IMG/VR virus record: IMGVR_UViG_3300043754_000129
Location: 192,001 to 256,000 of that record
Reading direction: 5' to 3' (one strand)
DNA: 64,000 nucleotides
Source of the DNA: a virus
Lineage: Duplodnaviria > Caudoviricetes
Shown here: positions 1 to 64,000 of the stretch, piece by piece
Layout: each line of letters starts with the position of its first letter
How positions within the stretch are numbered: position 1 is the stretch's first letter
The notes under the pieces: generated by a model
Seen by the model: the letters and a program-made list of their open reading frames with translations, nothing else
The model's database searches: none
What the model was told of the DNA's origin: nothing
Translations under genes and position numbers: made by a program

Positions 1-1025
1 TACATGTGCTTGACTCGGTCCAACTCCATCTTCGCTCGGAACTGCTCTTCAGCATACGCTGCCTGCTGCCGCTCGAAGTTGGTCTGAAGTCTCGCCTTCT
101 CGGCTTCCCAAGTTTGCTGTTCACGCTGGTGTCGCAGCTTTTGTTCGTTCAGTTCGTAACGCTCGCGGGCCAATCCTGTCTCGGCCTCAAGCATTGCTTC
201 CTTACGTTTATGTTCCGCGTCACCACAATGTAGCGCCTCTACGTAAGTTTTGTACAGCTCCAGCAAGTCGTCCGCTTCTTCGAACGTATAGCGACGCCAT
301 CCCATTTGGCTCGGGAGCCGGGTATTCTCAAACGGCTTATTGCGAATAACCCAAACCCCATCTTCCCGTGTGAGATCTTGCACCGCATCGATCCGATACA
401 CCATCTTGTTCCGATTGATGAACCGGTCACCGAACTTGCCTTCGTTGTCGACGATTTGTATCGTCTCACAAAACGCATTGGCTTCCCCCAGCCGCTCTAC
501 ATTGTTGAGCAAGGCAAGCGCTCGCCCTTCTGAGCTATACGGATGTGGACCCGCGTCTTTGCCCATGAAGGTACTCACGACCACGTCATGCTCGTGATCG
601 TAAATCTCCCCACGGTGACGCTCCAGATCCGCTAGCCCAATCTTCTCCTCCGTTCTAAGATACAGATAGTTGTCATGAAACGTTGGCTGATACTTGGTGA
701 GCAGCTCACGCAGCTTCAAGATCAGCTTCGTTTCGTTTTCCCGTTCCTGCTTGATGAAGTCCACAAACGCCGGATGAAAGTTTCTGTGGATCTTCCAATC
801 GGTGACGATCACAAAGCTCGACTGGTGATAGCTGTGCTGCGAGTCGAACCGGTGACGAAACCCATTCCTTTCGATAACGGTAATCGGCTTACCCGAATAA
901 TTCAAATACCGTCGTGTACAACTGAACCTTTCGCCATTGACCAGATCCGCCACTGCCGCTGGCGTGATCTGATTAAGCTCAGGCTCGCCGAAGATGGCAT
1001 CAGGGAGGAAGTGATTAAGTGACAT
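1..1025 (-). CDS. Conserved jumbo-phage hypothetical protein with C-terminal coiled coil; partial, runs off window start
   Basis: Open frame read by hand from ATG at 1025 (MSLNHFLPDAIFGEPELNQ...) to base 1 with no stop, so absent from the ORF track; E/Q/R-rich C-terminal part; lies downstream of the capsid gene. Confidence 0.8.
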   Translation of the reverse strand, partial: MSLNHFLPDAIFGEPELNQITPAAVADLVNGERFSCTRRYLNYSGKPITVIERNGFRHRFDSQHSYHQSSFVIVTDWKIHRNFHPAFVDFIKQERENETKLILKLRELLTKYQPTFHDNYLYLRTEEKIGLADLERHRGEIYDHEHDVVVSTFMGKDAGPHPYSSEGRALALLNNVERLGEANAFCETIQIVDNEGKFGDRFINRNKMVYRIDAVQDLTREDGVWVIRNKPFENTRLPSQMGWRRYTFEEADDLLELYKTYVEALHCGDAEHKRKEAMLEAETGLARERYELNEQKLRHQREQQTWEAEKARLQTNFERQQAAYAEEQFRAKMELDRVKHM

Positions 1026-1100
1026 GATACATTCCTAGAACACTTGCCGGTCGGGCGTACTCACAAACCCAGCAAGACCTACTCTTTACTGCTCAAGGAT

Positions 1101-1110
1101 GTAATATATC
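1101..1110 (-). promoter_or_regulatory. Early-type promoter motif (GATATATTAC)
   Basis: Contains the phiKZ early promoter consensus TATATTAC exactly, about 75 nt upstream of the ATG at 1025. Confidence 0.55.
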
Positions 1111-1182
1111 ATCGAAATCCCGTTGAATCAGAGGGTTGGAAAAAATGACGGCATAAGGGAATGAGATGCTCCGAACTGAGTT

Positions 1183-1232
1183 GACGGCATAGAAGCCTCC
1201 CACGACCCCGAAGAGCCGCAGGAGGCTTAGCC
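1183..1232 (-). terminator. Intrinsic terminator after the capsid gene, followed by TATGCCGTC
   Basis: AAGCCTCC...TTCG...GGAGGCTT hairpin then CTATGCCGTC; a second TTATGCCGTC copy at 1147-1156. Confidence 0.65.
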
Positions 1233-1318
1233 CCAGTGAATCAGTCCGTTTCCAACATGGGGAAGCAGCAACTCTAGTGCACCGAGTCACTACGGATCAC
1301 TCACTCCCCCATCCAGAA

Positions 1319-3541
1319 TTACGGCAGCTGCGTCACCGTGTCGAACTCGACCGGCACCTTGCTGTACGCAATGGCGCTGATACCCGACACGTTGATCACA
1401 CCCAGAACCGGCAGGTTGCAGATGTGCAGGAACGACGGCTGGACCGTGAGTTCCTTCGACTGTGCGCCGTTGCGGATCATCGGCAGGACGACCGTGACTT
1501 CCGGCTTCCATGCCATGTTACCGAAGTGCAGCGGGTTCGGCGTGCCAGCCTTCGCGCTCGATTCGTCGCCGAAGGACATGACGATCTTGCCAGCCATGCG
1601 CTCGTTCAGCGTCGACACGATCTTGACGTCGAACTGACCGCCCAGCGTGCGAAGGTCGCCCGTCACCATCAGGTAACGTGCGATGTACGGATCCGTACCG
1701 ATGATGACCGTCGGCACCGGGCCAACGCCACCAGCGAGCGCATCCGAGGCTGCCTTGTAGCCCGACTGGACGTACAGCGTGTACGCGATGTCGCGCAGGC
1801 AGTTGACCAGCGTCGCCTGGATGTCGGCCGCGCGTTGATGCGCGCTCAGCGAGTCCGTCGACGAGTCGATCTCGAGGTTCTTCTCGATGTAAGCCGGCTG
1901 AACGATGAAGCGCGAGACGCCCAGGATTTCCGGCGTATCGGCAGCGCTGTTCGGCGTGGCCGTCGTGTTCAGGGCGCTGGTCGTTTCAGCGAGCAGGTCC
2001 TGAATGCGGAGCAGTTCGTCCACGGCTGCGTTCGACGTGCGGATGCGCGTTGCCGTGATGAGTGCTGCCAGATCCGACGAGTCGTTCGCGTCGCCGACTT
2101 GCATCGGACGCGGGATCGTGATCGGGGCCAGGAGCGGCACCGTGTAGATCTGGTTGTAGAAGTTCGTGTTCAGCAGCTGACCACGTTGACGACGGTTCGA
2201 GTTCGTGCGACGAGCGTCGAGGTCGTAACCGATAACGGTCGCGCCCGTGAAGATCGCTGCCAGCGTTGCACCCGTGCCCGAGCCGAGACCCAGAGCGACG
2301 TCGCTCGAGTTCTTGATCGAGGTCAGGCCGACCGACGACGTGTTGATTTCCGTGTCGCCGAGTTCGAGGTTCACCGAACCGAACATCGAGAAGCCGAAGC
2401 GTGCTTCGTAGTTGCCCGAGACCAGCGGTGCGAGCAGTTGCGATGCGCCGCCGTCAGCCAGCGTCGTGTTCGCGTTGATCAGCAGCGTTTCCGTCTTGAA
2501 CTGGAGGTTCATCTGACGGTAGACGTTCTGCGGAGCGTAGTTGAACACAGCCAGCGGCAGCTGACGCGTGTTGAACTTCACGACTTCGGTCGTCGGCGTG
2601 CCGCCAACCGTGCCCGTGAACTGCACGTACACTGCGTCGAGCGCGAGTTGCGTGTCGATCGCGTCGGTGATGTCGAGGATACCCGTTTCGAGCAGGGCTT
2701 CCGTCTGCGACAGACCGAGCAGCGAGAACTTCTGGCCGACTGCGAGCGGCGCCGTCGTGATCTGCGTGTTGTCCGTCAGCTGCACTGCGTACGGCGCGAC
2801 TTGCGCGTTCGTGACGAAGTAGCCTTCGCTTTCCGTGCGGTAGACCGGGACGATCTTCGTCTGGTCGTTGCGCAGGATGGTCGGGTCGATCACCGCTTGC
2901 ACGATGTTGCGACGGCCGAAGTTCTGCGACGGAGCACCCGAGATCGGACGCTTCGGTTCGTTGTACACTTCGATCAGGCGGATCGAGACCGTGTAGCCGA
3001 CTTGGTCGGGGGTCACGACGACGGTCGGGAAGAACGCTTCACCGAACTCGTCTTGGCGCGCAGCTTGAAGGTTGTACGCGACCGAGTACACGACCGCGTT
3101 CTTGTTTTCCTTCTCGTCGTACGCTTCCAGCGCCGGCTTGATACGATCGAACATGCGATCTTCGCCGCCCGGCACGATGAACTTCATCGACTCGGTCGAA
3201 ACCTGGTCGTGCTTGATGCCCGCGTGCAGGAAGCCAGCCATGTCGCCCGTGAGCGCCATCGCAGCCAGACCAGCGTTGCGCTGCGCGGCCGTCAGGTCGT
3301 GCATGCCGTGTTCTTTCAGGATGCTCTCGAGCGAAGCGTTCAGGCCTTCGAGGCTGTCGTTCAGTTCGCGCGTGAGCGACGAATCGATCGCTTCCATCGA
3401 GATGGCGGCTTGCGAGATTTGACGCGACGCGAATGCAGCGCCGCTGTGGTTCATTTCTTGGCGCAGGGCGCCCACCAGGGTGTCGACCGGCGAAGCGACC
3501 GAAGTGCCGATGCGACCCTTGTTTGCAAACAGAGCGGTCAT
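1319..3541 (-). CDS. Major capsid protein (phiKZ gp120-like)
   Basis: 740 aa; propeptide with SME/SLE protease sites; QDEFGEAFFPTVVVTPDQ, PNPLHFGNMAWKPE and ELTVQPSFLHICNLPV motifs typical of phiKZ-like capsids; next to the DnaB gene as in phiKZ. Confidence 0.9.
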   Translation of the reverse strand: MTALFANKGRIGTSVASPVDTLVGALRQEMNHSGAAFASRQISQAAISMEAIDSSLTRELNDSLEGLNASLESILKEHGMHDLTAAQRNAGLAAMALTGDMAGFLHAGIKHDQVSTESMKFIVPGGEDRMFDRIKPALEAYDEKENKNAVVYSVAYNLQAARQDEFGEAFFPTVVVTPDQVGYTVSIRLIEVYNEPKRPISGAPSQNFGRRNIVQAVIDPTILRNDQTKIVPVYRTESEGYFVTNAQVAPYAVQLTDNTQITTAPLAVGQKFSLLGLSQTEALLETGILDITDAIDTQLALDAVYVQFTGTVGGTPTTEVVKFNTRQLPLAVFNYAPQNVYRQMNLQFKTETLLINANTTLADGGASQLLAPLVSGNYEARFGFSMFGSVNLELGDTEINTSSVGLTSIKNSSDVALGLGSGTGATLAAIFTGATVIGYDLDARRTNSNRRQRGQLLNTNFYNQIYTVPLLAPITIPRPMQVGDANDSSDLAALITATRIRTSNAAVDELLRIQDLLAETTSALNTTATPNSAADTPEILGVSRFIVQPAYIEKNLEIDSSTDSLSAHQRAADIQATLVNCLRDIAYTLYVQSGYKAASDALAGGVGPVPTVIIGTDPYIARYLMVTGDLRTLGGQFDVKIVSTLNERMAGKIVMSFGDESSAKAGTPNPLHFGNMAWKPEVTVVLPMIRNGAQSKELTVQPSFLHICNLPVLGVINVSGISAIAYSKVPVEFDTVTQLP

Positions 3542-3596
3542 GAGTGATCCCTAACCTTTTAGTTAAAAAGAAGACTACTACTGGGGCTTGTTGACC

Positions 3597-4181
3597 TTAA
3601 ACCGTCAGCTCTTTCTTAGCCAACAATTCAAGATAACGCTTGAACAGAGGGGTGTGAGCCACCTCGTGGTACGCGTTGTACGCATACAATACTTTTAACA
3701 CTGCGACGATGAGTGCCGCACGATGCCCGTCAGAGCCGGCTTCTTCGGTGAAGAACCCCGGATTAATGACGATGCAGGCAGCATCATGAGTGCTGTCATA
3801 TACATTAAAGGCATTTTCGTGGTGCGGCAGTCGGTCACACACAGAATTCTGCGAGAACAACCGGTCGCTGACGTCTTCCAAGTACTCCGGGTTGTGAGCC
3901 AGCGGAATAATAGTTTGCGTCAAAAGTGTTTTGGAACTGTCCGAACAAGCGGATTCGTTCCACTTGGTTTCGAGGACGTTGCCGTGCACCTCGTAACCAG
4001 CGAGCTCCAGGAGGTAATCCTGAAGCGAGAGATATCCAATCAAATCATTGGTGTTAATAAAGCGCACCAGTTGATCGAAGTTCAGCGCGTCTTGCAGACC
4101 GCAGTGGTGCCGAGCGAGGGCTTCCTGCACCCAGTACGGGACCAGGACAACCTTCTTGATCGGTCGGGCAGGTGTCATCAT
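3597..4181 (-). CDS. Conserved hypothetical protein between capsid and helicase genes (phiKZ gp119 position)
   Basis: ORF track 3597-4256; start moved to MMTPARP; synteny. Confidence 0.7.
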   Translation of the reverse strand: MMTPARPIKKVVLVPYWVQEALARHHCGLQDALNFDQLVRFINTNDLIGYLSLQDYLLELAGYEVHGNVLETKWNESACSDSSKTLLTQTIIPLAHNPEYLEDVSDRLFSQNSVCDRLPHHENAFNVYDSTHDAACIVINPGFFTEEAGSDGHRAALIVAVLKVLYAYNAYHEVAHTPLFKRYLELLAKKELTV

Positions 4182-4276
4182 CGCTCCCGAAGAAAGAACA
4201 CGTGGTAAGAAAAAACACCCGGGGACAACTCTATGTCCCGGAAAAATCAGTCTCACATTATTTATAACTAATCAAC

Positions 4277-5866
4277 ATGAACCCGAATGCCAAGCTCCTC
4301 CTGGTGAAGTGCATCACCTTGTTGTATCGTGAGTCACAACTCCTGGGGAGTCACGAGAACAGTAGCGCTTTGGTGCGCAGCATTCTCGGGTTGATCAAAG
4401 ATCCACAAGTACAGATGGGTCTGGACAACGAACGAGATATCATCACCGGTCTGAAGAAGACCGCTCTGACGATGTGCGAGCAGCCGCTCGACCATGAGTA
4501 CGAGCCGATCGAACTGTTGCAGCAGCTGAAGGTGGATTGCAATACCGACGAAGCGCTGTTTGGTTCGCTCCAGGAAGGCATCGACAAAGAGCTCGCAGAT
4601 AACAAGATCAAGCGCACCGCAGTCAACCTGCGCCGCTCGCTGCATGACGTGCTGCAAGAACAGAAAGCACAAGAGATCGTCAACAACGCCTCGACCGCGA
4701 TTCGCTTCAAGCGTGGCGAGATCGTCAACATGAAGCAGTTCCTCTCGCAACTCGTGACGGACCTGGAACCCTTCACCGTTGACAGCGAACGGCGTGACCC
4801 TGCGATCGTCTCGTCGGTGAACTTCGCACACATCGAAGAAGTCGTCAAGGTCTTTAAGGAAGTGCAGAAGGCCGAAGAAGGTGGTAGTGTCCTGAAGACT
4901 CCCTGGCAGGGTATTAACCGCATGCTGCGCGGCGGCTACCGTCGCGGCCAGGAAACCGTGATCGGCGCACTCCAGCATAACTTTAAGACGGGGTTCTCCC
5001 TCGGAACCTTTATTGGCGTTGCCCTCTTCAACACTCCGGAGACAGCGTTCCCGGAAGTTGTGCCCGTGAAGAAGCCTTTGCTTTACCGTGTTAGCTTCGA
5101 AGACGATCTGGAACTGAATCTCCAGTACGCCTACGAAGTCATCATGAACTACGATGGTCGTGCCGACGAGATCGTGGTGAAGACGAAGGAAGACTTCAAG
5201 GTCATGACGCAGGAAGAGAAGGACGAGTTCGTGCTGGTGATGTCGAAGTACGTGGCCGAGCGTCTGCGCGTCAATGGCTTCGAAGTCATCATGGAGCGGG
5301 TCAATCCTTCGGACTGGACCTACAAGCATCTGTGCAACCGCATGCTCGAACTCGAAGCCGATGGTTACGAGATCTTCATGTGCATGGCCGACTACCTCCC
5401 GATGCTGCCGACGACCGGTTGCGCACAAGGGCCGACGGGCACCGACGTGCAAGACATGTATCGCCGGGTGCGTAACTTCATGAGCGCCAAGAAGATTGCG
5501 TTCGTGACGCCGCACCAGCTCTCGACCGATGCCAAGCAGATGATCCGTGACGGTAAAGCGGACTTCGTGCAGGAACTGCCCGGCAAGGGCTATTATCGGG
5601 GCTGTAAGCAGATCGACCAGGAAGTTGACCTGGAGATCTTCATCCACATCGAGAAGGTCAATGGCGAGTCGTTCCTGACCTGCCAGCGCGGTAAGCACCG
5701 GATCATCGGTCAGACGAACCCCAAGGATCTGTACACGGTCCTCAAGTTCGAGAAGTACGGGATTCCCTTCGACGAAGGACGCAAAGATCTCTCGCGTCGT
5801 GCTGTCGGCGGTGGTCCAATCGGTAGTAAGGATGAGAAGCCGTTCTTCGATTTTTCGCCGGTGTAA
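4277..5866 (+). CDS. DnaB-like replicative helicase (phiKZ gp118-like)
   Basis: 529 aa; TPWQGINRMLRGG, variant Walker A GALQHNFKTG, Walker B MCMADYL, TPHQLS, GCKQIDQEVDLE, RGKHR. Confidence 0.9.
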   Translation: MNPNAKLLLVKCITLLYRESQLLGSHENSSALVRSILGLIKDPQVQMGLDNERDIITGLKKTALTMCEQPLDHEYEPIELLQQLKVDCNTDEALFGSLQEGIDKELADNKIKRTAVNLRRSLHDVLQEQKAQEIVNNASTAIRFKRGEIVNMKQFLSQLVTDLEPFTVDSERRDPAIVSSVNFAHIEEVVKVFKEVQKAEEGGSVLKTPWQGINRMLRGGYRRGQETVIGALQHNFKTGFSLGTFIGVALFNTPETAFPEVVPVKKPLLYRVSFEDDLELNLQYAYEVIMNYDGRADEIVVKTKEDFKVMTQEEKDEFVLVMSKYVAERLRVNGFEVIMERVNPSDWTYKHLCNRMLELEADGYEIFMCMADYLPMLPTTGCAQGPTGTDVQDMYRRVRNFMSAKKIAFVTPHQLSTDAKQMIRDGKADFVQELPGKGYYRGCKQIDQEVDLEIFIHIEKVNGESFLTCQRGKHRIIGQTNPKDLYTVLKFEKYGIPFDEGRKDLSRRAVGGGPIGSKDEKPFFDFSPV

Positions 5867-6001
5867 TTATGTGAACAGTAGTACTCGTTCATGGAATCGA
5901 CTCCAGGCCGCCCTGCAATCCCTGGGGTGGCTTGGGTCGGTTCCGTTGTTATGCCGGGTACTGAACTGGTGCAATATTTATTCCACCGTGGAAGACAAAA
6001 A

Positions 6002-7120
6002 ATGGACGACATCGAAATCCTGAATCAGCCAGCCGATCAGCATCCAGACCATCTGGAGATCGAGCACTACATCCTCGACCACAACACGATCTGTGACAGC
6101 GTGAGCATGCTCGACGAGATCCGTGAACACCTGATCGGTCTGCAAGGCCTGAACGTCGCGATGGAAGGCATCGCACTCGAAAGCCTGGGGGAGACCCTCA
6201 AGGCGTACTGGCAACAGTTCCTGGCCTTCCTGAAGAAGATCTGGGAAAAGATCGTCGCGTTCTTCGAAGCGCACTTCACGGTGCTCGGTCGTCGACGTCT
6301 GCACATCAAGCGCATGATGACGAAGGTCAAGTCGCTCAGCACGAACCCGGAAGTCTACCGCAAGCTCAAGGACTCGCACAAAGACATCGTGATCGCCCAC
6401 GCCAACGTGCAAGCCTTCATGATCGGCGGCAAGGCCATCACGGGCGCTGAAGAGCTCCTGGGTGCCCTCACGCGCACACGCGCCGCTGTCACGGTGGTGA
6501 CTGATGACTACGCGAAGTACATCGTCGATCAGCGGATCGTGAAGATCAGCAAGACGCTCGAAGCCGCGACGGTGGAAAACGCAGCTGGCCTCTACGAGCG
6601 CATCGTCCAGGAAATGGAGCACAATGCGTTCCACGTCGGTCAGCAAGAGATGCTGGGCAACGTGAGCGTGACGTACGGTGGCGGTGGCAGCGATCTGGAC
6701 GCGCACCGTCTGGTGCTCGCGGAAAAGCAAGTCGGTCACCAAGACATCCTCTTCACGCCCATGACGATCGAGGACCTCGCCAAGGTCTACGCGAACATGG
6801 AAGGCGTGCTCGACGAGATGGACAACTTCAAGAACGGCGAGTACAAGCAACTCGTCTCGGCCGCTCAAGGCATGATGCGCCTCACGGACACGATGGTCAA
6901 GAAGTTGAGCACCGGTGCTCAAGACGGTAGCGCCGAAGCCGTCAAGCAGCTTCTGGGCCTGAACAAACACTACGTGAACTGGATCAAGGCACCGATGACT
7001 GATCTGGTGCGCCACATCACGACGAGCTTCTTCTACATCGGCCACGAGATGGAAGAGAACATCTCGTTGTATGAGCAGCACGAAGCGCTCAATTTCTTCA
7101 AAGTCATCGGCATGTGCTAA
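6002..7120 (+). CDS. Internal head (ejection) protein, protease-processed paralog family
   Basis: VAME/IALE sites followed by amphipathic helix GETLKAYWQQFLAFLKKIWEKIVAFF; start moved to MDDIEIL. Confidence 0.7.
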   Translation: MDDIEILNQPADQHPDHLEIEHYILDHNTICDSVSMLDEIREHLIGLQGLNVAMEGIALESLGETLKAYWQQFLAFLKKIWEKIVAFFEAHFTVLGRRRLHIKRMMTKVKSLSTNPEVYRKLKDSHKDIVIAHANVQAFMIGGKAITGAEELLGALTRTRAAVTVVTDDYAKYIVDQRIVKISKTLEAATVENAAGLYERIVQEMEHNAFHVGQQEMLGNVSVTYGGGGSDLDAHRLVLAEKQVGHQDILFTPMTIEDLAKVYANMEGVLDEMDNFKNGEYKQLVSAAQGMMRLTDTMVKKLSTGAQDGSAEAVKQLLGLNKHYVNWIKAPMTDLVRHITTSFFYIGHEMEENISLYEQHEALNFFKVIGMC

Positions 7121-7134
7121 GTGAGCAGACAATC

Positions 7135-8208
7135 ATGAAAAGCTTTGTTTCACAACTCTGGTCGCTCGGCCTCGAACCGAACCTCCGTCCCGCGCTCGAA
7201 GCGGAAATGATCAACAAGCGTCACGTCGAGTTGCTCCTCACTGACGACCCCGTGCTCGCGGGCATGGGTGGTGCCTGTGTGTTCGTCTTTGCGCGCCCCA
7301 TGCTGGAGAAGGCCAAAGACTTCCTGCGGGCTGTCGAGGGCGGCTACGTGGACGCAACGACCACGAACAACCCATCGCTCCTGCCGGAGATCAAGAAGGT
7401 CGTCGAGTACCCGCCTGATGTGTACCTCGCGCTCTTTAGCTCGAAGCTGAAGGCGTCGATGTCGCAAGGTGAATTCGACGCCGTGGTGCAGCACGAGTAC
7501 GGTCACGTCAATCACCGCCACCTCGAACAGCAACGATGGGGCGGCTACCACGAATTTATCACGCACGAGAAGGAAGCCGACAACTACGCGGTGACCGCTG
7601 GTGGCGCGAAGGTCGAGGACATGATCACGGGTCTGGAGAAGGCCATGCACTTCGGTGCCGAGCAAGCCGTGCTCTGGCAACAGGGTGCGTCGAACTCGTT
7701 CATTCGCAAGCTGCTCGATAGCGACATCATCGATGCGGCCACGGTGAAGTTCGCCGTCCGTCAAGCACGCATGATGCACGGCGCGCGTTTCACGACGCTC
7801 AAGAAGCTGAAGGCGCAGCGCGATGCTGGCAAGGCCGAGACGCCGATCGTGTCGTCGGGTAAGAACGTGCCGGATAACACGCTCGCCAAGCACAAGCTCC
7901 AGATGTCGAAGATCCATGGGGACTCGCCGGAACGCCAGGCTGAGATCCAGGAAGAGATCGACGCGCTGAACCGTGGCGAGACGCCGACCACCCACATCAA
8001 GAAGCCGACGCCGGCTCCGGCGCCGACGCAGAAAGGTGCGGACATGAACGGTCGCCTCGATCGGTTCCAGGAACGGATGAATAAGCTGGGTCGCAGCGTC
8101 GGGGGCGGTGAAGGTAGTTCGGACACCGAAACCCTCAAGGATCGCATGCGTGCGCAAAGCGACGCGACGCAGGAGCGCCTGAACAAGCTGAACAAGCAAG
8201 ACGCGTAA
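7135..8208 (+). CDS. Putative virion zinc metallopeptidase (HExxH) with charged C-terminal tail
   Basis: QHEYGH followed by HEKEADNYA (M48/zincin-like pattern); PALE site near the N-terminus; located in the head-protein block. Confidence 0.6.
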   Translation: MKSFVSQLWSLGLEPNLRPALEAEMINKRHVELLLTDDPVLAGMGGACVFVFARPMLEKAKDFLRAVEGGYVDATTTNNPSLLPEIKKVVEYPPDVYLALFSSKLKASMSQGEFDAVVQHEYGHVNHRHLEQQRWGGYHEFITHEKEADNYAVTAGGAKVEDMITGLEKAMHFGAEQAVLWQQGASNSFIRKLLDSDIIDAATVKFAVRQARMMHGARFTTLKKLKAQRDAGKAETPIVSSGKNVPDNTLAKHKLQMSKIHGDSPERQAEIQEEIDALNRGETPTTHIKKPTPAPAPTQKGADMNGRLDRFQERMNKLGRSVGGGEGSSDTETLKDRMRAQSDATQERLNKLNKQDA

Positions 8209-8223
8209 CACTACACTGTGATT

Positions 8224-8247
8224 GGGGGTGCGGGCAACCGCACTCCT
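8224..8247 (+). terminator. Intrinsic terminator-like hairpin
   Basis: GGGGGTGCGG-GCAA-CCGCACTCCT just after the stop at 8208; weak U tract. Confidence 0.55.
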
Positions 8248-8275
8248 ATCACGCCCTAAGGAAAGAGAATAGACT

Positions 8276-10393
8276 ATGTTTGCGGCGTTGCGTCGAGTCC
8301 TCGGTCTGATCGAGGTCCAGGAAAGCGGGGATCTTATCCGCATTACTGGCTTACCCGGCGATAGCGTAATGAAGACGATCTACGAGGTGTGGGGAACCAG
8401 TAAGATCGCGGAGAACTTGTTCTCCAGAATTACGCCGTCGGAAGTATCATTCAATCGTTTTTTTGCCGTGGACGTCGTCTATGCTTTCACGCGCATCATC
8501 AACGAAAAGCGCAAGGGTGCCCCGATCCGCGCGCTCAAGAAGATCGTGGCGCTCATGTACGAGCACACGTGGCTCAAAGACACGCTCGTACGGCATCCCG
8601 ACATCCTGGATCGCCAACAGCTGAACCAACTGAAGTGGGGTCCGCTGGAACACCAGGACGGCTTCTTCGATTGGTTTAACGAGATGATCCCACGCTTCAA
8701 ATTGCGTGGGGCACTCCTCGGTGCAGGTCCGGGCACGGGCAAGACCTTCATGGGTCTGTCGCTCTCCCTGATGCTGCACGCGGATGTGACCATCATCGTC
8801 TGTCCGCCACGGGCTGTGAAGAAGGTCTGGGAAGACACGATCGTCGAGCAGTTCAAGCGTCCGGTGGGTTACTGGCACTCCCAGATGGGTACGGCCATTC
8901 CCCGGGGCAAGAAGTACTACATCATCCACTACGACTTCCTGCCGAAGTTCATGGAGTTCGTCCGCCAGAACCACTGGAGCAAACCAGTGATCCTGTTGGA
9001 TGAGTCGCACGGGATGAATGAAATGGAAGCGTTGCGTACGCAGCTCTTTATTGAGCTCTGTAACGTCACGCGCTGTCAGTATGTACTGTGGGAGTCGGGC
9101 ACGCCTGTGAAGGCCATAGGCGGCGAAATGGCGCCTCTGTTCCGTACGATCGATCCGATGTTCGATGAAGACGCGCAAATGCGCTTCAAGGCGATCTACG
9201 GCAAGAACACGAGTCGCGCCAATGACGTGCTTGCGCACCGTCTCGGCAAGGTCACCTACAAGGTTGACTCCAACAGCGTGGTGGATGTGAAGGTCACGCA
9301 CCACAAGGTCAAGGTGGTGATCCCGAACGCGAAGGACTACACACTGACCGCCATTCGCGCTGAGATGAAAGCCTTCATCCAGGAACGGGTGGAGCATTAC
9401 CAGTCCAACATGCGGATGTACGAGCGCATGTATGACCAGGCGATCTATCAGTTTGAACGCACGCTGATTACGCCTGAGCAGAAGGACAACTTCAAGACGT
9501 ACATGCGGTACATGAAACAGATCCGCCGGGGCTATGACCCGAAGATGCATCAGGAGATGGCCGTCTGGTGCAACAAGTACGAACAGAAGATCATCATGCC
9601 AGCGCTGCCTAAGCAGCTGCGCGATAACCTCAAGCAATCGAAGTCGGTGGTCAAGTACTACAAACTGAAGGTGCAAGGGGAAGCGTTGGGCAACGTGCTG
9701 GGCCGCAAGCGTGGCCAGTGTATTGCCGACATGGTGCCGCACATGGGGCTGGAGAACATCATCGATAGCGCCTTGAAGAAGACGCTCATCTTTACCAGCT
9801 ATGTGGGTGCAGTGGATGCAGCAGGGGATTACCTGAAGGCGCGCGGCTATCATCCGTTGCGGGTCTATGGGGAAACCAACAACGAACTCGCTGGCATGGT
9901 GAACGAGTTTAAGAATTCGGAAGACGCCAACCCGATGATTGCGACCTATCAGTCGCTCTCGTCCGCGGTCCCGCTCGTGATGGCGAATGTGGAGATCATG
10001 ATGAACTCCCCGTTCCGCTCGTTTGAATACGACCAGGCCGTCGCTCGGGTGAAGCGTCTGGGGCAGGATGAAGACGTCGACATCTACGACGTGGTGTTGG
10101 ATACGGGCAACGAGGTGAACATCTCGAGCCGCACGATCGACATCATGAACTGGAGTCGTGAGCAGGTCAATGAGATCATGGGCTTTGAGAATTCGCCGCT
10201 GGTGGGTGCGATCTCGCGTGAGAGCTACATGACCATGGACCCGGAACTGAACACGGCCGGCGAAACCCCGATGGACCTGAGCCCGATCCTCTTGCAAGAG
10301 TTCTCGGACAACATGGTGCTGAACGGCTACGCCATGGAAGGCTTCCACGTCGAGGAAGAACCGATGTGGGCACAATGGGCCACGTTGCCATAA
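8276..10393 (+). CDS. SNF2/SF2 helicase
   Basis: Walker A GAGPGTGKT, LLDESH, ESGTP, LIFTSY and motif VI QAVARVKRLGQ. Confidence 0.88.
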   Translation: MFAALRRVLGLIEVQESGDLIRITGLPGDSVMKTIYEVWGTSKIAENLFSRITPSEVSFNRFFAVDVVYAFTRIINEKRKGAPIRALKKIVALMYEHTWLKDTLVRHPDILDRQQLNQLKWGPLEHQDGFFDWFNEMIPRFKLRGALLGAGPGTGKTFMGLSLSLMLHADVTIIVCPPRAVKKVWEDTIVEQFKRPVGYWHSQMGTAIPRGKKYYIIHYDFLPKFMEFVRQNHWSKPVILLDESHGMNEMEALRTQLFIELCNVTRCQYVLWESGTPVKAIGGEMAPLFRTIDPMFDEDAQMRFKAIYGKNTSRANDVLAHRLGKVTYKVDSNSVVDVKVTHHKVKVVIPNAKDYTLTAIRAEMKAFIQERVEHYQSNMRMYERMYDQAIYQFERTLITPEQKDNFKTYMRYMKQIRRGYDPKMHQEMAVWCNKYEQKIIMPALPKQLRDNLKQSKSVVKYYKLKVQGEALGNVLGRKRGQCIADMVPHMGLENIIDSALKKTLIFTSYVGAVDAAGDYLKARGYHPLRVYGETNNELAGMVNEFKNSEDANPMIATYQSLSSAVPLVMANVEIMMNSPFRSFEYDQAVARVKRLGQDEDVDIYDVVLDTGNEVNISSRTIDIMNWSREQVNEIMGFENSPLVGAISRESYMTMDPELNTAGETPMDLSPILLQEFSDNMVLNGYAMEGFHVEEEPMWAQWATLP

Positions 10394-10467
10394 GACAGGC
10401 ATAAATCATTTGATGAATAGCTGTTTCATCTGTAGCTATCTATTATCCATGAAACAGGAAAAGGACA

Positions 10468-12912
10468 ATGGACCTGAATACCCTCATCCATAAGGCGGCG
10501 TTTGGTGACCGCGGCCTCACGCTCGAGAACCTGGACGACTCCCTGCCCGAAGGTGGGGATTCGGAGCTGGGCAGCTACGCTGACAGCGCTGATGCATGGG
10601 CGGACTACGGCAATGCGATGAATGTCGCCGCTGAAGCCATCCGTGACTACAGCATCCAGCTCGAAGGTCTGATCGAGCGCAAGGAACTGAACGCGGTCAC
10701 GCTCGGCCTCATCCGTGACGCCGCGCAACGCTGCGCGACGACCGTCGGCTACGAAATCAATCTGCCGTCGATGGAAAGCGTCGAGACGCAATCGATCGAA
10801 GAACAGGGCGCGGTGGCGCTCGAAGGTTTCCGTCAGGTGATCTTCAATCTGTTCCAAGATTACGTGCTGCACTTCAAGCACCACAAGGACGTGATCGGCG
10901 ACTTCTTCCGCTCGACCTCGGGCATTCTCAACAAGTACGAGAAGAAGACGCTCCAGAACAAGGCCGAGTACAACTCGAAGAAGAACAAGATCGGCAATCA
11001 GGAAATCGCCGTGGCCTTCGTCGGCCTCGACTACTTCCTGTCGAACACGAAGGCGATGAAGGAATACCGCTTCAGCGACTTCATGGGCCTGCTGCGTCAA
11101 GATCGCCAGATGTCGAACTTCGCGCTCAAGGAATACCCGAAGCGCGTGCTCGCCGAAATCGATGCACTCGCGAAGCTGCTGCGCGGCTCGAGCCTGAAGA
11201 CCGACGCGGACGTGCAAAAGCTCGCGAAGGCTGTCGAGCAACTGAAGTCGCCCTCGGAACTGTTCGACGAGCACCTCCTGGACGTGGAGGGCTTCGGCTC
11301 GTCCAAGTTTGTCGCTGTCAAGCGCGGCGGCAAGAATCGTCTGGACGTGCTCGCGGCCGCCAAGCCGGTCACGCTGTCCAAGCCCATCGGTGCTACGGTC
11401 GGTAACGCCATCATGGCGGGTGTGCAGTCGTTCGGTGGTCGCGTGGTGGCGTCGGCTCTGCCGGTGGTGGGTGCCACGACGGGCGGTATGGCTCACGCGG
11501 TTGCTGCGCCGGTCATGGCTGCTCGCGCCATCTACGAAGGCGTGGGCGACGACAAGGGCAAGATCATGCTCAACGGCAGCGACATCGGTCGCGTGCTGGA
11601 AGCCGCGGAAGGCTACATCAACGACGTGCGTTACTTCCTGTCGACTGAGCGTGAAGTGGCGCGCATGATCGACGAGATGGAAGGCGCGGTCAAGGCTGCG
11701 GAAGCCAAGGGTCAAGCCGACGCGAAGGCCGAAGACGCAGGCGAACACGCCATGGGTTCGGTGCATCTGTACGAGAAGATCCTCGCGGTCTCGCGCGTGC
11801 TGATGCGTGCCGTGCAAACGCCGGCACAGCAAGAAGTCGCTCGTGCGCTGAAGGCCAGCAAGTACCTGAACTACCTGGCCCTGCGCGCCATCTTCAATGC
11901 GAAGAACCACGCCATGGAAGGCATGGACAATCCGGAATCGGGCGCGTTCGCACGCGGCGAAGGCGACGCCAACCTGCACAAGGAAAGCACGCCGGCAGTC
12001 AACCCGGGCCTGGCAGCGCAAGCCAAGCAGATCAATGGCGACAAGCCGATCAACACGGACGACCTCGATGCCCCGATGCATGCAGCAACGGAAGGCAAGA
12101 AGGACGAAGCCACGGACATGGTGCATGGTGCAGCGGTCGACCCGAGCAAGTCGACGTGCGACATCGAAGGCCACGCCGTGGATCCGACGAAGACGGGCGA
12201 AACGCCGGAAATCGAAGGCGCGGAACTGAAGCCGGCCAAGGAAGCCTACACCGAAGTTGAAGAAGGCGCCGTGGGCGAACATCACGCTGCGATCATCGAC
12301 AAGATCTACGACAAAGCCGAAGTGATTCCGAGCGAAGGCATTCGCATTCACATCGTGCACGACGTGTGTCAAATCGAGGCCGAGTTCGACAAGAAGATCA
12401 AGGCACATCCGGAACAACGCGAAGCTCTCCTGAAGGAAGCGGGCGAACGTCTGGACGCTGTCCTCGAGCGCGTAGACGCCACGTTCGAACATCACGGCTG
12501 GGATGTCGACGGCAAGAAGGTCGCTCTCGAAGGCCTGATGGAAACCGCCAAGTCGAAGAAGGCGAAGTTCAAGGGCGCCAACGATGAAGAAATCGCGGCA
12601 CTCGAGAAGGCCATCGGCTTCAAGCTTCCGGTCGCGTACCGCAAGTACCTGAAGGACTTCGGCTACATTGCTTGCGGCGGCAATGAAGTTTACGGCGCAG
12701 CGCGCGGTCACCTGAGCGCGGTCGAGATGTACGAAGACCTGAGCCGTAGCGATACGTTCCCGAAGCAAGCCATCCCCCTGATGGAAATCGGTGACGGCCA
12801 CTACTACATCCTGAACGCTGGCAAGGTGGTCGAATGGGCCAACGGCGGGATCGTCAAGAGCGGCAGCATGAGCTTCACCGACTTCCTCGAGAAGAAGGTG
12901 TTCGAAGATTAA
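10468..12912 (+). CDS. Internal head polyprotein with C-terminal SMI1/KNR4 (SUKH) domain
   Basis: SME, ALE, AME, ATE and ALE protease-type sites; C-terminus GANDEEIAALEKAIGFKLPVAYRKYLKDFG...NEVYG...PLMEIGDGHYYIL matches the SUKH pattern. Confidence 0.75.
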   Translation: MDLNTLIHKAAFGDRGLTLENLDDSLPEGGDSELGSYADSADAWADYGNAMNVAAEAIRDYSIQLEGLIERKELNAVTLGLIRDAAQRCATTVGYEINLPSMESVETQSIEEQGAVALEGFRQVIFNLFQDYVLHFKHHKDVIGDFFRSTSGILNKYEKKTLQNKAEYNSKKNKIGNQEIAVAFVGLDYFLSNTKAMKEYRFSDFMGLLRQDRQMSNFALKEYPKRVLAEIDALAKLLRGSSLKTDADVQKLAKAVEQLKSPSELFDEHLLDVEGFGSSKFVAVKRGGKNRLDVLAAAKPVTLSKPIGATVGNAIMAGVQSFGGRVVASALPVVGATTGGMAHAVAAPVMAARAIYEGVGDDKGKIMLNGSDIGRVLEAAEGYINDVRYFLSTEREVARMIDEMEGAVKAAEAKGQADAKAEDAGEHAMGSVHLYEKILAVSRVLMRAVQTPAQQEVARALKASKYLNYLALRAIFNAKNHAMEGMDNPESGAFARGEGDANLHKESTPAVNPGLAAQAKQINGDKPINTDDLDAPMHAATEGKKDEATDMVHGAAVDPSKSTCDIEGHAVDPTKTGETPEIEGAELKPAKEAYTEVEEGAVGEHHAAIIDKIYDKAEVIPSEGIRIHIVHDVCQIEAEFDKKIKAHPEQREALLKEAGERLDAVLERVDATFEHHGWDVDGKKVALEGLMETAKSKKAKFKGANDEEIAALEKAIGFKLPVAYRKYLKDFGYIACGGNEVYGAARGHLSAVEMYEDLSRSDTFPKQAIPLMEIGDGHYYILNAGKVVEWANGGIVKSGSMSFTDFLEKKVFED

Positions 12913-12933
12913 GCTAGAAGTTTCTAGTTGACC

Positions 12934-12961
12934 GGAGGGGCTTCGGCCCCTCCTTTATTTT
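12934..12961 (+). terminator. Intrinsic terminator
   Basis: GGAGGGGC-TTCG-GCCCCTCC followed by TTTATTTT. Confidence 0.9.
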
Positions 12962-12977
12962 GCTAGGTGACAAGGAA

Positions 12978-15149
12978 ATGGATTACACGGTACGACGCGC
13001 CGAGGTCGACCTGATTGCACTGGAGGGGCATCTTGCCTCGCTGGATGCAGTACGCGCACAACTCGAAACGCGCAATATCACCCAGGGTCTCGCACTCGAA
13101 TGCGATGCTCTCATGCACGCCAACCGGGGTCAAGGTTCCCTGTTGGCACTGGCCTATGACCGTAGCGCTACGAGCAAAGACTACCAAGTCGCACTCGAAG
13201 GCGTGATCAATACGGTCTGGGAAACGATCAAGCTCGTGGTCCGCAAGATCATCGAGTACGTCAAGAAATTCTGGTTGTGGATCACGGGCAAGAGCAACAC
13301 CGTCACGCCGGAGAAAGCGGAAGCGGCTGAACAGGCGGCCAGCGGCTTCGAGAAAGCATTCCGCGACTGGCTGGAGCAGCTGCCCCATGTTGAGGTCGAC
13401 TTGCAGTTCACCAAGGACGGCAAGACGACTACCTTCACCAACAAGAAGGATGGGGGTGCAACGGATCCGGAAGTCGAGCGTCTGAACAAGCAAGCGGAAG
13501 CTTCGCATGCGGAAGCCGATCGGCTGCGCAGTCAGATTCCGGAGATTCAGCGCCGCGGTGACGAAGCGGTCAAGCTGGTGAAGGAGCATGGTCCCGAGAA
13601 AGCTGCACAGATGATCCGCGATGGTCATCTCGTGAATGAGCTGAAGGATCACGTGAGTGAAGCCGCGAAGGATGCAGAGCACACGCAGAATTTGACGGAC
13701 AAGCTCAAGCAGCCTCACGAGGCCATCAAGCCGCTCGATCCCTCCAGCATTAAGGTTACGCGCCGGGAAGGCGCCACCGATCCGAAGACCCAGTTCCATG
13801 TCAATCAGGTCAATGAAACGGCCGCCCGCGTTCGCGAGCAGAATGACAAAGTGAACGAGATGCTGGATGGTCATCCCAGCAAGACGTTCGATCTGGACGC
13901 TGGGACTGTGCGCGGCCAAGGTGGTCCGGTTACGGATGCACTGAATGCCCGCAAGCCCAAGATCGGTCAGACCAGTGCCAAACTGGATCCGGAAAAGCAC
14001 AAGGCAGAATCTTCGGCCCATGCCCAGCAGATTCAGTCGCAGATCGACGACGAACAGGGTCTCCTCGATGCCGCTAACGAGCGTCTGTCGGATACCCGCC
14101 GCCGCAAGCAGAACGGTCAGCCGATGCACTCGATGTATGGTGGCGGCAACGACCATGACCACTGGATCGGCAGCGACGAAGACTTCGTCAAGAAGTCCCA
14201 AGCCAAGATCGACGGTCTGCGTGCCAAGCTCGGCAAGCCGGCAACCGAAAGCATTGCCACGGAAGACGCGGGCATCGGTCATCTGAAGCCTGTCGATGCA
14301 CTGAACGCCACGGCTGAAAGCATGAAGAGTCAGTTCCTCTCGGGTCTGCCGCGTCCCGAGGCATTGATTCTCTTCTCGCAAAGCTACGGCAGCAACTTGG
14401 AACAGCTCGCTCGTGAGTTCTCTCACTTGAAGCCGATCGAGGCGCTCGCGCGTCGCTACGAGCAGCTCAATGAACTGTTGCCCAAGTTCATCGCCGAAGC
14501 CGCTCAGATTGACACCATCAAGGATGCGTCGGAGCGTCAGCAGCGGATCGCGGACTTCCAGCACCGCGTCGAGAAGACCCTCGAGAGCGCCCTGGATCGT
14601 GAGGGTGGCAAGACGGATGACGCCGATCAACTGGCCAGCGATATCAAGCGCTTCCAGGCAGCCCGGGAGAGCCATGGTACCGGTGACTTCGAGATCGACA
14701 CGCCGGCCACGGGTGATCGGCTCATGCACGTGGCAGCCATCACGGATACGACCTTCCGTACGGTGCGTGCGGTGATCGCAGAAGTGCAGTCGGCAGCTAC
14801 GGAACTCAAGACGCTGGAGACGGCGCTCGAAGGGTTGAGCAGCAAGATCGTAGCGATCTCGGCAGGTAGCAGCGCATCGGCCACCGACTACGTGGCGCAT
14901 GCGCTCAACAGTGAAGTGCGGTTCGTGTCCATGCGTGTGCGCACCATCACGCAAGGCATGGCGGTCTTCACCAACTATTACACGGACGCACATCGCGCGG
15001 TCTCGCGTTATCAGAAGTTTGTGATCAAGGTCGTGGATACCGCACTCAAGCAGATGAATGGTGAGCACGAGTTCCAGGAAGATCGCGTTCGCAGTGCGCT
15101 TGCACACATGCGAGATGCATCGCGCTCGTTTGATCGCTTGGCTGCTTAA
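12978..15149 (+). CDS. Large internal head protein, protease-processed paralog family
   Basis: IALE, LALE, VALE sites then amphipathic helix GVINTVWETIKLVVRKIIEYVKKFWLWITG; internal IATE site; start moved to MDYTV after AAGGAA RBS. Confidence 0.7.
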   Translation: MDYTVRRAEVDLIALEGHLASLDAVRAQLETRNITQGLALECDALMHANRGQGSLLALAYDRSATSKDYQVALEGVINTVWETIKLVVRKIIEYVKKFWLWITGKSNTVTPEKAEAAEQAASGFEKAFRDWLEQLPHVEVDLQFTKDGKTTTFTNKKDGGATDPEVERLNKQAEASHAEADRLRSQIPEIQRRGDEAVKLVKEHGPEKAAQMIRDGHLVNELKDHVSEAAKDAEHTQNLTDKLKQPHEAIKPLDPSSIKVTRREGATDPKTQFHVNQVNETAARVREQNDKVNEMLDGHPSKTFDLDAGTVRGQGGPVTDALNARKPKIGQTSAKLDPEKHKAESSAHAQQIQSQIDDEQGLLDAANERLSDTRRRKQNGQPMHSMYGGGNDHDHWIGSDEDFVKKSQAKIDGLRAKLGKPATESIATEDAGIGHLKPVDALNATAESMKSQFLSGLPRPEALILFSQSYGSNLEQLAREFSHLKPIEALARRYEQLNELLPKFIAEAAQIDTIKDASERQQRIADFQHRVEKTLESALDREGGKTDDADQLASDIKRFQAARESHGTGDFEIDTPATGDRLMHVAAITDTTFRTVRAVIAEVQSAATELKTLETALEGLSSKIVAISAGSSASATDYVAHALNSEVRFVSMRVRTITQGMAVFTNYYTDAHRAVSRYQKFVIKVVDTALKQMNGEHEFQEDRVRSALAHMRDASRSFDRLAA

Positions 15150-15180
15150 AACAGCCAAAAAAAGAAGTAAGCGACATAGA

Positions 15181-15213
15181 CCCCCTCCCGGTTGGGAGGG
15201 GGCTTATGCCGTC
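15181..15213. terminator. Bidirectional terminator between convergent gene blocks
   Basis: CCCCCTCCC-GGTT-GGGAGGGGG followed by CTTATGCCGTC on the plus strand. Confidence 0.8.
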
Positions 15214-15217
15214 AGGT

Positions 15218-15469
15218 TTAATGCACCGGAGTGCCGTCGCGATGGACGTAGATGAAGCCTTCCTTCTCGTCCTTCTTGTAGACACCTTCCACACGCTGCA
15301 TGTTCACGTTGTCGTGCTTCTTCACTTCTTCCGCGAGTTCTTCCTGTGAGCAGTGCACCGGATAGTTCTCGTAGTCGAAGGTGTCGCACACATCGATGAA
15401 GAAAGGCTTCTCCGGCTGCTCAGAAGCCCACAAGCGCAGTTCTGCTTCGTGACGCGAGGTGTAGGTCAT
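15218..15469 (-). CDS. Hypothetical protein, 83 aa
   Basis: ORF track; GAGG RBS; overlaps the stop of the upstream gene. Confidence 0.7.
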   Translation of the reverse strand: MTYTSRHEAELRLWASEQPEKPFFIDVCDTFDYENYPVHCSQEELAEEVKKHDNVNMQRVEGVYKKDEKEGFIYVHRDGTPVH

Positions 15470-15885
15470 ACCGGACCTCCGAGACCCACCTTGCCCGTAC
15501 TGGACATGGGAATACCGCCGCCCTGTTCGCTGAGCGTGAGTTCGACATTCATGCTCTCGAAGCCGAGGATCTGAAGACCCAGCGCAAACGTCTTCATATC
15601 CATGTCGACCGTCCCCATCACGAAGAGTTCACCGGCGAGCCGGATCGCATGCTTTTCGAGCATGTCCGGATCATACAGCGGAACGCGCGCTTCGAGAAAC
15701 GCCTTCGTCTTCTCCAGCATGCCGCCGTAGCCACCGACACGTGCCTGAATCAGTTCACGCATGCGGCAGCCCAGGAAGGACGAGGCATCGATCAGGGTTT
15801 GCTCGCCCAAGAGGTGGTCGACGTTCGGCTTGGTGCGCTCGGGCGGGCGACCATAGGCGTGGCGTTCAAACAGGGGTTCGTTCAT
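15466..15885 (-). CDS. Hypothetical protein, phiKZ-like paralog family
   Basis: Start moved to MNEPLF at a TAATG overlap; distant similarity to 16778-17143 (S.FLG...F...L..L pattern). Confidence 0.7.
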   Translation of the reverse strand: MNEPLFERHAYGRPPERTKPNVDHLLGEQTLIDASSFLGCRMRELIQARVGGYGGMLEKTKAFLEARVPLYDPDMLEKHAIRLAGELFVMGTVDMDMKTFALGLQILGFESMNVELTLSEQGGGIPMSSTGKVGLGGPV

Positions 15886-16151
15886 TACGCTGCCTTCTTT
15901 TGCTTGCCGCGAATCTGATACACGCGTTGGTTGGAGAGTTCGAAGATCTGGCAGATCGCCGTCACGGGCAGGCCGCTCACGCGGATGTACTCGTTGCGCA
16001 GATCGACCATGAGGCGCGTGGCGTCCGTGACGATCTTCATCTCGTCTGCCGTGAGCTTCTTGTTGCCCTGCTCTTTCGAGCGTGCCTCGACGTCCGCGAT
16101 CAGTGTCTTGATCGTGGCGAAGGCTTCCAGGATACGTATCGTGTTCTTCAC
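15885..16151 (-). CDS. Small protein with C-terminal HTH-like segment
   Basis: GLPVTAICQIFELSNQRVYQI resembles a helix-turn-helix; AACCAAGGAG RBS with GTG start. Confidence 0.6.
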   Translation of the reverse strand: MKNTIRILEAFATIKTLIADVEARSKEQGNKKLTADEMKIVTDATRLMVDLRNEYIRVSGLPVTAICQIFELSNQRVYQIRGKQKKAA

Positions 16152-16165
16152 AGCGTTCTCCTTGG

Positions 16166-16711
16166 TTAGGCCGCCTGTTGCATGCGCACGCTCGCGAGCG
16201 TCTTATCGGTCGGCTTCTCGGTGTAGAGGAACTGCACGATGTCAACGATGACTTGATCGAGCAACTCGACGTTGATGCGCGTCGTGTTCTTCGGTGTCGG
16301 GGTGAGGCTCGTGACTTCCTTGGCGCTCACCATCCGGCTGATCTCCTGCCCGGTCATGCTGATGAGTTCTTCGAAGAAGCAGTAGGTGAAGCCCATGCCG
16401 GCTAGCTGCGGCGTGAAGAGCACCTCGCGGCGCTGCTTGTAGCTTTCCGTGCCGGTGAGGTTGGCCATGTATTCCGAGCCCTTCGAGATGATCAGTCCGT
16501 CGATGCTCGTGCGGAACGAGAACTCCACGGCATTGGAGTCCGCGATGTAGCGCGAGAGACCACGCTTCTTGGGCGCGTCCTTGCGCATCTTGTCATACAC
16601 CATCGAGTGGGCGAGGACGCCCTGCATCAGGTACTGGCGTGCGAACGCGACCGGGGTACCGCCAGCGAAGTGAGCAGCCGCCAGTTTGGCCATGTCTTGG
16701 TACTTTGCCAT
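16166..16711 (-). CDS. Hypothetical protein, 181 aa
   Basis: ORF track; AACCAAGGA RBS. Confidence 0.7.
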   Translation of the reverse strand: MAKYQDMAKLAAAHFAGGTPVAFARQYLMQGVLAHSMVYDKMRKDAPKKRGLSRYIADSNAVEFSFRTSIDGLIISKGSEYMANLTGTESYKQRREVLFTPQLAGMGFTYCFFEELISMTGQEISRMVSAKEVTSLTPTPKNTTRINVELLDQVIVDIVQFLYTEKPTDKTLASVRMQQAA

Positions 16712-16777
16712 GATTCGTTCTTCCTTGGTTCTAGATTGGTTGTAGACTGGGCGCTTGGGTAACGCCCAGGGTCGTGC

Positions 16778-17143
16778 TTAGTGGGTGGTGTGATGCTCGC
16801 CGTAGCCCACGTTGATGGTGTCCGACACCGTGATACTCGGCGCGTTGTGGAACTCCACGTCCAGCGTGAGCTTGAACGACTTCACGCGCAGAAAGCGCAT
16901 CGCCGGGATGAAGTTGCGCACCGAGATGTTCGGCTTGGCCAGGTTCTCACCGAGGCGGCGCTTGGAATCGTTCTCTTGCTTGCGCGTCATGCCGGGCTCG
17001 TGGTAGACACCCATGAGCTCCTTCCACTTCGACGGACCCACGTGCATCTCGATCAGTAGCTTGCGAAAGAGACGACCGAGAAAGAAGCTCGGCACGCGAC
17101 CCACATCGCCCGTATCCAGCGCCTTTTGCAAAGACTCTTTCAT
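16778..17143 (-). CDS. Hypothetical protein, phiKZ-like paralog family
   Basis: ORF track; AACCAAGGA RBS; LGRLFRKLL...W.ELM...LAKP pattern. Confidence 0.7.
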   Translation of the reverse strand: MKESLQKALDTGDVGRVPSFFLGRLFRKLLIEMHVGPSKWKELMGVYHEPGMTRKQENDSKRRLGENLAKPNISVRNFIPAMRFLRVKSFKLTLDVEFHNAPSITVSDTINVGYGEHHTTH

Positions 17144-17182
17144 GACTTGTTTCCTTGGTTTGATGTTGTTACGAGTTGGGGA

Positions 17183-17584
17183 TTACTCGAGTGCGTCAGC
17201 CATGTCAAACAGGTTGACGATCTTGCCTTCATCCATGCCGAGAATGCAGTCGTACTGGATGAAGTAGTTGCGACGCTCTTCTTCCGGGATGCTCGCGATG
17301 TCGATGCCTTCCACGCGCAACACCACCGTCAACACCTTCGAGGCCTTGATCTGGCCGCCCGTGAGTTGGGTGATCAAATCCGGCACCGGGTTGTCGTAGA
17401 TGATCGCGCTGACACCGGTGTACTTCGGGTCGCCGTTGACCTTGGTCTTCATCCACTTACCCAGCTCGATCTTCACTTCATCGGAGTCACCGTTCGTGCC
17501 GATGTAGACGAGGACGTCTTCCACGCCATTCGCGTCGAGTTTGCCGTGCGGCATGCCGCCGATGCTGGTAATCAGTTCAGACAT
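17183..17584 (-). CDS. Hypothetical protein, 133 aa
   Basis: ORF track; AAGGAA RBS. Confidence 0.7.
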   Translation of the reverse strand: MSELITSIGGMPHGKLDANGVEDVLVYIGTNGDSDEVKIELGKWMKTKVNGDPKYTGVSAIIYDNPVPDLITQLTGGQIKASKVLTVVLRVEGIDIASIPEEERRNYFIQYDCILGMDEGKIVNLFDMADALE

Positions 17585-17595
17585 GTTTCTGTTCC

Positions 17596-19089
17596 TTATT
17601 TGTTGCGGTTATGAAGTTCTTTGAATGCGTTCGCAAACGCGGGATCGTGACTCGTGAGGGTGATGCGGGGCCGCTCGTCGGGATCTGCAAAGTCCGGCTG
17701 GCGTTCGTCTTCCGGGATCGTGTCGATCGAATCCTCATTGTCTTGCTCGTCTCGCGCTTCCTTGAGCTTGAGCTTGACGATGCGGACGATCTTCTCGTTC
17801 TCGGTAATGAGACCAATGCCTGCCCGGTGATCGAGCACCAGCAACACGACGCCATACTTGCGGCGGATGAACTGCGCCCAGCGTTGTGGCTTACCCCCTG
17901 CCATCTCGCCAATGACGCGCTCCAACTCCTGATCAATCTCAGGCGTCGCACACCAGGGCTTGAGCTTCAGATACGCCGTCATCGCGTTGAACTTCTCATC
18001 CTTGAGCATCGCTGAGCGGATGTGGAAGAACAGGCGCGTTTCTTTCTGCTCGACGTTGCGCGGCTTAAAGCTCGGCGGGAAGACCTTCGCGATCAGGTAC
18101 GGCGTGAGATCATCCACGCTATCCATCTCGAAGAAGCGCTTCACGGCAATCGCCTTCAACTCGTCCTTGTCGCCAACCAAGCGCGGCGTGCGATACATGG
18201 CCACGTAGTCGTTCAGGAGTTCGTTGATCTGCCCCGAGTTGAACTTACCGGCCAGCTGCGTGCCGTTGTAGACTTCCGTCTGGTCCCGGCGCAAGCGTCC
18301 CTTCGTGGCAATGCCCGCGTTCTTCTTGCGCAACACTTCAGCCGCATCCTTCACCTGCAAGAGTTCCTTCTCCTCCAGGAAGACGAGCTCCTGCTCAAAG
18401 CGCAGGTTCTTCACCTTGTTGCGGTTCACCAGAGACGCCGCCTTCATGTCGGCAAAGCTCCAGTAGCCGATCAGGTTCGCCACCAGTGTCTGACCGATGC
18501 CCGGCACAATGACATCCCATTCCTTGGCGGTCTTGGTGAGGTCAAAGAGGCGCTTGACATAGAGCTCCAGCTTATCCAGATAGAACTCTTGACGGCTGTG
18601 GATCTCCTCCAGAATCTCCACGAGGATCGTCTTGTTGCGCGTGAGTTCAATACAGCGCTTGTGACGCCGCAAGAACGTATCGAGTGCCGCCTCGGTGCCC
18701 GTGAGTGTGGGATTCAGGGGCGGAATGCGGCCCAGACGCTCCTGCTCCTTGAGCGCCGCTGCCTGCTTGCGTTGGAGCTTCTTCTGCTCCTTTTGCTCAC
18801 GGCGTTGACGCTTTGCTTCACGGGCTGCTTCGGCGTGCTCGGGGCGGATGAGGGACTTCGGAAGAAAGAGGTTGACAGGTGGGCGCTCAGCGAGTGAGCC
18901 CTCGGGGACGAGATCTTCCAGAAGCAACGCCGGCTGCTCGACATCCTTCTCAGGAATCTTGTTGTCGTAGTAGCTCGGATCGTGCTTGGGTTTCCAACCG
19001 GTGACACGTTGAATCGGTTCAGGCTGCTGGGGAGGCTCGCCTTCCGGACTCAGGGGTTTGCTGTTAAAGAAATCGTTAAGGGTGAACAT
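17596..19089 (-). CDS. Hypothetical protein, 497 aa, with basic coiled coil
   Basis: ORF track; GAGGAAG RBS. Confidence 0.7.
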   Translation of the reverse strand: MFTLNDFFNSKPLSPEGEPPQQPEPIQRVTGWKPKHDPSYYDNKIPEKDVEQPALLLEDLVPEGSLAERPPVNLFLPKSLIRPEHAEAAREAKRQRREQKEQKKLQRKQAAALKEQERLGRIPPLNPTLTGTEAALDTFLRRHKRCIELTRNKTILVEILEEIHSRQEFYLDKLELYVKRLFDLTKTAKEWDVIVPGIGQTLVANLIGYWSFADMKAASLVNRNKVKNLRFEQELVFLEEKELLQVKDAAEVLRKKNAGIATKGRLRRDQTEVYNGTQLAGKFNSGQINELLNDYVAMYRTPRLVGDKDELKAIAVKRFFEMDSVDDLTPYLIAKVFPPSFKPRNVEQKETRLFFHIRSAMLKDEKFNAMTAYLKLKPWCATPEIDQELERVIGEMAGGKPQRWAQFIRRKYGVVLLVLDHRAGIGLITENEKIVRIVKLKLKEARDEQDNEDSIDTIPEDERQPDFADPDERPRITLTSHDPAFANAFKELHNRNK

Positions 19090-19179
19090 ACTTCCTCACT
19101 ATACAGTGGATGGGTGGGGTACGGCATAAGACCCAGGGCTGACTGCTCCCCGGGTCCAAAGGGTACTGCTATCTAGTTA

Positions 19180-21423
19180 TTAGGAAGGGTACTGCGGCGT
19201 TGGTGCGGGACCTGCAACGCGCTCGATCAGAACTGTAATCGGCGTCATGATTGCACCAACAAAACCAGCCGGGTTACCTGCCAGACCACCTTCAGTCGGC
19301 TGCCAGCCAGCAACACCTGCAACCGTATCGTTGCCATAACTGGCCACGCTTGTCCAGCCAGAGCCAGAATACGTTTGCGTGGCCCACAGCGGCATCGGAA
19401 TCACCTGATTGGGGCCGCTATAGACCCCACAGGCGCTTGCGGCGCTCGTGCAGTTGCCCCACATAGCGTCTTCATTTGCAAAGGCGCCAGAGACCGTATT
19501 GATGAAGTCCGTCACACTAGCAAAGACCCCATCAACAGCCGCATGGGCGGTCACCGTGTTACCGATGCTGAAGCCCGTTGTCTCGGTGCCGCTGTAGTTC
19601 ACCAGTTGCGTGCCCACAGCCACAGGACCATTAGCACCAAAAGCATTCGTCCACAGCGAGTCGATGTCGCTGTCCGTGTTGATCGGCACGGCCGTCGGCA
19701 GCGAGGCCTTGAACGCCGGCAAGAAGTCCAGAGCCGGTGAGAGCGAACTGGAACCCACACCACCCGGGTAGTTGTAACCCGGTGCATTCTCATTGCCACC
19801 CGGGGTCGTGCCCGCAGGCATTTCCTGGTTAGCAATCGACATGAAGCCCGTCGCGTCGCTGTAGTTCGTGACGCCATTGATGCTCGTCGAGCTCGTGTAG
19901 TTCGGTTGTTCGAGGATGAAGTTCACCCCCAGCCAGCCAAACTCCGTCGCCTCGTTGAAGTTGTAGATCAGCGGCTGAACTTCCATCTCCAACGCTTGAC
20001 CCGCATGCGCGAACTGATACGTGTAGGTCGGCGCGTACGGCACGTAGTACAGATTGATCGACGCGGTGATCTGCGTGTTGTCTGCAAACACACCCTGCAC
20101 CGTCAACGTGAAGACCGTATCAGAGACATTGCCGCCATCGACGTGCAGCTGCCAAGCAGCGGCTGCGTACACCGATTGCCCGCTCAGGTTGTTCGGGCTC
20201 GTGAAGCTCGATCCACTCGGATCCACCACGGTGGCCGACATCACATTCCACTGGACTGGCTGGATGCTCTCCGGTTGATTGTTCGCCGGATTGATGAGCG
20301 TCAAGTCCAGATAGCAATCTGCGGTGCCGCCTGTGAAGGCCACCTTGGCGTTGTTCGCGGGCTGCCAGCCGGCTGTACCGTCGACGGTGTCGTACATCGT
20401 GCCGTTGAGTTGCAGCGGCAGCATCTCGGGACCACCTTCAGCCCAGTTCTGTTGCCAGCTGGGGCGCACACCTACGACACCCGGATTGCTGGTCGTCGGA
20501 TAGCTGAAGGCCGAAACCTTCGTCAGCGTCACCGTGCCCACAATCGTCGAGTTATCCCCGTACGTGCCGGTGAGGGTCAGGGTCGTGACTTCATCCATCA
20601 CGAGGTTATCGCCATCTTGCGGCAGATACGACAGATACCATTCGGCATCCGAATACACCGACGTGCCATTACCACCAGGTGCTGAGACAGACGAGTTGCC
20701 CATCGTGATGTTGCTGCTGACCGCCGTGATCGCCCACGACGTTGGCTGTTCCGTTTCCAGTTGCAGGGTGCTGGAGTTGATGACGGCGATTTCCAGATCC
20801 GCCTCACCCGAACCATTTTCCGCATACTGAATCGGATTGGTGGCCGCATTCGCCCAAGGCGCGGTGCCATCCACGTTGAAATACATCGTGGAGCCGATCT
20901 TGGTGACTTCCCCATACTGACTCGGCGAGCCCCAACCTTGGAACCAGGCAGGACGCACGCCCAGCACCGGCGTAGGCGGTGTGACGCCATCGGACGAGCC
21001 ACCATCACTCGACCCAGTGCCATCGCCACTCGTGCCGTCTGAGCCCGTCGGAATGATGTCGCCAATCGAAGAGCCCGTGACGTTGGTGATCACTGTCGCG
21101 GTACTCAGGTCCGCGTAGTAGCCACCATTGGTCGCACGCATCGGGAACTCAACAGCCGTCACCCAATGCGTCGTCACCGCCGCCGTGTTGTAACACACGC
21201 AGATTTGTCGCACCCAACCACTTTCATCATTGTTGGGGTCATCCGAGAACGTCACAAAGAACAGTGTCGCATTCGGATACTTCGCCTGCGCGATTGTGGT
21301 CGCCTGCTGAACCAGAGCATGCAGCGTGTTGTAGTCCGTCTGGTTCAGTGTGATCTGTTGGATCACGGCGTCCGCAAGTTGCGCCAGAGTCCGAAAACCC
21401 TGACGCCCGAAAATCAGAGACAT
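19180..21423 (-). CDS. T/S/G/N-rich beta-type protein with duplicated module; possible virion surface or adhesin protein
   Basis: 747 aa; two modules starting GVRP(A/S)W and containing TMYxxVDGTAxW and QPxxWxxxxxS; function inferred only. Confidence 0.55.
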   Translation of the reverse strand: MSLIFGRQGFRTLAQLADAVIQQITLNQTDYNTLHALVQQATTIAQAKYPNATLFFVTFSDDPNNDESGWVRQICVCYNTAAVTTHWVTAVEFPMRATNGGYYADLSTATVITNVTGSSIGDIIPTGSDGTSGDGTGSSDGGSSDGVTPPTPVLGVRPAWFQGWGSPSQYGEVTKIGSTMYFNVDGTAPWANAATNPIQYAENGSGEADLEIAVINSSTLQLETEQPTSWAITAVSSNITMGNSSVSAPGGNGTSVYSDAEWYLSYLPQDGDNLVMDEVTTLTLTGTYGDNSTIVGTVTLTKVSAFSYPTTSNPGVVGVRPSWQQNWAEGGPEMLPLQLNGTMYDTVDGTAGWQPANNAKVAFTGGTADCYLDLTLINPANNQPESIQPVQWNVMSATVVDPSGSSFTSPNNLSGQSVYAAAAWQLHVDGGNVSDTVFTLTVQGVFADNTQITASINLYYVPYAPTYTYQFAHAGQALEMEVQPLIYNFNEATEFGWLGVNFILEQPNYTSSTSINGVTNYSDATGFMSIANQEMPAGTTPGGNENAPGYNYPGGVGSSSLSPALDFLPAFKASLPTAVPINTDSDIDSLWTNAFGANGPVAVGTQLVNYSGTETTGFSIGNTVTAHAAVDGVFASVTDFINTVSGAFANEDAMWGNCTSAASACGVYSGPNQVIPMPLWATQTYSGSGWTSVASYGNDTVAGVAGWQPTEGGLAGNPAGFVGAIMTPITVLIERVAGPAPTPQYPS

Positions 21424-21444
21424 CCTCGTCTCCTAGAAGGATGG

Positions 21445-22017
21445 TTATCCAGCCATAGCCAGACGAACGGCTCGCATCGGATCGTTGTAGTGAGCGTTCA
21501 AGCTCAGCCCATTACTGTCGATCTGTACGGCCACCGGGAAGTTGTGATTGCCAAGCGCCTGGAGTGCACGCGCAGCCTTGATCACATTGTCAAGCGCTTC
21601 GAGCTCTTCTTTGCTTACTTTCCACTTGTTCTCGCGCGCCAGCTTCTCGGCTTCGCTTTCTTCCGGCAGACTGAACGTCACTGCACCGTAATCGTGCAGG
21701 TTCAGGGTCAACTGCATCTCGCCGATCACTTCCGCGTTGTGGAAATGGTTGCCCGGCAGACTGACTTGAAACACGATCTTGGGTTTGACCGTGTCCGCAT
21801 CGACGAGACGGCTAAACTTGTACTTCGGATTGAACGTACGACCCGCGTTCTTCACCTTACCTTCTTCGGCGATGGCTTCAGCACGCTTGACCAGTTGCGT
21901 GATGTCGTCATTCACCATGAAGTCTTGCAGCTCGTTGCGCAGGAAGAAGATCCCGCTGATTTCCTTGTTCAGAATCGCGTCGAGCGTTTTGATGTGTTTT
22001 TCTTGCAGCATAGCCAT
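21445..22017 (-). CDS. Hypothetical protein, 190 aa
   Basis: ORF track; GAGAACC leader. Confidence 0.7.
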   Translation of the reverse strand: MAMLQEKHIKTLDAILNKEISGIFFLRNELQDFMVNDDITQLVKRAEAIAEEGKVKNAGRTFNPKYKFSRLVDADTVKPKIVFQVSLPGNHFHNAEVIGEMQLTLNLHDYGAVTFSLPEESEAEKLARENKWKVSKEELEALDNVIKAARALQALGNHNFPVAVQIDSNGLSLNAHYNDPMRAVRLAMAG

Positions 22018-22088
22018 GATTGGTTCTCGGTGGTTGTAGGTTGACTAGCCTCATACGATCCCGAGGCGTGTAAGTTTCTACTCGTACT

Positions 22089-22547
22089 TTACAGTGCCTG
22101 GATCGCGCGGATGCGGATGGCGTTGAAGGGATCCGGCTTCGCTTCCATGCGCAGGATGGCACCTTCGGGGCGTTCCCAGGTGAAGGGCATCTCATCGCCT
22201 TCGCTGTTCAGCTGGCTCTTGTCATAGCGCACGAAGTCAGCCACGTAGTAGTGGTTATCCGTGCCGCGAAAGAGGTGCTCGCGTTTCTTGCCCATCGGAT
22301 GTTCGGCGGGTAGGTTCACTCCGAGCGGGCGGATGTTGGTAATCACCACCCCGACTTCTTCCAGGCTTTCCTTGGCGACCGTTTCTTCTGCCGTGTGGTT
22401 CTCTTCCACCCCGCCGCCGGGGAAGTTGTAGCAGACCGTCATACCGTTCACCCGCACCTGACCGAGCAGGATGCGACCTTCCTTCTTGATGATCACGCGC
22501 GCCACCATGCGCAGGGGAAGATGCGAACGATCGATGTTTTGTTCCAT
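22089..22547 (-). CDS. Nudix hydrolase
   Basis: Nudix box GGGVEENHTAEETVAKESLEEVG; start moved to MEQNID. Confidence 0.9.
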   Translation of the reverse strand: MEQNIDRSHLPLRMVARVIIKKEGRILLGQVRVNGMTVCYNFPGGGVEENHTAEETVAKESLEEVGVVITNIRPLGVNLPAEHPMGKKREHLFRGTDNHYYVADFVRYDKSQLNSEGDEMPFTWERPEGAILRMEAKPDPFNAIRIRAIQAL

Positions 22548-22661
22548 TGCTTTGCTCCGTTTGGTTTGTTGTTGTGACCTTGATTGGTAGGTCAGTGGCA
22601 TTATATCTGTCTGACTTTTCTTTCATTGCGGCATAAGGGGCGGGACTAGCCCGCCAGCCTT

Positions 22662-23159
22662 TTACCACATCAGGTAGTTGGGCGGTGTGTCACCCTTGCC
22701 CCCACCGAGGAGCGTGACTTGCTTATTCGCGAGCCACTTCACGAGATCGACCTTTTCCTTATTCAGGATGTTCTTGTCGATCGTAGCCTGAGTCTTCCAC
22801 TCAGTCTTGATCTGGTTGTGCTCGTTGGCGTTCTTCTGCCACCCGTCTTCTTCCGCCAAGCGGATCGTGTACAAGAAGAGTTCGAGTTGCTTGAGCTCGG
22901 CGAGCGTCGGCGCCACTTCCATCGGGAAGCGCACCCGGATATGGTTGCCCCGGCGCTCATACTCGGTCGACTGGAACTTCTTCTCGATCATCGAGGCGAA
23001 TGCCATTGCAATGGCTTCATCCCGACTGGAGGTCGTATAGAGCCACTCGTTCGATTCGGTCTCGTCCCATTTGACGATCTCACCGCTGCGCAGGTAACCC
23101 GGCATCAGTTCGTTCTGGTCGAACCCCGAGCCGTGATACAGCAATTTCTCAATAGCCAT
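22662..23159 (-). CDS. Putative ADP-ribosyltransferase-fold protein
   Basis: LLYHGS...LMPG...WLYTT...AIAMA resembles the H-Y motifs of Arr/PARP-like ARTs; ends PPNYLMW. Confidence 0.45.
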   Translation of the reverse strand: MAIEKLLYHGSGFDQNELMPGYLRSGEIVKWDETESNEWLYTTSSRDEAIAMAFASMIEKKFQSTEYERRGNHIRVRFPMEVAPTLAELKQLELFLYTIRLAEEDGWQKNANEHNQIKTEWKTQATIDKNILNKEKVDLVKWLANKQVTLLGGGKGDTPPNYLMW

Positions 23160-23203
23160 TATTAGTTCTCGGAATAAGAGGGGAGCCGAAGCTCCCCCGG
23201 CGT

Positions 23204-23758
23204 TTAACGCGTGATACCGTGCTTGTACATGAAGCGGCGCATGTCGTCCATGGCAGTCTTCGTCAGGAGCGTGTTGTACATCGAACGATCCCAGACCTTC
23301 GCTACCAACTCCGCACCCATGTCCTGCTCCATATGGTTCGCGACTTCGATAGCGATCAGCTCATGGATTTCCACATTGGTCACCATGTGGCTATGAAAGC
23401 CAAAGCGATTGTGGATGCTATTGTCTTCGAACGCATCGAAGAACGCCTTCGGACGCTTGGCCACGCAGAACAAATACGCAAGCCACTCCGCCTTCGTGCC
23501 AATCAGGGCCTGGAGCAGATCCCGATCGGTAAACGAGGCACTGGGCGTCGTGAAGATGTTCGTGCCATAGATCGAGTGGAACAACCCCGCGACCTGGACG
23601 TGCTCGGGCATCCCCCACTTCTTCAGGAGGTCTCGCGTACCCTTCAGGTGTTCGAAAAGAGTCCGGCCCGTATGACTGGTCGTGTCCGTATGGAACTGCT
23701 TGAGACAGTCCTCATACGGATCGTAGTCGTGCGCCACTACCGCGATGGGAAACCCCAT
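23204..23758 (-). CDS. HD-like metal-binding protein (DUF6817-like)
   Basis: SHTGRTLFEHLKGTRDLLKKWGMPEHVQVAGLFHSIYGT; start MGFPIA overlaps the upstream stop (TGATG). Confidence 0.7.
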   Translation of the reverse strand: MGFPIAVVAHDYDPYEDCLKQFHTDTTSHTGRTLFEHLKGTRDLLKKWGMPEHVQVAGLFHSIYGTNIFTTPSASFTDRDLLQALIGTKAEWLAYLFCVAKRPKAFFDAFEDNSIHNRFGFHSHMVTNVEIHELIAIEVANHMEQDMGAELVAKVWDRSMYNTLLTKTAMDDMRRFMYKHGITR

Positions 23759-24387
23759 CACGCAGCTTCCGTCGGCATGACGGGCTTGGCACCCACGTGC
23801 GACTTGAACACGAGTGCCGTACGCAGATGCGGACAGTCGCGCGCCGGCGCATTCGCCTTGTGCGGGATGTGGCCCGGGAACGTCACGATACGGAACGGCA
23901 CGGCCGCTGCGGCCTTGATGATGTCCTTCTCGTCGAGCGAGTAGAACAGCGTCTCGCCGCCCCAGGGTGCCTTCCAGTCCGGGTTCGTGTAGATGATCGT
24001 CGAGAAGTAGTTCTCGGTGTCGCGGTTGTCGACGTGGATGTAGCCTTCCGTGCCGAACGTGTGGGCGTTGCCATACGCGCGCAGCGGCTCGTGGCCTTGC
24101 AGGATCGTCTTGCTCAGCAGATCCCACACTTGATACACGGAGAAGTTCTCCGGCTTTTGGCGCAGCTGGTCCGCACAGTTCACGCGGCTATTGAGGTCGC
24201 CACCTGCGAAGTGCGTGTGCCAGAAGCTGTACTTGTCCTTCTCGGCGTTGCTCTTCCAGCCATAGGCCCAACGCGGCTGCTTCATGAGCGCGGCGATGGC
24301 GTTCTGGAGCTCAGCCGGGATCAGTCCGTCATGGATCTGAATGCGGGCGATGAGGTCAGCGTGCTTCGTTTGAATTGCTTGGTTCAT
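23758..24387 (-). CDS. 2OG-Fe(II) oxygenase, prolyl-4-hydroxylase-like (copy 3)
   Basis: GYIHVD (HxD), WKAPWGGE, distal His in GHIPHKA, R/K in LRTALVFK. Confidence 0.85.
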   Translation of the reverse strand: MNQAIQTKHADLIARIQIHDGLIPAELQNAIAALMKQPRWAYGWKSNAEKDKYSFWHTHFAGGDLNSRVNCADQLRQKPENFSVYQVWDLLSKTILQGHEPLRAYGNAHTFGTEGYIHVDNRDTENYFSTIIYTNPDWKAPWGGETLFYSLDEKDIIKAAAAVPFRIVTFPGHIPHKANAPARDCPHLRTALVFKSHVGAKPVMPTEAA

Positions 24388-24397
24388 GGTTCTCTTC

Positions 24398-25021
24398 TTA
24401 CATGCGGAGGATCTGCTTCGAGCGGAACGAGAGCAGCGGAAGGTATTGCGGAGCTTCACGGGTCGGCCCGTTCGGCTTGTGGGGCAACAGTCCCGGGAAC
24501 GTGATCACGCGGAACGGTTTCGGTTCCACCGCGCAGATGATGTCATTCATCTCACGATCGTAGAAGACCATCTCGCCACCCCAATGAGCTTGCCACTCAT
24601 CGAAGGCAAAGATAATCGTCGAACGATAGTTCGTCAGGTTCAGGCCATTGCCCATCTTACCCTGATCCTCAGGATCAGTGTTGTCACCGTGCGCATAGCC
24701 TTCGCAGCCGTGATGAAACCCAATCACGAAGGCGCGCATGAGACTGTGGCCTTTCAGGAAGGTACTCGTAAAGAGCTTCCAGATTTCAGCCGAGTCGATC
24801 TGGTGACCGTCACGCATGAGGTTCTCTTCTGCGTTTTGGTTGCCGCGCAACGGATTCGCCACGCTGCGGCCCCAGACGGGATACTCGTCCCAGGGCGCGG
24901 TCTGCCAGCTATAGGTCCAGAGTTCCTTCTTCACCGTAGCGGCGAGTCGGTCCTGAATGTCTTTCGGGATGATGTCGTCATAGACGTGCACCTCATCCAT
25001 CAAACTACCCATTGCTTTCAT
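24398..25021 (-). CDS. 2OG-Fe(II) oxygenase (copy 2)
   Basis: GYAHGD, WQAHWGGE, PGLLPHKP, SFR. Confidence 0.82.
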   Translation of the reverse strand: MKAMGSLMDEVHVYDDIIPKDIQDRLAATVKKELWTYSWQTAPWDEYPVWGRSVANPLRGNQNAEENLMRDGHQIDSAEIWKLFTSTFLKGHSLMRAFVIGFHHGCEGYAHGDNTDPEDQGKMGNGLNLTNYRSTIIFAFDEWQAHWGGEMVFYDREMNDIICAVEPKPFRVITFPGLLPHKPNGPTREAPQYLPLLSFRSKQILRM

Positions 25022-25602
25022 GTTTCTCTTCTTTTCCTCGAACGAAAACCGAGCACACCACGCATCTTGTCAGTCTCTCGTGTTGGGGGGCTGATGCGGT
25101 GAGGGATGTGGCCGGGCGAGATGATGACGCGAAGCGGCTTAGGCTCAATCACCTTGATGATATCCGACTCATCTTGCGTGAAGTACATGAGCTCCCCGCC
25201 CCAATGAGCTTGCCACTCACTGTGGATATAGAGAAGCGTCGTGTAGTAATCCTCTTCTTTGCCATCGATGTGGACGTGACCATCCATGCCTTGCGTGAAG
25301 CTCAGCGCCCAAAAGCGCAAGAGTTCATGCTCGGGCAAGTACTTCTGTTTGATGATCGCCCAGAACTTACCAAGGAGGTAGGTGCGCCGATCTGCGTAGA
25401 GTTCTGCTTCGCAGTTCCCCAAGTCAGTAGCGTCCGAGCCTCCCATAAACAACGCGCCCCAGTTCTTATACGCGTAGTTATTGGTGGTCCAGTTGTTAGC
25501 CCAAATGGGCTGTTGCGTCAGACGTTGCAACTCCCCGCGCAGCGCCTGAGGAATCGGTACATCGTCGTAGACTTGTACCAATGCTGCCAGGTCTTGTGTC
25601 AT
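25018..25602 (-). CDS. 2OG-Fe(II) oxygenase (copy 1)
   Basis: GHVHID, WQAHWGGE, PGHIPHRI, MRGVLGFR; ATGA overlap with the next gene. Confidence 0.85.
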   Translation of the reverse strand: MTQDLAALVQVYDDVPIPQALRGELQRLTQQPIWANNWTTNNYAYKNWGALFMGGSDATDLGNCEAELYADRRTYLLGKFWAIIKQKYLPEHELLRFWALSFTQGMDGHVHIDGKEEDYYTTLLYIHSEWQAHWGGELMYFTQDESDIIKVIEPKPLRVIISPGHIPHRISPPTRETDKMRGVLGFRSRKRRET

Positions 25603-25621
25603 TTGTTTAAGCTAGCAAAAT

Positions 25622-26205
25622 AAAAAAAGGGGTAATGCCACAGCCCACTGAGGACGGCCGTGGTACAGCGTTCATCTATCTCATCCGGGGAGACGACCGT
25701 TTCAATAGACTTCTACTGTACCCAAACGCACACTAGCGTTGACGCTCGCACCGATACACTGATGCGCCGAACGGATAATCCTCAGCAGGCTGCGTTCTAG
25801 GAGCAAAGCTCAACCAGAGTACAACTTCCCAGATCCACTGGGCGTACCGAATAGGCAGTCGGGCCAGCAAGAAACCCTTTGCGTGTGGGCAAACACACGT
25901 GGTCTTTTAATCGGTATCAGACCATAGACTGTGAGAACAGCTAAAGAGGAAGCAGTGTATCTGGTACCCCCACGGCACCCTGTGGGCTCTAGGCTGTCTC
26001 ACGACAGTCTGTTGTCAAGCCCATCACACCAACAACCACCACCGAGATAAGGATCTCGTGCCGCACTTTCGCAGGCGTTTCACCTGAGCGTTCCCCGACC
26101 GTGGTAAAGACCACAATCAGAGGCACTGGAGACTTGCACTCCTCTTCAGACAGTATCAACGGTACTACCAGGGATTTCTCCCCGCATAGAATAGCCGTCG
26201 TGCGG
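25622..26205 (-). ncRNA. Candidate large, highly structured non-coding RNA (~580 nt)
   Basis: No credible ORF; several 6-13 bp long-range helices, GNRA-capped hairpins and a possible pseudoknot found by hand; ends in a U7 tract; strand inferred from GNRA loops and flanking genes. Confidence 0.6.
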
Positions 26206-26208
26206 TTT

Positions 26209-26643
26209 TTACTTATCCATGGCCCCATTGACCGCGCCTTGCACCACGCGGCGCACCAGCGACTTGGGCTTGCGTGCACCGAGGTGCTGATGGTCGTCCG
26301 GGGTCATCGGGATTTCCGAGCTCTGCTTCAGACGCACACCACCGGCCGCTGCCACGAATTGGGCACCGAGCGACACCGCCCCAGCACTGAACGCCATGCT
26401 GTTAAACGAGTGATGCCAGATCGTGTCAAGGTAGGTGAACCACAGGAAGAACACGCCGAACAGTCCGCACAGCAGGTACGGGATCAGACGGGCCGGGTCG
26501 ACGTCACCGTTCCAGCTGGTGAACATGTCACCGCAGACTTTGGCGATGAACGCGAAGACCATCGAGAGTTCTTCCTGGATGAACTTCACCAGGACTTGCA
26601 GGGTCACATACGGGCCAATGCGGGCCCAGAGCTTTTGCCACAT
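26209..26643 (-). CDS. Multi-pass membrane protein, holin-like
   Basis: Start moved to MWQKLW; 2-3 hydrophobic segments and a basic C-terminal tail. Confidence 0.55.
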   Translation of the reverse strand: MWQKLWARIGPYVTLQVLVKFIQEELSMVFAFIAKVCGDMFTSWNGDVDPARLIPYLLCGLFGVFFLWFTYLDTIWHHSFNSMAFSAGAVSLGAQFVAAAGGVRLKQSSEIPMTPDDHQHLGARKPKSLVRRVVQGAVNGAMDK

Positions 26644-26767
26644 GTTGTTGGTTCTCCAAAAGGTTATACAACACACAATAGAAATCAACAAGAAAAAAAG
26701 ACAGCAAAAAAAGAGGGACCCGAAGGTCCCCCATAAAAGAGTGCGTTCGGCACTCGGAGCAATTCGT

Positions 26768-26995
26768 TCACATGTCCCAGTCCCAAGTCGGCCGAGCAGA
26801 CTGCTCAGCCGCATAGAGGTCCCGGGCACGCTGGGAGATCTGAACAATCGACGAAGGCACGACAGGCGTGGGGACCGGCGCAGCGTTAGGCTTGTAAGGC
26901 CTGCTCTGCCGCTCACGTCTGTCGCGTTCTTGGGCTTCTCGCATAAGCTCCGAGAAGGGTACGAATCCAGTAACTGCATTGACTGCGTCTACCAT
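26768..26995 (-). CDS. Hypothetical protein, 75 aa
   Basis: ORF track; GAGG RBS. Confidence 0.6.
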   Translation of the reverse strand: MVDAVNAVTGFVPFSELMREAQERDRRERQSRPYKPNAAPVPTPVVPSSIVQISQRARDLYAAEQSARPTWDWDM

Positions 26996-27031
26996 GACTC
27001 ACCTCTGGAGGCTATGCGATGCTTGGGTTAG

Positions 27032-27301
27032 TTAGACGGGTTCCGGTTGGAGATGAAGACGGCTTTTCGCGCCGTTGGTCGTGACCTTGTTGAAGAGGCC
27101 TTCGATACAGAATTCCACAAAGCCAGGTTCAACCGTGCGCACTTCACCCGTGAGCAGGTTGACGTAGGCGCACGTCTTGTGGCAGGGTGCGACTTCCTTC
27201 GGTGCCGTCGAAGCGACGTCAGCGAAGTGCAGCTTCAAGATGACGCCGATGAAGACTGCGAGCAGCAGGACAGCGAAGATTGCGTGGGCGTAGTGATGCA
27301 T
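27032..27301 (-). CDS. Small single-TM protein
   Basis: AIFAVLLLAVFIGVIL followed by a CxxxC segment; AGGAGA RBS. Confidence 0.65.
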   Translation of the reverse strand: MHHYAHAIFAVLLLAVFIGVILKLHFADVASTAPKEVAPCHKTCAYVNLLTGEVRTVEPGFVEFCIEGLFNKVTTNGAKSRLHLQPEPV

Positions 27302-27318
27302 GTTCTTTCTCCTGACAG

Positions 27319-27678
27319 TTAAGCGAAGATGCTCAGGTCCTGGGCGCTCTTGAGGATCTTGCGATCCTTCGAGACCTTGGCCATGAGGCGCATTTGATGG
27401 GCGAACTGAATCGACGAGACGATCAGCGTGAAGACCGCAGCCACGTTCCAGCCGAGCAGCAGCGGGATGTAGCAGCTGATCAGGATGATACTCACACCGA
27501 AGAAGCCGTGCATGACGCGACCGTACTTCAGGTACTGGTTCGCTGCGTTGTAGAGCTGCACGTCGCGGATGATCTTCGCGTAGCTACCCTTACCGAACAC
27601 GCCGTAGAGCGTAGCCGAGGAAAGGACCAGTGCACCGAAGACGATGAAGCTGACGTAGATCGATTGAGCCAGGGACAT
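27319..27678 (-). CDS. Small membrane protein, 3 TM
   Basis: Three hydrophobic segments; GGAG RBS. Confidence 0.7.
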   Translation of the reverse strand: MSLAQSIYVSFIVFGALVLSSATLYGVFGKGSYAKIIRDVQLYNAANQYLKYGRVMHGFFGVSIILISCYIPLLLGWNVAAVFTLIVSSIQFAHQMRLMAKVSKDRKILKSAQDLSIFA

Positions 27679-27777
27679 GATAACTCCAGATAGGAAATGG
27701 GTAAAGCCCCGCCAGACGTTAGCCCGGCGGGGTACTACAGTGCCACTCCCACTATTGCGTGGGAGGTAGCGGGTGGC

Positions 27778-28035
27778 TTAGTAGCCTTCGCACAGACCCG
27801 GCTGATTATGCCAGGGCGCTTCTGCACGAATGCCGTCCGACGAGAGGCTGAAGAACGCGAGTGCGTCATCGATGCGTTCGCTCAAATCGTTCAGGCGGCG
27901 AATTGCACCGGCGTACTCGTGTTGCATCTCGTCAGCCATGACTTCCGCGATTTCATGCGGCACTGCGTGGTCATGGGCCAGGGCGATGCGGACTGCCAGG
28001 GGCAGGGTACGACGGGCTTGCTTGTTCTTGCTCAT
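27778..28035 (-). CDS. Hypothetical protein
   Basis: ORF track; start at MSKNKQ overlapping the upstream stop. Confidence 0.6.
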   Translation of the reverse strand: MSKNKQARRTLPLAVRIALAHDHAVPHEIAEVMADEMQHEYAGAIRRLNDLSERIDDALAFFSLSSDGIRAEAPWHNQPGLCEGY

Positions 28036-28226
28036 TACTGTTTGCTCCAACTTGGTTTAGAATTATCCGCTGCCTTGCTGAACAGCGTGGTACTACTGTA
28101 CTGCAACTGCTTTTTCTTGTCAAGCGTTTTTATTGCTTCACGACGTTCGACTTCAATGAAGCCATATCCAATCGCGATGCCGGCCGTCACTACTGCTACT
28201 CCAATCTTCACATGACGGCTGTTCAT
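28035..28226 (-). CDS. Small single-TM protein
   Basis: MNSRHVKIGVAVVTAGIAIGYGF followed by a basic tail; GAGGAG RBS. Confidence 0.6.
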   Translation of the reverse strand: MNSRHVKIGVAVVTAGIAIGYGFIEVERREAIKTLDKKKQLQYSSTTLFSKAADNSKPSWSKQ

Positions 28227-28236
28227 GCCTGTCTCC

Positions 28237-28554
28237 TCAGAGCGTCTCGATGACTTCCGCGCGCCGGTAGTATTCACTCACGCGCTTCAGTCCACCGATG
28301 AGTTCATCGGGAATCGGGGCGTATGCGATTTCCATGGCTCGGGCGAACTTCTCAGTGCCCGAGTGTTTTTCTATTGCGTCGTTCAGATAAACCAGGGCTT
28401 CATCAGCCAGGTCCATCGCTGCAACTTCTTTATCAGCCAGTTGAGCGCGGCCCTCCAAGTCGTCCTCTTGCAACGGCTTGAGCATCAACTCCACATCTTG
28501 CAGCAGCGCCTTCGTGCTGAAGAAGATGTTCAGTTCATGGGTACTAACGGACAT
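28237..28554 (-). CDS. Hypothetical protein
   Basis: Start moved to MSVSTH after AAGGAG. Confidence 0.65.
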   Translation of the reverse strand: MSVSTHELNIFFSTKALLQDVELMLKPLQEDDLEGRAQLADKEVAAMDLADEALVYLNDAIEKHSGTEKFARAMEIAYAPIPDELIGGLKRVSEYYRRAEVIETL

Positions 28555-28750
28555 GATGGCGCTCCTTTGATGTACGGGATTGTGACAATTGCTGTATTGC
28601 TTGCTGGACTTTTTCATGGTCCACGCGTTTAGGCAACTTCAGCCGAATGACGCTTGCGACCATGAAGAAAACCAGCAGTCCTGCCAGGGTGAGGACTTCG
28701 TACTGATAGTAGAGTGCCTCAAAGCTCCACCATTGTTGAAGCGCAGCCAT
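28544..28750 (-). CDS. Small single-TM protein, 68 aa
   Basis: MAALQQWW...LTLAGLLVFFMVASVI; TAATG coupling to the upstream ORF. Confidence 0.6.
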   Translation of the reverse strand: MAALQQWWSFEALYYQYEVLTLAGLLVFFMVASVIRLKLPKRVDHEKVQQAIQQLSQSRTSKERHHVR

Positions 28751-28887
28751 TAGTTGCGCTTCTTTTGCCACGTGCTGTAGCCTTTGTAGCAGGTCTTCTT
28801 GGCATGGGCGCCGGTCAACGAGATGGCGACGACGGCGATGACGGCACCCATGATGTCCCAAGCGATGCAGTGGAGCGTGTGCAGCAT
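28750..28887 (-). CDS. Small single-TM protein, 45 aa (not in ORF track)
   Basis: MLHTLHCIAWDIMGAVIAVVAISLTGAHAKKTCYKGYSTWQKKRN; leader TTTCGTAAAGGAAACATCATG. Confidence 0.6.
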   Translation of the reverse strand: MLHTLHCIAWDIMGAVIAVVAISLTGAHAKKTCYKGYSTWQKKRN

Positions 28888-28897
28888 GATGTTTCCT

Positions 28898-29044
28898 TTA
28901 CGAAATGACTTGCGGTTGGAGGATGTCTTGCGGGCGATCGGGCGTGCCGGGCTGAGCGGGCTTTTCTTCCTTTTGCTCAGCGTGCACTTGCTTGACGATC
29001 GTGTTCACCTTGCGGTGAGCGAACAGCGTAAAGATCAGACTCAT
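28898..29044 (-). CDS. Small protein, 48 aa (not in ORF track)
   Basis: MSLIFTLFAHRKVNTIVKQ...; ATGA overlap with the upstream stop. Confidence 0.5.
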   Translation of the reverse strand: MSLIFTLFAHRKVNTIVKQVHAEQKEEKPAQPGTPDRPQDILQPQVIS

Positions 29045-29229
29045 ACGGGCCTCTGGATATGGTTGACGGCGTCGAGCGTAGCTTTGAGCTCGCGTTCGCC
29101 TTTCAGGTTGAAGTGGATGACGACGCCCACGAGGAGAATCATCAGACCGATTACGAGTTCCGCCGGCGACACGGCTTGAGCTTTAGCGTCACCGAGGAAC
29201 CACATGCAGAACATCGTGAAAAAGTCCAC
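29041..29229 (-). CDS. Small single-TM protein
   Basis: ELVIGLMILLVGVVIHF; AAGGAG RBS. Confidence 0.65.
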   Translation of the reverse strand: MDFFTMFCMWFLGDAKAQAVSPAELVIGLMILLVGVVIHFNLKGERELKATLDAVNHIQRPV

Positions 29230-29240
29230 AGCGGACTCCT

Positions 29241-29573
29241 TTAGTGGGTGTACTTCTTTTTGGCGTTATGGATCTGGAAGATCCGCTTGCGCAACTCGAT
29301 GATGAGGTTCTCGACCGAGCTCGTCGGTGCGATGCGCTCATAAGCGATGTTGCGTACACGATTGTGATACGGCGTGCCGTACGATTCGTCGACCTTGCGA
29401 TCGATGTACTGAAGCAGGGCACGGGTGACTTTGCTGCGGAAAATCAGGCGCTGCTCTTCGTCGCTCGGGCGCAGCTCACGCTGCTGAATACGAGTGACGT
29501 GGTCGAACAACGAGATGAGCGGATTAACGCTCGTCAGCTTGAAAGCTGCGGGTGAGACTTGTTGCGTTTGCAT
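29241..29573 (-). CDS. Hypothetical protein, 110 aa
   Basis: ORF track. Confidence 0.65.
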   Translation of the reverse strand: MQTQQVSPAAFKLTSVNPLISLFDHVTRIQQRELRPSDEEQRLIFRSKVTRALLQYIDRKVDESYGTPYHNRVRNIAYERIAPTSSVENLIIELRKRIFQIHNAKKKYTH

Positions 29574-29641
29574 GGTAGTGCTCTCGATGTGACAGGGTTT
29601 GACTGGGGCCCCACGTCAGAGCCCCCGCCGATTGTCCCGCT

Positions 29642-29788
29642 TTACTTCGCGGGGGTTTCTTCCGGCTTCTCGAACTTCTTCAGGCCGATTTCCGCGGCGT
29701 CGATCAGGCGAGCGGCGAGGTAGGTGCCACCGATGAGTGCCGATGCCACTGCTGCGCCAACGCCGAAGCTCTTGAGGATGTCTTTCAT
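29642..29788 (-). CDS. Small single-TM protein, 48 aa (not in ORF track)
   Basis: MKDILKSFGVGAAVASALIGGTYLAARLIDAAEIGLKKFEKPEKTPAK; TAGGAG RBS. Confidence 0.65.
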   Translation of the reverse strand: MKDILKSFGVGAAVASALIGGTYLAARLIDAAEIGLKKFEKPEETPAK

Positions 29789-29865
29789 GGTGCTACTCCT
29801 AAAACGATTGAAGGGATGTGGGTTTGTAAAGCGGTGCTTCTACTTCTCGAAGGGATAGGTGTTGC

Positions 29866-30090
29866 TTACAGCGGGGCTGCGGGCAGCGGACCGCCGTGCG
29901 AAGCCGAGGACGACTTGTTCATGTCGTCGAGCGTCGAGCGACCCGAGGTGCGGATCTCGACTTCCAGCGGGTTGTTCTGCATCGGGAACTTCTTCTCGAT
30001 GATCTTGACGACCTTGCAGGCACCGTAGGTACCGACGGCGAAGCCCATTGCGTAGGCACCGATGCAAGCGATTTGTTTGATGATGCTCAT
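29866..30090 (-). CDS. Small single-TM protein
   Basis: IACIGAYAMGFAVGTYGACKVVK; same leader TTTCGTAAAGGAAACATCATG as the 28887 gene. Confidence 0.65.
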   Translation of the reverse strand: MSIIKQIACIGAYAMGFAVGTYGACKVVKIIEKKFPMQNNPLEVEIRTSGRSTLDDMNKSSSASHGGPLPAAPL

Positions 30091-30156
30091 GATGTTTCCT
30101 TTACGAAAGTTGAGAGAGGGAATGCGTGAGGGTACTGCGGGAGAAAAGCGGTTGTG

Positions 30157-30381
30157 TTACGCGGCAGCCGGAGTGCTGGTGCCGTGCTCGATCGTGCGGC
30201 TGCCTTCGCGGCGCGCTTGTTCGAGCTGTTCTTCCATGGCCTTCTCGCGAGCGAACTCGCGCTTAGCCTGTGCATAGCCAATGAACTCAATGGCCCTGAA
30301 GCCTGCGTACAGGCCAAGGATGACGCCACAGGTAGCGCCTAAGCCAAAGATGAAACCTTTGAATCCGTCGCCCATGATCAT
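30157..30381 (-). CDS. Small single-TM protein
   Basis: GFIFGLGATCGVILGLYAGF followed by a charged helix; GGAG RBS. Confidence 0.65.
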   Translation of the reverse strand: MIMGDGFKGFIFGLGATCGVILGLYAGFRAIEFIGYAQAKREFAREKAMEEQLEQARREGSRTIEHGTSTPAAA

Positions 30382-30449
30382 CTCCATTGAGTTAAGTGGC
30401 GGCATAAAGCCCGGGACCGAAGCCCCGGGCGCTTGTACTACTTGACTGC

Positions 30450-30851
30450 TTAGGCAGCCTTAGCCGTTTCCGGCGTGGCGACCTTCGCGGCCTTCATCTT
30501 GCTTTCGGCTGCGGTCAGCAGTTCGCGGGCCTTGTCCACCATCTGCTCGGTGGTCAGTTCCGGTTCTGCGTTGGCGGCCGGCGCCGGAGCCGGCGTAGCT
30601 GCCGGCTTGTCGTCCGACTTCATGTAGCGGTAGACGCCGTAGCCCACAGCGGCAGCTGCTGCTGCCACGAGGCCGCCGATGACGAACTTGTTGCTCAGCG
30701 TGTCGAGCACCTTGTCGCCCAGCGACTTCGTTGCTTCGCCGTCCGTGACCGTGTCGACGATGTTGTCGGCGTTCTCGATGACGGTGTCAGCGACTTGTTC
30801 GCCGAGTTCAGCAGCACGGGTAGCGACGAGGCGGAGGTTGATTGCGTTCAT
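30450..30851 (-). CDS. Single-TM protein with Ala/Pro-rich linker
   Basis: FVIGGLVAAAAAAVGYGVY; AAAAGGAG RBS; first gene after an AT-rich promoter. Confidence 0.75.
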   Translation of the reverse strand: MNAINLRLVATRAAELGEQVADTVIENADNIVDTVTDGEATKSLGDKVLDTLSNKFVIGGLVAAAAAAVGYGVYRYMKSDDKPAATPAPAPAANAEPELTTEQMVDKARELLTAAESKMKAAKVATPETAKAA

Positions 30852-30920
30852 GGTGAAGCTCCTTTTCAGGTTGGTTTAGGATAGATCGACGAACATTCTT
30901 GTGGTATTCGTCAGGCGCGG

Positions 30921-30940
30921 GATATATATCTGAAAAAAAA
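30921..30940 (-). promoter_or_regulatory. Early-type promoter motif (T8-CAGATATATATC)
   Basis: AT-rich TATAT core; related copies at 1101, 22599, 43353, 58794 and 62268, each heading a minus-strand operon. Confidence 0.5.
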
Positions 30941-30980
30941 TAGAATCGTTATTTTCAGCTTAAATACAAGTATTTAGGTA

Positions 30981-31016
30981 GACGGCATAAAGGCCGGAGG
31001 GTGTCCTCCGGCTTTC
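30981..31016 (-). terminator. Intrinsic terminator with TTTATGCCGTC tail
   Basis: GCCGGAGGA-CAC-CCTCCGGC hairpin then CTTTATGCCGTC. Confidence 0.75.
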
Positions 31017-31017
31017 T

Positions 31018-31545
31018 TTATGCAATCCATTGCCAATCTGGGTAGTTCGGACTACGACAACGACAGTAGATGGTGGAATAACTTAGTCCAAGGATCTGAA
31101 CCGCTTCCCAGACGCCAGCGTATTCGATGCCGTCCGCAATTAGACGACGCGCTTTAGCTTTATGCGTCTCGACCTTCTTCTCTATCGCTTCCTTCGTCAT
31201 GGGTCCAAACTTCAAACCCTTCGTCGGAAGGCGAACGTCATCCCCGCCTTGATTGAAGACGTTATCTCCTCGCTCCCGACACCAGTTAATGAACTCGGCT
31301 TCCTTCTGAAACAGAAGATGAGCATCAGTGGCATAGATCTTGAAGGAAATCCGTGGATCCTTGTTGTAGGCTTCTTGCAAAGGCGCGCAGTGATGCTGCC
31401 CTAACTTCAGCTTACTGCGATTCACGTTCTGACGCTGATACATGTCAGTACTGCTACCGATGTAGACACCGTCGGCGTGCTGGAGGATATAGACAGCACA
31501 GATCTTTATCCTCTTCGAAGTGAGTTTCTCTACATAGTCTTCCAT
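31018..31545 (-). mobile_element. Free-standing GIY-YIG homing endonuclease
   Basis: AVYIL...VYIGSS..MYQR...HHCAPLQEAYNK; NUMOD-like KGLKFGPMTKEAIEK tail; more AT-rich codons than neighbours. Confidence 0.8.
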
Positions 31546-31587
31546 GTTGCTAAAGGCATAGAGCCAGGGACAAAGCCCTGGCTCAGG

Positions 31588-31962
31588 TCAATCGCTTTGT
31601 TGCATCCAGTTCTGGATACGTTCTTGGTACTTCTTCAACAGCTCTTCATACCCCGGCAAATTGCGGTCGAACACTACGTAATACCCGTCCTGAGCCTGCC
31701 CCATGTCCTTATGCGTCGCCAGATCCAAACAGTGGTTATTGCGACACAGCACTACACTACCACCATCGGCGGTGGCATCTTTCACAATTGCATCAATGGT
31801 GTCACGCGGGCCAACATTGCCAGTGTGACGGATGAGGGGGTTGGGGAAATACGCCAGATCGGTAATGGACGGTACTTCGTTTGTGCTCGGCCAGTTACCA
31901 TATACAAGCGTGCTCATGCAGAGTGCGACAAAGACGCCGCAAGCTGCGCGGACAGGTTTCAT
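31588..31962 (-). CDS. Secreted or membrane-anchored hypothetical protein
   Basis: Start moved to MKPVRAACGVFVALCMSTLVYG (signal-peptide-like). Confidence 0.55.
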   Translation of the reverse strand: MKPVRAACGVFVALCMSTLVYGNWPSTNEVPSITDLAYFPNPLIRHTGNVGPRDTIDAIVKDATADGGSVVLCRNNHCLDLATHKDMGQAQDGYYVVFDRNLPGYEELLKKYQERIQNWMQQSD

Positions 31963-31969
31963 ACTTGCC

Positions 31970-32389
31970 TCAACGAGTGTTGGGAGGGTTAAGGGGGTTT
32001 GCTTCAGGGAAGGTGTCGCTCGTTTCAAACACAGCACCGGCCTGCACGATCTGACCGTTGCTATTGAGAATCAGCTCCATGCGCACATGCTGGGGCTGCG
32101 TCTCGTTGGTGACGACCATACCACTCGGCCCGGCAATGATGAATTGCGAATCGGGTTGCACATCCGAGCGGTAGGCGTAGTACTGCGGGGAAGCAATGCC
32201 CAAGTCGTTGATCGCTTTGAACTTGAGCATCTGAAACGTTTCGAGAATGTGCTCCATGCCCGCGCCATTGTTGACGCTAAGCTCGGTGCCACCAAACATC
32301 GCGATGTTGAAGAGGATGGCTTGTTCGCTGGCAGGAACCAGCACGTCCACCATCGGATCCAACTCTTGCATACCTACGGGCGTACTCAC
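31970..32389 (-). CDS. Hypothetical protein, 139 aa
   Basis: ORF track. Confidence 0.65.
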   Translation of the reverse strand: MSTPVGMQELDPMVDVLVPASEQAILFNIAMFGGTELSVNNGAGMEHILETFQMLKFKAINDLGIASPQYYAYRSDVQPDSQFIIAGPSGMVVTNETQPQHVRMELILNSNGQIVQAGAVFETSDTFPEANPLNPPNTR

Positions 32390-32421
32390 AACGACTCTCC
32401 TAATGGTTCATCTTCAAACCA

Positions 32422-32706
32422 TTACCAGATCGTCGTGTCACGCTCCATGGAGTTCTCGGCACGCGGGCATTCGCGCAAGGTCTGGATCATCACGTGGCTG
32501 TCTGGCATGGTGCGCAGGATGTCGTGCATCTGGTTCATCGTGGCGTCCGTGTTCATCTCAGCCTCCACATCCGGGAAGCCGTTACCGTCCGGCACGATGT
32601 CCATCGTCATCTTGATCTGCACTTCCAAGCAGCGGTCACGGAACTTCTCCGCATCCGCCTGACACTCCGCGCGAAACGACCACACGCGCATGGGCTTCTC
32701 TCTCAT
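32422..32706 (-). CDS. Hypothetical protein, 94 aa
   Basis: ORF track; AAGGAG RBS; overlap with the upstream stop. Confidence 0.65.
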   Translation of the reverse strand: MREKPMRVWSFRAECQADAEKFRDRCLEVQIKMTMDIVPDGNGFPDVEAEMNTDATMNQMHDILRTMPDSHVMIQTLRECPRAENSMERDTTIW

Positions 32707-33149
32707 TTCCTCTCCTTCATACTGGCATCCATCGGGATTTCAGCCAGCGTTAGTGCCAGATCTTTGCCGATCCAGTTCTTGGGCATGTTGATACGCGGCG
32801 GGAACCGAGCTTCCAATTCCAGGAACTTCTGTGCGACCACCGGTGCGACCAGGCCGTAGTACGCCCAAGCGTCTTTCCGACGGTTGAAGGCCCGTGCGGC
32901 CGGCCACAGATACGAGAGCTCTTCCAGGATGGCTTCGCGGTTGTGCACGAAGATCTGCTCGGGCTTGCGAATCCGCGCCCGTCCCCAGGCGTCGTCATTT
33001 GCCCAGCGTTCCGGCAAATGCGGATAACGCTTCATGAGCTCAATGCGATGCTCATCCGACATGCCGTCGACAATGGTGACGTTCACCAGCCAGATCGTCT
33101 TACCCTGCTTAACGTCGCGAACCAGAACGTCGATTGTTTTCTTGCTCAC
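32703..33149 (-). CDS. Hypothetical protein, 148 aa
   Basis: ORF track; AAGGAG RBS with GTG start. Confidence 0.6.
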   Translation of the reverse strand: MSKKTIDVLVRDVKQGKTIWLVNVTIVDGMSDEHRIELMKRYPHLPERWANDDAWGRARIRKPEQIFVHNREAILEELSYLWPAARAFNRRKDAWAYYGLVAPVVAQKFLELEARFPPRINMPKNWIGKDLALTLAEIPMDASMKERK

Positions 33150-33618
33150 CTTGCTTCTCCTTGAATGAGCCGTAGAGCGGAAAGCCGATGATGCCGAAGA
33201 GGATGACGGAGACGATCGCTCCGATGATCCACTTCTCGTAATCGGTCTGCTCGGTTGCGTCCGTGCCCGAAGCTTCCGAGGCTGCGTCCGCTTCGACGCG
33301 CGACTGGTGCGCCTGCGCCAGCATGATCTGCTGGTTCGTCTGGTTAATCACGCGCTGCGTGTCTTCGTCTTGCGAGGAGCTCGGCTTCGTGGCCAGACCC
33401 CGGGTCTCGTTCGCGCGCTCTGCTGCATTGATCGCGGCACTTTCCGCGGCGGTGCTCTCGCTGATGTGCGGAGCGACTTCCGTGACGTGAACCGACGGCG
33501 CCGAGACGTGCACGCTTTCGACGGCCACATGCGGCACCGAGACGTGAACCGACGCAATCGAGATAGCGTGTGCTTGTGCGGCCACACACAAGAGTGCGGC
33601 CAGAATTGTTTTCTTCAT
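33109..33618 (-). CDS. Signal peptide plus C-terminal TM protein with (S)VHVS/T repeats
   Basis: MKKTILAALLCVAAQAHA; SVHVSVP, SVHVSAP, SVHVTEV; TM WIIGAIVSVILFGIIGFPLY. Confidence 0.7.
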   Translation of the reverse strand: MKKTILAALLCVAAQAHAISIASVHVSVPHVAVESVHVSAPSVHVTEVAPHISESTAAESAAINAAERANETRGLATKPSSSQDEDTQRVINQTNQQIMLAQAHQSRVEADAASEASGTDATEQTDYEKWIIGAIVSVILFGIIGFPLYGSFKEKQGEQENNRRSGSRR

Positions 33619-33624
33619 TTTTCG

Positions 33625-34182
33625 TTATTCAGATTTGACAGGAAAGAAGGCCGAGTACCGCTTGGGGCTGATGATAAACATGTCAGCACGGCCGCTATGC
33701 TGCATGCACACTTCTTGCGGTTCATCCCGGAACATGTAGCAGTGGCCGGGTTCGCCGTCATTCATCGCCTTGTACTTACAGGTCGAGCAGTTGTTCGGAT
33801 TGGGTCGCAGATCGAACGCACGGCGTTCTTCCAGGTTGATCTGAAACCCTTCGACGGTCAGGCCATGCAACGTCTTCGTCTTCACGTTGATCATGAAGCT
33901 ACAGAACGACGGATCCCGAATACTGCGCACGAACTGGCCGTAGATGATGTCCTTGTCCTTCCGATGCGCTGGATAGTAGACGATGGTGTACTTGGCCAGG
34001 AACATCTGCTTGTCCGTGATGCCGGCTTCCTTGAGGAAGTCCTTCAGACGGAACTGCGAACGTGCCGGGATCGGGATGATCAACGACTTGATGAAGTACT
34101 TCTGCAAGAGGCGAATGTGACGGCGCCGCAAACGCTCTTGCTCGTTATGCTTGATGCGTGCCTTGACTGCTTTGCTGAGCAT
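33625..34182 (-). CDS. Hypothetical protein with basic N-terminus and C-terminal Cys cluster
   Basis: Start MLSKAVKAR; CSTC...HC...C putative Zn site. Confidence 0.65.
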   Translation of the reverse strand: MLSKAVKARIKHNEQERLRRRHIRLLQKYFIKSLIIPIPARSQFRLKDFLKEAGITDKQMFLAKYTIVYYPAHRKDKDIIYGQFVRSIRDPSFCSFMINVKTKTLHGLTVEGFQINLEERRAFDLRPNPNNCSTCKYKAMNDGEPGHCYMFRDEPQEVCMQHSGRADMFIISPKRYSAFFPVKSE

Positions 34183-34576
34183 TGTCCAACTCCGTATAAC
34201 GTTTCGTGACGATCGCATGCGCTTCCACCCGTACTTCTTCGAGCACGTGCGGCGGCATGGTCTCGGGGGTGTAATTGCACTCCACGCCCTTGCGGTACAG
34301 GAGGTAGGTCCACTCGCGCAGGAAGTCACGCACAAAGCTACGCGCACGATTGTCCTTCTTACGCTGTTCTGAAATGCGGCAAGCGTCTTTCAGATGGCGA
34401 TGGAAGTAATCGCACGCGGCACGGTACTCATCGCCCGGATGATCGTAGCTGAAGTAGGAACGATCATGGATACACGAAAGCGCGTAGCGAAACTGCTCGG
34501 GCGCTAGGTTGTAGTAGATCTCTTCACCCACATCGTCGATGAAGGTGACGCTACTCGGTTCAAGGACGATTCGCAT
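34145..34576 (-). CDS. Hypothetical protein
   Basis: Start moved to MRIVLEP. Confidence 0.6.
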   Translation of the reverse strand: MRIVLEPSSVTFIDDVGEEIYYNLAPEQFRYALSCIHDRSYFSYDHPGDEYRAACDYFHRHLKDACRISEQRKKDNRARSFVRDFLREWTYLLYRKGVECNYTPETMPPHVLEEVRVEAHAIVTKRYTELDNAQQSSQGTHQA

Positions 34577-35471
34577 CTTTATCCTCGAATTCCGAGAAGG
34601 AATCGATCGTGAAGAACGTTTTGCCTTCGACGGCATCGGGCGCCTTCACCTGTTCAACCCAGCTGTCCATGTGGCGGGCGTACGCTGCTTGCGCAACCTG
34701 AACGGCGTGAAGCGCATCGCTCGGTTCCTGGGCATTCACCAGGTCGTAGCTGATCACCTCCATCGTGCCGTCCGGCTTCTTATACATGCGTGGCGCCACC
34801 GTCGCTTCGGAGAGCATTGCCATGCGGCTATCCACTTCGCGCTGCGTGAAGATCTCCTGCGCATCACCCGCCTTCCCGATGTCTTCCAGACTGACCTTGC
34901 TGAAATCCATCTTGATGTCGAAGATCGAGCCCGTCGCCGGATTACGACGCTTGCCCCGCACGATGGTCATGAACTTCGTGGCGCTCTGATCACCTTCCTT
35001 CGCACCGGGATCCAGCCCGATGATGAATTCGGGCATGGGCTTGGGCAGCGCTTCCAGATCGTAGAAGGGTTCGTGCTCCAACGAGATCTGGATAGGCTTA
35101 CCCATCTCCATCGCCTTGTTGATCAGGTAACCGTTGAAGTCCGTGCGCCGTTCATGCTGCGGCACCGCGCGACCGATGAGGATCGGCAACTCACCCCGCT
35201 TAAAGCCACCGCCCTTCAACATCCGCTGGATGGATTCGAACCCCGTGGGAATCGGTTCATTCAGACCCTGCTCGATGAGCCTGTCGATGTCCTTCAGGAA
35301 GCTGAAGCTGCGACCCTTCTTGTTCACCGGCGACCAGATGTTGAGGAAGTCGCTCGGATGCTGACGAGCCCGACGCATAGCGCGCTGCAATTCACGCCCG
35401 GCCTTCTTGCGACACATCACGCGTCGCTGCTTGTTCTTGCGAATGCGTTCCTTCACTTGCTTGCTGAGCAT
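34560..35471 (-). CDS. Chimeric protein containing a degenerate DnaB-like ATPase fragment
   Basis: PIPTGFESIQRMLKGGGFKRGELPILIGR and KPIQISLE resemble DnaB motifs, but the GKT of Walker A is missing. Confidence 0.5.
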   Translation of the reverse strand: MLSKQVKERIRKNKQRRVMCRKKAGRELQRAMRRARQHPSDFLNIWSPVNKKGRSFSFLKDIDRLIEQGLNEPIPTGFESIQRMLKGGGFKRGELPILIGRAVPQHERRTDFNGYLINKAMEMGKPIQISLEHEPFYDLEALPKPMPEFIIGLDPGAKEGDQSATKFMTIVRGKRRNPATGSIFDIKMDFSKVSLEDIGKAGDAQEIFTQREVDSRMAMLSEATVAPRMYKKPDGTMEVISYDLVNAQEPSDALHAVQVAQAAYARHMDSWVEQVKAPDAVEGKTFFTIDSFSEFEDKDANRP

Positions 35472-35560
35472 TACCAGTTCCTTGTGGGGTCAGGGGGATG
35501 GCGTAGAGGCAGCAATACATCGAGGCATCGACGCTATGCTTCCTGGGCTTATCCAACAGG

Positions 35561-36154
35561 CTACGATGTAGCATTGCCGGGCCGCTTCAGAATAACCGAG
35601 ATGTGATCCAGGCCGACCTTCTCGGTGAGCCACACGCCGTTCTCAGCCTGGTAGAACTTGATACCAGCCTTGTGCATGGCGCCTGCATAGATCTCCAGCA
35701 CCACCGCCTTGCCGTGCCGTTGACCGACTTCCAGTGCCGTCTCGTAGTCTTCCGAGAGGTGCACGTACTGACGCGACATCGGCAGCAAGCCGTCGTCGAG
35801 AATCGGGTCGATCGTCTTGCGAGCCGTACCGTGATAGAGCACTGCCGGCGGGACCTTCTCGACAAAGCTGCGATCGACTTCCGTCGTCGAGTGACCTTGC
35901 ACCGCACGAATGCGCGAGCCGTCCGAGGAGATCTCGAAACGCTGCTTGCCGTTCGTGACCACGACTTCCAAGAGCGTCGGGCGATCGAACGTCATGCCGT
36001 CCGGGGCCATTGTCGCATGCTTGATCAGCAGATCGATGCCCGTCCAGCCTTCACGGTCCAGGATGATCCCGATCGATTCCGGCTTGTGGCGCAGCACGAA
36101 GCTGAGGAACTTACTGATCTTGTCCAGTTGTTTTTGTTTGTTCGGTTGGTTCAT
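35561..36154 (-). CDS. kptA: RNA 2'-phosphotransferase (Tpt1/KptA)
   Basis: SKFLSFVLRH, IRAVQGHS, LYHGT, GLLPMSRQYVHLS, FYQAENGVWLT. Confidence 0.93.
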   Translation of the reverse strand: MNQPNKQKQLDKISKFLSFVLRHKPESIGIILDREGWTGIDLLIKHATMAPDGMTFDRPTLLEVVVTNGKQRFEISSDGSRIRAVQGHSTTEVDRSFVEKVPPAVLYHGTARKTIDPILDDGLLPMSRQYVHLSEDYETALEVGQRHGKAVVLEIYAGAMHKAGIKFYQAENGVWLTEKVGLDHISVILKRPGNATS

Positions 36155-36725
36155 TTTCTTTCTTCCGATAGGTGAGCGGGTAACGCAGGAGCGGGTAGAC
36201 AAGATAACTCTCGGCCACCTTGACATCATAACTAAGCCTGGGGTCCTCGTGCGGCTTGATGGTCCAGGCGTCGGGGTTCTTCACATAGCGCGTTGCGCAC
36301 AGTTCGATGAAGACCCCATCGTGAAAATTCACGACTGAAGCACTGGCGACACCCGTCTCGACGTTGAAGACGGGATTCACGTTCTTCGTGAGCAGGTTCG
36401 CCTTGACTTCCTGGATGCCAGCCGTCTCGGTCTCGATCTGACCATAGACAAAGTACGGCGCATCCTGGAACATCTGCATGACGTCGTAGGCACCGGCGTA
36501 ATCATCAAAGAGGAGCGGACCGCTATTGACGATGTTGCCGTCCACGATGCCAATGAGCTTGGCGGTTTGTTCACGCCGTTGGGGACCAATGCTCGAAGGC
36601 GGAAACAAACCCGAGAAGTACGATGCTGCCGAGTTACAGCCGTAATACCAAGTCTGACCATCGTGCGTTTGAAAGCGCAACAGATAGGTCGGGTTACTTT
36701 CGCGTTCTTCCTCGTTGTGTTCCAT
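36111..36725 (-). CDS. Hypothetical protein, 204 aa
   Basis: ORF track. Confidence 0.65.
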   Translation of the reverse strand: MEHNEEERESNPTYLLRFQTHDGQTWYYGCNSAASYFSGLFPPSSIGPQRREQTAKLIGIVDGNIVNSGPLLFDDYAGAYDVMQMFQDAPYFVYGQIETETAGIQEVKANLLTKNVNPVFNVETGVASASVVNFHDGVFIELCATRYVKNPDAWTIKPHEDPRLSYDVKVAESYLVYPLLRYPLTYRKKENEPTEQTKTTGQDQ

Positions 36726-36726
36726 C

Positions 36727-37143
36727 TCAGTCCTTGAATCTGGGATTGATGACAGTGGTGATGAGACCGTGGTTCCCTGCCACGAGGTAGCAGGTGAAGA
36801 TCATGGATTCCGCGTGAAGACGTTTCTCCACTTCAGGAGTGAAGTCTTCCAGTCGCTGGAGGTTCAATTCCGGCACCGCCATCAGCACAAAGCGATAGGC
36901 TTCATGGATGTGGTTGCCAATCTTGATACGTTGGGCCTTATAGAGCTGATAGATGCGCGGCCAGGTATCCCGGCGCAGACCTTCCAGCGTCATGTAGTTC
37001 CCACGTACCCAACCAGAAAAAGTGAGGCGCGGCGTGCCCGATGCCCAGAGCGCGTCAAGTTTATCGAATGCGTCAGAGCCTTGAGCCAATACTTCGCTCG
37101 TAAGAGGTTCTCCGACAACTGCGACTTTGACGGGGGTGATCAT
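36727..37143 (-). CDS. Hypothetical protein
   Basis: Start moved to MITPVK after AAAGG. Confidence 0.6.
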   Translation of the reverse strand: MITPVKVAVVGEPLTSEVLAQGSDAFDKLDALWASGTPRLTFSGWVRGNYMTLEGLRRDTWPRIYQLYKAQRIKIGNHIHEAYRFVLMAVPELNLQRLEDFTPEVEKRLHAESMIFTCYLVAGNHGLITTVINPRFKD

Positions 37144-37258
37144 CTCATTACCTTTAGGGGTAGAAAAAAATAGGAGCCCCGCCCTCCTCAGAACGAGGCT
37201 CCCAAAACCATACATGAAAACCCCTTTCCATGCACGGTACTCCACTGGTACTACTGCA

Positions 37259-38122
37259 TTACTTGACGGCGGTCACTTCGATCGGCAACGCCTTCAGGCC
37301 GAGCTCTTCGAAGTACTGGCCCCAGAGGCCGACGAAGGCAGCTTCGACAGACTTGATGTTGAGCATCTCGCCCAGTTGTGCCGAGAGGCCGAACGCGTAA
37401 CCCGTGCTCAGGATGTACTTGTGGCCGCCGATGTGAACTTGAGCCACTGCATGACCCTGATCTTCCAGGTCCTCGACGAACTTCTTCTGGCCCGGCTCGT
37501 CTTCCGTGCGCACCGCCGAGAAGCTGACGCCGTGACCGAGATTGCCAGTCAGGCTCAGGAACGGATAGCCCGTCTCGCTGTTGTAGAGATGGATGCCCAG
37601 GTTTGCCACGGTACGAGTCTGCGCCGTTCCCATGGCCTGCATCATGCGGTTCGCCACCAGTTGCAGGGCGATCTCTTCGTTCGAACGCGGCTTGCTGTAG
37701 AAGCTCGCGTCAGCGGGTGCGCCGAAGACCATGGGACTAGCTTGCTGAGCCGTGCGCTGATGCGGGTTGCCCCACGGTGCATCCAGGTGCGTGACGAAGG
37801 CGTACGTCGTGCGGTTGCCTGCTTCGTCCGTGTCGCCCATCTGGTTGATGGCGTCGAGCAGGGTGCTGACCCATTCGCTGAAGAGGTTCTGGGTGACCTG
37901 GTAGTCGTACTGCGGACCGTACGTGATTTCTTCGAAGCGCAGCAGCACACGGGCCTTCTCCGCCGTCTTCACGTCCACCAGCGCCAGCTCGATGTGCGGC
38001 AGCTTGCTGATGTGCAGATCACGATGCGTGAAATCGACACCGACGATCTTGGTGAACGGCAGGCGCGGCAGGTGTTCTTGCAGGTCGGCGATCGAGATGG
38101 TCTTGATGACTTGCTTGTTCAT
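37259..38122 (-). CDS. Hypothetical protein, 287 aa
   Basis: ORF track; CAAGGA RBS. Confidence 0.7.
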   Translation of the reverse strand: MNKQVIKTISIADLQEHLPRLPFTKIVGVDFTHRDLHISKLPHIELALVDVKTAEKARVLLRFEEITYGPQYDYQVTQNLFSEWVSTLLDAINQMGDTDEAGNRTTYAFVTHLDAPWGNPHQRTAQQASPMVFGAPADASFYSKPRSNEEIALQLVANRMMQAMGTAQTRTVANLGIHLYNSETGYPFLSLTGNLGHGVSFSAVRTEDEPGQKKFVEDLEDQGHAVAQVHIGGHKYILSTGYAFGLSAQLGEMLNIKSVEAAFVGLWGQYFEELGLKALPIEVTAVK

Positions 38123-38188
38123 GGTTCGTTTCCTTGATAACGTTCGATAGGGGTACTACAGTGGGGAAAGGGTACTGCTAAAAAACTG

Positions 38189-38539
38189 TTAGCTCATGTT
38201 GACGAGTTGATCGATCTTGCCGTCCTTGAGCATGAAACCGATGACGACCGTGTTCTCCAACTTCTCTGGCGTATCGCTCTTCGAGATGTTCATGTGGAAG
38301 ACGATGAGTTCACACTGCAACTCTTCCTTGGTCTCGGGGTTCTTCACCGTCGCATCCCGGTCGATGCCCATGCCAAGGCCGATCTTCAACGGACCGTAGC
38401 GATCACGCTGCGCGCGCACTGTGTCGGCGATGTAGTCCAACATGTCTTGCGTGGCGCCGAACTCGCGCAGCTTAGCGAACACGTTTTCCATCGTATCGGT
38501 GTTGGTGTTCGCGATCGGTTCCAGGTGCTTCTTTGCCAT
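38189..38539 (-). CDS. Hypothetical protein, 116 aa
   Basis: ORF track; AAGGAG RBS. Confidence 0.7.
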   Translation of the reverse strand: MAKKHLEPIANTNTDTMENVFAKLREFGATQDMLDYIADTVRAQRDRYGPLKIGLGMGIDRDATVKNPETKEELQCELIVFHMNISKSDTPEKLENTVVIGFMLKDGKIDQLVNMS

Positions 38540-38549
38540 GAAGATCTCC

Positions 38550-38999
38550 TTAATGGACAGAGACGGACGGTTGTTTGGCCTTGGACTTCGTGTTCCAGCG
38601 CGAGTTCTTCACGGGCGCTGCGGCCGGCTTGCGGAATTGATAGCCGTCAAGCATGACCGTGTGCTCACGCATGTAACGCACGTCCTTGTTGATGGTGCCC
38701 GCACTGAGACCAAGCATCTCAGAGATACGCTTCTGCGTATAACCTTCGAAGAGCATCTTCGCGATGATCGGGTTGCGGTCCTCTTGCGCCATCCAGTACG
38801 AGAACACTTCCACGTTGTTGCGGAAGAAACGCACGCGGTGCTTGACGTCGCCCGTCTTCACATTACCGACAAAGACTTCCAGCATCGTGAGACCATTGAA
38901 CTGGTCCGTTTTGATCTGCACACGGCGCTTGGACTTCTTGTTCGTTTGATACGCTTGCAGGATGGCGTCTTCAACGACGTCGAGTTCTTTCGTATTCAT
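38550..38999 (-). CDS. HTH-containing DNA-binding protein
   Basis: GYTQKRISEMLGLSAGTINKDV. Confidence 0.7.
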   Translation of the reverse strand: MNTKELDVVEDAILQAYQTNKKSKRRVQIKTDQFNGLTMLEVFVGNVKTGDVKHRVRFFRNNVEVFSYWMAQEDRNPIIAKMLFEGYTQKRISEMLGLSAGTINKDVRYMREHTVMLDGYQFRKPAAAPVKNSRWNTKSKAKQPSVSVH

Positions 39000-39078
39000 T
39001 GCTTTACCTTTCGTTTCAGTTGGTTTAGATTAATTGAACTACTCAGGGGGCTTGCTCAGAACCCCCTGTCCTACTTCG

Positions 39079-40545
39079 TTACGCCATCGGGATCCGTTCG
39101 AAGATCACATTCAACAGAGCCCCAATGCCGTCAGCGACATTGGCAAGTTCCGACATCTGGTCCGTCTTGCGCGCCAACACCGGACTGACCAAGCCATCCA
39201 TAAAGGACGGCATGACGAAACGTTTCTTCTTGCCGAAATCCGGCGTCATCGAGATGTCCACAATCGTGAGACCGTTGAGACTGGCTTCCACGTTCATGTA
39301 CAGCGGGATGGTGTAATTGCCCGACCACTGCGGGATGTTCGCTGCGAGCATCTCCAGCACGAACTCTTCCTTCGCGCGACTGTCGTGGGCCGGCAAGAGA
39401 CCCGCCAGATCCACCACCGAGAAGCTCAAGCCCGACTCGCGCCAGTTACCCGACGTGCCCGACATTTCCAGCGAGAACACCAGCTTCGTGAGTCCGGTCT
39501 GACCCATGGCTGCCGGCACCTGAATGGCCACCGCATACGCGATCAGCGCTTCGAGGCTCTCTTCATCCCAGTCGCTGTAACGGCTGGAGTGCACGAGATC
39601 CTTATCCGCATTGCTGCCCGTCACGATGGTCATGCGCTCACCCACTGACGCATCGATACGCAGGAGATCTTCCATCTTGAATTCCCGCGTCGCACCCGCT
39701 GCACGATCGCCCACGAGTTCACGCAGGAACGGATTCATGCCGGCCGGCGATTCCTGGATGCGACTGCGAGCTTCTTCCAGCAGATCCGACTGATGGGTGT
39801 TAGCCCGTGCGCCTTCGAGCGCCGTCACATAACCGTCCAGAATCTTCGCGAGCAGATGCGCCGGGTTCACGTTCATGCGATCCGATGCGCGGGGCGTCGA
39901 GCCCACGATCGTGCGCATATCCACCAACGCACCACCCACCATTTCGGGCGCCACTTCCAGTGCGCTCAGGCGCGCCAGGATGTCACACGGGCGCAGCGAT
40001 TCGACGACGTTGGCACTGTTGAAGTTGCCAGCGAAATTCGCATCACTGTAGTAGTGGTGGTTGGCGACCATCTGGGTGTACGGCGCCACGTGGCTTTCCG
40101 GGGCACCCGGATGGCTGCGCGCGGTGACGATCGAGTTGATGTGGAAGGTGAGCGCATTCAGCTGGGCATCGCTGATCTTGCCGTCTAGCACTTCGGCGAC
40201 CGTGTCGGTGTAGCCGTAGACCGTGAGGATCTGCTTGCCGGAAAAGGCCACCGGCTTGACTTCAACTTCAATAGCGAAAGAGTAGCGCGGAGTGTTCCAG
40301 CCCAGGGGCGGCGGGAAGGCGGGCTGTGCTTCGCCCGAGTAGCGCAGGAAGGAACTGATGTGAGGTGCGATCTTGCTGGGGGTGACACGGTCGACGTCGA
40401 CGAGGTCTTCGACTTTCAGGACCTCGTTGATCAGCGCCTCGTTATCTTCGGGTCGACCGACCACGTCAAAGGGTCGACGAAATTGCGGACGAAAGCCCGG
40501 CATTTCAGCGAGGAGGATCTTGCGGATATGGATGGCGTGTTTCAT
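39079..40545 (-). CDS. Hypothetical protein, 488 aa
   Basis: ORF track; AACCAAGGA RBS; no family recognised with confidence. Confidence 0.7.
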   Translation of the reverse strand: MKHAIHIRKILLAEMPGFRPQFRRPFDVVGRPEDNEALINEVLKVEDLVDVDRVTPSKIAPHISSFLRYSGEAQPAFPPPLGWNTPRYSFAIEVEVKPVAFSGKQILTVYGYTDTVAEVLDGKISDAQLNALTFHINSIVTARSHPGAPESHVAPYTQMVANHHYYSDANFAGNFNSANVVESLRPCDILARLSALEVAPEMVGGALVDMRTIVGSTPRASDRMNVNPAHLLAKILDGYVTALEGARANTHQSDLLEEARSRIQESPAGMNPFLRELVGDRAAGATREFKMEDLLRIDASVGERMTIVTGSNADKDLVHSSRYSDWDEESLEALIAYAVAIQVPAAMGQTGLTKLVFSLEMSGTSGNWRESGLSFSVVDLAGLLPAHDSRAKEEFVLEMLAANIPQWSGNYTIPLYMNVEASLNGLTIVDISMTPDFGKKKRFVMPSFMDGLVSPVLARKTDQMSELANVADGIGALLNVIFERIPMA

Positions 40546-40580
40546 GGGTTTTCCTTGGTTTGATGTTCTTGGCTTGGGCG

Positions 40581-40877
40581 TTAGTGGGGAGTTACGCCGT
40601 CGCGCATTACGACCTGGTGGTTGTAGTAGAACTTGCCGGAGGCTTCGTCCATGTAGACGTTGAAGTCCATCGGCACGTTCGGCATCACATCAACTTCGAT
40701 CGTGCCCACCTGAACGCCACCGTGCAACGAGTCACGGTTGCCGAGCATGGCAGCACTTTGGTCAAACGTCACCATGGCATCGGTGTTATCCGCTTGCGGA
40801 CCCAAGGAGACCTTGGCTGCCGTGAGCGTGAAGGACGCGCCGGGGGTGAGAAAGACTTGTTGATTCACGAGCGACAT
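40581..40877 (-). CDS. Hypothetical protein, 98 aa
   Basis: ORF track. Confidence 0.6.
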   Translation of the reverse strand: MSLVNQQVFLTPGASFTLTAAKVSLGPQADNTDAMVTFDQSAAMLGNRDSLHGGVQVGTIEVDVMPNVPMDFNVYMDEASGKFYYNHQVVMRDGVTPH

Positions 40878-40880
40878 TCT

Positions 40881-41465
40881 TTAACCTTGGGGGTAGAATA
40901 ACGGTTTCAGTTCGGTCATCCACTGTTGGGCGGACTTCCCCTTGTCTTTCATTTCGTCGGCGAGTGCCATCGACATGGCGGACCACTGCATCTCGAGCAG
41001 CTCAGCCTCTTGCTCGTCGGTGAGTTTCTTCGGCTTCGATTCGCCGTCGATGTAACCCCACTCCTGCATGCTGAAGGCCAAGCGATACACCGCATGGCAG
41101 AACGCTTCGTGGTCCGCAGCACTGGTGACGTACTTCGCGAAGAAGAGGTCCAGTGCCTTGACGCTCCAGTAATCCTGCGATGCCATTGCGCAGCCAGACG
41201 CCACGAGTTTGCCGCCCTGAATCTTCTCGACTTCTTCGGGCGTATTCCACTTGGCGTAATTCGGCGCGTACTCGAGGATCGCTTCGTAAGTGCCGAACTG
41301 CTGGTTCATGCCACCCACGAGGTCATGCATCATCCCGCGAAGTTCCTTGGACTTCTCAGGACTCAGAAAGCTGTGGGCAATGCGCTCCTTCGCCTTGAAC
41401 GAGAGGAACGGCAGTTTGAACGCGGCGTTGAACAGCCGCATGTGAAGGGGCACGGGCTTGTCCAT
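40881..41465 (-). CDS. Hypothetical protein, 194 aa
   Basis: ORF track; GGAGGAG RBS. Confidence 0.7.
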   Translation of the reverse strand: MDKPVPLHMRLFNAAFKLPFLSFKAKERIAHSFLSPEKSKELRGMMHDLVGGMNQQFGTYEAILEYAPNYAKWNTPEEVEKIQGGKLVASGCAMASQDYWSVKALDLFFAKYVTSAADHEAFCHAVYRLAFSMQEWGYIDGESKPKKLTDEQEAELLEMQWSAMSMALADEMKDKGKSAQQWMTELKPLFYPQG

Positions 41466-41477
41466 GCGGCTCTCCTC

Positions 41478-42197
41478 CTAACTATCGAAACCAAACACGA
41501 AGCGTACTTTGCCGTACGTATCGTGCAGGCGTTGAACTTCCTTGAAGAAGTAAGACAGTTCATCCTTCAAGGTCTTTTCCCATGTGACGCGCACGTAGTC
41601 CCAAGGGCCACTCACCTTGCCGACTTCGCACTCGTTGATGGTGACGGTGTCTTTGCCCCAGATGCCACCGAACCATTCCTGTGGTTGGCTCACCTTGTCC
41701 CAGGCTTCAAACATCGGCTTGGAGAGCACACCGATCTTCACCCGAGGTATGTTCGCCTCGTTGTTGAACCAATTCAGCATCTCGTCTGACATGAGCCAGC
41801 TGAAACTGTGATCCCCCATCCAGATCGCACATTCATGCAATGTGATGGTATCGTCGCTGTAGCGATAACCGGTAAGAACACCGATCGTGTCTGGATCCAT
41901 GGACTTCGCTTCGAGGGGATGGTCTTGTTCCCACCACCCCCGTCTAAACGGCACGAGTGCTTCCACGTGGGTCGGGTGCTCCCAGCAGTAATACTCGAAA
42001 TCCTTGGGTAAGCCGCGCGGAGCAGAGATGGGTCTGATCCACTCCGCATACGGCACCCCAGCGAAGCCATATCCATTGCGTACGTCCGCAAGCGCGGCAA
42101 AGAGCTGGTAGTGGCGTTCGTCGTCCCAGAAGGTAGCAACGTCCACCCACTCCCCGTCAATGCGCGCCTGGAAGACGCTATGGATATCGCAACCCAT
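41478..42197 (-). CDS. Conserved phage hypothetical protein (MGCDIH family)
   Basis: MGCDIH...RHYQLFAALADVRNG...RGLP and C-terminal VRFVFGFDS. Confidence 0.75.
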   Translation of the reverse strand: MGCDIHSVFQARIDGEWVDVATFWDDERHYQLFAALADVRNGYGFAGVPYAEWIRPISAPRGLPKDFEYYCWEHPTHVEALVPFRRGWWEQDHPLEAKSMDPDTIGVLTGYRYSDDTITLHECAIWMGDHSFSWLMSDEMLNWFNNEANIPRVKIGVLSKPMFEAWDKVSQPQEWFGGIWGKDTVTINECEVGKVSGPWDYVRVTWEKTLKDELSYFFKEVQRLHDTYGKVRFVFGFDS

Positions 42198-42199
42198 CG

Positions 42200-42712
42200 T
42201 CAGCCTTTAGCAGGTGAGAGATCGGTGGTCCGCTCCGGGGAGTCCTTGTAGAAGTAGAAGCGTTCGGTGTAACGCTCCATGTAGACTTCATGGACAATGG
42301 CCGGGTCGTCGTTGTCGGTGAATTCCCCGACGAGTGCACCTTGCGGTTCACCGTTGACCTTGTAGTCCGGGTCGACCTTGCCACCGGCCAGATCGATGAC
42401 GGCACCCCAGTCGATCTTCACATCGCCCGACGTGCACAGCGCGCCGATCCTGATAGCCGCGCCATGAACGAGCGTGAAGCCGTCGTTCCAGGCGAGGTAG
42501 TTGCGTTGATGCGGGTCCGGGGTATGAACCGAGACGGTCGCGCCGAGGGCGAGCGCGCCGGCTGCGGTGTCAACCGGATGTTCGTGGACGACGGCAATGT
42601 TCGTGCCATCGGTCACACGGGAGACTTCAAAGTCCGGACCACCTTCAACGCCAGGGGTCGTGAACACTTCAACCGAGGTCCCGTCGCCAACCTTCTTTTC
42701 CGTGGAAGTCAT
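42200..42712 (-). CDS. Hypothetical protein, 170 aa
   Basis: ORF track; AAGGAG RBS. Confidence 0.65.
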   Translation of the reverse strand: MTSTEKKVGDGTSVEVFTTPGVEGGPDFEVSRVTDGTNIAVVHEHPVDTAAGALALGATVSVHTPDPHQRNYLAWNDGFTLVHGAAIRIGALCTSGDVKIDWGAVIDLAGGKVDPDYKVNGEPQGALVGEFTDNDDPAIVHEVYMERYTERFYFYKDSPERTTDLSPAKG

Positions 42713-42828
42713 GTGCGCTCCTTGAGTTTGCGCATTTCCCTTTCAAAATGATCCTCCATCGCCCACCGGACTTTACGCCGTTCGGGGTTCATGAGGATCC
42801 ACTCACACAACCGCACAATCGCCTTCAC
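42709..42828 (-). CDS. Small protein, 39 aa (not in ORF track)
   Basis: GTG start overlaps the upstream TGA and its stop overlaps the downstream ATG. Confidence 0.45.
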   Translation of the reverse strand: MKAIVRLCEWILMNPERRKVRWAMEDHFEREMRKLKERT

Positions 42829-43274
42829 CACGACGGTGGAGCGTATTGCGGGTTGTGGCCTCTCACCATTTTCTGGCTGGTGGTGCTCTTGAGGATCAGG
42901 TCCGTCGGGGTGACGTCCTGAGCCTTAAACTGGCTGCACTCGGTCATGCGACACATGCCCATCAGTTCCTTGATGTCGGTCGCGATGGTGGTCGATGACA
43001 CGCCGATGAGTTCGGCGATTTCCTTCGCCACGCAACCCGAGCGGTACATCTCTTCCACGATGGGCAGGCGAAGTTCTTTGGGCAGGTGGTAGTAAGCGAT
43101 CGGGGTTTCCTGATGGAACCAGCGGCGCTCGATCTTGGCCGAGATTTCGCTCTTCACGAGAACGTAATCGCCAAAGTGCAGCAATTCCACTTTACCTCTG
43201 TACGGCGGCTTCGCATCCATGGCCTGCTGTGAGACACCTGCGAAATACTCGTATACGGGGGAGAGCGGCTTCAT
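42825..43274 (-). CDS. HTH-containing protein, possible paralog of 38550-38999
   Basis: GCVAKEIAELIGVSSTTIATDI. Confidence 0.65.
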   Translation of the reverse strand: MKPLSPVYEYFAGVSQQAMDAKPPYRGKVELLHFGDYVLVKSEISAKIERRWFHQETPIAYYHLPKELRLPIVEEMYRSGCVAKEIAELIGVSSTTIATDIKELMGMCRMTECSQFKAQDVTPTDLILKSTTSQKMVRGHNPQYAPPSW

Positions 43275-43472
43275 TTAATTCATTCCTCTTGTTGTGATCC
43301 TCTAGTCAACTAATAGCACGGCGCCGTCAGTTTTACCCAACGGACTCAGAAGGATGATATATGGTTGTTTTTTCGATGAAACGGCATAAAACTGGAAGTG
43401 GCCGCCCCGCGTCCGAAGACACGTGACGGACACCTCGCCGAGGCCCTACATAGCATTACCCTGTGGGTATTT

Positions 43473-44057
43473 TTACACAGGCTTCTGACCTTCCCAGTGG
43501 ATTGCGTCTTCCACCGCCCACTTGTCCTTGCGCCCGTTCTTGCTCAGGTCGTACCAGTGGGTGTAGTCTTCGAGCTTGCCGCCGTAGGCTTCCTGCGCAC
43601 CCCGCAGACGTGCCACCCAGTTGGGGATGTCCGGATGTTTGCCGTACTGGCTCACGTTACAGACGATCGCGCCACCGGGCAACAGATGCTCCCAGAGAAT
43701 GGGGATGAGGTTGACTTCCGCCCGGCCTGCACAGGACAGGTAGATGGCGTCGGGGCGTTGCAGATCGCTCAGGTCAGCGTAGCAGGCATCGCGCAGATGG
43801 ATGTCGATGTCCGCCGGGTTCACGCCATGGCGCTCCATGTTCTCACGAGCAACCGCCGGATAGTCCGGGTTCACCTCGATGCCGATCAGCTTCACGTCCC
43901 GATAGCGCAGCTTCGACTCGATGAGCACCTTACCGGTGCCGCAGCCCACGTCCCAGATGCAAGTCGGCTTCTGGGGGAACGCGAGAAAGGCACGGATCAC
44001 CATGGAGGTCGGCGTCTCGTCAACCGTCTCCAATGACTTGTAGATTCGCTTTGGCAT
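43473..44057 (-). CDS. Class I SAM-dependent methyltransferase (CbiT-like)
   Basis: IWDVGCGTGKV motif I, IGIE, PDAIYL, LLPGGAIVCN. Confidence 0.8.
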   Translation of the reverse strand: MPKRIYKSLETVDETPTSMVIRAFLAFPQKPTCIWDVGCGTGKVLIESKLRYRDVKLIGIEVNPDYPAVARENMERHGVNPADIDIHLRDACYADLSDLQRPDAIYLSCAGRAEVNLIPILWEHLLPGGAIVCNVSQYGKHPDIPNWVARLRGAQEAYGGKLEDYTHWYDLSKNGRKDKWAVEDAIHWEGQKPV

Positions 44058-44103
44058 TTATCAACCTAACAGAATAAGCGGGGAGCCGAAGCTCCCCTTG
44101 GCG

Positions 44104-44550
44104 TTAGCCCATTTTCGAAACGTCGACGCCCTTGGCAGCCGCAGCCATCGAGGCTTGTGCTTCCTTGGGATCGTGCATGGCCTGCTTGGTCACGTCGGTG
44201 ATGGCCGTGTCCACCGCATTGGTGACGGCACCATCGACGGCATTGACCGCATCAGTTTTCAGTTCCGCCCAGATCGCCACGTACTTGCCGGTCTTGTACA
44301 GATACCAAGCCGAAGCCGCAAGCAGCGCCCAAACGAGCCAATGCTGTTGCAGTTCATACGCGACGACCGCGGTCACGATGATGACCACACGCGTCGTGAT
44401 GATCGTCGGGGCGAGACCGAACTTGCCCACGAGCCATTGCATCCAGGCCACGGTTTGCGTAGCCTTCTGGTTCTCGCTGATCCATTGGCCGATGCCGCTG
44501 GTGAACTGGAGCGCGATGAGCGCGAGTGCTGCGAAGAAAAGAAGTGACAT
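44104..44550 (-). CDS. Multi-pass membrane protein, holin-like candidate
   Basis: Three hydrophobic segments and a charged C-terminus; start moved to MSLLFF. Confidence 0.55.
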   Translation of the reverse strand: MSLLFFAALALIALQFTSGIGQWISENQKATQTVAWMQWLVGKFGLAPTIITTRVVIIVTAVVAYELQQHWLVWALLAASAWYLYKTGKYVAIWAELKTDAVNAVDGAVTNAVDTAITDVTKQAMHDPKEAQASMAAAAKGVDVSKMG

Positions 44551-44552
44551 AA

Positions 44553-44921
44553 CTAACTCCGATCGTTGAAGTTGAACCCACACACCATAGCGCTTTTCCC
44601 GACCCGGTTCTTCTCATGCTTGGGTCGGATCGTGTACGGGTTGTGGATGCGTTCATCCCAATCGGGTAAGTCGATCGTCTGACTGCGGTACTGATGGTGC
44701 GTGTCGAAGAAGTACTCCAGCTTCCCATCGGTGATGTGATAGTGGCACTCCGTCTTCCGCATGCCCTGATCGTGCGCCAACGAGGGTCGCACAGTGGGCG
44801 TGGCTTCGTCACCCGTAATCTGCCAGGTGACCTTGCCGTCTGTATAGATCCAGTGACTGCATTCGCAGCCCGGGCACCAGTGACAGAACACACCGGGGCG
44901 CATCTCCTTGAACTTAGACAC
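44553..44921 (-). CDS. Cys/His-rich Zn-binding protein (DUF6527-like)
   Basis: HWCPGCECSHW...PTVRPSL...CHYHITDGKLEY; GTG start overlaps the DHFR stop. Confidence 0.65.
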   Translation of the reverse strand: MSKFKEMRPGVFCHWCPGCECSHWIYTDGKVTWQITGDEATPTVRPSLAHDQGMRKTECHYHITDGKLEYFFDTHHQYRSQTIDLPDWDERIHNPYTIRPKHEKNRVGKSAMVCGFNFNDRS

Positions 44922-45405
44922 GGTCCCAATGCTCGAAGGTGTAGCCGAAGTGTTCGTTCTCGTGCACGAAGCCCACAGACATCTCGAACTGATTGCGATC
45001 GATCGCCGGGAAGTACGTGTCGCCCTCGAACTCCTTGTGAATGCGAGTGAGGTAGATGTGGTCGGCGAACGGCAATGCCTGACGATAGATGTCCGCGCCG
45101 CCGATGATGTAGCAGAACGAACGACCTTCACGACGGCAGTGGTTCAGCGCGCCTTCCAACGAGTCACGCACCGTGAGGAGGGGCAGTGCGGGGTCACGCA
45201 TCGTGCGGGAGACGACGATGTTGCTGCGCATCACAAGCGGCTTGCCGATCGACTCGTACGTCTTGCGGCCCATCACCACTGCATTGCCCGTGGTCGTCTC
45301 TTTGAAGTGCTTCATGTCTTCCGGGAATTGGCCCATCCACGGAATTTGTCCTTTGTTGCCGATGACACGGTTGCTTGCCATCGCGGCGATCAGAATCGTT
45401 TTCAT
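44914..45405 (-). CDS. folA: Dihydrofolate reductase
   Basis: IAAMASNRVIGNKGQIPW, DMKHFK, VVMGRKTYESIG, IIGGADIY, GDTYFP. Confidence 0.95.
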   Translation of the reverse strand: MKTILIAAMASNRVIGNKGQIPWMGQFPEDMKHFKETTTGNAVVMGRKTYESIGKPLVMRSNIVVSRTMRDPALPLLTVRDSLEGALNHCRREGRSFCYIIGGADIYRQALPFADHIYLTRIHKEFEGDTYFPAIDRNQFEMSVGFVHENEHFGYTFEHWDRV

Positions 45406-45481
45406 TTCTTCGTTATGAATAGGTGAATGGAGTTCCCGGCATTGCTGCCTATGTCATTGCACTGCACAATGAAATCTTACT

Positions 45482-46069
45482 TCACCACTTCAAATAAGCG
45501 GGCAACGATTCCGTAGCTACCTTGTCATGTTGCTGGCCAAAGAACACAAGGTCCTGCGCACGGTCCGTCTTCTTAAAGCGCGCATCCTCACAGAGCTTGT
45601 TCTTCTGCGGCTCCAGCGAGTGATCGTTATACGGGTAGATGGTCAGGCCCGGATCACTCTTATCCACCCAAGCATTGATCTTGCCAAGCGGGACGATCTC
45701 CACGGGATCGAGTACGCAGTACTCATGCGTGACATGCGCGTCCCACACGAGGCGTTCCTTCGTGAGTTCCATTGGCGTCTTGATGCGGACCTTCTGGCCC
45801 GGCTTCATCTGGTAGACAAAGAAGTCCACGCCGTTCTTCTGTCCCTCGTCCGAGAAGAGTTTCTCATAGACGTTGGGGATGATGGCTTGCAGGCAATGAA
45901 AGATGCTCGGCGCAAACGACACACGCGGTGCCGTGAACTCTTTCAGAATGCCTTGGTCTTTGTCATCACTGCCAGCGGGCTTGCGTGGTGCGAGCATCTT
46001 CGGTAGCCGGCCGTCAAACGTGATGTGAAACAATCGCGGGATGTTATTCACAGTCTTCTCCTTGTACAC
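45482..46069 (-). CDS. Probable virion protein, possibly ART-like fold
   Basis: LFHIT...PRVSFAPSIFHCL; C-terminal VATE protease-type site then SLPAYLKW. Confidence 0.5.
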   Translation of the reverse strand: MYKEKTVNNIPRLFHITFDGRLPKMLAPRKPAGSDDKDQGILKEFTAPRVSFAPSIFHCLQAIIPNVYEKLFSDEGQKNGVDFFVYQMKPGQKVRIKTPMELTKERLVWDAHVTHEYCVLDPVEIVPLGKINAWVDKSDPGLTIYPYNDHSLEPQKNKLCEDARFKKTDRAQDLVFFGQQHDKVATESLPAYLKW

Positions 46070-46075
46070 AAAATT

Positions 46076-46106
46076 GACGGCATAAAAGCCAGGCCGAAGC
46101 CTGGCT
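46076..46106 (-). terminator. Terminator ending the tRNA cluster
   Basis: AGCCAGGC-TTCG-GCCTGGCT followed by TTTATGCCGTC. Confidence 0.85.
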
Positions 46107-46111
46107 CAATA

Positions 46112-46201
46112 TGGCAGAGAGAAAGGGATTCGAACCCTTGGTGCAGTTGCCCACACATCGCCTTAGCAGGGCGACTCTTTAAACCGCTCGGACATCTCTC
46201 T
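46112..46201 (-). tRNA. tRNA-Ser(GCT)
   Basis: 7-bp acceptor, TCGCC-CT-GCT-AA-GGCGA anticodon arm, long variable arm, G73, encoded CCA. Confidence 0.92.
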
Positions 46202-46206
46202 AGAAA

Positions 46207-46290
46207 AGGGGAGCGGGCTGCAAGTGGTTTCGAGCCACCACCAAACTATCGATGCATGCATTCACGATAGCCCAGTTCCTACCGGAGCCC
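46207..46290 (-). ncRNA. tRNA-like cloverleaf with 13-nt palindrome-containing loop; not a canonical tRNA
   Basis: D-like stem CCGGT/ACTGG, stem CTATCG/CGATAG around TGAATGCATGCAT, T-like arm GGTGG-CTCGAAA-CCACT, bulged acceptor, no CCA. Confidence 0.45.
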
Positions 46291-46312
46291 CGCACTGAAG
46301 AAAAAAGGAAAG

Positions 46313-46392
46313 TGGGGCGCCGTAGGGGATTTGAACCCCTGTCTCCGATTCGTGCACGAACCAGCATCCTAGGCCTCTAGAAGAACAGCACC
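46313..46392 (-). tRNA. Atypical tRNA with His acceptor identity (G-1:C73) and sealed, extended anticodon arm
   Basis: Acceptor GTGCTGT/ACGGCGC, G-1, C73, CCA; normal D and T arms; 20-nt anticodon arm containing TTCGTGCACGAA. Confidence 0.7.
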
Positions 46393-46415
46393 ACTGTGAA
46401 ACACCAAACACCTTA

Positions 46416-46491
46416 GGGGTGACCACCGGGAATCGAACCCGGGACCCTCGGGGCCACATCCCGATGCTCTACCAATCTGAGCTATGGCCAC
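46416..46491 (-). tRNA. tRNA-His(GTG); no encoded G-1, 3' end CC only
   Basis: Canonical cloverleaf, TCGGG-AT-GTG-GC-CCCGA, C73; base at -1 is T. Confidence 0.88.
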
Positions 46492-46515
46492 ACCTAAGCA
46501 TGTCTAGTTGAAACT

Positions 46516-46593
46516 TGGCCCCTTGGAGTGGATTTGAACCACTGACACACCACCATTCGAGGTGGCCGCTCTACCAGACTGAGCTACCGCGGG
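46516..46593 (-). tRNA. Atypical tRNA with 8-nt anticodon loop (CTCGAATG); amino acid undetermined
   Basis: Canonical D and T arms and CCA; 18-nt anticodon arm GCCAC-CTCGAATG-GTGGT; two mismatches in the acceptor stem. Confidence 0.6.
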
Positions 46594-46608
46594 ATTGAAA
46601 CAATTCAA

Positions 46609-46694
46609 TGGAGAAGAGGATGGGATTCGAACCCACGCGGGCTTGCGCCTCCAGGTTTGCAATCTGGCTCCTTCAGCCTCTCGGACACCTCTTC
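46609..46694 (-). tRNA. tRNA-Cys(GCA) with long (type II) variable arm
   Basis: TT-GCA-AA loop, U73, CCA; variable arm AGGC-GCAA-GCCCGC; Tyr-like D arm. Confidence 0.85.
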
Positions 46695-46712
46695 CACTGA
46701 CACAACAAATAC

Positions 46713-46789
46713 TGGTCGGAATTGTAGGATTCGAACCTACGACCCCCTGATCCCAAATCAGGTGCGCTACCGGGCTGCGCTAAACTCCG
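46713..46789 (-). tRNA. tRNA-Pro(TGG)
   Basis: Canonical cloverleaf, C1-G72, A73, CCA. Confidence 0.95.
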
Positions 46790-46806
46790 GAACTACAAAG
46801 ACGGCT

Positions 46807-46882
46807 TGGTGGCGATGGTCAGAATCGAACTGACGACCAACGGATTATGATCCCGCTGCTCTACCGACTGAGCTACATCGCC
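46807..46882 (-). tRNA. tRNA with CAT anticodon (elongator Met or Ile2)
   Basis: Canonical cloverleaf, G1-C72 pair so not initiator, CCA. Confidence 0.92.
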
Positions 46883-46894
46883 GTACTACGAATC

Positions 46895-46982
46895 TGGTGG
46901 GGAAGATTGGATTCGAACCAATGTAGGACCTAAGCCCAACAGATTTACAGTCTGCCCCCTTTAGCCTCTCGGGCACCTCCCC
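46895..46982 (-). tRNA. tRNA-Tyr(GTA)
   Basis: GCAGA-CT-GTA-AA-TCTGT, long variable arm, A73, CCA. Confidence 0.95.
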
Positions 46983-46984
46983 AG

Positions 46985-47280
46985 ATGTGAAAGAACACAG
47001 CCCAATTTGCCTCGTGACATTTCTGTCCTGTAACCGTTTAGCGTGTGCTAACGCAGTTTGCCGCCTGAGAATTACATCCCAGAGCAGCCCGCCGCATCAC
47101 GTCATGCCGGGTGATTAGGCCGGCCAGTCCATTAAGAGGTTGACTCATTTCACCCGCAAGCCCGTGGATTTGCCAACGGAGCCCAATTAGGGTGGTGCTG
47201 TCGAGTCAAGACCTACCACGTCCTCCTTTCGGTTAGACTAGGTAGTGCAGAGTGCCCATCCAAGTAGAGTGTACGGTCAT
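46985..47280 (-). ncRNA. Candidate structured ncRNA (~300 nt) within the tRNA operon
   Basis: Two GAAA-capped hairpins, a 7-bp long-range helix and an H-type pseudoknot found by hand; no ORF. Confidence 0.5.
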
Positions 47281-47283
47281 TGC

Positions 47284-47425
47284 TTTCTGAGGTGAGAATC
47301 GAACTCACATTTGGCCTGAGGCCGCGGCCAATGACAGCCAGCATGCGTTAGTCCCGTTGAGAGGACGCTGATTCGCATACGGGAGACTCAAGATCCCCGG
47401 GGTATACCGATTCCCCCACTCATCT
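47284..47425 (-). ncRNA. tRNA-like gene with a 72-nt structured variable region and degenerate acceptor
   Basis: D arm GGGG-GAATCGGTATA-CCCC, loop CT-TGA-GT, perfect T arm GTGAG-TTCGATT-CTCAC; only 4 acceptor pairs; no CCA. Confidence 0.5.
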
Positions 47426-47590
47426 CTCTACTATCGACACAACTTGCGTTTAGATCACTTTCCGTCCGTCGCGTTACCACAACGGTGGGCATGTCGGAGG
47501 TTTGGGTCTGAAGGTCCCTCGTACATGCATTGTGTATTCTCTCACATACTCTTACGCATTGCAGTAAAAAAATACTTTACTATCAATGAC

Positions 47591-47728
47591 TTAGCATCCC
47601 GGGATCATCGGAATGCCTTCGACGTACATCGGACGCGAGTAGTGAAATACCCACTTCGGTCCGACGGCGTCAAGATGAAGGTGGAGGAAGTACCTCCACC
47701 ACCATTGATAGACAGCGTAGCCGGCCAT
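47591..47728 (-). CDS. Small aromatic-rich protein, 45 aa (not in ORF track)
   Basis: MAGYAVYQWWWRYFLHLHL...; TAATG coupling to the upstream gene. Confidence 0.45.
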   Translation of the reverse strand: MAGYAVYQWWWRYFLHLHLDAVGPKWVFHYSRPMYVEGIPMIPGC

Positions 47729-48018
47729 TATGCGTTGGGCGAGACGCCCTCGGTATAACCCTTCGGCTGCGTGCCCGGCGTGATACCTGCGGCGCGCTTG
47801 AGTTGCAGACGGATCTCTTCGACCGTCAACGCGCGCGCAACCGGCATCTTCGGTACGTAGTGCAGGCCCGGACCGATACGTTCCTGCCAGTCATGCGGCA
47901 CCGGGATGACCTTCTGGTCGGCAAACTTCGAACGCCAGTTCGGTCCATGAATACGCTTCATGTAGCGCTCGAACTTGTTGCGGTCCTTGCGCTCACGCAC
48001 CTTCTTACTGCGGTTCAT
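47728..48018 (-). CDS. Basic hypothetical protein, 96 aa
   Basis: ORF track; GGGGAG RBS. Confidence 0.6.
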   Translation of the reverse strand: MNRSKKVRERKDRNKFERYMKRIHGPNWRSKFADQKVIPVPHDWQERIGPGLHYVPKMPVARALTVEEIRLQLKRAAGITPGTQPKGYTEGVSPNA

Positions 48019-48838
48019 ACGTCTCCCCCATTTCGACGTAGTCCACCGGGATGTTGAGTTCCCGTGCGGTCTTCACTTCTTCCGACACCCCCACCGACTT
48101 CTCCCAGCCCGGCAGCTTCAGCACGATCACGCGATCGCACTTACGCAAGATAGTGAGGTCGTGTTCACGCCACTTGTCCCAACCGGTCTTGTGTGGCGCA
48201 CCCGACTCCTTGATGACCGCGAGGTTATGCGCGATCGGCGAGACACAGTAGATGCCTTGCTCGATCAGCTCATCGGCCTTGCGACACACCCAGATGCGGT
48301 TCGATTCCTGGATACGTGGATCGTCGTTCGTGAAGGGCGAGGCCAGGTAGTACAACTGCGCCCCCAAGCCCGGACGACGCGGACGTTGCAGGCCTGAGCG
48401 CACACCCGCATCGAAGCATTCTTGCTCGGTCGGTGCGCGGCCCGCATGCAGATAGAACGCGCCACGGAAACCACCGAGCGTGTTCGGCACGAGTTCCAGC
48501 ATCCCGCGCTTCATCGACCAGTCCGAGAACATCTTGACGTAGTTCGCCAGCACCGTACAGACCGCACTGAAGGTTTCGTTGTTGCCCGACTGGAAGAGCA
48601 ACTCGTCGATGGCCTTCACGGCGATCTTGTCGGGATCCGTCACATCGATCAGGAAGTGGACAGCTGCCGAATACGACGTCTTGATCTGAAGGACCGTGCG
48701 CTTATACGACAGCACCTTCTCGCCCCAATCCCAGTTCTCCGGGATGTTGAGGCTGATGCCGGTCTTGATCCCCGGTGCGTTGCGCATCTCTTCGTTGAGT
48801 GCGACCGCTTCTTGAATTTCTTCTTCGCGTGTTTTCAT
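48005..48838 (-). CDS. Two-domain protein with C-terminal nucleoside 2-deoxyribosyltransferase-like (DUF1937-like) domain
   Basis: LYYLASPFT...CVSPIAH...WREHDLTILRKCDRVIVLKLPGWEKSVGVSEE. Confidence 0.7.
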   Translation of the reverse strand: MKTREEEIQEAVALNEEMRNAPGIKTGISLNIPENWDWGEKVLSYKRTVLQIKTSYSAAVHFLIDVTDPDKIAVKAIDELLFQSGNNETFSAVCTVLANYVKMFSDWSMKRGMLELVPNTLGGFRGAFYLHAGRAPTEQECFDAGVRSGLQRPRRPGLGAQLYYLASPFTNDDPRIQESNRIWVCRKADELIEQGIYCVSPIAHNLAVIKESGAPHKTGWDKWREHDLTILRKCDRVIVLKLPGWEKSVGVSEEVKTARELNIPVDYVEMGETYEPQ

Positions 48839-48848
48839 GTTGGTTCTG

Positions 48849-49328
48849 TTATCGGAAGTACGCACCACTCTTGATGTGCTCTTCGTCCAGCTCTTCACAC
48901 TTGGCCTTCAGCGCCAGTGCGTCCCAAAACGCGTTGTGCTGCACCGCCCCACGGAGCTTGGTCGGATACGACTCGATTGGTCGGATGTCAAACGTGATGC
49001 GCGGCACCTTGATACGCTTACCCGGTCCCAGCAACATCTCTTCACAGAAGTACTTCACGTCATCCGGCCAGTCGCAGATCACGTTCGGACACGGGTCGCC
49101 CTTGAAGAACTCTTCCAAGAGGTTCCCGGCCTTTGCACCCGGATTCATGTGCAAGGCAAACGCCGGCGCATTTTCCAGATGGGGCAGCACGTTCTGTCGT
49201 ACGTACTCCGTGTAGCTTTCCAGCTTCGGGTAGATCACGTACAAGCCGTGCCCGTCCTGGCGCACGATCCCCAACGAGATGAGCTTGCCACCGAACCCGT
49301 TGAACTCGGTATCGAGATAGTAGTCCAT
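48849..49328 (-). CDS. DEDD-family 3'-5' exonuclease-like protein
   Basis: YLDTEF...LISLGIV...CDWPDD...QHNAFWDA. Confidence 0.75.
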   Translation of the reverse strand: MDYYLDTEFNGFGGKLISLGIVRQDGHGLYVIYPKLESYTEYVRQNVLPHLENAPAFALHMNPGAKAGNLLEEFFKGDPCPNVICDWPDDVKYFCEEMLLGPGKRIKVPRITFDIRPIESYPTKLRGAVQHNAFWDALALKAKCEELDEEHIKSGAYFR

Positions 49329-49331
49329 GGC

Positions 49332-49709
49332 TTACCCGTGCGCGAGTGACCAGTCCCAGTACTTGGCTTCGCTGATGACGCGAGCCACGCGCTTATCGAG
49401 CGGATCCGCCATGGTGCGATCTTGCAGCCAGTCTTCCCCACGCGTTTCCAGCTTGCCGACCTTCAGCTTACCGGCGAGCATCTCGATGGCAGTCATGTCA
49501 GCGAACGCCGTCTTTGCTGCGTGCGTGATGAACATCTTCACACGCTCGGTCCAATCCGGTCGCGCTTCGAGCACCGTCAGGAGTTCTTCCGGCGTGCGTT
49601 CCTTCTCTTGAAACACGTGCTCCTGCCAGCAGCCGATCATGAACTTCACGAGTTCACCCATCTGGCTCATGCTGGCATATACGCTGATCTTCTCTTGTGC
49701 GGCGGTCAT
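49332..49709 (-). CDS. Hypothetical protein, 125 aa
   Basis: ORF track; overlap with the upstream stop. Confidence 0.65.
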   Translation of the reverse strand: MTAAQEKISVYASMSQMGELVKFMIGCWQEHVFQEKERTPEELLTVLEARPDWTERVKMFITHAAKTAFADMTAIEMLAGKLKVGKLETRGEDWLQDRTMADPLDKRVARVISEAKYWDWSLAHG

Positions 49710-50428
49710 GTTCCCTCTGCGGTTCTAACAGTGATGGTGACGAGAGAGTCCAGCTTGATGAACGTAAACGCTCGCCGACTCGTCCAGCCACCCGTATCGA
49801 TAAAGTGCACGTTGCCCAGTACCTTGGGTACCGGCGTCGTGCAGTGACCCACGATCACAGCGCGGATATCGGGGATGATCTCATGCGTTCCCGTCTTGAA
49901 ACGATCCCGATCCCACATCGCATCGTGCCGTGCGGTCTTCTGAACTTGTGTGCCTTCGGTTTGATCCCGAAGGGCTTGGGTGAATTCCGCCCAGGTCGGC
50001 TTCACGCAGTTCGCGTGCGTAATCCCAACCATGCCGTACCTGTCGTTTTCCACCTCGATGGCAAAGGGCAGGTCGCGGAACGCATCAGCAAAGCGCTGCT
50101 GGTTCTCACGCGTGTTCTGCATATTCCAGCCGCCACCGCCTTCGATGTAGCGCTTGATGTCGATGGGACGATCCTCGCACAGCCGGACAGCGAAGTCGTC
50201 GTGATTGCCCATGACGCTATAGAACCAGGGTTCCTTCATCAGGTTCAGCACCTGGAACGGTTCATCCCCACGGTCCACCAGATCCCCCGTGCAGAAGAGG
50301 CGATCCACGGCGGGATCAAAGCCAATCTCCTTGAGGGCTGCGCGCAGACGCGAGACGTGAGCGTGGACATCCCCCACCGCCCAGTCTTGGCCGCGCAAAT
50401 TCTCTTTGAAACGTTTTACTGCTTCCAT
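49706..50428 (-). CDS. Calcineurin-like metallophosphoesterase (lambda NinI/PrpA type)
   Basis: VGDVHAH, TGDLVDRG, MGNHD, THA, IVGHCT, FIDTGG; start moved to MEAVKR after GAGG. Confidence 0.9.
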   Translation of the reverse strand: MEAVKRFKENLRGQDWAVGDVHAHVSRLRAALKEIGFDPAVDRLFCTGDLVDRGDEPFQVLNLMKEPWFYSVMGNHDDFAVRLCEDRPIDIKRYIEGGGGWNMQNTRENQQRFADAFRDLPFAIEVENDRYGMVGITHANCVKPTWAEFTQALRDQTEGTQVQKTARHDAMWDRDRFKTGTHEIIPDIRAVIVGHCTTPVPKVLGNVHFIDTGGWTSRRAFTFIKLDSLVTITVRTAEGT

Positions 50429-50435
50429 GATGTCC

Positions 50436-50636
50436 TCAATAACGACCGGGGCTGATGTAGCAAGACAGGCGTCCATCCACATCGGCTTTCGCTGGGCGAC
50501 CCTGACGCAGACGACGCGCAATCGTCTTCGCACCGGGGTGATAGCGCACAAACACCACACGCAGCGTCTTGCAACTCCAGTCGTAGTTCACGGGACCGGA
50601 CGTGCAGACGCTCTTGCGCGGGGTGCGCTTACCCAT
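50436..50636 (-). CDS. Small basic hypothetical protein
   Basis: Start MGKRTP one base after the upstream stop. Confidence 0.45.
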   Translation of the reverse strand: MGKRTPRKSVCTSGPVNYDWSCKTLRVVFVRYHPGAKTIARRLRQGRPAKADVDGRLSCYISPGRY

Positions 50637-50637
50637 C

Positions 50638-50888
50638 TTAATCACACGCCGCCAGTATGCGTTGTTCTTCACTAGCATCGAATTGACCCCCATCCTTCCT
50701 GATCTTATCGATGAGGTAACGGGCGCGCTTATGCCGGCGCTCCTGCTTGCTCATCGATTCCGAATAGCCTTCCACTCCGCAAGCTGGACAGCAGTAACCC
50801 GTGTAGCCCGCAGACTGCCGAGCCATCCAGTTACTCGTGCGCTCCCCACGATAGCGTAAGCGCTTCAGTTCATCCCGTGGTTTGCTCA
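50638..50888 (-). CDS. Small Zn-ribbon-like protein
   Basis: CCPACG motif; start MSKPRD. Confidence 0.55.
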
Positions 50889-51253
50889 TCGACAAGTTTC
50901 CCTTTGCCTGCGATCTTGGCTGCCAGCACACGAGCCACAGCGCACACTTGCTGAATGCCCTGCGCCATCACCCGCATGCCGATGTGTGTCTTCTCGTCTT
51001 TGGAGACCGTCCCAGCATCGTTCTCGAGTTCCGTGATCGAGGCGATCAGGCCCTTGAGTTGCACGAGGTCAGCCTGCGACGGATTCTGACGCCCCCACTC
51101 CACACCCGCAGTGAATGCTTGCTTGAGCCACAGCTTGGTGTGATCCGACTCGCGGTGAAAGCGGGTCTCGATAAACTCTTCGATGGCGGGAGCAACAGCG
51201 CGCCGCTCAAGATCGCGCTGCATCACCCCACCGTCAGGCGGAACGTACGTCAT
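50870..51253 (-). CDS. Hypothetical protein
   Basis: ORF track; start moved to MTYVPP. Confidence 0.55.
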   Translation of the reverse strand: MTYVPPDGGVMQRDLERRAVAPAIEEFIETRFHRESDHTKLWLKQAFTAGVEWGRQNPSQADLVQLKGLIASITELENDAGTVSKDEKTHIGMRVMAQGIQQVCAVARVLAAKIAGKGKLVDEQTTG

Positions 51254-51449
51254 CGGCTTTCGGTGCCGGATTCGCACGCCCCCACTGAATGCCTTGGTTG
51301 AAGGCGTTCATCACATCGGCCTGGATGCACGGACGCTCATCGCCCTCGTAAAGCGCAGCCACGGCTTCAGCCGCAGCCAGCTGTGCATCTTGATCAAGCG
51401 ATCGAGCCAGCTGAGCAGCTGCTACGGGATTCATGCCACCGAAACTCAT
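51234..51449 (-). CDS. Hypothetical protein, 71 aa
   Basis: ORF track; shares AFxxGxxWGRxNP with the 50870 ORF. Confidence 0.55.
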   Translation of the reverse strand: MSFGGMNPVAAAQLARSLDQDAQLAAAEAVAALYEGDERPCIQADVMNAFNQGIQWGRANPAPKADDVRSA

Positions 51450-51850
51450 TTGTTTTCCTCCACAGCACGTTCTTTGTAGTAGACCAACGGCAGACAGCCG
51501 ACGCTACCCATTTCCAACGGCGAGATGTTCGTCGCAGCAACGGCCATCGCTGCCGCTGAGTTCACTTCACCCTGGTTCCACACCGGAGGCATCTCCACAA
51601 ACTTCGGTGGCAGATGTTGCTCGGGAACCGCCATGGCATTCCGATGCAGGTCAGCCAGTGTCGGTTCCCAATACACCGCATCGTACTTGCCCGTGAACAC
51701 ACCCCAGGCCAACGACAGACGACGGCGCAGCGAGAGTCCTTGGAAGCCCAAGGGACGAGCCGGAATCCAACCGGCCTCCGGGTGGTTCGTCTGAGTGTGG
51801 GTGCCCCACTCGATGAGTTCCGGAACAAAGTACAGATGCGGCGTATTCAT
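51446..51850 (-). CDS. Hypothetical protein, 134 aa
   Basis: ORF track; WIPARPLG...RLSLAWGVFTGKYDAVYW resembles a common phage protein pattern. Confidence 0.65.
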   Translation of the reverse strand: MNTPHLYFVPELIEWGTHTQTNHPEAGWIPARPLGFQGLSLRRRLSLAWGVFTGKYDAVYWEPTLADLHRNAMAVPEQHLPPKFVEMPPVWNQGEVNSAAAMAVAATNISPLEMGSVGCLPLVYYKERAVEENK

Positions 51851-51851
51851 G

Positions 51852-52373
51852 TTAGACGCTCGCGCCGACGATGTGCTCGCTGTCGGCCTTGGTGATGATG
51901 ACCGGCGTCGTCGGCACGTCCTGGTGGAAGCCCTTGCCGCCCGTCTTCACCTTCTTGATCGCATCGACGACGTCCTGGCCTTCGATGACCTTGCCGAACA
52001 CGGCGTAGCCCCAGCCTTGCGGGGTCTTCGACGAGTGATTCAGGAACGTGTTGTCGTTGACGTTGATGAAGAACTGGGCGGTGGCCGAATGCGGATCGTT
52101 CGTGCGCGCCATCGCGATCGTGTACTTGTCGTTCTTCAGACCGTTGTCCGCTTCGTTCTGAATCGGTGCATCGGTCGCCGACTGGGTCATGCCTTCGTTG
52201 AAGCCGCCGCCCTGGATCATGAAGCCGTCGATCACGCGGTGGAAGATCAGGCCATTGTAGTGGCCCTTGTTCACGTAGTTCAGGAAGTTCTGCACCGTCT
52301 TCGGGGCGGCCTTCTCGTCGAGCTGAATTACGATCTTGCCATGGTTCGTTTCGAGGGTTACTTGTTTCGTCAT
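51852..52373 (-). CDS. ppiB: Cyclophilin-type peptidyl-prolyl isomerase
   Basis: [49 protein letters not shown]. Confidence 0.95.
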
Positions 52374-52528
52374 TTCGTTATTCTCCGGTTATTGATAGAA
52401 GGGCTGAGTGTGCCGTTCAGAAGATACTTGAACTGTGTTTTTTTAACCTGACGGCAAAAAAGCCCTGCCGAGCTACCAACTCAGCAGGGGCACCAATGCG
52501 GTAAATCGTCTTCAGGAAAGAAAGCGGA

Positions 52529-52882
52529 TTAGCTTTCGAGGGGTTCCGTGCCGGGAACGACAACGCCGTCGATCGACGGGGTCGTGTTTTGCAGGCCAGC
52601 AGCCGGCAGGCCCGAGCCCGTCGTCAGCTGCGCCACGTAGCGCGGGTCGAGCGTGTTGCCGGTGACGGGGTCGACCGGGGGCACGAACGTAGCGCCGTAG
52701 GGCACGTACGTCTGGCGCTTGAACAGCTGCGGGCCGTTCGGCAGCGAAGCGTCGTCGACCACAACGTCCACGGCGCCGTCGCCCCAGATGTTGACGATGA
52801 CAGCAGCGAGGGGAGCGTCAGCCGACATGAATTGCACGCGCTGATCGACACTCGGGGTCGTAACGGGAGTAGGACCGGACAT
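52529..52882 (-). CDS. Hypothetical protein sharing an N-terminal domain with the upstream fibre-like gene
   Basis: P.(V/L)DQ.V.(F/Y)...AA(V/I)V.(I/V)W.DG.VD(V/L)VV in both proteins. Confidence 0.65.
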   Translation of the reverse strand: MSGPTPVTTPSVDQRVQFMSADAPLAAVIVNIWGDGAVDVVVDDASLPNGPQLFKRQTYVPYGATFVPPVDPVTGNTLDPRYVAQLTTGSGLPAAGLQNTTPSIDGVVVPGTEPLES

Positions 52883-52984
52883 GATTGTGTTTACCTTTGC
52901 AAAGGAAAAGGAAGGAACATGCCAAAAAAAGAAAGGCATGACGGAGAGGAGAGCGCTCTCCTCATACCCGCTATACGATAAAGA

Positions 52985-54919
52985 TCAGTTAAGCGTGAAT
53001 GCGAGCGACATACTCACACCATCCATCGAACCGACGCCGTTAGAAGCAGCGCCGACCAAGACATAAACACGGTCGCCCTGATTCATTGCAAGCGATGAAC
53101 CAGAGAGCCAAGTAGATGAGGCCTTGTTGGCACTTGGAAGGAAGCTCAGCTCAGCGACAGCTGCTGCTGCCGATGTCGTCGTTGAGATATAGAACGGGAT
53201 AGCGGCTGCGGAGCCTGTTTCGGCATATCCAAACATCGCCACCAACGTCATAGCGCGCGGCGCGACGAAGCTGAAGAGCACTGTTCCAACGCCCGCCACC
53301 AGCTGTGCATTACGCAGGAAAGGCGAATTAACGTAATGCGGTGCACCCGCAAATGTTGCCAGCGCATAACGCGCATCCGACGTAGCTTGCGACATAACTG
53401 GACTGCCGCCAATTCCAAGTGTAGGTGTGTTGATAAAGGCCATCACACCGGTAGTACGGGAAATGTCGATCACGTCGCCAAGAAGGGTACCAGTGTCGTT
53501 GTAGTAGTAGATCCGCAGATCACCATTGGCTTGGTCGGTGCCGATGTTCCAACGCAGAACACCACCCTCAGTAATTTGCAACCCGCGAAACACCGTCCCC
53601 GTTGCATCTGCGATATAAGCCCCAGTAACCGTAGGGTGGCTCTTCGGCAGATAGGTACTGGCCGCATTCGTGATGGTCAGATACGCTGCCGCAGCTGCCT
53701 GTGTCGTGAGATACGCGGCTAGTGCACTGGTCAATGCGGCGCTGATAGCGGATGTGACTTGAGTCGGCGTCGAGTAGGTGGCGGCCGCATTTTGCGAGGT
53801 GAGATACGGTGCAATTGCAGCTGCTACCGCGCTTGCCATCGCCGTCTGTGTGGCATACGTCTCAGACGCATTGGAGATCGTCAGATACGTTGCTGCTGCA
53901 TCCGTAATCTTGAGGTAAAGCGACAAAGCAGCAGTAATTGCGCTAGTCACTTCCGTAGGTGTTGCAAATTCGCTTTGTGCAGCCTGAGTTGTGATGTATG
54001 GTTCGAGTGACGCTGTTAAAGCGTTCTCAAAATCCGTTTGTGTGGTGTAGGTGTTCGTTGCGTCTTGTACGGTCAGATAAGATTCCAAAGCTTGCGCAAT
54101 CAAATTCTGAACATTCGCTTTTGTACTATACGTACTGGACGCAAGATCGGTCGTCAGGTAGGGCGAGAGGTCCTGAGCGCAGCAGCAGCTAATCATCACC
54201 CATGCATCAGTACCCGCTGATCCGCTTCCTGGAACGAAGCGAAACTTGAACGTGGAGTAACCGATAATCGAAGTCGGGGCACCGATAGGTGTACCTAACG
54301 ACGAGGTGAATGAAAGTGCAGTAACCGATTCTGTAATAACAACATCGTGCGTCTCCCCAGGTGCTACTGGTTCAGGGAGAACAACTGTCAGCGCATTCAG
54401 AGCGGCCGCTGGAATAATCAAGCAAAGGGCCGTGAGCGGGCTGATTGACACAACGCCACCATCACCTGGCATCGATACAGCGGAGCCAGAGACAAATGGA
54501 TTGCCAGTGGTGAAGAGTGCACCAAGGCGATTGGATGGCGCTCCAAGACTCTGGGTACCGTCATTAACGGGCACCAAAAGACTTGAGAGGAGCTGTGGAT
54601 CGAACGATTCAGCCGTCGTCCAGGTGAGGGCTTCATCCAACGTCAGACCTGTTGGATATAGCGTACCATCGGTTCCGTTTCCAAAGCCTGGACCGAAGGA
54701 AGGATCGCCCATTGACGAATGGGGCGGGAAGGTCATTCGGAAGTTGGAGTAGCGCACCCGGTTGACTTTGAACTCCTGATGGTGTTCATTGGTAACAACC
54801 AGGTCGACGTGCCCGTCTTCCCAAACGTGAACCACTGCGGCCCTGAATTTCGTACCAGTAATCGCTTTATAATGCACAGCCTGATCGAGATTCGGGGCAC
54901 CGACTTGTGTTTTGATCAT
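52985..54919 (-). CDS. Tail-fibre-like or virion appendage protein with Ala/Thr-rich repeats
   Basis: Repeated YLT..A..TY.T...V..AI..AL units after DLSPYLT; RWNIGTD...DLRIYYY shaft-like segment; AT-richer codon usage. Confidence 0.6.
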   Translation of the reverse strand: MIKTQVGAPNLDQAVHYKAITGTKFRAAVVHVWEDGHVDLVVTNEHHQEFKVNRVRYSNFRMTFPPHSSMGDPSFGPGFGNGTDGTLYPTGLTLDEALTWTTAESFDPQLLSSLLVPVNDGTQSLGAPSNRLGALFTTGNPFVSGSAVSMPGDGGVVSISPLTALCLIIPAAALNALTVVLPEPVAPGETHDVVITESVTALSFTSSLGTPIGAPTSIIGYSTFKFRFVPGSGSAGTDAWVMISCCCAQDLSPYLTTDLASSTYSTKANVQNLIAQALESYLTVQDATNTYTTQTDFENALTASLEPYITTQAAQSEFATPTEVTSAITAALSLYLKITDAAATYLTISNASETYATQTAMASAVAAAIAPYLTSQNAAATYSTPTQVTSAISAALTSALAAYLTTQAAAAAYLTITNAASTYLPKSHPTVTGAYIADATGTVFRGLQITEGGVLRWNIGTDQANGDLRIYYYNDTGTLLGDVIDISRTTGVMAFINTPTLGIGGSPVMSQATSDARYALATFAGAPHYVNSPFLRNAQLVAGVGTVLFSFVAPRAMTLVAMFGYAETGSAAAIPFYISTTTSAAAAVAELSFLPSANKASSTWLSGSSLAMNQGDRVYVLVGAASNGVGSMDGVSMSLAFTLN

Positions 54920-55027
54920 GCTGATACTCCACTAAAAGGAGGGATAGAATGAACATCAAAAACGACATCGTGCGGCGGACAACCATAAGATTCGTGTTCA
55001 TTTTCCCCATCAAAAAAGAAGTAAATG

Positions 55028-55068
55028 GCATAGCCCCCCTCCCAAACGGGAGGGGGGCTTATACCGTC
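55028..55068. terminator. Intrinsic terminator, possibly bidirectional
   Basis: AGCCCCCCTCCC-AAAC-GGGAGGGGGGCT flanked by TATGCC and TATACCGTC tails. Confidence 0.8.
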
Positions 55069-55072
55069 GTGT

Positions 55073-55966
55073 TTAATCCGGACAGGTCAGGATCAGCCAG
55101 GCACAGACGGCCAAGATGGAATCCTGCAAGTCACTGAAAGGCACGGAGACCGTGGCGCACACTTCATCGGGTGTGCTCTGGAAGTAGAAGAAGTCACCCA
55201 CGTCGCCGGTACGCAGTTGTTCACCATCGTAACCGGTCGATTCGTTTTCGCCCCAGAACTCATGCGCGTCACAGCCGCTACCGGGCATGGAGTTCCAGAC
55301 GGCCCCTTCGTACTTCTTGACGATATCCATCACCTTCAGGATTTCGTTTGCTGCTTCGATGACCTGATTGGTCGTGAGGGTCGGAAGCGCCTGCACTTCC
55401 TTCGGTGCCTGATGCATCGAGGAATGGCGCTCATTCCAGTTCATCTTCGGCGGCACTTCGATCTGCTGCATCTGGGTGCGCGCGAAGTTCTCCACCGCAT
55501 CGACGTCGTCGTCATGGATCTGGTAGAACGCTTCGATCGCTTCTTCGGCTTCGTCCAGTTCCTTGACGTACTTCTCGATCTGACCCACGCCGTCGTACTT
55601 GCGTTGCGCGTCGAGGAAGCCCCTCGAGAAGTGATCGAGCACTTCCTTGGGTTGGTGCATCTTGCCCTGGAACGCGAGATAGTGCCAGTCACGGATATTC
55701 ACGTGATGGGCTTCGGGCTTGTAGTGCGATTCGACCCAGTCGCGATTGGCGAAGGTCTGGGCGATGTAGCTCTTCACGTGAGCGGCGCCCTTGTAGAACG
55801 CTTGGTTGATGTGCTCACGGTGCGTCTTCGGATCCATCTTGGCACGCTTGCCCCCGAAGACCTGCTTGATGATGTCGAGGAAGCCCTCGCACGCGATGAC
55901 TTCTTGCACGGGCTGAATCACCGTTGCCGGGGCACGCATCGGCGAGCCCATGAGAGTTGTTCGCAT
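55073..55966 (-). CDS. Probable protease-processed head protein
   Basis: IACE site followed by GFLDIIKQVFGG, the same propeptide plus amphipathic-helix layout as the core head proteins. Confidence 0.55.
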   Translation of the reverse strand: MRTTLMGSPMRAPATVIQPVQEVIACEGFLDIIKQVFGGKRAKMDPKTHREHINQAFYKGAAHVKSYIAQTFANRDWVESHYKPEAHHVNIRDWHYLAFQGKMHQPKEVLDHFSRGFLDAQRKYDGVGQIEKYVKELDEAEEAIEAFYQIHDDDVDAVENFARTQMQQIEVPPKMNWNERHSSMHQAPKEVQALPTLTTNQVIEAANEILKVMDIVKKYEGAVWNSMPGSGCDAHEFWGENESTGYDGEQLRTGDVGDFFYFQSTPDEVCATVSVPFSDLQDSILAVCAWLILTCPD

Positions 55967-56035
55967 TGTTTCTACCTTAAAAGGAACCAAAAAAATAAGT
56001 CGACCCCACCAAAGGATTAGGGTCGACCAAAACGC

Positions 56036-56236
56036 TTACTTCAAATCGACGTTAGACATCGGCACCGAATAGTGCCTGCCTTCGTGTTCGACTTGAAGCA
56101 GTCCGCTTCTGCACTGCTTGATGAGTGTGCTGTCCAGGCCGATAATGCGACGGATGTCGGGATCGATACCGATGTCGCGTTTCGCGTTGACGACTACCGT
56201 TTTACCGATAGCGTCCTGTACCTGTTCGGGTGTCAT
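56036..56236 (-). CDS. Small SH3-like beta protein, 66 aa
   Basis: ORF track; GAGG RBS. Confidence 0.55.
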   Translation of the reverse strand: MTPEQVQDAIGKTVVVNAKRDIGIDPDIRRIIGLDSTLIKQCRSGLLQVEHEGRHYSVPMSNVDLK

Positions 56237-56242
56237 AGGACC

Positions 56243-56716
56243 TCAGTTGTTTGCAGCCAGTTGAATGCGTTCCTCGTACGCAAGCTCCTGCACTGCCAGT
56301 TGCACCTTGCGCGCATACTTCCAACGCTCGCGTGGTGTTTCCGAATGGTAGCTGCCCACAGCGACCCAGTTATCGCCATGGAGATCGACCTTCTGCCGGT
56401 AGAGCCAAGCCGCCGTGTAGATGTTCTTACACGCGTTCATGAGATCGGCCTTGTGCACCCCGTACTTCTTCAACTCCTTCAAGTGGATGGAGTTGATTTG
56501 CATCATGCCGTAGTCAACCGAACCGTTCTTGTTGTGGTTGATCGCGTGAGGATTGTCTTGAGACTCGACCTTTGCAATGCCGCGCAAGATCACGGGTCGC
56601 ACCTTCTGGTAGTGCGCCGCAGCGTCAAAGCAATCCGCACGGCACGCTTGCGCCGTTACTGCGGTTACTGCTAGGAGGGATAGGGCGAGGACTTTCTGGA
56701 GTTTGGTTGTTCCCAT
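56243..56716 (-). CDS. Lytic transglycosylase (SLT, EtgA/IagB-like) with signal peptide
   Basis: IAKVES (catalytic E), AINHNKNGSVDYGMMQINS, VGSYHS; hydrophobic N-terminus ending AQA. Confidence 0.9.
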   Translation of the reverse strand: MGTTKLQKVLALSLLAVTAVTAQACRADCFDAAAHYQKVRPVILRGIAKVESQDNPHAINHNKNGSVDYGMMQINSIHLKELKKYGVHKADLMNACKNIYTAAWLYRQKVDLHGDNWVAVGSYHSETPRERWKYARKVQLAVQELAYEERIQLAANN

Positions 56717-56744
56717 CGTTCTGAGTTCCTTGGTTTCGACTTGG

Positions 56745-57176
56745 TTATTGTTGCGTGAGCCTTCTCAAAATACCCCGTTTGGCTTCGCGGCGTTTGCGAA
56801 CCTGCGCCTTAAAGACTTGGCGAAACGACTTCATGTCATCGCGCAGCTTCACCTTGTTTTCGGCCAGAATGCGGGCCCAGGCGACGAACTGCCACGAGTG
56901 GTGCCGTACCTTCTGAGCGCGTTCGAGCTCCTCCATGAATTCGGGGCGCGTCATCGTCTGTTGCTCTTTCTTCAGCTGGATCGACCGACTGATATTGAGC
57001 GAGTACTTCAGACTGTCGATGCTGTGCGAGCCCGTAGCACCAACCTGCGCATTGCGACTCAGCTTAAGAAAGGTGAGCTGGCTTTGCTTGTAGTTCTGCA
57101 TGCAACTACGCCACGCGGGTTGCTTGCGGCGTTCACGGTTGATGCGACGGCGCAGCCTGACTGCTTTGGACAACAT
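56745..57176 (-). CDS. Highly basic hypothetical protein
   Basis: Start MLSKAVRLRRR after GGAGG. Confidence 0.6.
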   Translation of the reverse strand: MLSKAVRLRRRINRERRKQPAWRSCMQNYKQSQLTFLKLSRNAQVGATGSHSIDSLKYSLNISRSIQLKKEQQTMTRPEFMEELERAQKVRHHSWQFVAWARILAENKVKLRDDMKSFRQVFKAQVRKRREAKRGILRRLTQQ

Positions 57177-57223
57177 AATGCCTCCTGACGGCATAAGGGG
57201 CGGACCGAAGCCCGCCCACTGCC

Positions 57224-57589
57224 TTAGTCGTGCGTGACCTTGGTGTACGTTTCCACGTCCGCCGCCAAGATGGTGCCGCACCACGCTTCGTTCTTGACGA
57301 TGATCGCCGCGTACGGACCATAGCCGTCATCCGAGCTCACCGGCGCTTCGAGGATGAACTGCTCGGTGCCTTCCGTACCCCACGGCTTCCAGCCCGTCTT
57401 CTGCTTGGCTTCCGTGTACGCCTCCAGATCGCCGAACTCCACCGTCGTCGTGTGCTTCTGCTCGAAGTGGATCACGTTGTGCAGTTCGAGTTGACGATCC
57501 GTCGATTCGCTCGACAGACGCTCACCGTGTTCTTCGGAGATGTTTTCCGGATACGGGAACGGGTAGTGGTTCGTGAGAATCAGCTTCAT
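57224..57589 (-). CDS. Hypothetical protein, 121 aa
   Basis: ORF track; AACCAAGGAG RBS. Confidence 0.7.
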   Translation of the reverse strand: MKLILTNHYPFPYPENISEEHGERLSSESTDRQLELHNVIHFEQKHTTTVEFGDLEAYTEAKQKTGWKPWGTEGTEQFILEAPVSSDDGYGPYAAIIVKNEAWCGTILAADVETYTKVTHD

Positions 57590-57614
57590 GTACGGCTCCT
57601 TGGTTGTAGTGCGT

Positions 57615-58133
57615 TTAGTGCGACAGATCGAGCGTATGCATTTCCAGCGTACGCGCGTTGTCGAGGTCGGGGAATGCCTGCTTTACTGCGGTGTGAACCG
57701 CCGGCAGCTGGGTGCTGTTAAGCGATTCGTGGCGCTTGTGCTCGCTGTAGAACTTGCTGTAGAAGAACTCGTACACCCGACGAGCCGCGAGCGGCGCTTG
57801 GGCAGCCGTCACGTTCTTGCAGCAGAACACGAACATCAGTTCCGGATGGCCGTAACGATAGAGCTTCAGATTGAAGTCACCGCCCTTAGCCACTTCTTGC
57901 TCGACCATCATCAGGTTGAGCTCACCCTCTTGCCCGTACGCGACGTATGCCGAGAGTCCCAGCAGCTGATTGTTCAGCATGCGCGAAGCGAACACCGGGT
58001 CGACAAAGGGCAGGTTATTGGGGAGCACTGACCAGCCGACTTCCGGACCCATGCGCCGGTCGAGCTCTTGACAGATCATGTCAAAGAGTTGTTCGGCACG
58101 CGGGCGATCGAGACCGAAGTTACCGATCTTCAT
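57615..58133 (-). CDS. Hypothetical protein, 172 aa
   Basis: ORF track; overlap with the upstream stop. Confidence 0.65.
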   Translation of the reverse strand: MKIGNFGLDRPRAEQLFDMICQELDRRMGPEVGWSVLPNNLPFVDPVFASRMLNNQLLGLSAYVAYGQEGELNLMMVEQEVAKGGDFNLKLYRYGHPELMFVFCCKNVTAAQAPLAARRVYEFFYSKFYSEHKRHESLNSTQLPAVHTAVKQAFPDLDNARTLEMHTLDLSH

Positions 58134-58333
58134 TTCTTCTTCTCCTTCGGCACGAACGCGTGGGGGCAGCGCGTCGGCAGGCAGGCGCGCGCCTTCATCA
58201 GGTCGCCCATGGACGGCGCCTTGGGCTTGCCGTTTTCATCCATGCACTGACCGATGAAGTCGTTGAAGTGATCCGTCACTGCACGAATGGCGTGCTCGAG
58301 CAGGATCTTCTCTTGCAAAGTCTGAGACGTCAT
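58130..58333 (-). CDS. Hypothetical protein, 67 aa
   Basis: ORF track; AACCAAGGA RBS. Confidence 0.6.
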   Translation of the reverse strand: MTSQTLQEKILLEHAIRAVTDHFNDFIGQCMDENGKPKAPSMGDLMKARACLPTRCPHAFVPKEKKK

Positions 58334-58360
58334 TGCTTTCCTTGGTTTATTGTAGATGAA

Positions 58361-58750
58361 TTACTTCTGGGCCTCGATACGCGTCTTGACCATTTCGTGC
58401 ATCTTGAGCAGCGTATCGGTGTACGTCTCGACAATTGCCGTCGAGCGCTGGACGTGAATCGAGAGTGACTCGAGACCCGTTTGCGTATCCGGCGGAAGCG
58501 AGACGAACTTCTTGCCACTGATGTTGGCAAAGTAATGCGAGAACACGAGAAGCTCCGCGGTCATACGCGAAGCCTCCCGGATGTTGTTCACCAGCATGTG
58601 CATCTTCAACTTGTCGTTGCTGATAGCACCCACGACTGCCAAGCGCGAGCTGACATGCAAGCGCAAGATGGCGTGGTTCAGTTCTTCCGGCAGCTCAGGG
58701 ACTACCGTCGCTTCGATCTTCGCAACCAATTCGTTTACGTCGAACGTCAT
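58361..58750 (-). CDS. Helical hypothetical protein, paralog of 61414-61788
   Basis: Both contain F.V..L...IEATVVPELP near the N-terminus. Confidence 0.65.
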   Translation of the reverse strand: MTFDVNELVAKIEATVVPELPEELNHAILRLHVSSRLAVVGAISNDKLKMHMLVNNIREASRMTAELLVFSHYFANISGKKFVSLPPDTQTGLESLSIHVQRSTAIVETYTDTLLKMHEMVKTRIEAQK

Positions 58751-58823
58751 GATGTCTGTCCTGTAATAGAGCACCGGAATTGATGCTCATGTTGGTGATA
58801 TATGGCTCAGTCTGCTTTGAGCC

Positions 58824-59411
58824 TTATTCGAAGAAGAAAATGCCGTGGTGGAAACCGGGCATCTTCGTATTGCCTTCCTTGTTCGTGAGCGTGCCATCGC
58901 TCCAGCGATTGTAGTCCACGCTGAGCTTGGCGATGCCTTCAAGCAACATCTCGGCGTCGTCCTCGTAGCCCGGGAAGTACTTTTCGGCCCAATCGCGCGC
59001 CCGCTCATGCGACACGGCTTCTTCGGTCGAGTCGAACCAGCCACGCATGTCGAAGAACATCATCGTCATGACAAGCGACGCTCGCGAGAGATTGCCCTGC
59101 TCGGACTTGATGCGCGTCACGCACTTCCATTCCTGCTTGCCCGGCGGCAGATCGGTGCGCTTCTTGTAAAACGAGATGTTGATGGTCATCTCACTGGCCA
59201 TCTGGCCGTCGCCGATGTTGGCCATGGCGTGGATGTCGTCGGGCATCAGGCTGATCGACGTGATCGGCTCACCGCGCACAATGAGGTTCGAGTTGTTCTC
59301 GAACATGCCGATGTTGGGCAGACCGTAGATCTTGCCACGTTCCTCGATGTCCATGATAATCTCGTGGATCGAGTCGTTCAGAAATGCGTTGTAGCTGCGA
59401 ATGATGCTCAT
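58824..59411 (-). CDS. Hypothetical protein, 195 aa
   Basis: ORF track; AAAAGGA RBS. Confidence 0.65.
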   Translation of the reverse strand: MSIIRSYNAFLNDSIHEIIMDIEERGKIYGLPNIGMFENNSNLIVRGEPITSISLMPDDIHAMANIGDGQMASEMTINISFYKKRTDLPPGKQEWKCVTRIKSEQGNLSRASLVMTMMFFDMRGWFDSTEEAVSHERARDWAEKYFPGYEDDAEMLLEGIAKLSVDYNRWSDGTLTNKEGNTKMPGFHHGIFFFE

Positions 59412-59920
59412 GCGACTTCCTTTTCTTTTAGTCGTTCGCCAGCCATGTAGGCGACGAGGAGTTGAACTACTTGACGAATGCGCGAACCTTCATCGGCAGT
59501 GATGTCGATCGGCCAGTTGGTCTGCTCGAACAGATCTGCCGGGTCCGTGTAGACGACAGGGGCGTAGGTCGAATTCAGGAACCACCATGCAGCGAGTACT
59601 GCTGCCACGCGATGGTCACGCGGTCCAATGCGGTACTCCATGCACTGGCCTTCTTTCGCCGCATTCAGATAGAAGCGCATCTGAAGCGACTCACCGGGTG
59701 CGCGCGGCGGGTAGTAGAACGTCACCCCAGCGACAGCACCCGGACGGTTCGATTCGATCGCCGTGAACGAGACTTCGATCACGTCCGTGGCCAAACGAAT
59801 GCGGGTGCCCGCGGCTGTCGCCAAACGCATCTTGACCGGCATGTGCATGTCCATGAAACACGTCATGATCCGGTCGATGTCCCCGAATATGCGGGTGTGG
59901 TTGATTTGAATCTGTTCCAT
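59408..59920 (-). CDS. Hypothetical protein, 170 aa
   Basis: ORF track. Confidence 0.65.
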   Translation of the reverse strand: MEQIQINHTRIFGDIDRIMTCFMDMHMPVKMRLATAAGTRIRLATDVIEVSFTAIESNRPGAVAGVTFYYPPRAPGESLQMRFYLNAAKEGQCMEYRIGPRDHRVAAVLAAWWFLNSTYAPVVYTDPADLFEQTNWPIDITADEGSRIRQVVQLLVAYMAGERLKEKEVA

Positions 59921-59925
59921 GTTGG

Positions 59926-60060
59926 TTATGCGAAAATCCAGTAGACGAGCAACCCGAGAAAGATCACGAGCAGGGAGAGAAGCCCGCTGGCTTCAATGAG
60001 GCACGCGTAGGCGAGGATGTCCCCGACTACGTCGTACCAGCGGCGACGGTAGAAGCTCAT
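59926..60060 (-). CDS. Small membrane protein
   Basis: MSFYRRRWYDVVGDILAYACLIEASGLLSLLVIFLGLLVYWIFA; ATGA overlap with the upstream stop. Confidence 0.55.
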   Translation of the reverse strand: MSFYRRRWYDVVGDILAYACLIEASGLLSLLVIFLGLLVYWIFA

Positions 60061-60683
60061 ACCGAGTAGAACACGCGCTTGTCTTCGAGGAATTCCGTCA
60101 CGGCCCACGTGTACGCTTTCACGTCGTCATCGTAGTCCATGTCCGGATCGCACCACGTGAAGCTCCACTCCATGGCTTCGCACAGCTGCCAGAAGCGACT
60201 CGCCATGCCACCCGTGAAGATCTTCTCGAAGGCCGCCTTCCAGCCATCGTGACCCTTCGCGCCGTAACGCAGCTCGGTCATCTCGTGTTCGAGGATCAGC
60301 ATCTGACGGAACAGATCGCGTTCGTACTCCGTCTTGTTCGCACCCATCATCGAGACTTTGATGAAGAAACCTTCACCATTGTTCTTGCTGTCGGGGGCGA
60401 AGTCGGGGAGCAGGTTGTGCGGGTCGCTAAAGTCGTGCGCAGTGCCCGTAGAACGGCCGCGGTCGCTGTCGCGGTTGTAGCGAGCACCCAAGTGAGGGGC
60501 TTCCGCGTCGTCGCCTTGTACGGTCTCGTAGCCCTTGTGCTGGTCGTTGACCTTGACGATCTTCACCATCTTGCCGTCACGCCGGGGATAGCTCTTACCC
60601 AGTTCGAACGGCAGGCTCCCCTCGATCGAGTAGCAGGGGCTTTCACGCATTGCGATAGCGCGTGCCAGAGTGGTTGAGGTCAT
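60057..60683 (-). CDS. Hypothetical protein, 208 aa
   Basis: ORF track. Confidence 0.65.
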   Translation of the reverse strand: MTSTTLARAIAMRESPCYSIEGSLPFELGKSYPRRDGKMVKIVKVNDQHKGYETVQGDDAEAPHLGARYNRDSDRGRSTGTAHDFSDPHNLLPDFAPDSKNNGEGFFIKVSMMGANKTEYERDLFRQMLILEHEMTELRYGAKGHDGWKAAFEKIFTGGMASRFWQLCEAMEWSFTWCDPDMDYDDDVKAYTWAVTEFLEDKRVFYSV

Positions 60684-60696
60684 GTTGGTTCTCTTT

Positions 60697-60978
60697 TTAA
60701 TAAGAAGGGGGTTGGGTGAGGAACAGCGAGAGGATGCCAGTCAGCAGAAAAACCATGCCGCTCGCAAACCACGCATAACGCATCTGTTTGTTCCCCGGGG
60801 GTTCGTTCTCTTCAATGTCGACGTGACTGGTCGTGACTTGCCGCATGCCGTACGTGATCGTTTCCGAATACGTCACCACGTTCATCTCACGCCGGAAGTC
60901 TGCGCGGATGTACATGGCCATGCTGGCGATCCCACAGGTCAGGCAGATCGCCATAATCCACATTTCAGTTACCGGCAT
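60697..60978 (-). CDS. Two-TM membrane protein
   Basis: Two hydrophobic segments; AAGGA RBS. Confidence 0.65.
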   Translation of the reverse strand: MPVTEMWIMAICLTCGIASMAMYIRADFRREMNVVTYSETITYGMRQVTTSHVDIEENEPPGNKQMRYAWFASGMVFLLTGILSLFLTQPPSY

Positions 60979-60981
60979 TCC

Positions 60982-61404
60982 TTACTCCAGAAAAGCGTCC
61001 ACGGACACACAGAAGCGTGCAGCCAACTTGATTGCCGAAGCCTTGCTCAGGTTACGACGCCCGCTCAGGAAGTCACTGACGACCGACGGATGCATGCAGT
61101 CAGACAGATCCTTCTGTTTGAGCTTGTGCGCCTCCATCAGGTATTTCAGGAGTTCACGCGGCGTTGCGACAGGCGGTTCACTCTGCTTGTCCCAGCCGTA
61201 GATCAGTTCCGTGGCGATCACGTACAGATCGTGCAGCTCGTGGCCTTCCACATGCGCGCCCAAATCGACGAGACCATTGGCGTGCTGCACCATCACGTTG
61301 TACTCTTCCGGCGTACGGATGACCTTCAGCGGGAAGAAGGCGAGGAAGTCCTTGTAGGCCTGCAACACATTGCCGATGACCAGTTTCTTTTCTACCGTCG
61401 ACAT
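60982..61404 (-). CDS. higA: HigA-like antitoxin / Cro-C1 HTH protein, orphan
   Basis: I.T.EEY...L.L...LI..W...P..ATPRELLKYLME..LKQKDL...SVVSDFLSGRRNLS..AIKLA..F. Confidence 0.8.
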   Translation of the reverse strand: MSTVEKKLVIGNVLQAYKDFLAFFPLKVIRTPEEYNVMVQHANGLVDLGAHVEGHELHDLYVIATELIYGWDKQSEPPVATPRELLKYLMEAHKLKQKDLSDCMHPSVVSDFLSGRRNLSKASAIKLAARFCVSVDAFLE

Positions 61405-61413
61405 ACTGACTCC

Positions 61414-61788
61414 TTATTTGATGGGCTTGCCGATCACAGCGGCCATGGTGAGGACGTACACGTGCGCAATCGCTGCGCTACGTTGCACGAGCGTATTCAG
61501 ATGCGTCATCGCCACTTTTTGTTCATCCGAGAACTTATTGAACTTGTCGATGGTGATGTTGCCCACATACGTCGTGAATTCCATCATGCTCTGGTTCAGA
61601 CGCTGGGCTTCGATCAACGCCGTCAGACAGAGGTGCTTGCGCTCTTCCTCGCTCGTGACGAGGATGATCTGGCTGAGTACCGCGGCGACGTAGCGCTCCA
61701 GTTGGATGGGGTGATGATCGTGGGGAAGCTCCGGCACCACTGTGGCTTCAATCTGATCCAGCAGTGCCTGCACATTGAACTCTTTCAT
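61414..61788 (-). CDS. Helical hypothetical protein, paralog of 58361-58750
   Basis: MKEFNVQALLDQIEATVVPELP; AGGAG RBS. Confidence 0.65.
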   Translation of the reverse strand: MKEFNVQALLDQIEATVVPELPHDHHPIQLERYVAAVLSQIILVTSEEERKHLCLTALIEAQRLNQSMMEFTTYVGNITIDKFNKFSDEQKVAMTHLNTLVQRSAAIAHVYVLTMAAVIGKPIK

Positions 61789-61796
61789 GTCGGCTC

Positions 61797-62222
61797 CTAG
61801 TTGTGAGCAATGGCCCAAGCAAGCGCCATGAGTTCGCTGCGGTTGTGTTGTGTTTCGAGAGCGGCATTCACGAGCAGCACCCGTTCTCGCCATTTGATCT
61901 GTTCGCGAACCCAAAGCGTAGTCTTCCTACAGCTCGCAGCGACTATAGACACTGACATGTCGTGCGTGCGAATAGCCTCGTAGAGCAAGGCTGAGACCTG
62001 TGCTTCCAGATTAGCCGTGTACCTGATGATCTGCTCGATATCCATGCCACGTGCAATCAGTTCCTCGTCCGTCTTCGCGAACAGTTTTTCGTTGGTGCGG
62101 TTGGCGAGCTGATCGCGCTCACTCATGATGGAATTGAGTGCTCCACCTTCGTGCATGTGACTAAGTGCCGTACGGATGCGGCGAAACAGAAACTGCCATG
62201 CGAGTTGTTCTTGCTTGGTCAC
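61797..62222 (-). CDS. Hypothetical protein, 141 aa
   Basis: ORF track; AACCAAGGAG RBS with GTG start. Confidence 0.65.
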   Translation of the reverse strand: MTKQEQLAWQFLFRRIRTALSHMHEGGALNSIMSERDQLANRTNEKLFAKTDEELIARGMDIEQIIRYTANLEAQVSALLYEAIRTHDMSVSIVAASCRKTTLWVREQIKWRERVLLVNAALETQHNRSELMALAWAIAHN

Positions 62223-62310
62223 GATGAAGCTCCTTGGTTTGTAGGTTATTAAAATACTAAAATCATGTGGTGATATTCACCAGCCCCTTTACAACCGTAA
62301 GGACTGTTTC

Positions 62311-63147
62311 ATGCATCACGAGCAAAAGACTCCTGTTGCACCGACGAAAGCCACGCGCGTCTACAATCGCAAGAAGAAGACGCTCGATGTGCGTGACCAC
62401 AAGTATCACGGTCACCTCACGTTCGGTGCTGCTGCGGTTCCTCCGAAAGTCGACCTCACGCCGCACTGCGGTCCGGTCTTCGATCAGGGCAACCTCGGCT
62501 CCTGCACGGCCAACGCCTGCGCGGGTGCTCTCGAGTACGAAGAGAACATCCAGAACAACAACGCCGCAGCCGTTCAGCTGTCGCGTCTGTTCCTGTACTA
62601 CAACGAACGTGCGCTCGAAGGCGACATCGGTCAAGACGCGGGTGGGGAAATCCGCGACGTGATCAAGGTTGCTGGCCAGTACGGTGCGCCGCTTGAAGCC
62701 ACGTGGCCGTACGACGATGGTCCCACGCAGTTCACGGTGAAGCCGTCGCTCGAAGCCTACGCGGAAGGTCTGAAGCACAAGGCCCTGCAATACCAAGCCG
62801 TGCCGCAAACGCTCGCGTCGTTCAAGCACGTGCTGGCTGTGTTCAACCGTCCGATCGTGATCGGTATCACGGTCTACGAATCGTTCGAGTCCGACTCGGC
62901 GATGTCGACGGGTATGATTCCGATGCCCAACACCATGCTCGAACAGTGCATGGGTGGTCACGCTGTGCTCGTCGTGGGTTACGACGATGCCAAGCAAGCG
63001 TTCCTCGTGCGTAACAGCTGGGGCAACGTCTATCCGCCGGCATGGCCGGGTTCGGCAGAAACCGGTTCGTTCTGGCTGCCGTACGAGTTCATGATGAACC
63101 CGGAACTCGCTGAAGACTTCTGGGTCATCACGTCGATCGCTGGCTAA
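62311..63147 (+). CDS. Papain-like cysteine peptidase (C1A)
   Basis: DQGNLGSCTANA (catalytic C), GGHAVLVVGY (H), VRNSWG (N). Confidence 0.92.
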   Translation: MHHEQKTPVAPTKATRVYNRKKKTLDVRDHKYHGHLTFGAAAVPPKVDLTPHCGPVFDQGNLGSCTANACAGALEYEENIQNNNAAAVQLSRLFLYYNERALEGDIGQDAGGEIRDVIKVAGQYGAPLEATWPYDDGPTQFTVKPSLEAYAEGLKHKALQYQAVPQTLASFKHVLAVFNRPIVIGITVYESFESDSAMSTGMIPMPNTMLEQCMGGHAVLVVGYDDAKQAFLVRNSWGNVYPPAWPGSAETGSFWLPYEFMMNPELAEDFWVITSIAG

Positions 63148-63148
63148 G

Positions 63149-63487
63149 CTAGCTTGAAGTACCGCCCGGGGTTTCCCCGGGCTTTATGCCGTCAGCTGTG
63201 ACGGTGTACCACTTGAGCTCGTACTTCATGGGCTTAGTTCCATCGTCAAAGAACGCTGTGGTCTCAAATGAGGACTCCTCCCATTGCCATTCGACGCGTT
63301 GCAATCCTTCGACTTTATCCATCACGCGCCGATGAAACTGAGCGAACTGCACTGCCCAGCGCTCGTCGACAAACTGCTTGCTTAAGAACTCGATGTATTC
63401 GATCCAGATGGCGCCGATAACATCGAGCGCAATGAGCCGTTGATTCATTCGCTCAAGCTTCTTGAGCTGCTGATCAAAGTCGTCCAC
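63149..63487 (-). CDS. Hypothetical protein, 112 aa
   Basis: ORF track (GTG start); the 3' end overlaps the terminator. Confidence 0.55.
   Translation of the reverse strand: MDDFDQQLKKLERMNQRLIALDVIGAIWIEYIEFLSKQFVDERWAVQFAQFHRRVMDKVEGLQRVEWQWEESSFETTAFFDDGTKPMKYELKWYTVTADGIKPGETPGGTSS
63160..63193 (+). terminator. Terminator with TTTATGCCGTC tail
   Basis: GCCCGGGG-TTT-CCCCGGGC then TTTATGCCGTC; at a convergent junction. Confidence 0.8.
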
Positions 63488-63495
63488 GATGTCCC

Positions 63496-63837
63496 TTATT
63501 CTCCATCGGGATGCTGCACCGCACCGGCACCGGTGTACATCAGGTTGCAGTTCATGCGCGCCCGATACGCACGCTGCTTAGCTGCGTCCATTGCATCTTC
63601 CAGACTGGAGAGCAGTTCGGTCGCCTGATCAATCAGGACAAGGTCGGGGGCAGCCATGCCTTGGCCTTCCTTATAGAACGGCGAGACGCGCTTGGTGATC
63701 GTGAAGATCAGGACTTCGAGTTGACCCAAGCGCTTCGGACCCTTAGGCGGCCTATTCAGAAACCCTTGCAGCAGTTCCCGTTCTTCGCGCAGGAGTTCAA
63801 AGAGTTTGCGTTCTTGGGGATGAAAGTGTCGCGGCAT
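63496..63837 (-). CDS. Hypothetical protein
   Basis: Start moved to MPRHFH after AAGGAG. Confidence 0.6.
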   Translation of the reverse strand: MPRHFHPQERKLFELLREERELLQGFLNRPPKGPKRLGQLEVLIFTITKRVSPFYKEGQGMAAPDLVLIDQATELLSSLEDAMDAAKQRAYRARMNCNLMYTGAGAVQHPDGE

Positions 63838-64000
63838 TGCGTTCTCCTTATGCTTGCACGATGTAGGTACGCGTTTCGGTCCAGCAACGCACGTCGTCTT
63901 CCAGATGCAGCGCCACGATCTTGCCATCGAAGCGCGTTTCGAAATAACAGTAGGCGTCCACCGTCTCATGTCCGATGGTGGCCAGCATGTCAAAGCGCCA

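Follow-up and report, generated by a model that had tools for sequence, protein, structure and literature searches.

The gene at positions 10468-12912 (+) of the window, a stretch of 64,000 nucleotides from the 324 kb genome of an uncultured jumbo phage known from a metagenomic record, encodes a protein of 814 residues (P0001) in which a carrier of the internal head protein (IP) type is fused at its C-terminus to a SUKH (SMI1/KNR4) domain. This fusion suggests a pre-made counter-weapon, and on balance we consider it probable that the IP carrier delivers the SUKH domain into the host as an injected inhibitor. Five parts are recognised along the protein (Table 1), namely an IP module, an acidic linker, a three-helix bundle, a connector with a V-A-L-E motif and the SUKH domain. 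The order of IP-type carrier, acidic linker and SUKH domain had been proposed in an earlier note on this DNA, and is borne out by homologues, pI and charge, HMM matches and AF2 modelling; the SUKH family, the protease gene and the nuclease-immunity ancestry likewise held, while the generic V-A-L-E motif as evidence of cleavage did not.

Table 1. Features of the P0001 gene and of neighbouring genes, in positions of the window.
Feature	Residues	Positions	Strand	Remarks
Whole gene, P0001	1-814	10468..12912	+	IP carrier with SUKH at the C-terminus
Acidic propeptide-like N-terminal segment	1-119	10468..10824	+	pI 4.1; [SAG]-x-E motifs
V-A-L-E followed by G	116-119	10813..10824	+	[VI]-A-[LM]-E-[GS] in 18/18 homologues
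Basic helical IP body	120-484	10825..11919	+	pI 9.4; conserved family-wide; ends A-M-E, then G
Acidic linker, predicted disordered	485-600	11920..12267	+	Composition and AF2
Three-helix bundle (predicted)	601-676	12268..12495	+	AF2 helices 601-618, 623-646, 648-676
Non-helical connector	677-688	12496..12531	+	Ends V-A-L-E; candidate protease site
SUKH (SMI1/KNR4) domain	689-814	12532..12909	+	HMM and fold
Neighbouring IP paralogue	409 aa	5891..7120	+	PF12699, E 4.3e-22; PHROG 2497 'internal head protein', E 8.7e-12
Downstream IP-like paralogue	729 aa	12960..15149	+	Weak PF12699; VALEG near N-terminus

The start of the reading frame is supported by 17 homologues that open with the identical MDLNTLIHKAA, and a GC3 of 0.79 indicates that the + strand is the coding one. 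An antisense open reading frame at 10426-12801 (791 aa) was ruled out as a gene by the GC3 pattern and is regarded as a shadow ORF.

Residues 1 to about 484 are common to the 17 homologues, with identities of 29-60% in the alignment and 32-68% by BLASTP. The Pfam family phiKZ_IP (PF12699) is matched by 13 of the 18 members of the P0001 family at E <= 0.01 (best E 4e-13), and P0001 itself gives 15.8 and 13.1 bits, below the cut-off of 27, together with a match to PHROG 5750 'internal head protein' (E 4.5e-5). The carrier can be placed in PF12699 through its homologues, and it lies among IP paralogues; in our reading P0001 is a further, paralogous member of the internal head (inner-body or ejected) proteins of the phiKZ family. 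In addition to the paralogues in Table 1, further ones are found at C1:25-28 kb of the genome, and the P0001 gene lies in a second IP locus apart from the canonical array beside the head-tail joining gene. The earlier note had assumed maturation of the phiKZ type, in line with which a homologue of the phiKZ gp175 prohead protease is encoded at C1:124513-125235 on the minus strand (40% identity, E 4e-38); the Peptidase_S77 (T4 gp21) HMM gave no match in the genome, and the protease was located with phiKZ gp175 instead. Chimallin homologues are encoded as well, and the genome is of the phiKZ type. The closest cultured phage found through the DnaB-like helicase has Burkholderia as its host. P0001 is like the phiKZ-family IP proteins (PF12699; phiKZ gp92-97 and gp162-163, SPN3US gp53/54) in its helical module, acidic N-terminal propeptide and A/S/G-x-E sites, as well as in the clustering of paralogues and the presence of a gp175-type protease and chimallin. 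It differs from them in falling below the Pfam cut-off, as part of a divergent subfamily that only metagenomes have yielded so far, in its position outside the canonical array, and in a C-terminal extension of 330 aa ending in SUKH, which no described member has. In phiKZ the members of this family are cut by a protease, taken into the virion and for the most part injected; presence in the virion, processing and ejection are thus established for relatives in phiKZ and SPN3US, and would be expected of P0001.

The C-terminal domain belongs to the SUKH superfamily on the basis of profile matches and a predicted SUKH alpha/beta fold. In the HMM check that the earlier note had suggested, SUKH_5 matched residues 692-809 with E 2.8e-17 and 63.3 bits (cut-off 27), SUKH_6 (44.9 bits) and SMI1_KNR4 (44.0 bits) matched the same domain above their own cut-offs, and the signature EEIAALEKAIGFKLPVAYRKYLK is present. 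The AF2 model has pLDDT >90 over the domain, and the top PDB matches by Foldseek were YobK 2prv (TM by target 0.71), Lin2918 2icg, PSPTO_5518 2pag, BF1740 3d5p and Knr4. In an alignment of SUKH domains the core is preserved, and the first residue of P0019, the stand-alone SUKH protein closest to P0001, falls no more than about two residues from G689.

The note had also stated that SUKH domains are immunity proteins against nuclease and deaminase toxins, and for nucleases the genomic surroundings of the relatives agree with this. Among the nearest stand-alone relatives, all five whose upstream gene could be read (P0019, P0023, P0026, P0050 and P0036) sit directly behind a gene for an LHH (HNH/EndoVII) nuclease toxin, at a distance of 0-32 nt (E 1e-26 to 1e-28 for the LHH domain), and the P0001 domain has 32-41% identity to stand-alone proteins behind LHH toxin genes. 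We conclude from this gene order and sequence similarity that the ancestors of the domain were immunity proteins that counter HNH/EndoVII DNases of the LHH type. In a tree of SUKH domains (88 rows, 148 columns) seven of the eight fused domains and three labelled LHH-linked proteins fall in one weakly supported subtree; the tree is too poorly resolved for a claim that the fusions arose once or that they arose several times. PADLOC defence models gave no meaningful match to the LHH toxins or to the SUKH domain, and a link of these toxins to a known anti-phage system was thus not found.

Bacterial SUKH immunity proteins, such as B. subtilis YobK and the LHH-linked SUKH_5 proteins, have Pfam families and fold in common with P0001, but in P0001 the domain is fused to a virion-type phage protein instead of being free-standing. 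SUKH proteins are typically the cognate partners of an adjacent toxin (PMC3113570), and toxins packaged in phage heads have been predicted (PMC3482391), so that the domain could conceivably be a self-immunity protein or chaperone for a toxic protein of the phage, packaged or expressed together with it, as in MuF-type phage-borne polymorphic toxins, either protecting the producer cell or loading its partner into the head; among the uncharacterised neighbours, the HEYGH protein at 7114-8208 and the IP-like protein at 12960-15149 are conceivable partners. The adjacency to a cognate toxin expected of polymorphic-toxin immunity proteins, present for the five relatives, is however absent at P0001. 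No LHH domain was detected anywhere in the phage genome at E <= 1, no toxin family in the P0001 gene, in the genes beside it or in the remaining IP paralogues, and no second SUKH domain in the genome; the SUKH fusions of other phages also lack an adjacent toxin domain in precomputed Pfam matches. Such a role therefore seems improbable to us.

The combination of IP and SUKH is found in at least five other lineages of metagenomic jumbo phages, on carriers that have no BLAST-detectable similarity to that of P0001. Matches to both PF12699 and SUKH above the cut-offs were obtained for P0022, P0047 and P0079, and P0093 combines SUKH with a sub-threshold PF12699 match of 22.5 bits. The genes of P0022 and P0079 close tandem IP arrays and adjoin gp91-like and head-tail joining genes, and those of P0027 and P0093 adjoin PF12699 genes. 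Among 50,697 records of cultured phages, near and protein searches with the P0001 gene and with its SUKH domain gave no match; P0079 and P0022 match cultured phages over their IP parts only. A word-indexed search with residues 689-814 returned the query itself and nothing else, and a scan of IMG/VR found nothing with P0001 as a single protein and one locus with the alignment of the P0001 family. Searches of the searchable literature for SUKH or KNR4 together with phiKZ, jumbo phage or anti-defence gave matches to author names or none, and the fusion was not described there. This agrees with the statement in the earlier note that no description of the fusion was known, although the fusion is not unique to this phage. 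What is new here is the recurrence of the IP-SUKH fusion in metagenomic jumbo phages, the LHH-linked ancestry of the domain, and the contrast between the generic protease motif and the narrower A-x-E-G/S, described below; injected inhibitors of the T4 Ip1-3 kind and SUKH immunity proteins are of kinds already known.

The recurrence also bears on whether the domain acts after ejection at all. Inner-body proteins are abundant structural components, some of which stay in the head, as does phiKZ gp162 among the PF12699 proteins (10.1101/2024.03.24.586471), and close homologues of P0001 lack SUKH, which would fit a domain serving in the head only, in packing of the inner body or in protein contacts, or one that was recently captured and has no function. 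We regard this as quite unlikely, since SUKH recurs in several phage lineages on carriers that have diverged widely, and keeps its core, both of which argue for selection on the domain itself. A constant carrier whose C-terminal cargo varies is also what one sees in effector delivery.

Whether the domain would be released from its carrier depends on the protease sites. The generic motif [SAG]-x-E occurs 20 times in P0001 against 19.5 expected from composition, and V-A-L-E alone is for this reason no more than expected by chance; the motif by itself was accordingly rejected as evidence of cleavage. In contrast to the generic motif, A-x-E-G is enriched in P0001 (5 against 0.83 expected), as is A-x-E-[GS] across the P0001 family (85 against 19.5 expected). 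Among 226 crude gene calls the IP paralogues rank first, fourth, sixth and ninth for A-x-E-[GS], the strongest enrichment being that of the protein at 12960-15149 (5 against 0.84 expected). [SAG]-x-E at residues 56, 103 and 119 is kept in 18/18 homologues, and at 96, 106 and 111 in most, so that the N-terminal segment is bounded by a conserved S/A/G-x-E site; with its 119 residues it is propeptide-like, since the mapped propeptides of SPN3US head proteins have 111-137 aa (PMC10052503). Judged by sequence conservation and by the Val (P4), Ala (P3) and Glu (P1) preferred by the SPN3US protease (PMC10052503), the site at residue 119 is most likely the one cut in maturation. A-M-E at residues 482-484 (11911-11919), followed by G, retains A-x-E in all 16 homologues that reach past the site.

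The V-A-L-E before the SUKH domain, to which the earlier note had drawn attention, is indeed there at residues 685-688; the positions that it gave (12523-12531) cover A-L-E, and V-A-L-E extends over 12520-12531, with G689 opening GLMETAK at 12532. Together with the G it has the same residues as the invariant site at 116-120, it fits the preference of the SPN3US protease for Val at P4, Ala at P3 and Glu at P1 (PMC10052503), and it lies in a connector between folded parts, at the domain boundary and at the natural N-terminus of the stand-alone homologues. The SUKH fold itself contains copies of the motif, at residues 713, 740 and 753, which means that the motif alone is no predictor of cutting, and in SPN3US about 80% of the head proteins are uncut (PMC10052503). 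A motif is found just upstream of SUKH in 7/8 fusions, which is not significant (about 59% per protein by chance, p ~0.1). The connector around V-A-L-E has pLDDT 82-90 in the C-terminal AF2 model and may therefore be packed; in the full-length model it is a low-confidence helix. With the generic motif at chance frequency and A-x-E-G/S enriched and conserved at residues 119 and 484, cleavage at V-A-L-E-688 is plausible, not proven.

The linker has a pI of 4.4, with 25 D+E against 10 K+R, pLDDT is <50 across residues 480-631 in the full-length model, and an A-T-E followed by G is found at residues 540-542 (12085-12093). The three-helix bundle between linker and SUKH had been overlooked in the earlier note; it has no Pfam match, and fold comparison gave only generic helical look-alikes.

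Release, which the earlier note had placed in maturation, is in any case not required for delivery. The PF12699 proteins of phiKZ undergo proteolysis and injection, and fluorescent proteins fused to their C-termini are packaged and carried into cells (10.1101/2024.03.24.586471), which makes delivery of a SUKH domain still attached to its carrier feasible. P0001 may be cut only at E119, and perhaps at E484. SUKH would then work at the end of a larger protein that is ejected whole, for example by holding some protein of the host against the DNA-protein complex that has been injected, or against the vesicle of early infection. The conservation of the sites at 119 and 484 and not of that at 688 speaks for such a tethered domain, as do the injection of phiKZ gp93/95/97 from which the fluorescent protein at the C-terminus had not been cleaved off (10.1101/2024.03.24.586471), the removal of an N-terminal propeptide in every mapped SPN3US cut except that of the protease itself (PMC10052503), and the AF2 model of residues 575-814, in which helix bundle and SUKH form one confident unit (pLDDT 87, pTM 0.77). 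The repetition of the invariant site at 688, its position exactly on the domain boundary, and P0022, in which motif sites flank the SUKH domain on either side, count against it, and we consider a domain that is never released rather unlikely.

Delivery of the SUKH domain as an injected inhibitor, the explanation that we prefer, would proceed as follows. The conserved module of residues 1-484 would bring P0001 into the prohead, where the gp175-type protease would cut off the acidic N-terminal residues, about 119 of them, at the invariant V-A-L-E/G, with further cuts probably at A-M-E-484/G and possibly at A-T-E-542/G and V-A-L-E-688/G. The SUKH domain, free or tethered, would remain in the filled head and enter the cell alongside the DNA. 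There it would act as a pre-made protein-binding inhibitor, descended from immunity proteins against LHH DNases, and its target would most likely be a host nuclease or toxin-like effector that is active ahead of phage gene expression. The timing given in the earlier note, before the genome is shielded, needs some care, since the injected inner-body proteins of phiKZ co-localise with a lipid (EPI) vesicle that restriction and CRISPR nucleases do not enter (10.1101/2024.03.24.586471).

A precedent for such inhibitors is found in T4, where Ip1 (IPI*), Ip2 and Ip3 are targeted to the capsid, trimmed by the prohead protease and injected, and inhibit the GmrSD nucleases, which are of the HNH/His-Me-finger kind (PMC12373910). 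By analogy P0001 may follow the same logic, the resemblance being functional only, as there is no kinship in sequence or fold. The T4 leader has about 10 aa, compared with about 480 aa for the P0001 carrier; the short T4-type leader cut at L/I-x-E is absent in P0001, whose acidic N-terminus of 119 aa is of the phiKZ type by homology, and the putative inhibitor of P0001, unlike those of T4, has a recognisable bacterial immunity-protein fold. Viral reuse of the SUKH scaffold is also known from animal DNA viruses (herpesvirus US22/TRS1/IRS1 and others; Zhang, Iyer & Aravind 2011), in which the domains are proposed to bind host antiviral proteins (PMC3113570). Those domains are of a SUKH-3-like type, are made once the virus has entered the cell, and are not known to be carried as cargo fused to capsid proteins, whereas that of P0001 is SUKH_5-like and part of a bacteriophage head protein. 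P0001 may also be compared with MuF-fused polymorphic toxins and with the polyvalent proteins of phages and conjugative elements (Iyer et al. 2017), which are multi-domain, predicted to be packaged in capsids and delivered with DNA, and sometimes processed by proteases; the 2017 survey mentions neither SUKH nor phiKZ. Polyvalent proteins carry two or more conflict-related effector domains in a polypeptide delivered by capsid or T4SS, while P0001 has one that is recognisable (SUKH), its bundle being without a family match; it has no MuF, toxin or enzyme domain, and its carrier is an inner-body protein.

It is tempting to speculate that the variable C-termini of phiKZ-family inner-body proteins are swappable counter-defence cargo set between protease sites, the cargo in this phage and several others being an immunity protein of LHH/HNH origin that is freed in the head, injected, and disarms an HNH-type nuclease of the host during the few minutes until vesicle and phage nucleus protect the genome; we put this forward only tentatively. 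The toxin-binding logic of the SUKH fold and the traceable LHH-DNase partners in its ancestry make the function of an ejected protein concretely testable. If the explanation is true, the principle of T4 Ip1-3 would extend to nucleus-forming jumbo phages, phages would reuse bacterial toxin-immunity modules as injected counter-defence, and other variable C-terminal modules of the IP family might be readable as cargo too.

The C-terminal part of P0001, the 814-aa product of the + strand ORF at 10468-12912, is matched by Pfam SUKH_5 with an E-value of 2.8e-17 (63 bits against a cut-off of 27), and SUKH_6 and SMI1_KNR4 were also placed, over aa 692-809. With 82 SUKH homologues as input, AlphaFold2 modelled aa 575-814 at a mean pLDDT of 87 and a pTM of 0.77, and the PDB entries that match this model best are YobK of B. 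subtilis (2prv), Lin2918 (2icg), PSPTO_5518 (2pag), BF1740 (3d5p) and yeast Knr4; 2icg was also recovered with the sequence alone. The central observation of the earlier note, a C-terminal SUKH/SMI1-KNR4 domain that it proposed to check with these profiles, is therefore correct. This is the only SUKH domain counted genome-wide.

The domain is carried on a module of the phiKZ internal head protein (IP) type. Residues 1 to about 484 are common to 17 database proteins, all metagenomic, with identities of 29-60% in the alignment and 32-68% by BLASTP, and beyond that point the sequences diverge. Pfam phiKZ_IP (PF12699) is matched by 13 of the 18 family members (best E 4e-13); P0001 itself reaches a sub-threshold 15.8 bits, and its match to PHROG 5750 'internal head protein' has an E-value of 4.5e-5. 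Among stand-alone SUKH proteins the closest (P0019, 137 aa) starts, in the SUKH alignment, within about two residues of G689. In ten homologues (P0002-P0008, P0011, P0017 and P0018) a conserved Cys/His-rich module of about 90 aa (ACNF..EGPEV..HGC..HCQ) replaces SUKH, and some of these have an additional C-terminal module beyond it. Protease-type motifs precede both in the alignment, A-T-E followed by G or A before the Cys/His-rich module and T-T-E followed by G before the further one, which suggests that the C-terminal ends of these proteins are modular cargo.

Segments of P0001 and features of its gene block and genome
Feature	Position	Strand	Remarks
P0001 segment	aa 1-119		acidic, pI 4.1
P0001 segment	aa 120-484		basic, pI 9.4, helical
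P0001 segment	aa 485-600		acidic, pI 4.4; disorder predicted, with pLDDT <50 at aa 480-631
P0001 segment	aa 601-676		three-helix bundle, no family assignment
P0001 segment	aa 677-688		non-helical connector; last residues V-A-L-E
P0001 segment	aa 689-814		SUKH domain
Clear IP paralogue	5891-7120	+	PF12699 E 4e-22; same block as P0001
HEYGH protein, 364 aa	7114-8208	+	same block; Lys/Glu-rich tail; between IP paralogue and helicase
SNF2-type helicase	8276-10393	+	PHROG_62 E 3e-103; within IP-type gene block
IP-like paralogue, 729 aa	12960-15149	+	VALEG near N-terminus; same block
Two homologues of chimallin (phiKZ nuclear shell protein) in one genome	C1:80177-81718, C1:51769-53019 (whole-genome coordinates, outside the window)	-, -	E 5e-28 and 4e-13

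The generic phiKZ protease motif [SAG]-x-E occurs 20 times in P0001 against 19.5 expected from composition, and therefore carries no weight alone; three copies lie within the SUKH fold (aa 713, 740 and 753). The narrower A-x-E-G occurs five times (aa 119, 381, 484, 542 and 688) against 0.83 expected. Across the 18 homologues the site at aa 119, [VI]-A-[LM]-E-[GS], is invariant and motifs at aa 56, 103 and 394 are always present; the shared module ends at aa 484 with an A-x-E that none of the 16 proteins continuing past this point has lost. Family-wide, A-x-E-[GS] is found 85 times against 19.5 expected, counts which are not independent since the sequences are related; the C-terminal extensions, mutually non-homologous, have their own copies ahead of each module, and when 226 crude gene calls from the genome are ranked by this motif, IP paralogues take places 1, 4, 6 and 9. 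Mapping of the SPN3US protease gave a specificity for A-x-E with a preference for Val at P4, and the mapped propeptides of SPN3US IP-like proteins are 111-137 aa long (PMC10052503); V-A-L-E-119 matches both closely. V-A-L-E-688, followed by G, is a letter-for-letter copy of this invariant site at the domain boundary, and cleavage at E688, where the earlier note proposed release of SUKH, is a reasonable suggestion whose chances we consider evenly balanced. Against it, all mapped SPN3US cuts in substrates besides the protease itself remove an N-terminal propeptide (PMC10052503), one model gives the connector fairly high pLDDT and the other makes it a helix of low confidence, and the motif just upstream of SUKH in 7 of 8 fusions is not above chance (p about 0.1).

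The fusion recurs. HMMER, run exhaustively with aa 680-814 on 1.84 billion cluster representatives, found 113 matches, the majority stand-alone proteins of 120-170 aa, and several long proteins with SUKH at or near the C-terminus. PF12699 and SUKH both exceed cut-offs in P0022 (926 aa), P0047 (602 aa) and P0079 (606 aa), P0093 (570 aa) combines SUKH with a sub-threshold PF12699 match, and P0077 and P0101 have SUKH on a carrier with no family assignment. P0022 (L007:8001-10781, on a 294.6-kb JGI contig) closes a tandem series of IP genes next to a gp91-like gene; its SUKH is followed by a Hva1_TUDOR domain, and S-A-E, S-L-E, G-A-E and S-M-E motifs flank both. P0079 likewise ends a tandem IP run in another phage, and PF12699 genes adjoin P0027 (792 aa) and P0093. 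The carriers of the other fusions have no BLAST similarity to that of P0001, and the SUKH tree fits a single or a multiple origin alike. No fusion was found by tblastn in cultured phages (August-2025 collection).

The record (323,678 bp, G+C about 57%), of which the window covers bases 192001-256000, derives from an uncultured phiKZ-like jumbo phage, probably nucleus-forming. Its genes include one for a homologue of gp175, the protease that matures the phiKZ head (40% identity, E 4e-38), its DnaB-like helicase is nearest, among cultured phages, to that of Burkholderia phage FLC9 (51%), and a canonical second IP array at 25-28 kb of the genome adjoins head-tail joining and tail tube genes. The codon-position G+C of the P0001 gene (0.65/0.38/0.79) is that of the adjoining genes; an overlapping antisense ORF (791 aa) was rejected as a shadow, its codon-position G+C being mirrored. 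The HEYGH protein has a zinc-peptidase-like motif (Pfam Peptidase_M48 E 0.0093, under the cut-off) and, wedged between IP paralogue and helicase, is possibly a virion-packaged metallopeptidase. The downstream IP-like gene has the strongest A-x-E-[GS] enrichment of the crude gene calls (5 against 0.84 expected), and its C-terminal part, with no family assignment, may be another cargo. The helicase gp203 of phiKZ carries a structural-protein annotation; with an SNF2 helicase inside the block, the block may thus encode ejected proteins in general.

The five nearest stand-alone relatives with a readable upstream gene (P0019 with 41% identity, P0023, P0026, P0050 and P0036) each follow, at a distance of 0-32 nt, a gene whose product has an LHH nuclease domain at its end (PF14411, HNH/EndoVII superfamily; E 1e-26 to 1e-28); P0030, a sixth relative, gave no information. 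This gene order places the P0001 domain, by sequence relationship, within a SUKH_5 group that in bacteria provides immunity against LHH DNase toxins. A self-immunity role in the phage is weakened, since no LHH domain turned up in the genome at E <= 1, and neither the gene nor its neighbours show a detectable toxin family. The LHH toxins matched no PADLOC model, so that a tie to a catalogued anti-phage system is not established. At L022:1-3408, a large gene for an FtsK/DUF87-type ATPase is followed directly by an LHH toxin/SUKH immunity pair, which may be a toxin cassette linked to secretion or transfer.

We found no paper tying SUKH or SMI1/KNR4 to phiKZ-like, jumbo-phage or internal head proteins, in agreement with the earlier note, which knew of no description of the fusion; the paper that founded the SUKH superfamily has no treatment of phages (PMC3113570), and neither SUKH nor phiKZ appears in a survey of polyvalent proteins. 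Each component, and the logic too, is already known, while the combination, its recurrence and the LHH-immunity ancestry appear undescribed. Every functional step of the model is one that we infer, and its interest is for that reason good and not exceptional.

Judged from its phiKZ and SPN3US homologues, P0001 would be brought into the prohead by its N-terminal module and trimmed by the protease, and the C-terminal SUKH domain would be delivered into the cell, cut free or not. The phiKZ PF12699 proteins gp93, gp95 and gp97 undergo proteolysis and are injected, and mNeonGreen or sfCherry2 fused to their C-termini enters the cell too (10.1101/2024.03.24.586471); by analogy, a natural C-terminal domain is expected to be delivered with or without release. 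As caveats, some phiKZ paralogues stay in the head, and those that are injected are found together with an early lipid vesicle closed to host nucleases (10.1101/2024.03.24.586471). T4 Ip1-3, which are packaged, processed and injected and inhibit distinct GmrSD nucleases (PMC12373910), would be functional analogues of P0001, and animal DNA viruses, which re-employ SUKH domains in a proposed role of binding host antiviral proteins (PMC3113570), offer a parallel to its SUKH domain.

Follow-up and report, generated by a model that had tools for sequence, protein, structure and literature searches.

A phage operon of three Fe(II)/2OG oxygenase paralogs with a predicted SmaX-type DUF6817 protein: a candidate cascade for editing aspartate in virion proteins

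Organization of the operon and its oxygenases

The window analysed here is a 64,000-nucleotide stretch of the Caudoviricetes record IMGVR_UViG_3300043754_000129, from a giant phage of soil. At 23204-25602, on the minus strand, it contains an operon of four translationally coupled genes, of which three encode paralogous Fe(II)/2OG oxygenases and the fourth encodes a DUF6817 protein. The features of the operon are as follows.

oxy1: 25018..25602, minus strand; 194 aa; Fe(II)/2OG oxygenase paralog, the fast-evolving copy
oxy2: 24398..25021, minus strand; 207 aa; Fe(II)/2OG oxygenase paralog in which 12 residues are inserted after HxD
oxy3: 23758..24387, minus strand; 209 aa, from an internal ATG; conserved and ancestral DUF6817 partner
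DUF6817 gene: 23204..23758, minus strand; 184 aa; predicted SmaX-type mono-iron HD-fold oxygenase
hairpin: 23181..23198, minus strand; GC-rich, with a TTCG loop and a weak T tail, 3' of the operon (consensus scan)

The oxy1/oxy2 junction is an ATGA overlap, 10 nt lie between oxy2 and oxy3, and the oxy3/DUF6817 junction is a TGATG overlap, exactly the arrangement given in a preliminary description of the sequence. That description also placed a terminator near 23180. A hairpin does lie there, at 23198-23181, but since terminator-like sites in the region were not above chance (5, versus 4.7 in shuffled sequences) and the T-run is weak, its role as the terminator of the operon is only plausible. 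No sigma-70-like promoter was found in a consensus scan of the operon region, no Rfam family was matched at E < 0.1 within 23000-26400, and the operon DNA gave no similarity match to isolated phages.

Alignment of the three oxygenases agreed with the earlier reading that each has an intact HxD...H triad and W-x-A-x-W-G-G-E motif, and it identified a conserved Arg as well. Residues H118, D120, H176 and R183 (oxy3 numbering) are invariant across all three paralogs, and in oxy1 the second motif takes the form WQAHWGGE. Pairwise identity among the paralogs is 31-36%, and they are the only copies within the 323.7-kb genome. Oxy1 matched PF13640 with 31.9 bits, above the cut-off of 27, and oxy2 (21.5 bits) and oxy3 (23.1 bits) were below it; oxy1 falls in phrog_274, which oxy2 matched with an E-value of 1.7e-10. 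The orthologues of oxy1 and oxy2 in the operon-bearing relative G001 are 41% and 71% identical, respectively.

A tree of the family placed oxy1 and oxy2 as sisters and oxy3 on a short branch. In viral loci, single-copy homologues of oxy3 immediately precede DUF6817. The tree shows an old, lineage-specific triplication of the hydroxylases in which oxy3 is the ancestral DUF6817 partner. The three enzymes had been regarded as sequential tailoring steps of one pathway rather than as redundant copies. The single pathway is retained here, but a sequential order is probably wrong in view of the lineage-specific triplication, and the three hydroxylases probably act in parallel, with differing site preferences, to feed one downstream oxygenase rather than catalysing consecutive steps.

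The nearest structural neighbours of an AF2 model of oxy3 (pLDDT 85) are PHD2/EGLN1 and the Pseudomonas P4H-EF-Tu enzyme. In a Foldseek search the model matched PHD2 with an E-value of ~1e-9 and a TM-score of 0.64, PPHD with EF-Tu was also matched, and the matches listed (ranks 1-49) are of the PHD/P4H type except for PolD. Profile matches in the PDB include the EF-Tu hydroxylase structure 4iw3; AlkB, TET and JBP were found neither among these profile matches nor among the Foldseek matches listed (ranks 1-49). The model suggests that oxy3 folds as a PHD-type protein hydroxylase, unlike AlkB or TET. Pseudomonas PPHD hydroxylates EF-Tu, and the viral P4H of PBCV-1 acts on Pro-rich repeats. Along with PHD/EGLN, these enzymes have the closest fold, share the HxD...H...R active site, and act on protein substrates, but identity to them is only ~15%, they lack the pairing with DUF6817 seen here, and Asp, not Pro, is the predicted target residue of the phage enzymes.

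It is very improbable that the oxygenases act on DNA bases or tRNA as AlkB-, TET- or JBP-like enzymes, possibly on a structured RNA encoded just upstream, and this reading was rejected on the fold of the oxy3 model, which is of the PHD/P4H type among the Foldseek matches listed. The label 'DNA endonuclease V', which both PHROG and RefSeq give to the oxygenase family, would speak for a nucleic acid substrate, but the same records also call these genes 2OG-Fe(II) oxygenase, so that the label looks like an annotation error; it has been propagated through both databases and is corrected here. In addition, the DUF6817 partner belongs to the family of a characterised peptide-modifying enzyme, as described below.

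The DUF6817 protein

The last gene of the operon was originally described as a DUF6817-like gene of the HD type. Its product matches PF20680 (DUF6817) with 90.2 bits, where the cut-off is 25.2, and its AF2 model (pLDDT 95.8) has an HD fold. The family and the fold are upheld, but the protein is not a generic HD-like one and belongs to the family of SmaX, a mono-iron oxygenase. SmaX, also a member of PF20680, was characterised in 2025 by biochemistry and mutagenesis (Kim et al., J Am Chem Soc 2025, PMC12186529). It cleaves peptidyl beta-hydroxy-Asp to aminomalonate in an Fe(II)-dependent reaction, acting after the Fe/2OG Asp hydroxylase SmaO in a cascade that belongs to a graspetide-type RiPP cluster, and the products of SmaA show a further decarboxylation (-44 Da). 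The Fe ligands of SmaX are His39, His63 and Asn143, a ligand set that separates it from the diiron HD oxygenases; its HD dyad has no Asp, and the substrate-site residues His31, Thr68, Arg104 and Gln147 are each essential by mutagenesis (PMC12186529). All seven of these residues have counterparts at identical spacing in the phage protein, where H29, H37, H61, T66, R102, N141 and Q145 correspond to SmaX H31, H39, H63, T68, R104, N143 and Q147. They are conserved in 79-85 of 85 homologues, with the predicted Fe ligands H37, H61 and N141 present in 84, 85 and 79 of the 85, and the HD dyad is an invariant HS, Ser replacing Asp in all 85 sequences.

Cleavage of a C-P bond, as carried out by PhnY/PhnZ, was the first idea considered for the operon. 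In PhnY/PhnZ and TmpA/TmpB, an Fe/2OG hydroxylase acts with an HD-domain mixed-valent diiron oxygenase, and TmpB is among the weak structural matches of the DUF6817 model. These systems share with the proposed one a 2OG hydroxylase that adds a hydroxyl beside an acid and an HD-fold oxygenase that cuts the adjacent bond. The idea was rejected for lack of the ligands that would bind two irons: only His/His/Asn is conserved here, whereas the diiron enzymes have six His/Asp ligands (four His, two Asp). The hydroxylases also differ, being PHD-like here and TauD/PhyH-like in the C-P systems, and C-C rather than C-P cleavage would be expected.

It is barely credible that the DUF6817 protein degrades (p)ppGpp or a related nucleotide in the manner of small alarmone hydrolases or Mesh1-like HD phosphohydrolases. 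The best Foldseek matches of its model are HD-domain hydrolases (Rel, SpoT, Mesh1 and SAH hydrolase domains, TM 0.5-0.59), one source names a homologue ppGpp synthase/HD hydrolase, a NUDIX gene is located nearby, and there is a weak match to HD_4; this match, however, reaches 14.6 bits where the cut-off is 27.2, and the SmaX residue set is complete. A RelA/SpoT-type hydrolase was rejected because the Asp of the HD dyad is missing, which leaves a likeness in fold only, and a nucleotide hydrolase would need no coupled or fused 2OG oxygenase.

Linkage and fusion of the genes in other genomes

The preliminary description had made its single pathway depend on the genes being linked elsewhere, and this linkage is conserved. 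In 66 of 74 viral loci (89%) a gene of the oxygenase family lies next to DUF6817, and the same gene order occurs in a 285-kb relative and in T4-like cyanophages. Fusions of oxygenase and DUF6817, in both domain orders, account for 41 of 149 family representatives (27%). At least 215 IMG/VR viral contigs carry DUF6817, and on a podovirus-like contig the oxygenase-DUF6817 pair is situated inside the structural module. Bacterial DUF6817 genes are found in diverse contexts, including beside TauD and AMP-binding genes. Neither in the window nor in L030, the one viral locus annotated, was a PCAT transporter, ATP-grasp enzyme or other RiPP machinery found beside the pair.

Asp-Gly-rich candidate substrates and the proposed cascade

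SmaO requires an Asp followed by Gly (PMC12186529). Among ORFs located directly upstream of the oxygenase-DUF6817 pair, 10 of 152 are DG-dense and of low complexity, compared to 3 of 1494 other ORFs (Fisher p = 8e-9). These upstream ORFs are restricted to loci having the oxygenase family and are present in 6 of 30 oxygenase-bearing DUF6817 clusters, and the proteins carrying the DG-dense sequence are mutually unrelated. Since no credible Pfam or PHROG match was obtained for the DG-rich proteins encoded in ten viral loci, their designation as virion proteins is based on their position in a structural module. Within the window, one protein was selected as a candidate substrate.

747-aa orphan protein: 19180..21423, minus strand; four-DG linker; 1.8 kb downstream of the operon, on the same strand

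The linker of this protein, at approximately 20968-21051, carries SDGT, GDGT, SDGG and SDGV between Pro-rich flanks. With four DG in 20 aa it has the joint highest density in the 324-kb genome, the other ORF being unannotated. The protein had no homologue in a set of 5.8 billion proteins and no Pfam or PHROG match, its Atlas model is poor, and nothing in the G001 locus is homologous to it beyond its N-terminal domain; we infer a link between it and the operon enzymes. That the window's candidate is an orphan, placed 1.8 kb away rather than adjacent to the operon, counts against a reading based on DG tails, as does the small share of clusters (6 of 30) with a DG-dense ORF upstream.

Five ORFs with xDG(S/T/G/V) clusters are found in the genome, and three of these match PHROG virion structural protein families, one of them weakly. 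A (P)AADGT array is present at the C-terminus of the protein encoded at G000:17821-18786. DG tails were compared between two operon-bearing genomes and three without the operon. In G001 the orthologues retain xDG(S/T) tails, whereas no DG tails were found in the related but enzyme-less jumbo phages FLC9, LucasX and RP12 (GC 53-56%), and the FLC9 homologues end without them.

We consider it reasonably likely that the operon encodes a cascade resembling SmaO/SmaX, by which the phage edits aspartates in the DG tails of its own virion proteins. At least one of the three PHD-like Fe(II)/2OG hydroxylases, which probably differ in site preference, would beta-hydroxylate Asp preceding Gly where phage proteins have disordered tails and linkers rich in Gly, Ser, Thr and Pro, and the DUF6817 protein would then convert the hydroxy-Asp to aminomalonate in the fashion of SmaX. 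The likely targets would be xDG(S/T)-repeat virion structural proteins, namely the 747-aa protein and three virion proteins encoded elsewhere in the genome, and the modification may serve in metal binding or adsorption, for example. Of the substrates proposed in the preliminary description (DNA base, tRNA, protein or small molecule), protein is favoured and DNA base and tRNA are disfavoured, since the PHD-like fold of oxy3, the frequent DUF6817 fusions and the Asp-Gly-rich neighbours together point to peptidyl aspartate.

Several features are common to the proposed cascade and SmaO/SmaX: a DUF6817/PF20680 enzyme that retains all seven essential residues and has HS in place of HD, the pairing or fusion of the SmaX-type gene with an Fe/2OG hydroxylase, and candidate substrates with Asp then Gly in Gly-rich sequence; the likeness to SmaO drawn here is one of pairing. 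Among the differences, the genes of the proposed cascade belong to phages (jumbo phages, podovirus-like phages and T4-like cyanophages), a setting unmentioned in PMC12186529, and there are three hydroxylase paralogs to one SmaX-type gene. In place of precursor peptides with a leader, the candidate substrates here are large virion proteins whose tails are disordered.

It is also conceivable, although rather unlikely, that the same hydroxylate-then-cleave cascade acts on a host protein, on a small peptide that is secreted, or on an acidic small molecule, either free or bound to a carrier. The inclusion of the EF-Tu hydroxylase 4iw3 among the nearest solved relatives, the diverse bacterial contexts of DUF6817, and the fact that DG-dense proteins are missing from most viral loci and from S-RIM50 would all be consistent with a substrate outside the virion. 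The strong and specific enrichment of DG-dense ORFs immediately ahead of the pair, in proteins unrelated to one another, argues for virion proteins instead, as do the location of the pair inside the structural module of the podovirus-like contig and the restriction of DG tails to the operon-bearing members of the jumbo phages compared.

By default, a PHD-like fold suggests prolyl hydroxylation, which counts against Asp in DG tails as the target. The oxygenases could then hydroxylate proline, or another residue, with no further step to follow, comparable to the PBCV-1 P4H, with DUF6817 doing a separate job, but we regard this as improbable. Several candidate linkers are Pro-rich, and one source labels homologues 'proline hydroxylase' or 'SM-20-related'; on the other hand, proline is absent from many of the DG tails, and a separate job for DUF6817 is difficult to reconcile with its fusion to 27% of representatives and its pairing in 89% of viral loci. 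The chemistry of SmaX, moreover, needs a hydroxyl beside a carboxylate, which hydroxyproline does not provide (PMC12186529).

If the aspartate-editing cascade is real, it would constitute a new modification of the virion (capsid, tail or fibre), likely affecting metal binding, adsorption or stability, and would provide a concrete and testable function for a gene family that at least 215 viral contigs of IMG/VR carry. Aminomalonate is a Gla-like metal-chelating residue. To our knowledge, its biosynthesis had no explanation, despite decades of detection in proteins, until the first enzymatic route was described in 2025, for a bacterial peptide, and we know of the conversion of Asp through hydroxy-Asp to aminomalonate only from bacterial peptide natural-product clusters.

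More tentatively, aminomalonate may be made in virion DG tails by several kinds of phage, including phiKZ-like jumbo phages, podovirus-like phages of ~40 kb and possibly T4-like cyanophages. For the cyanophages the idea failed in S-RIM50, where a scan of the genome showed the pair to be present but revealed no DG-repeat protein. The role of the cyanomyovirus 2OG oxygenases has been a matter of guesswork since 2007-2010 (DNA repair, 2OG signalling), and the cascade, if true, would supply a function for part of these marine genes (up to five copies). Multi-copy 2OG-Fe(II) oxygenase genes in T4-like cyanomyoviruses were reported with DNA repair or 2OG/nitrogen signalling as their proposed role (Sullivan et al. 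2010, PMC3037559). In both S-RIM50 and ACG-2014g the oxygenases belong to phrog_274, as does oxy1, and occur as tandem copies with a DUF6817 gene as the last member, the junctions being overlaps.

Organisation of the operon and its oxygenases

The window spans positions 192001-256000 of a virus record of 323,678 bp. The helicase encoded by the record was most similar to that of Burkholderia phage FLC9 (43%), and other phiKZ-like jumbo phages were matched likewise. The operon occupies the minus strand of the window:

23204-25602 (-), operon of four tightly packed genes
25602..25018 (-), oxy1, Fe(II)/2OG oxygenase
25021..24398 (-), oxy2, paralog; ATGA overlap with oxy1
24387..23758 (-), oxy3, paralog; 10-nt gap after oxy2
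23758..23204 (-), DUF6817 gene; TGATG overlap with oxy3
23198-23181 (-), GC-rich hairpin 3' of the operon

The preliminary description of three paralogs with their motifs and gene junctions was borne out in every detail by the open reading frames and by an alignment, in which the HxD...H triad, a conserved Arg and W-x-A-x-W-G-G-E are intact in all three proteins. Pairwise identities are 31-36%, and these genes are the sole copies of the oxygenase family in the whole genome. The terminator placed near 23180 corresponds to the GC-rich hairpin; as shuffled sequence has such sites as often, termination there is no more than plausible.

The oxy3 model (pLDDT 85) was closest to the PHD2/EGLN1 prolyl hydroxylases (E ~1e-9, TM ~0.64) and was also near the hydroxylase from Pseudomonas whose structure was determined together with EF-Tu; these matches agreed with those of a profile search against PDB sequences, and no AlkB or TET/JBP structures were among the model matches listed. 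The nearest structural relatives of oxy3 are protein hydroxylases, and the PHD-like fold of the model makes prolyl hydroxylation a possible activity. All three paralogs belong to phrog_274 of PHROGs, which is labelled 'DNA endonuclease V'. This label looks like an error, because the cyanophage genes that carry it have 2OG-Fe(II) oxygenase annotations as well. Many RefSeq cyanophage annotations bear the label for phrog_274 (e.g. NC_031242.1, 31598-32783).

The DUF6817 protein and its coupling to the oxygenases

The last gene of the operon, initially described as DUF6817-like, scored 90 bits against Pfam DUF6817. The DUF6817/HD_4-like protein SmaX has been shown to be an HD-fold oxygenase that uses a single iron and depends on Fe(II) (Kim et al., J Am Chem Soc 2025, PMC12186529). 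It cleaves beta-hydroxy-Asp to aminomalonate and is active only once Asp in a DGDG motif has been hydroxylated by SmaO, an Fe/2OG hydroxylase; the cascade requires the Gly following the Asp (PMC12186529). The HD dyad of SmaX lacks its Asp; iron is bound through His39, His63 and Asn143, and His31, Thr68, Arg104 and Gln147 are also needed (PMC12186529). The window protein has the same seven residues at identical spacing (H29, H37, H61, T66, R102, N141 and Q145), with HS replacing the HD dyad, and these positions are kept in 79-85 of 85 aligned homologues. As its AlphaFold2 model is also an HD fold (pLDDT 95.8), the protein was filed as a predicted SmaX-family enzyme on the strength of the seven essential residues, their spacing, the HS dyad and the fold. 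The solved structures closest to the model were Rel/SpoT/Mesh1 hydrolase domains, at modest TM, with TmpB also among the matches listed; identities as an alarmone hydrolase or a diiron oxygenase (PhnZ/TmpB) were both rejected since the defining ligands are missing.

Coupling of the oxygenase family to DUF6817 is strong. DUF6817 relatives were found on 215 IMG/VR contigs, and linkage elsewhere, proposed earlier as a check in other phages and bacteria, was found in 66 of the 74 viral loci with enough upstream sequence (oxygenase directly upstream in 63, directly downstream in 2, fused in 1). All four genes recur in the same order, oxy1-oxy2-oxy3-DUF6817, in the 285-kb relative G001. Among bacteria, sampled at one genome per species, only 12 of 77 loci have the pairing, the remainder having diverse neighbours, TauD included. 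An exhaustive profile search gave 2267 relatives of the oxygenase, and 41 of the best 149 representatives are fusions with DUF6817, in both orders. In the isolated-phage collection DUF6817 occurs in cyanomyoviruses only; in S-RIM50 and ACG-2014g it is the last of several overlapping genes, two of which encode phrog_274 oxygenases. A GNAT acetyltransferase gene lies 3' of DUF6817 in a podovirus-like structural module (L030:7647-8120), and one family representative, P0119, is an oxygenase-GNAT fusion; the acetyltransferase may add another modification to the same substrates.

In a maximum-likelihood tree, oxy1 and oxy2 are sisters on long branches, adjoined by a short-branched oxy3 clade to which the one oxygenase gene of the 172-kb contig L014 also belongs. 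By this topology the triplication is specific to this phage and its jumbo relative, and oxy3 is the conserved partner. Cyanophage-like contigs have separate, independent tandem duplications of the oxygenase. The three oxygenases had been taken for sequential tailoring steps; with several hydroxylases feeding a single downstream oxygenase, parallel site specificities fit better. Catalytic residues are retained in all three copies.

In the papers found to mention it (including PMC12186529), the SmaO/SmaX cascade belongs to bacterial RiPP or NRPS clusters. Neither 'phage' nor 'virus' occurs in the text of PMC12186529, and a literature search for aminomalonate and bacteriophage returned nothing relevant; the roles suggested to date for 2OG oxygenases of cyanophages are DNA repair or 2OG signalling. 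The chemistry is already known; the new elements are the setting in phages, the multiplied paralogs and the virion proteins proposed as substrates.

Candidate substrates rich in Asp-Gly

Since SmaO requires Asp-Gly (DG), DG-dense open reading frames (ORFs) were sought around 160 DUF6817 loci. They made up 10 of 152 directly upstream ORFs versus 3 of 1494 others (Fisher p = 8e-9), and occurred in 6 of 30 DUF6817 clusters with the oxygenase family versus 0 of 36 without; most loci have no such neighbour. In several viral lineages a DG-repeat ORF lies directly upstream of the oxygenase-DUF6817 pair, the repeats varying by lineage (runs of DGG, GDGDT, DGF, PPDGT or TPDGG) and the carrier proteins of different lineages showing no detectable relatedness. 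A podovirus-like contig of ~41 kb has the order major head protein, tail proteins, DG-rich protein, oxygenase, DUF6817, GNAT acetyltransferase, ejection-type virion proteins, tail fibre. A scan of S-RIM50, which has the pair, found no DG-repeat protein. In another lineage (L040:6524-6990) a disordered Gly/Pro/Met-rich ORF of 115-155 aa lies between oxygenase and DUF6817 and is a candidate for a different kind of substrate, embedded in the pair. L050, L051, L054 and L077-L079 likewise have such an intervening ORF, and a PYD..RDD motif is conserved at its N-terminus.

Four candidates were identified in the present phage, the three virion proteins (loci L189, L208 and L209) lying outside the window (G000, whole-genome coordinates):

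19180-21423 (-), 747-aa orphan protein, same strand as the operon and 1.8 kb downstream
G000:17821-18786, candidate virion structural protein, ~15 (P)AADGT repeats; weak PHROG match (E 1.4e-4)
G000:157114-159213, virion structural protein (PHROG family match), xDG(S/T) cluster in an interdomain linker
G000:175782-176723, virion structural protein (PHROG family match), xDG(S/T) cluster; adjoins a tail-fibre-like gene

In the 747-aa protein, four DG motifs fall within a Gly/Ser linker of 20 residues that has Pro-rich flanks; no ORF of the genome exceeds this DG density, and one unannotated ORF equals it. In a comparison of two operon genomes with three without, the G001 orthologues of the three virion proteins retain DG-containing tails, whereas the FLC9 homologues terminate without the tail, and no ORF reached the same DG criterion in FLC9, LucasX or RP12 (enzyme-free related jumbo phages; GC 53-56%). 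From these sequence patterns we propose that the virion DG proteins and the 747-aa protein are substrates of the enzymes. In G001, an 837-aa open frame (G001:265162-267672, minus strand) immediately precedes the DG-linker protein. Its N-terminal two thirds contain many repeats ending NPH..T...(L/I)G, and its C-terminal portion is similar to autoproteolytic or Hint-like modules.

Flanks of the operon

Ahead of the operon are ~600 gene-free bases (25603-26208), which gave no Rfam match at E <0.1 and share no more than two short matches with the corresponding spacer of L014. Upstream of this spacer is:

26209-26979 (-), small membrane protein, 49% identity to L014:5047-5487

The L014 homologue precedes a single oxygenase-DUF6817 pair and has a C-terminal Pro-flanked GDGDGDGSDGDG tail, whereas the window protein has a different tail, without DG; a homologue is also present in a Paraburkholderia assembly. 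Directly after the operon hairpin, two genes (22089-23159, minus strand) encode a 165-aa protein and then a NUDIX hydrolase. The former (phrog_13483) is found at the same position in G001 with 63% identity, has an N-terminal HGS motif, and is similar in language-model features to clusters of the rifampin ADP-ribosyltransferase Arr, with a score of 0.94; the two genes may act together in ADP-ribosylation and clean-up.

Follow-up and report, generated by a model that had tools for sequence, protein, structure and literature searches.

A conserved structured RNA of soil jumbo phages with a predicted type I hammerhead ribozyme in its 5' half

Introduction

Hammerheads are the best-studied small ribozymes, and stem II is the site from which engineers control their activity. 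RNAs of the ROOL and GOLLD type are typically found in tRNA gene clusters. Type I hammerheads have been described in bacteria and phages (Perreault et al. 2011, PMC3088659), and the RAGATH-1 hammerhead is represented in Rfam as RF03152. ROOL and GOLLD are large ornate RNAs (PMC12286853).

The RNA described here was found in a 64,000-nucleotide stretch of an IMG/VR virus record (IMGVR_UViG_3300043754_000129, positions 192,001 to 256,000), hereafter called the window. A first-pass annotation, made from the letters alone, had pointed to a large structured RNA in front of an oxygenase operon, and it overlooked the hammerhead organisation of the 5' half. With this organisation, the likely mechanism shifts from a scaffold or switch to self-processing. 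We consider it reasonably probable that the minus strand from about 26193 to 25616 is a non-coding RNA gene of a clade of soil jumbo phages, in which a 5' type I hammerhead would release a 3' RNA. The clade carrying the RNA is related to Burkholderia phage FLC9.

Results

A structured RNA on the minus strand of a gap between genes

The gap covers positions 25603-26208 (606 nt) and is flanked by two minus-strand genes.

26209-26643, minus strand: upstream gene, 144 aa as called in databases
25018-25602, minus strand: downstream gene for a 2OG oxygenase, the first of three 2OG-Fe(II) oxygenase paralogues

Past the oxygenases (window 23204-25602), the order is a DUF6817 gene, a gene for a 165-aa protein (p165) and a NUDIX gene. 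The source is a 323,678-bp virus record (~324 kb) with 57% G+C, in which fragments of the beta and beta' subunits of a multisubunit RNA polymerase are also encoded. The runs holding this DNA were soil metagenomes only, and no RNA sequencing runs were listed among them. The RNA element is single-copy within its genome. Two side observations were made in the same record. The longest upstream ORF covers 26209-26979 (256 aa), its database relatives are 144-154 aa long, and its extension (26644-26979, minus strand) contains two hairpins that resemble terminators and have T runs (26713-26732 and 26739-26755); the 256-aa ORF is probably over-extended. A second ORF-free stretch of 422 nt is located at genome positions 96211-96632, outside the window and separate from the tRNA cluster region.

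The earlier reading of the gap as devoid of a credible ORF held when 14 homologous gaps were compared, as no ORF was conserved in position or frame. The minus strand folded at -233.5 kcal/mol, compared with -205.3 ± 4.6 kcal/mol for dinucleotide shuffles (z = -6.07), whereas the plus strand gave a z of -1.74 in the same shuffle comparison. These results indicated that the structure goes beyond chance and is located on the minus strand.

Six complementary pairs had been listed by the first-pass annotation, and all six were exact reverse complements. Their fate in the relatives was mixed: three matched covarying helices, one was an alternative pairing and two were not kept.

25648-54 with 25779-85: long-range helix of the 3' domain, supported by covariation
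25662-68 with 25716-22, and 25983-88 with 26018-23: both coincide with helices that covary among relatives
25926-32 with 26004-10: alternative pairing of the repeated word ACUGU/ACAGU
25753-61 with 25953-61, and 25944-50 with 26140-46: private to this genome, lost in relatives

The pseudoknot suggested for one of these pairs involved a GTTGTT/GACAAC hairpin. This hairpin occurs in the window only and the relatives are without it, so the proposed pseudoknot is window-specific. The GUGA-capped hairpin (25994-26008), also noticed earlier, was nearly invariant among homologues; its second loop base was U or G, and one U was inserted in two relatives. The terminal U7 tract was found where it had been seen, at 25622-28.

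Rfam was searched with cmscan, as had been advised. At the gathering level, only tRNAs were found in the window, and no family reached the threshold for the RNA. At E values up to 10 over 25400-26400, the only match was a chance snoRNA match on the other strand. There was no covariance-model match to ROOL, GOLLD, other Rfam large RNAs, introns, RNase P or tmRNA, and ARAGORN recognised the RNA as neither tRNA nor tmRNA.

Homologues in jumbo phages

Homologues occupy the syntenic site in FLC9, a Burkholderia phage, and in roughly 20 jumbo-phage contigs from metagenomes or IMG/VR. When the proteins of the flanking genes were used as queries, metagenomic relatives at 61-83% identity emerged, and all contigs from these searches contained a gap of 570-660 nt at the same site. 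Motif scans added two metagenome contigs, the true matches among 13 metagenome pattern matches. An IMG/VR scan with the P4 motif (described below) returned 42 matches, six of which contained the full element. The IMG/VR additions were five records of 51-285 kb (G001-G005) and an 11.8-kb contig (L058). Locus L204 corresponds to G005 and locus L002 to FLC9. A covariance model of the 5' part picked out the gap between gp133 and gp132 of FLC9, which is unannotated and 507 nt long.

L002:8231-8737 (LC667451.1, about 137441-137947), reverse strand: divergent FLC9 homologue of the whole RNA

No match was found by blastn among 50,697 phage records, either with the gap or with the surrounding 8 kb. Within IMG/VR, nothing was found by protein-guided scans with both flanking proteins or by two exact-motif scans. 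Two pattern scans of GTDB bacterial genomes gave nothing or chance matches, and the element was not found in them.

Hammerhead elements in the 5' half

All core elements of a hammerhead are found in the 5' half of the RNA, and their order is that of type I: strand 2.x, C3-A9, the stem II position, G12-A14, stem III, U16.1, H17 and strand 1.x. The hammerhead consensus and rules were those of PMC3088659. A script was run over every homologue, and hammerhead closure was found at the homologous place in all of them. The elements in the window are the following.

26150-26154, minus strand: 5' strand of stem I, ACUGU (positions 2.5-2.1), pairing with 25928-25932
26143-26149, minus strand: core C3-A9, CUGAAGA; CUGANGA is invariant across homologues
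26067-26070, minus strand: G12, A13, A14 and A15.1 (GAAA), invariant
25934-26067, minus strand: whole region of stem III and its insertion
26060-26067 with 25934-25941, minus strand: stem III, 8 bp, enclosing an insertion of ~118 nt
26042-26059, minus strand: hairpin P5a in the stem III insertion
26018-23 with 25983-88, minus strand: helix in the stem III insertion that covaries and surrounds the GUGA hairpin
25932-25933, minus strand: predicted scissile bond after C17 (25933) and before A1.1 (25932), from the rules of PMC3088659
25928-25932, minus strand: 3' strand of stem I, ACAGU (1.1-1.5), 5' end of the predicted 3' product

The core CUGANGA was kept also in FLC9, L203, L204 and L058, and N7 (A or U) was its sole variable base. 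The A15.1-U16.1 pair was AU in 15 of 15 distinct sequences and was likewise kept in these four loci. At the N-U-H triplet, U16.1 (25934) was invariant, and position 17 was C, A or U; no homologue examined had G there.

The two stems next to the core changed freely. Stem I had at least 5 bp in all homologues and came in six covarying sequence versions: ACUGU/ACAGU in most sequences, ACCGU/ACGGU in L032, GGCGU/ACGCC in G004, UCGCA/UGCGA in G005, CCUCC/GGAGG in L058 and GCUCU/AGAGC in FLC9. Stem III covaried as well, and its length was 2 to 10 bp among homologues (8 bp in G004, GGGGG/CCCCC in FLC9, CCC/GGG in G005 and 2 bp in L058). It was made of wholly different sequence in L203, FLC9 and L204, and it formed a plain hairpin in FLC9, L204 and L058. 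In the window, stem III contains one U-U and two G-U pairs and is weaker than in the relatives.

These comparisons support the hammerhead topology well, and we regard it as very probable. Because all catalytic bases were invariant while both flanking stems were rewritten between lineages, the comparison also argues for catalysis. Self-cleavage with a role in processing is a step further, and we hold it to be more likely than not.

A multi-hairpin junction at the stem II position

The 5' half carries four further hairpins, three of them at or after the stem II position.

26171-26183, minus strand: P1 hairpin, upstream of the ribozyme; its stem differs in nearly every lineage with the pairing kept
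26128-26142, minus strand: P2 hairpin at the stem II position, with a T-loop-like 7-nt loop, UGCAAGU
26087-26127, minus strand: P3, an extra hairpin, from 0 (L058) to ~50 nt in length
26072-26086, minus strand: P4 hairpin, CAGG-UGAAACG-CCUG, with a second T-loop-like heptaloop, one base before G12

P1 was missing in L017. The pairs of P2 covaried (GC to AU or UA), and the P2 of L205 resembled a tRNA T arm. P3 stems differed among homologues, many of which had a CACG loop. P4 was invariant except in FLC9, which had a compensated version. The heptaloops of P2 and P4 were both of the U-N-N-R-A type. A9 and G12 are not joined by a single-helix stem II with a 10.1-11.1 pair at the core. The 3' strand of P2 is followed by a linker or P3, by P4 and by one C before G12 is reached, a stretch that measures 57 nt in the window and 24 nt in L058.

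With Rfam hammerhead models at E values up to 10, no match was obtained in the window, FLC9 or L058. The best match was that of the RAGATH-1 hammerhead model, which aligned with the compact relative L204 (G005) in identical register at 15.2 bits, against a threshold of 56.3, and 40 nt stood where the model has a 7-nt stem II. Thus, the multi-hairpin junction in place of a simple stem II keeps Rfam from calling the predicted ribozyme, and homology searches miss such forms. A strict-stem hammerhead scan of the whole genome found no more copies, and the window copy itself fails the strict stem III rule.

The inserted hairpins might block the A9-G12 geometry required for catalysis. In an alternative reading, the hammerhead-like junction would be purely architectural and non-cleaving, and the gene product would be an uncut ornate RNA of ~590 nt, for example a scaffold or homo-oligomer like ROOL or GOLLD. 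Such an RNA would fit the conservation seen in both halves and the repeated words ACUGUC, GACAG, ACAGUC and GACU, which permit alternative or intermolecular pairings. A multi-hairpin junction for stem II is also unusual; no description of an active hammerhead with hairpins between 11.1 and G12 was found in the searchable literature. However, the catalytic nucleotides are all invariant even in distant lineages with fully rewritten stems I and III, G is avoided at position 17, where it matters for cleavage only, and the compact L058 and L204 versions consist of the ribozyme alone. Nor did Rfam searches show a resemblance to ROOL, GOLLD or other large RNAs. We therefore regard an uncut RNA as unlikely.

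The tRNA elbow is the docking site of paired T-loop hairpins in RNase P, T-box RNAs and the L1 stalk of the ribosome. A more elaborate proposal is that the stem II junction is a sensor and the RNA a natural allosteric hammerhead, in which a ligand, a tRNA or a protein would control cleavage in the course of infection and with it the release of the 317-nt RNA, and/or that the released RNA assembles into a ROOL/GOLLD-like particle. At present we see this proposal as speculative and quite improbable.

Covariation in the middle region and the 3' domain

Downstream of the predicted cleavage site, the RNA folds into a middle region and a 3' domain.

25842-25924, minus strand: middle region with hairpins 25900-24, 25882-99 and 25861-77, with doubly changed pairs in the RNAalifold prediction
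25857-60, minus strand: conserved GACU in the middle region
25638-25842, minus strand: 3' domain, with hairpin 25828-42 followed by a ten-helix fold
25778-88 with 25645-55, minus strand: long-range helix closing the 3' domain

RNAalifold with 13 sequences gave 102 pairs, with compensatory changes in 43 of them. A covariance model of the 3' domain, built on window 25638-25829, recovered all relatives. Covariation among homologues, a check that the first-pass annotation had named, was strong in this domain. Paired cells made up 96.4%, compared with 84.7% in shuffles. Double changes were found in 32 of the 54 pairs, compared with 14.5 in shuffles, and none of 500 shuffles equalled the real alignment. 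When the partners were slid as a control, only 5-9 pairs were doubly changed. In the region from GAAA to the cleavage site, 95.7% of the cells were paired and 8 of 17 pairs were doubly changed, again with 0 of 500 shuffles equal. The linker of the middle region has its place taken by a variable hairpin in relatives.

The earlier claim of a large structured non-coding RNA is borne out: the RNA is conserved, its pairs covary, and it belongs to no Rfam family at the gathering level. That the structured RNA is real is close to certain. For a decayed gene, an intron or a chance structure in a spacer, nothing speaks but the lack of annotation. Sequence blocks within this gap are better conserved than the flanking proteins (61-77% amino-acid identity), its homologues share no ORF, and strong covariation is seen in an element that is single-copy in its genome and matches neither introns nor other Rfam models. 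On these grounds decay or chance can practically be dismissed.

The words ACUGUC, GACAG/ACAGUC and GACU repeat at 26150-26155, 25994-26008, 25927-25932 and 25857-25860, which correspond to one strand of stem I, the two arms of the GUGA hairpin, the strand that follows the predicted cut, and a site further downstream. All four places are conserved. Through these repeats alternative pairings are possible, and covariation favours none of them. Three candidate pairings were tried and set aside. One, between the 5' motif and the loop of hairpin 25900-24, showed no covariation and was dropped. A long-range GUC/GAC pairing from RNAalifold, which uses core C3, was disfavoured. Post-cleavage pairing between ACAGUC and the downstream GACU is possible, but covariation did not support it (there was a mismatch in L032).

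Ends of the RNA and predicted products

Conserved signals were found at both ends of the RNA.

26185-26193, minus strand: conserved 5' motif TATTCTATG, with TATG invariant in the 16 closest homologues
25616-25644, minus strand: 3' tail with conserved GGGNUGYGG, a weak GGG/CCC hairpin and the tract U7-A-U4-G

TAT-N-N-TATG directly before P1 is common to the 16 closest relatives. In phiKZ, the late promoters of the non-virion polymerase have the consensus TATG, whose G is +1 (PMC4666361), and the 5' motif is possibly a phiKZ-type late promoter with G as the start site. Because the extended motif has only four occurrences in the genome, we treat the promoter as putative. The motif was absent from FLC9, L203, L204 and L058. 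TATTNTATG was considered as a general promoter motif and was too rare in the genome to judge.

The 3' tail is terminator-like and ends 13 nt ahead of the oxygenase start codon (25602). Its hairpin is weak, and the terminator is absent in L005 and FLC9. A cassette of a hairpin and TTTATTTTG also precedes other genes of this genome, 10-25 nt from their start codons.

Genome positions 141598, 175938 and 204954 (the last being window 12954): cassette with a strong hairpin, TTT(T)ATTTTG and a start codon 10-25 nt further on
Window 25616-25628: cassette at the 3' end of the RNA

This recurring cassette may be a combined terminator and promoter signal of the phage. As it is general in the genome, the end of the RNA looks like an ordinary unit boundary. 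We regard catalysis, the promoter, the terminator and any role of the released RNA as putative.

In the mechanism that we favour, the RNA would cut itself between 25933 and 25932 during or after transcription. If transcription begins at the TATG motif, the 5' piece with the ribozyme would be ~253 nt long. The 3' piece would be a multi-helix RNA of 317 nt with a 5'-hydroxyl end, finishing at the terminator-like U tract. Site-specific cleavage by a hammerhead leaves 2',3'-cyclic phosphate and 5'-OH ends. The 3' piece would comprise three hairpins, a linker, hairpin 25828-42 and the ten-helix 3' domain. The hammerhead would act in processing, detaching the 3' RNA from the upstream transcript and defining its 5' end exactly. 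Once released, this RNA might stand alone, be a component of an RNP or form the structured 5' end of the downstream message.

Gene contexts in relatives

The number of tandem 2OG-Fe(II) oxygenase genes ahead of the DUF6817 gene was compared between window 23204-25602 and loci L003, L005, L008, L035, L202, L205 and L206. It ranged from 3 to 0 among related phages, and p165 was kept. G002 had no oxygenase or DUF6817 gene downstream, and the RNA was followed there by a p165 homologue. G003 had one oxygenase, the downstream gene of FLC9 was the unrelated gp132, and G004 also had an unrelated downstream gene. Over the lineages, the genes after the RNA were thus oxygenases, a p165 homologue, FLC9 gp132 or a small ORF. 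The RNA precedes other genes in relatives and is therefore not tied to oxygenases.

These contexts speak against the first-pass proposal of a dedicated leader of the oxygenase operon, as the number of oxygenase genes behind the RNA is 3, 2, 1 or 0 in relatives. A sensor of the riboswitch kind that serves only the 2OG oxygenase/DUF6817 operon would agree with the position of the RNA directly 5' of three 2OG-Fe(II) oxygenase genes and a DUF6817 gene in the window, and with a similar position in most close relatives. However, the RNA persists in G002, which has neither an oxygenase nor a DUF6817 gene downstream, and in G003 with its single oxygenase, it precedes unrelated genes in FLC9 and G004, and no riboswitch family in Rfam matches it. 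The variable gene contexts make such a sensor very unlikely and largely refute it.

Just 13 nt lie between the U tract and the start codon, and the 3' RNA may hence be no more than a leader. The 3' domain would then be the structured 5' untranslated leader of the following operon, its fold would tune the stability, termination or translation of the downstream genes, and the hammerhead would only detach the upstream message. The RNA always lies directly ahead of the next gene on the same strand, the distance from the U tract to the start codon is only 13-25 nt in the window and close relatives, L005 and FLC9 do without the terminator, and the same type of ribozyme exposes a Shine-Dalgarno sequence in L058, all of which would suit a leader. 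More than 70 conserved pairs, however, are far beyond the need of a stabiliser. The downstream gene varies by lineage (oxygenase, p165, gp132 or small ORF), which leaves no evident ligand or pathway in common. The terminator with the TTTATTTTG cassette is general before start codons in this genome, and nearness to a gene therefore says little. We consider the leader explanation a serious alternative, though not a likely one.

In three relatives, the setting of the hammerhead is distinct. The FLC9 ribozyme begins at the stop codon of gp133, so it would have to be cut from a longer transcript there. A compact form was found in L058.

L058:4364-4412, minus strand: compact hammerhead variant (~90 nt) with no P3 and a 2-bp stem III

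It is located in a 73-nt spacer between genes for 478 aa and 209 aa, and the 3' strand of its stem I is the GGAGG Shine-Dalgarno sequence of the next gene. Predicted cleavage would consequently leave an mRNA starting at the ribosome-binding site. In G005 (L204:2932-4280), a variant hammerhead lies inside a tRNA cluster, with Thr upstream and Lys, Asp and Met downstream. It heads ~1.26 kb without an ORF of 90 aa or more, and this stretch is possibly another long processed RNA. The common denominator of all these contexts appears to be a processing module that would create a defined 5' end.

Discussion

This ~590-nt RNA, in which over 90 base pairs are conserved, appears to define a new RNA family, and its 5' half a new architectural variant of a known ribozyme class. 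A clade of giant phages keeps a predicted hammerhead in which stem II is naturally swapped for a conserved multi-hairpin module. If the predicted cleavage is true, it would widen the accepted architecture of hammerheads and would offer a natural case for regulated cleavage. One member of the family is present in a cultured phage-host pair, FLC9 and Burkholderia glumae.

The RNA shares with type I hammerheads the order of the elements, the invariant core, the covarying stems I and III and the intergenic location in phages, and with the RAGATH-1 model a hairpin upstream of stem I. It differs from them in that P2, an optional P3, P4 and one C before G12 stand in the place of stem II, and in that stem III may hold ~118 nt; the Rfam threshold is not reached.

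Like ROOL and GOLLD, the RNA is several hundred nucleotides long, has many conserved helices and occurs in phages. The G005 relative in a tRNA gene cluster resembles the typical context of these RNAs. In contrast to them, the phage RNA has the core of a predicted self-cleaving ribozyme and no Rfam match even at E = 10. Oligomer formation by this RNA would be speculative.

Engineered allosteric hammerheads, which carry an aptamer on stem II, are artificial, and the phage junction is likened to them by position alone, not by ligand or switching. The likeness is that an extra folded module is placed exactly at stem II in both.

Follow-up and report, generated by a model that had tools for sequence, protein, structure and literature searches.

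Codon supply is the usual explanation for tRNA genes in phages, joined lately by the replacement of tRNAs that host defenses have cut. The locus considered here raises the question of what other use a phage might make of the tRNA shape, as three tRNA-like elements with enlarged or sealed anticodon loops, termed (a), (b), and (c), stand among its ordinary tRNA genes. They lie in a 64,000-nt window (the whole stretch of DNA that was analyzed) of a 323,678-bp soil jumbo phage record, whose sequence is present in four runs, all of soil-metagenome DNA and none recorded as RNA. All three elements are found where the sequence-only reading had placed them, with correct coordinates and sequences when read on the minus strand, and the two palindromes to which it drew attention, ATGCATGCAT in (a) and TTCGTGCACGAA in (b), are where it put them (Table 1). 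Because 12-nt palindromes are frequent by chance (twenty occur across the window), it is the position of such a palindrome that matters; its mere presence proves nothing.

The phage genome has 14 tRNAs in two clusters, as called by ARAGORN, and the three elements are part of the second cluster, with phage-like genes (DHFR, methyltransferase, RNase H, and phosphoesterase) flanking the locus. No close relative was found among GenBank phages, the sole related record being the distant FLC9. Among the syntenic relatives L012, L014, and L015, the content of the cluster shifts, with L014 having tRNA-Tyr alone. The long non-coding leader that precedes tRNA-Tyr is conserved in all three relatives, as is the terminator hairpin, and in a strain diverged by about 3% only 4 bases of the leader are changed. 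That leader and terminator are kept while the tRNA content differs points to one expression cassette in which the cargo turns over.

Table 1. Features of the second tRNA cluster, in operon order, followed by related features elsewhere
Feature	Record	Positions	Strand	Basis	Remarks
Large non-coding leader	window	46983-47540	-		precedes tRNA-Tyr
tRNA-Tyr, tRNA-Met, tRNA-Pro, tRNA(GCA)	window	46609-46982	-	tRNA calls	upstream genes of the operon
tRNA(GCA), long variable arm	window	46609-46694	-	tRNA call	last of the four upstream genes
(c), tRNA-shaped RNA	window	46516-46593	-	ARAGORN, Rfam	8-nt loop CUCGAAUG, G73-CCA end
tRNA-His(GUG)	window	46416-46491	-	tRNA call	between (c) and (b)
(b), tRNA-Glu paralogue	window	46313-46392	-	ARAGORN (relaxed), RNAfold, comparison with tRNA-Glu	encoded CCA
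Palindrome TTCGTGCACGAA	window	46349-46360	-		in (b)
(a), conserved cloverleaf RNA	window	46203-46298	-	fold, homologues, covariance model	closing stem GCGGG(G)CU / AGCCCGC, 3' tail UCCC
Palindrome ATGCATGCAT	window	46252-46261	-		in (a)
tRNA-Ser(GCU)	window	46112-46201	-	tRNA call	final gene of the operon
Hairpin and U-tract	window	about 46078-46108	-		after tRNA-Ser(GCU)
(a) homologue	L035	2543-2638		covariance model R1, 115 bits	closing stem UGGUCUG / UGGACCA, 3' tail ACCA
(a) homologue	L015	4881-4977		covariance model R1, 92 bits	closing stem GGCUGG / CCGGCC plus extra hairpin, 3' tail UCCA
RNAs of the 113-150-nt family	L008 (genome 92500-97000)	about 1505-1634, 2005-2130, 2250-2386, 2405-2540	-		also in L003, L035, L051
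Embedded small-protein gene	L008	1722-1940	-		73 aa
Embedded small-protein gene	L012	6172-6393	+		73 aa
Embedded small-protein gene	L035	about 2147-2422	-		about 90 aa; directly follows (c)
Embedded small-protein gene	L050	1-125	-		directly follows (c)
Split tRNA-Asn gene	L012	5521-6027	+	read by eye	inserted ORF, putative HNH-type endonuclease
Phage tRNA-Phe(GAA)	L039	about 11540-11620	+		7-nt loop UCGAAAA
tRNA-Gln-like gene	L051	9528-9602	-	ARAGORN	8-nt loop ('ttga')
Glu-like gene	L051	10325-10410	-		rejected as homologue of (b)
RNA-ligase-family protein, 448 aa	L054	1414-2760 (genome about 120783-122129)	-		OB-fold domain (PHA02142) and RNA ligase domain

The cassette has further peculiarities. 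Its leader holds a T-arm-like hairpin, and a short (T)CGTAGTA-like motif stands just 5' of many, not all, cluster genes (in spacers at window positions 46790-46895, in L008, and in L003); the recurrence of this motif may reflect a processing signal. tRNA(GCA) has a discriminator U73 and a long-variable-arm body resembling tRNA-Tyr. Relative to the 3%-diverged strain, 9 of its 86 bases are changed, far above the neighboring genes, and two changed pairs, 6:77 and 10:26 (gene numbering), are fully compensated. In tRNA-His(GUG), taken here as 46416-46492 on the minus strand, U is found at position -1 instead of the usual encoded G, C73 is kept, and the 3' end reads CC-U instead of CCA; the tRNA-His of FLC9 has G-1, and the window phage's genome has no Thg1-like gene. 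The ORF that splits tRNA-Asn in L012 comes with an intact tRNA-Asn copy of its own in the insert, and T-arm remnants follow tRNA-Gln there. A neighboring 195-aa gene was considered as linked to these RNAs and set aside: its PHROG family has no known function, and related genes occur in phages that lack tRNAs.

Element (c) is called by ARAGORN as a tRNA with a four-base anticodon ('cgaa'), which bears out the 8-nt loop that had been read from its sequence. Its score of 43 bits against the Rfam tRNA model (RF00005) is above the gathering threshold of 29 bits. Within the acceptor stem, G4·A69 and C5·A68 are mismatched. Scanning IMG/VR with D-arm and loop patterns gave further homologues in L035, L050, and L051, and in 5/5 lineages the acceptor strands (CCCGCGG / CCAAGGG), the G73-CCA end, the anticodon stem, and the loop CUCGAAUG are identical. 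None of the five homologues pairs 4:69 or 5:68, which leaves each acceptor short of seven pairs. What varies is two D-loop bases and the T-stem pairs 49-65, 50-64, and 51-63, and each changed pair still pairs; the 3%-diverged strain, represented by a Logan run and a JGI contig, has four base changes, which amount to two fully compensated T-stem pairs. The covariation score of (c) was reached by 0/500 shuffles. Two pattern scans of 185,579 prokaryote species, each represented by a single genome, did not find (c).

A distant homologue of (c) in L037 retains both unpaired acceptor positions, as G·A/A·G, but carries on a 6-bp arm a 13-nt loop without an anticodon, with CCGGCCGG inside; it is the sole tRNA-family match in a 243-kb phage record. 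The D arm, T loop (UUCAAAU), and irregular acceptor stem of (c) recur in RNAs of the first cluster, in FLC9, and in L035, where structured inserts of 45-70 nt replace the anticodon loop. A family of 113-150-nt RNAs is built in this manner, with a tRNA outer body and, as the insert, a permuted second module of tRNA-like form (T arm, capped 7-bp helix, and D-like arm) or some other structured element. Small protein genes, with products starting MFVL or MFIL, are also embedded in these tRNA clusters.

Element (a) differs from its first description. The 13-nt loop originally assigned to it gives way, on the covariation among relatives, to an 8-nt loop, AAUGCAUG, that caps a 9-bp arm in which one base is bulged, and the 10-nt palindrome, although present, is conserved only in its hexamer AUGCAU. 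The RNA consists of a closing stem, a D-like hairpin (loop AGGA), the 9-bp arm with its bulged U, the 8-nt loop, and a T arm (CUCGAAA). As a tRNA it is seen by neither ARAGORN nor Rfam (no match at E<10). CCA is not encoded at the 3' end here, and the two homologues do end in CCA (Table 1). These homologues were scored with a covariance model built from three copies, and the L015 copy was itself found with the model. In L035, (a) lies directly upstream of (c); in L015, it comes right after tRNA-Tyr, and those two are the only RNAs kept.

The loop A-AUGCAU-G is invariant in four lineages. Between the window phage and L035, the core of (a) has 3 differences in 66 columns (about 95% identity), two of which, a compensated change from U-A to C-G, lengthen the arm to 9 bp; tRNA-Tyr, tRNA-Asn, and tRNA-Ser of the same two phages are less alike, at 87.5%, 78%, and 70% identity. 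The closing stems are wholly different in sequence between lineages, and their pairing is always kept. A bulge and extra bases between T stem and acceptor mean that there are not seven paired acceptor positions. The conserved core and always-paired closing stems indicate that (a) is a structured RNA that resembles a tRNA in T arm and elbow without being one.

The sequence-only reading, which had counted canonical or unconserved loops in relatives as its own refutation, is thus supported in part: on this point the outcome favors it for (a) and (c), whereas the sealed loop of (b) was found again only in a near-identical strain. Invariant loops combined with stems that covary across 4-5 diverged lineages mark (a) and (c) as selected, non-canonical tRNA-shaped RNAs. 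Judged by this comparison of sequences, (a) and (c) are working RNAs and the reading of either as a broken, decaying gene is excluded, the covariation evidence coming from 3-5 related sequences. The three elements are real, co-located, and structurally conserved, and they evolve under purifying selection, less surely so in the case of (b).

Element (b) is called by ARAGORN at a relaxed threshold only. It folds in RNAfold as a clean cloverleaf, its 8-bp arm closed by a UGCA tetraloop, and the sealed form is the most stable state of the arm, in line with the proposal that the palindrome zips it to a 4-nt loop. In place of the 7-nt loop is UCGUGCACGA, a 10-nt palindrome that supplies three added pairs and the tetraloop. 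The D arm, the 4-nt variable region, and the T arm are of the tRNA-Glu type, and the nearest matches are ordinary phage tRNA-Glu(UUC) genes, in which even the first strand of the anticodon stem is the same. The acceptor has 7 pairs, two of them G·U; the discriminator is C73 and the preceding 5' base is G, giving a G-1:C73 pair, which is a typical feature of tRNA-His. An alternative drawing of the RNA has 8 acceptor pairs and a D stem of 6 bp. Lacking the UUC anticodon and having C73 rather than G73, (b) is a descendant of tRNA-Glu, not a member. The best Rfam match, tRNA-Sec, reaches 23 bits against a cut-off of 47, and assignment to tRNA-Sec or an allo-tRNA, which would call for 8/5 or 9/4 acceptor/T helices and a long variable arm, was rejected on that score, on the 4-nt variable region, and on a D arm that is simply that of tRNA-Glu.

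The preservation of arms and CCA in (b) and (c) had been taken to argue against decay. For (c), decay is excluded; for (b), the arms and CCA are indeed kept, but the gene may be a recent pseudogene. By this account, (b) alone would be a spare tRNA-Glu, recently disabled when a small rearrangement made its loop palindromic, and now functionless, and we consider this quite possible, if somewhat less probable than its opposite. Element (b) is found only in the window phage and the 3%-diverged strain; exact-pattern scans of IMG/VR and related records returned only normal tRNA-Glu genes and no sealed-loop homologue. (The second Glu-like gene of L051, tried as such a homologue, has a disrupted anticodon arm containing CUUAAG and folds poorly.) An intact tRNA-Glu(UUC) is present elsewhere in the genome, and cassette tRNAs turn over fast among relatives, in which remnants and split genes occur. 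Against loss of function, the four stems, T loop, and CCA end are all intact, the new loop lengthens the helix by exactly three pairs, and many positions in the acceptor and T stems depart from the tRNA-Glu of this phage and of FLC9 with every pair holding. Weak evidence on the same side is that 0/80 nt are changed relative to a strain diverged by about 3-4% in neighboring coding positions, mostly third bases. Perfect stems are also compatible with a recent loss, however.

How could such RNAs serve the phage? The reading that we favor, tentatively and at a little under an even chance, casts (a), (c), and probably (b) as tRNA mimics without a decoding role, directed at a tRNA-binding protein in a phage-host conflict over tRNA. 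Their genes would give rise to stable tRNA-shaped small RNAs, co-transcribed with the real tRNAs of the phage and presumably cut from the transcript by host tRNA-processing enzymes. They retain what proteins hold on to in a tRNA, namely the elbow formed by D and T arms and a helix resembling the acceptor, in most cases ending in CCA, and they present in place of the 7-nt anticodon loop a fixed, non-standard one, which is a sealed tetraloop in (b) and 8 nt long in the other two. Ordinary codon reading would not be expected of any of the three. Instead they may tie up or misdirect a tRNA-binding protein, with a tRNA-cleaving defense or toxin of the host as the most likely target and a synthetase or modification enzyme as the alternative.

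Several observations count for tRNA mimicry: the elements lie between real tRNAs under one conserved upstream region and terminator; (c) has the same anticodon arm, loop, and mismatched acceptor in five lineages, with compensated changes in its T stem; the (c) homologue in L037 has the odd acceptor but no anticodon; the body of (c) is shared with the insert-bearing RNAs; and the core of (a) is better conserved than neighboring tRNAs. The phage genome also encodes an RNA-ligase-family protein, from its domains a possible RNA-repair enzyme, which would fit tRNA damage as part of the life of this phage. Among potential partner genes, no Ro/TROVE, RtcB, CCA-adding enzyme, GluRS, Pth, PTH2, or Thg1 was found in the phage genome.

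Decoding by (c) is unlikely in our judgment, yet it deserves close consideration. Here (c) would be a working tRNA, derived from tRNA-Phe(GAA) with an extra C before the anticodon, that is charged and decodes either a UUY triplet or, by +1 frameshifting, UUCG; the altered loop might, in a variant of this account, give resistance to a host anticodon nuclease. The score of 43 bits and the intact elbow and G73-CCA end agree with such a role, and the loop contains GAA. The same D arm occurs in ordinary phage tRNA-Phe(GAA) genes (L023, L030, L033, and L042), and this arm together with the loop, CU-C-GAA-UG, makes descent from tRNA-Phe with an extra C probable. U20 and the variable loop GUGUC we likewise take to resemble tRNA-Phe. 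A gene with the same kind of D arm in L039 has the loop UCGAAAA; C replaces the near-universal U33 in this tRNA. The genome is without an ordinary tRNA-Phe, and the invariant parts of (c), the anticodon arm and the acceptor stem, are those in which the identity elements of a functional tRNA would lie. Yeast mitochondrial tRNA-Thr1 has an 8-nt loop and is able to decode.

Several features speak against decoding: the two adjacent mismatches in the middle of the acceptor stem, a discriminator G73 instead of A73, a U where a purine would be expected to follow the anticodon, and the L037 RNA, with the same odd acceptor stem and no anticodon. Two crude genome scans for +1 junctions at UUCG, UCGA, AUUC, and CAUU gave no excess over background, and the one frameshift candidate that was inspected proved to be two ordinary overlapping genes. 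Were (c) a decoder, phage lineages would share a natural tRNA whose anticodon loop is fixed at 8 nt. ARAGORN also reads an 8-nt loop in the tRNA-Gln-like gene of L051 (Table 1).

We regard as improbable a broader proposal, in which this group of soil jumbo phages keeps a toolkit of anticodon-less tRNA bodies, with an irregular acceptor chassis and interchangeable heads (8-nt loops, palindromic loops, or 45-70-nt inserts). Element (c) would then be either an 8-nt-loop decoder or a dedicated inhibitor of a host tRNA-cleaving defense, and (a) a self-pairing partner RNA; should the proposal hold, either outcome for (c) would constitute a phage RNA class not yet described.

Self-complementary loops could also pair with one another, as (a):(a), (b):(b), or (a):(b), and build dimers or scaffolds by analogy to the HIV-1 dimerization hairpin. 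This weaker idea, which is compatible with tRNA mimicry, seems to us doubtful. In its favor, AUGCAU is invariant and purine-flanked in the 8-nt loop of the four (a) lineages, GUGCAC, the hexamer of one HIV-1 subtype, is present in (b), and the L037 loop contains CCGGCCGG, all of which lend it weak support. Computed loop-loop duplexes amount to -6.9 kcal/mol for (a), -7.9 to -16.5 kcal/mol for (b), and -18.7 kcal/mol for L037, compared with -10.7 and -13.9 kcal/mol for the two HIV-1 loops used as reference. The duplex of (a) is thus weak, the intramolecular sealed hairpin is the more stable state of (b), and the palindrome of (c) is just 4 nt long, a length often given by chance. A reading of the palindromes as restriction sites was dropped, since GTGCAC (83 copies) and ATGCAT (45 copies) are not avoided in the genome, and a search for antisense targets showed no enrichment of complements of the (a) and (c) loops in the genome. 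Elsewhere in sequence space, CTGCAG has 0 copies in the whole genome against about 120 expected and GTTAAC 3 against 20 expected, which suggests avoidance of host restriction enzymes. Finally, sequencing or assembly error as the source of the odd loops is vanishingly improbable, and it is refuted for (a), (b), and (c), as different samples, assembled independently, show the same loops (two Logan runs, one JGI contig, three contigs of IMG/VR, and one from a metagenome).

Non-decoding tRNA mimicry, the reading that we prefer, has precedents, as tRNA-shaped RNAs that do not decode are already known in YrlA, in T4 RNAs C and D, and in viral tRNA-like ends. The tRNA cluster of phage T4 contains the stable RNAs C and D, which are small, of unknown function, and processed with the tRNAs. 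They share with the elements described here a setting among phage tRNA genes, and the likeness drawn is one of setting; they are not known for palindromic or 8-nt loops. Laboratory +1 frameshift suppressors (sufD, sufJ, and sufA6/sufB2) have one extra anticodon-loop base on a tRNA body. These suppressors and yeast mitochondrial tRNA-Thr1 resemble (c) in combining an enlarged loop with a tRNA-like body, but (c) differs in its mismatched acceptor and its anticodon-less distant homologue, and the search for a frameshifted target gene found none. The HIV-1 dimerization initiation site likewise has a six-base palindrome in a small purine-flanked loop; no common descent is involved, and dimers are only a putative property of the RNAs considered here.

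With YrlA and Y RNA-like mimics (RF02553), the elements share the imitation of tRNA elbow and acceptor, and YrlA is non-decoding. YrlA is circularly permuted, however, and works with Ro/Rsr, whereas the window phage's genome has no TROVE gene; membership in this family was rejected for that reason and because the best match has 31 bits against a threshold of 69 and spans two neighboring genes. Canonical tRNAs (RF00005) have in common with the elements the cloverleaf, the D-loop GG, the T loop UUCRAnn and encoded CCA of (b) and (c), and the tRNA operon. They differ in having a 7-nt loop with U33 and purine 37, where (c) has 8 nt, (b) a sealed 4 nt (10 when open), and (a) 8 nt on a 9-bp arm. The junction linkers of (a) differ as well, and (a) and (b) fall below the Rfam threshold. 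No Rfam model besides that of tRNA matches the (a), (b), and (c) families above threshold, and a literature search turned up no account of phage tRNA clusters whose loops are enlarged or sealed.

Two RNAs of this cluster are thus conserved beyond the adjacent real tRNAs and, with decoding by (c) as the less likely exception, are argued to be unable to serve as ordinary decoders. This combination points to a second, unrecognized phage use of the tRNA shape, and it provides short, concrete molecules with which to ask which tRNA-binding host factors phages must neutralize. One known use is in defense. Phage tRNAs counter host defenses that cleave tRNA (PMC10264068, PMC11555353), and the tRNA-Tyr of T5 acts against retron Eco7 (PMC11555353); the text of PMC10264068 makes no mention of insertion, loop size, pseudogene, or decoy. 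Like the RNAs described here, the defense-escaping tRNAs are phage-encoded and clustered with other tRNAs, and change in them is concentrated in the anticodon loop (PMC10264068, PMC11555353). They are, however, ordinary decoders with substitutions in a 7-nt loop, whereas in the cassette of this soil phage the loop itself has been enlarged or sealed.
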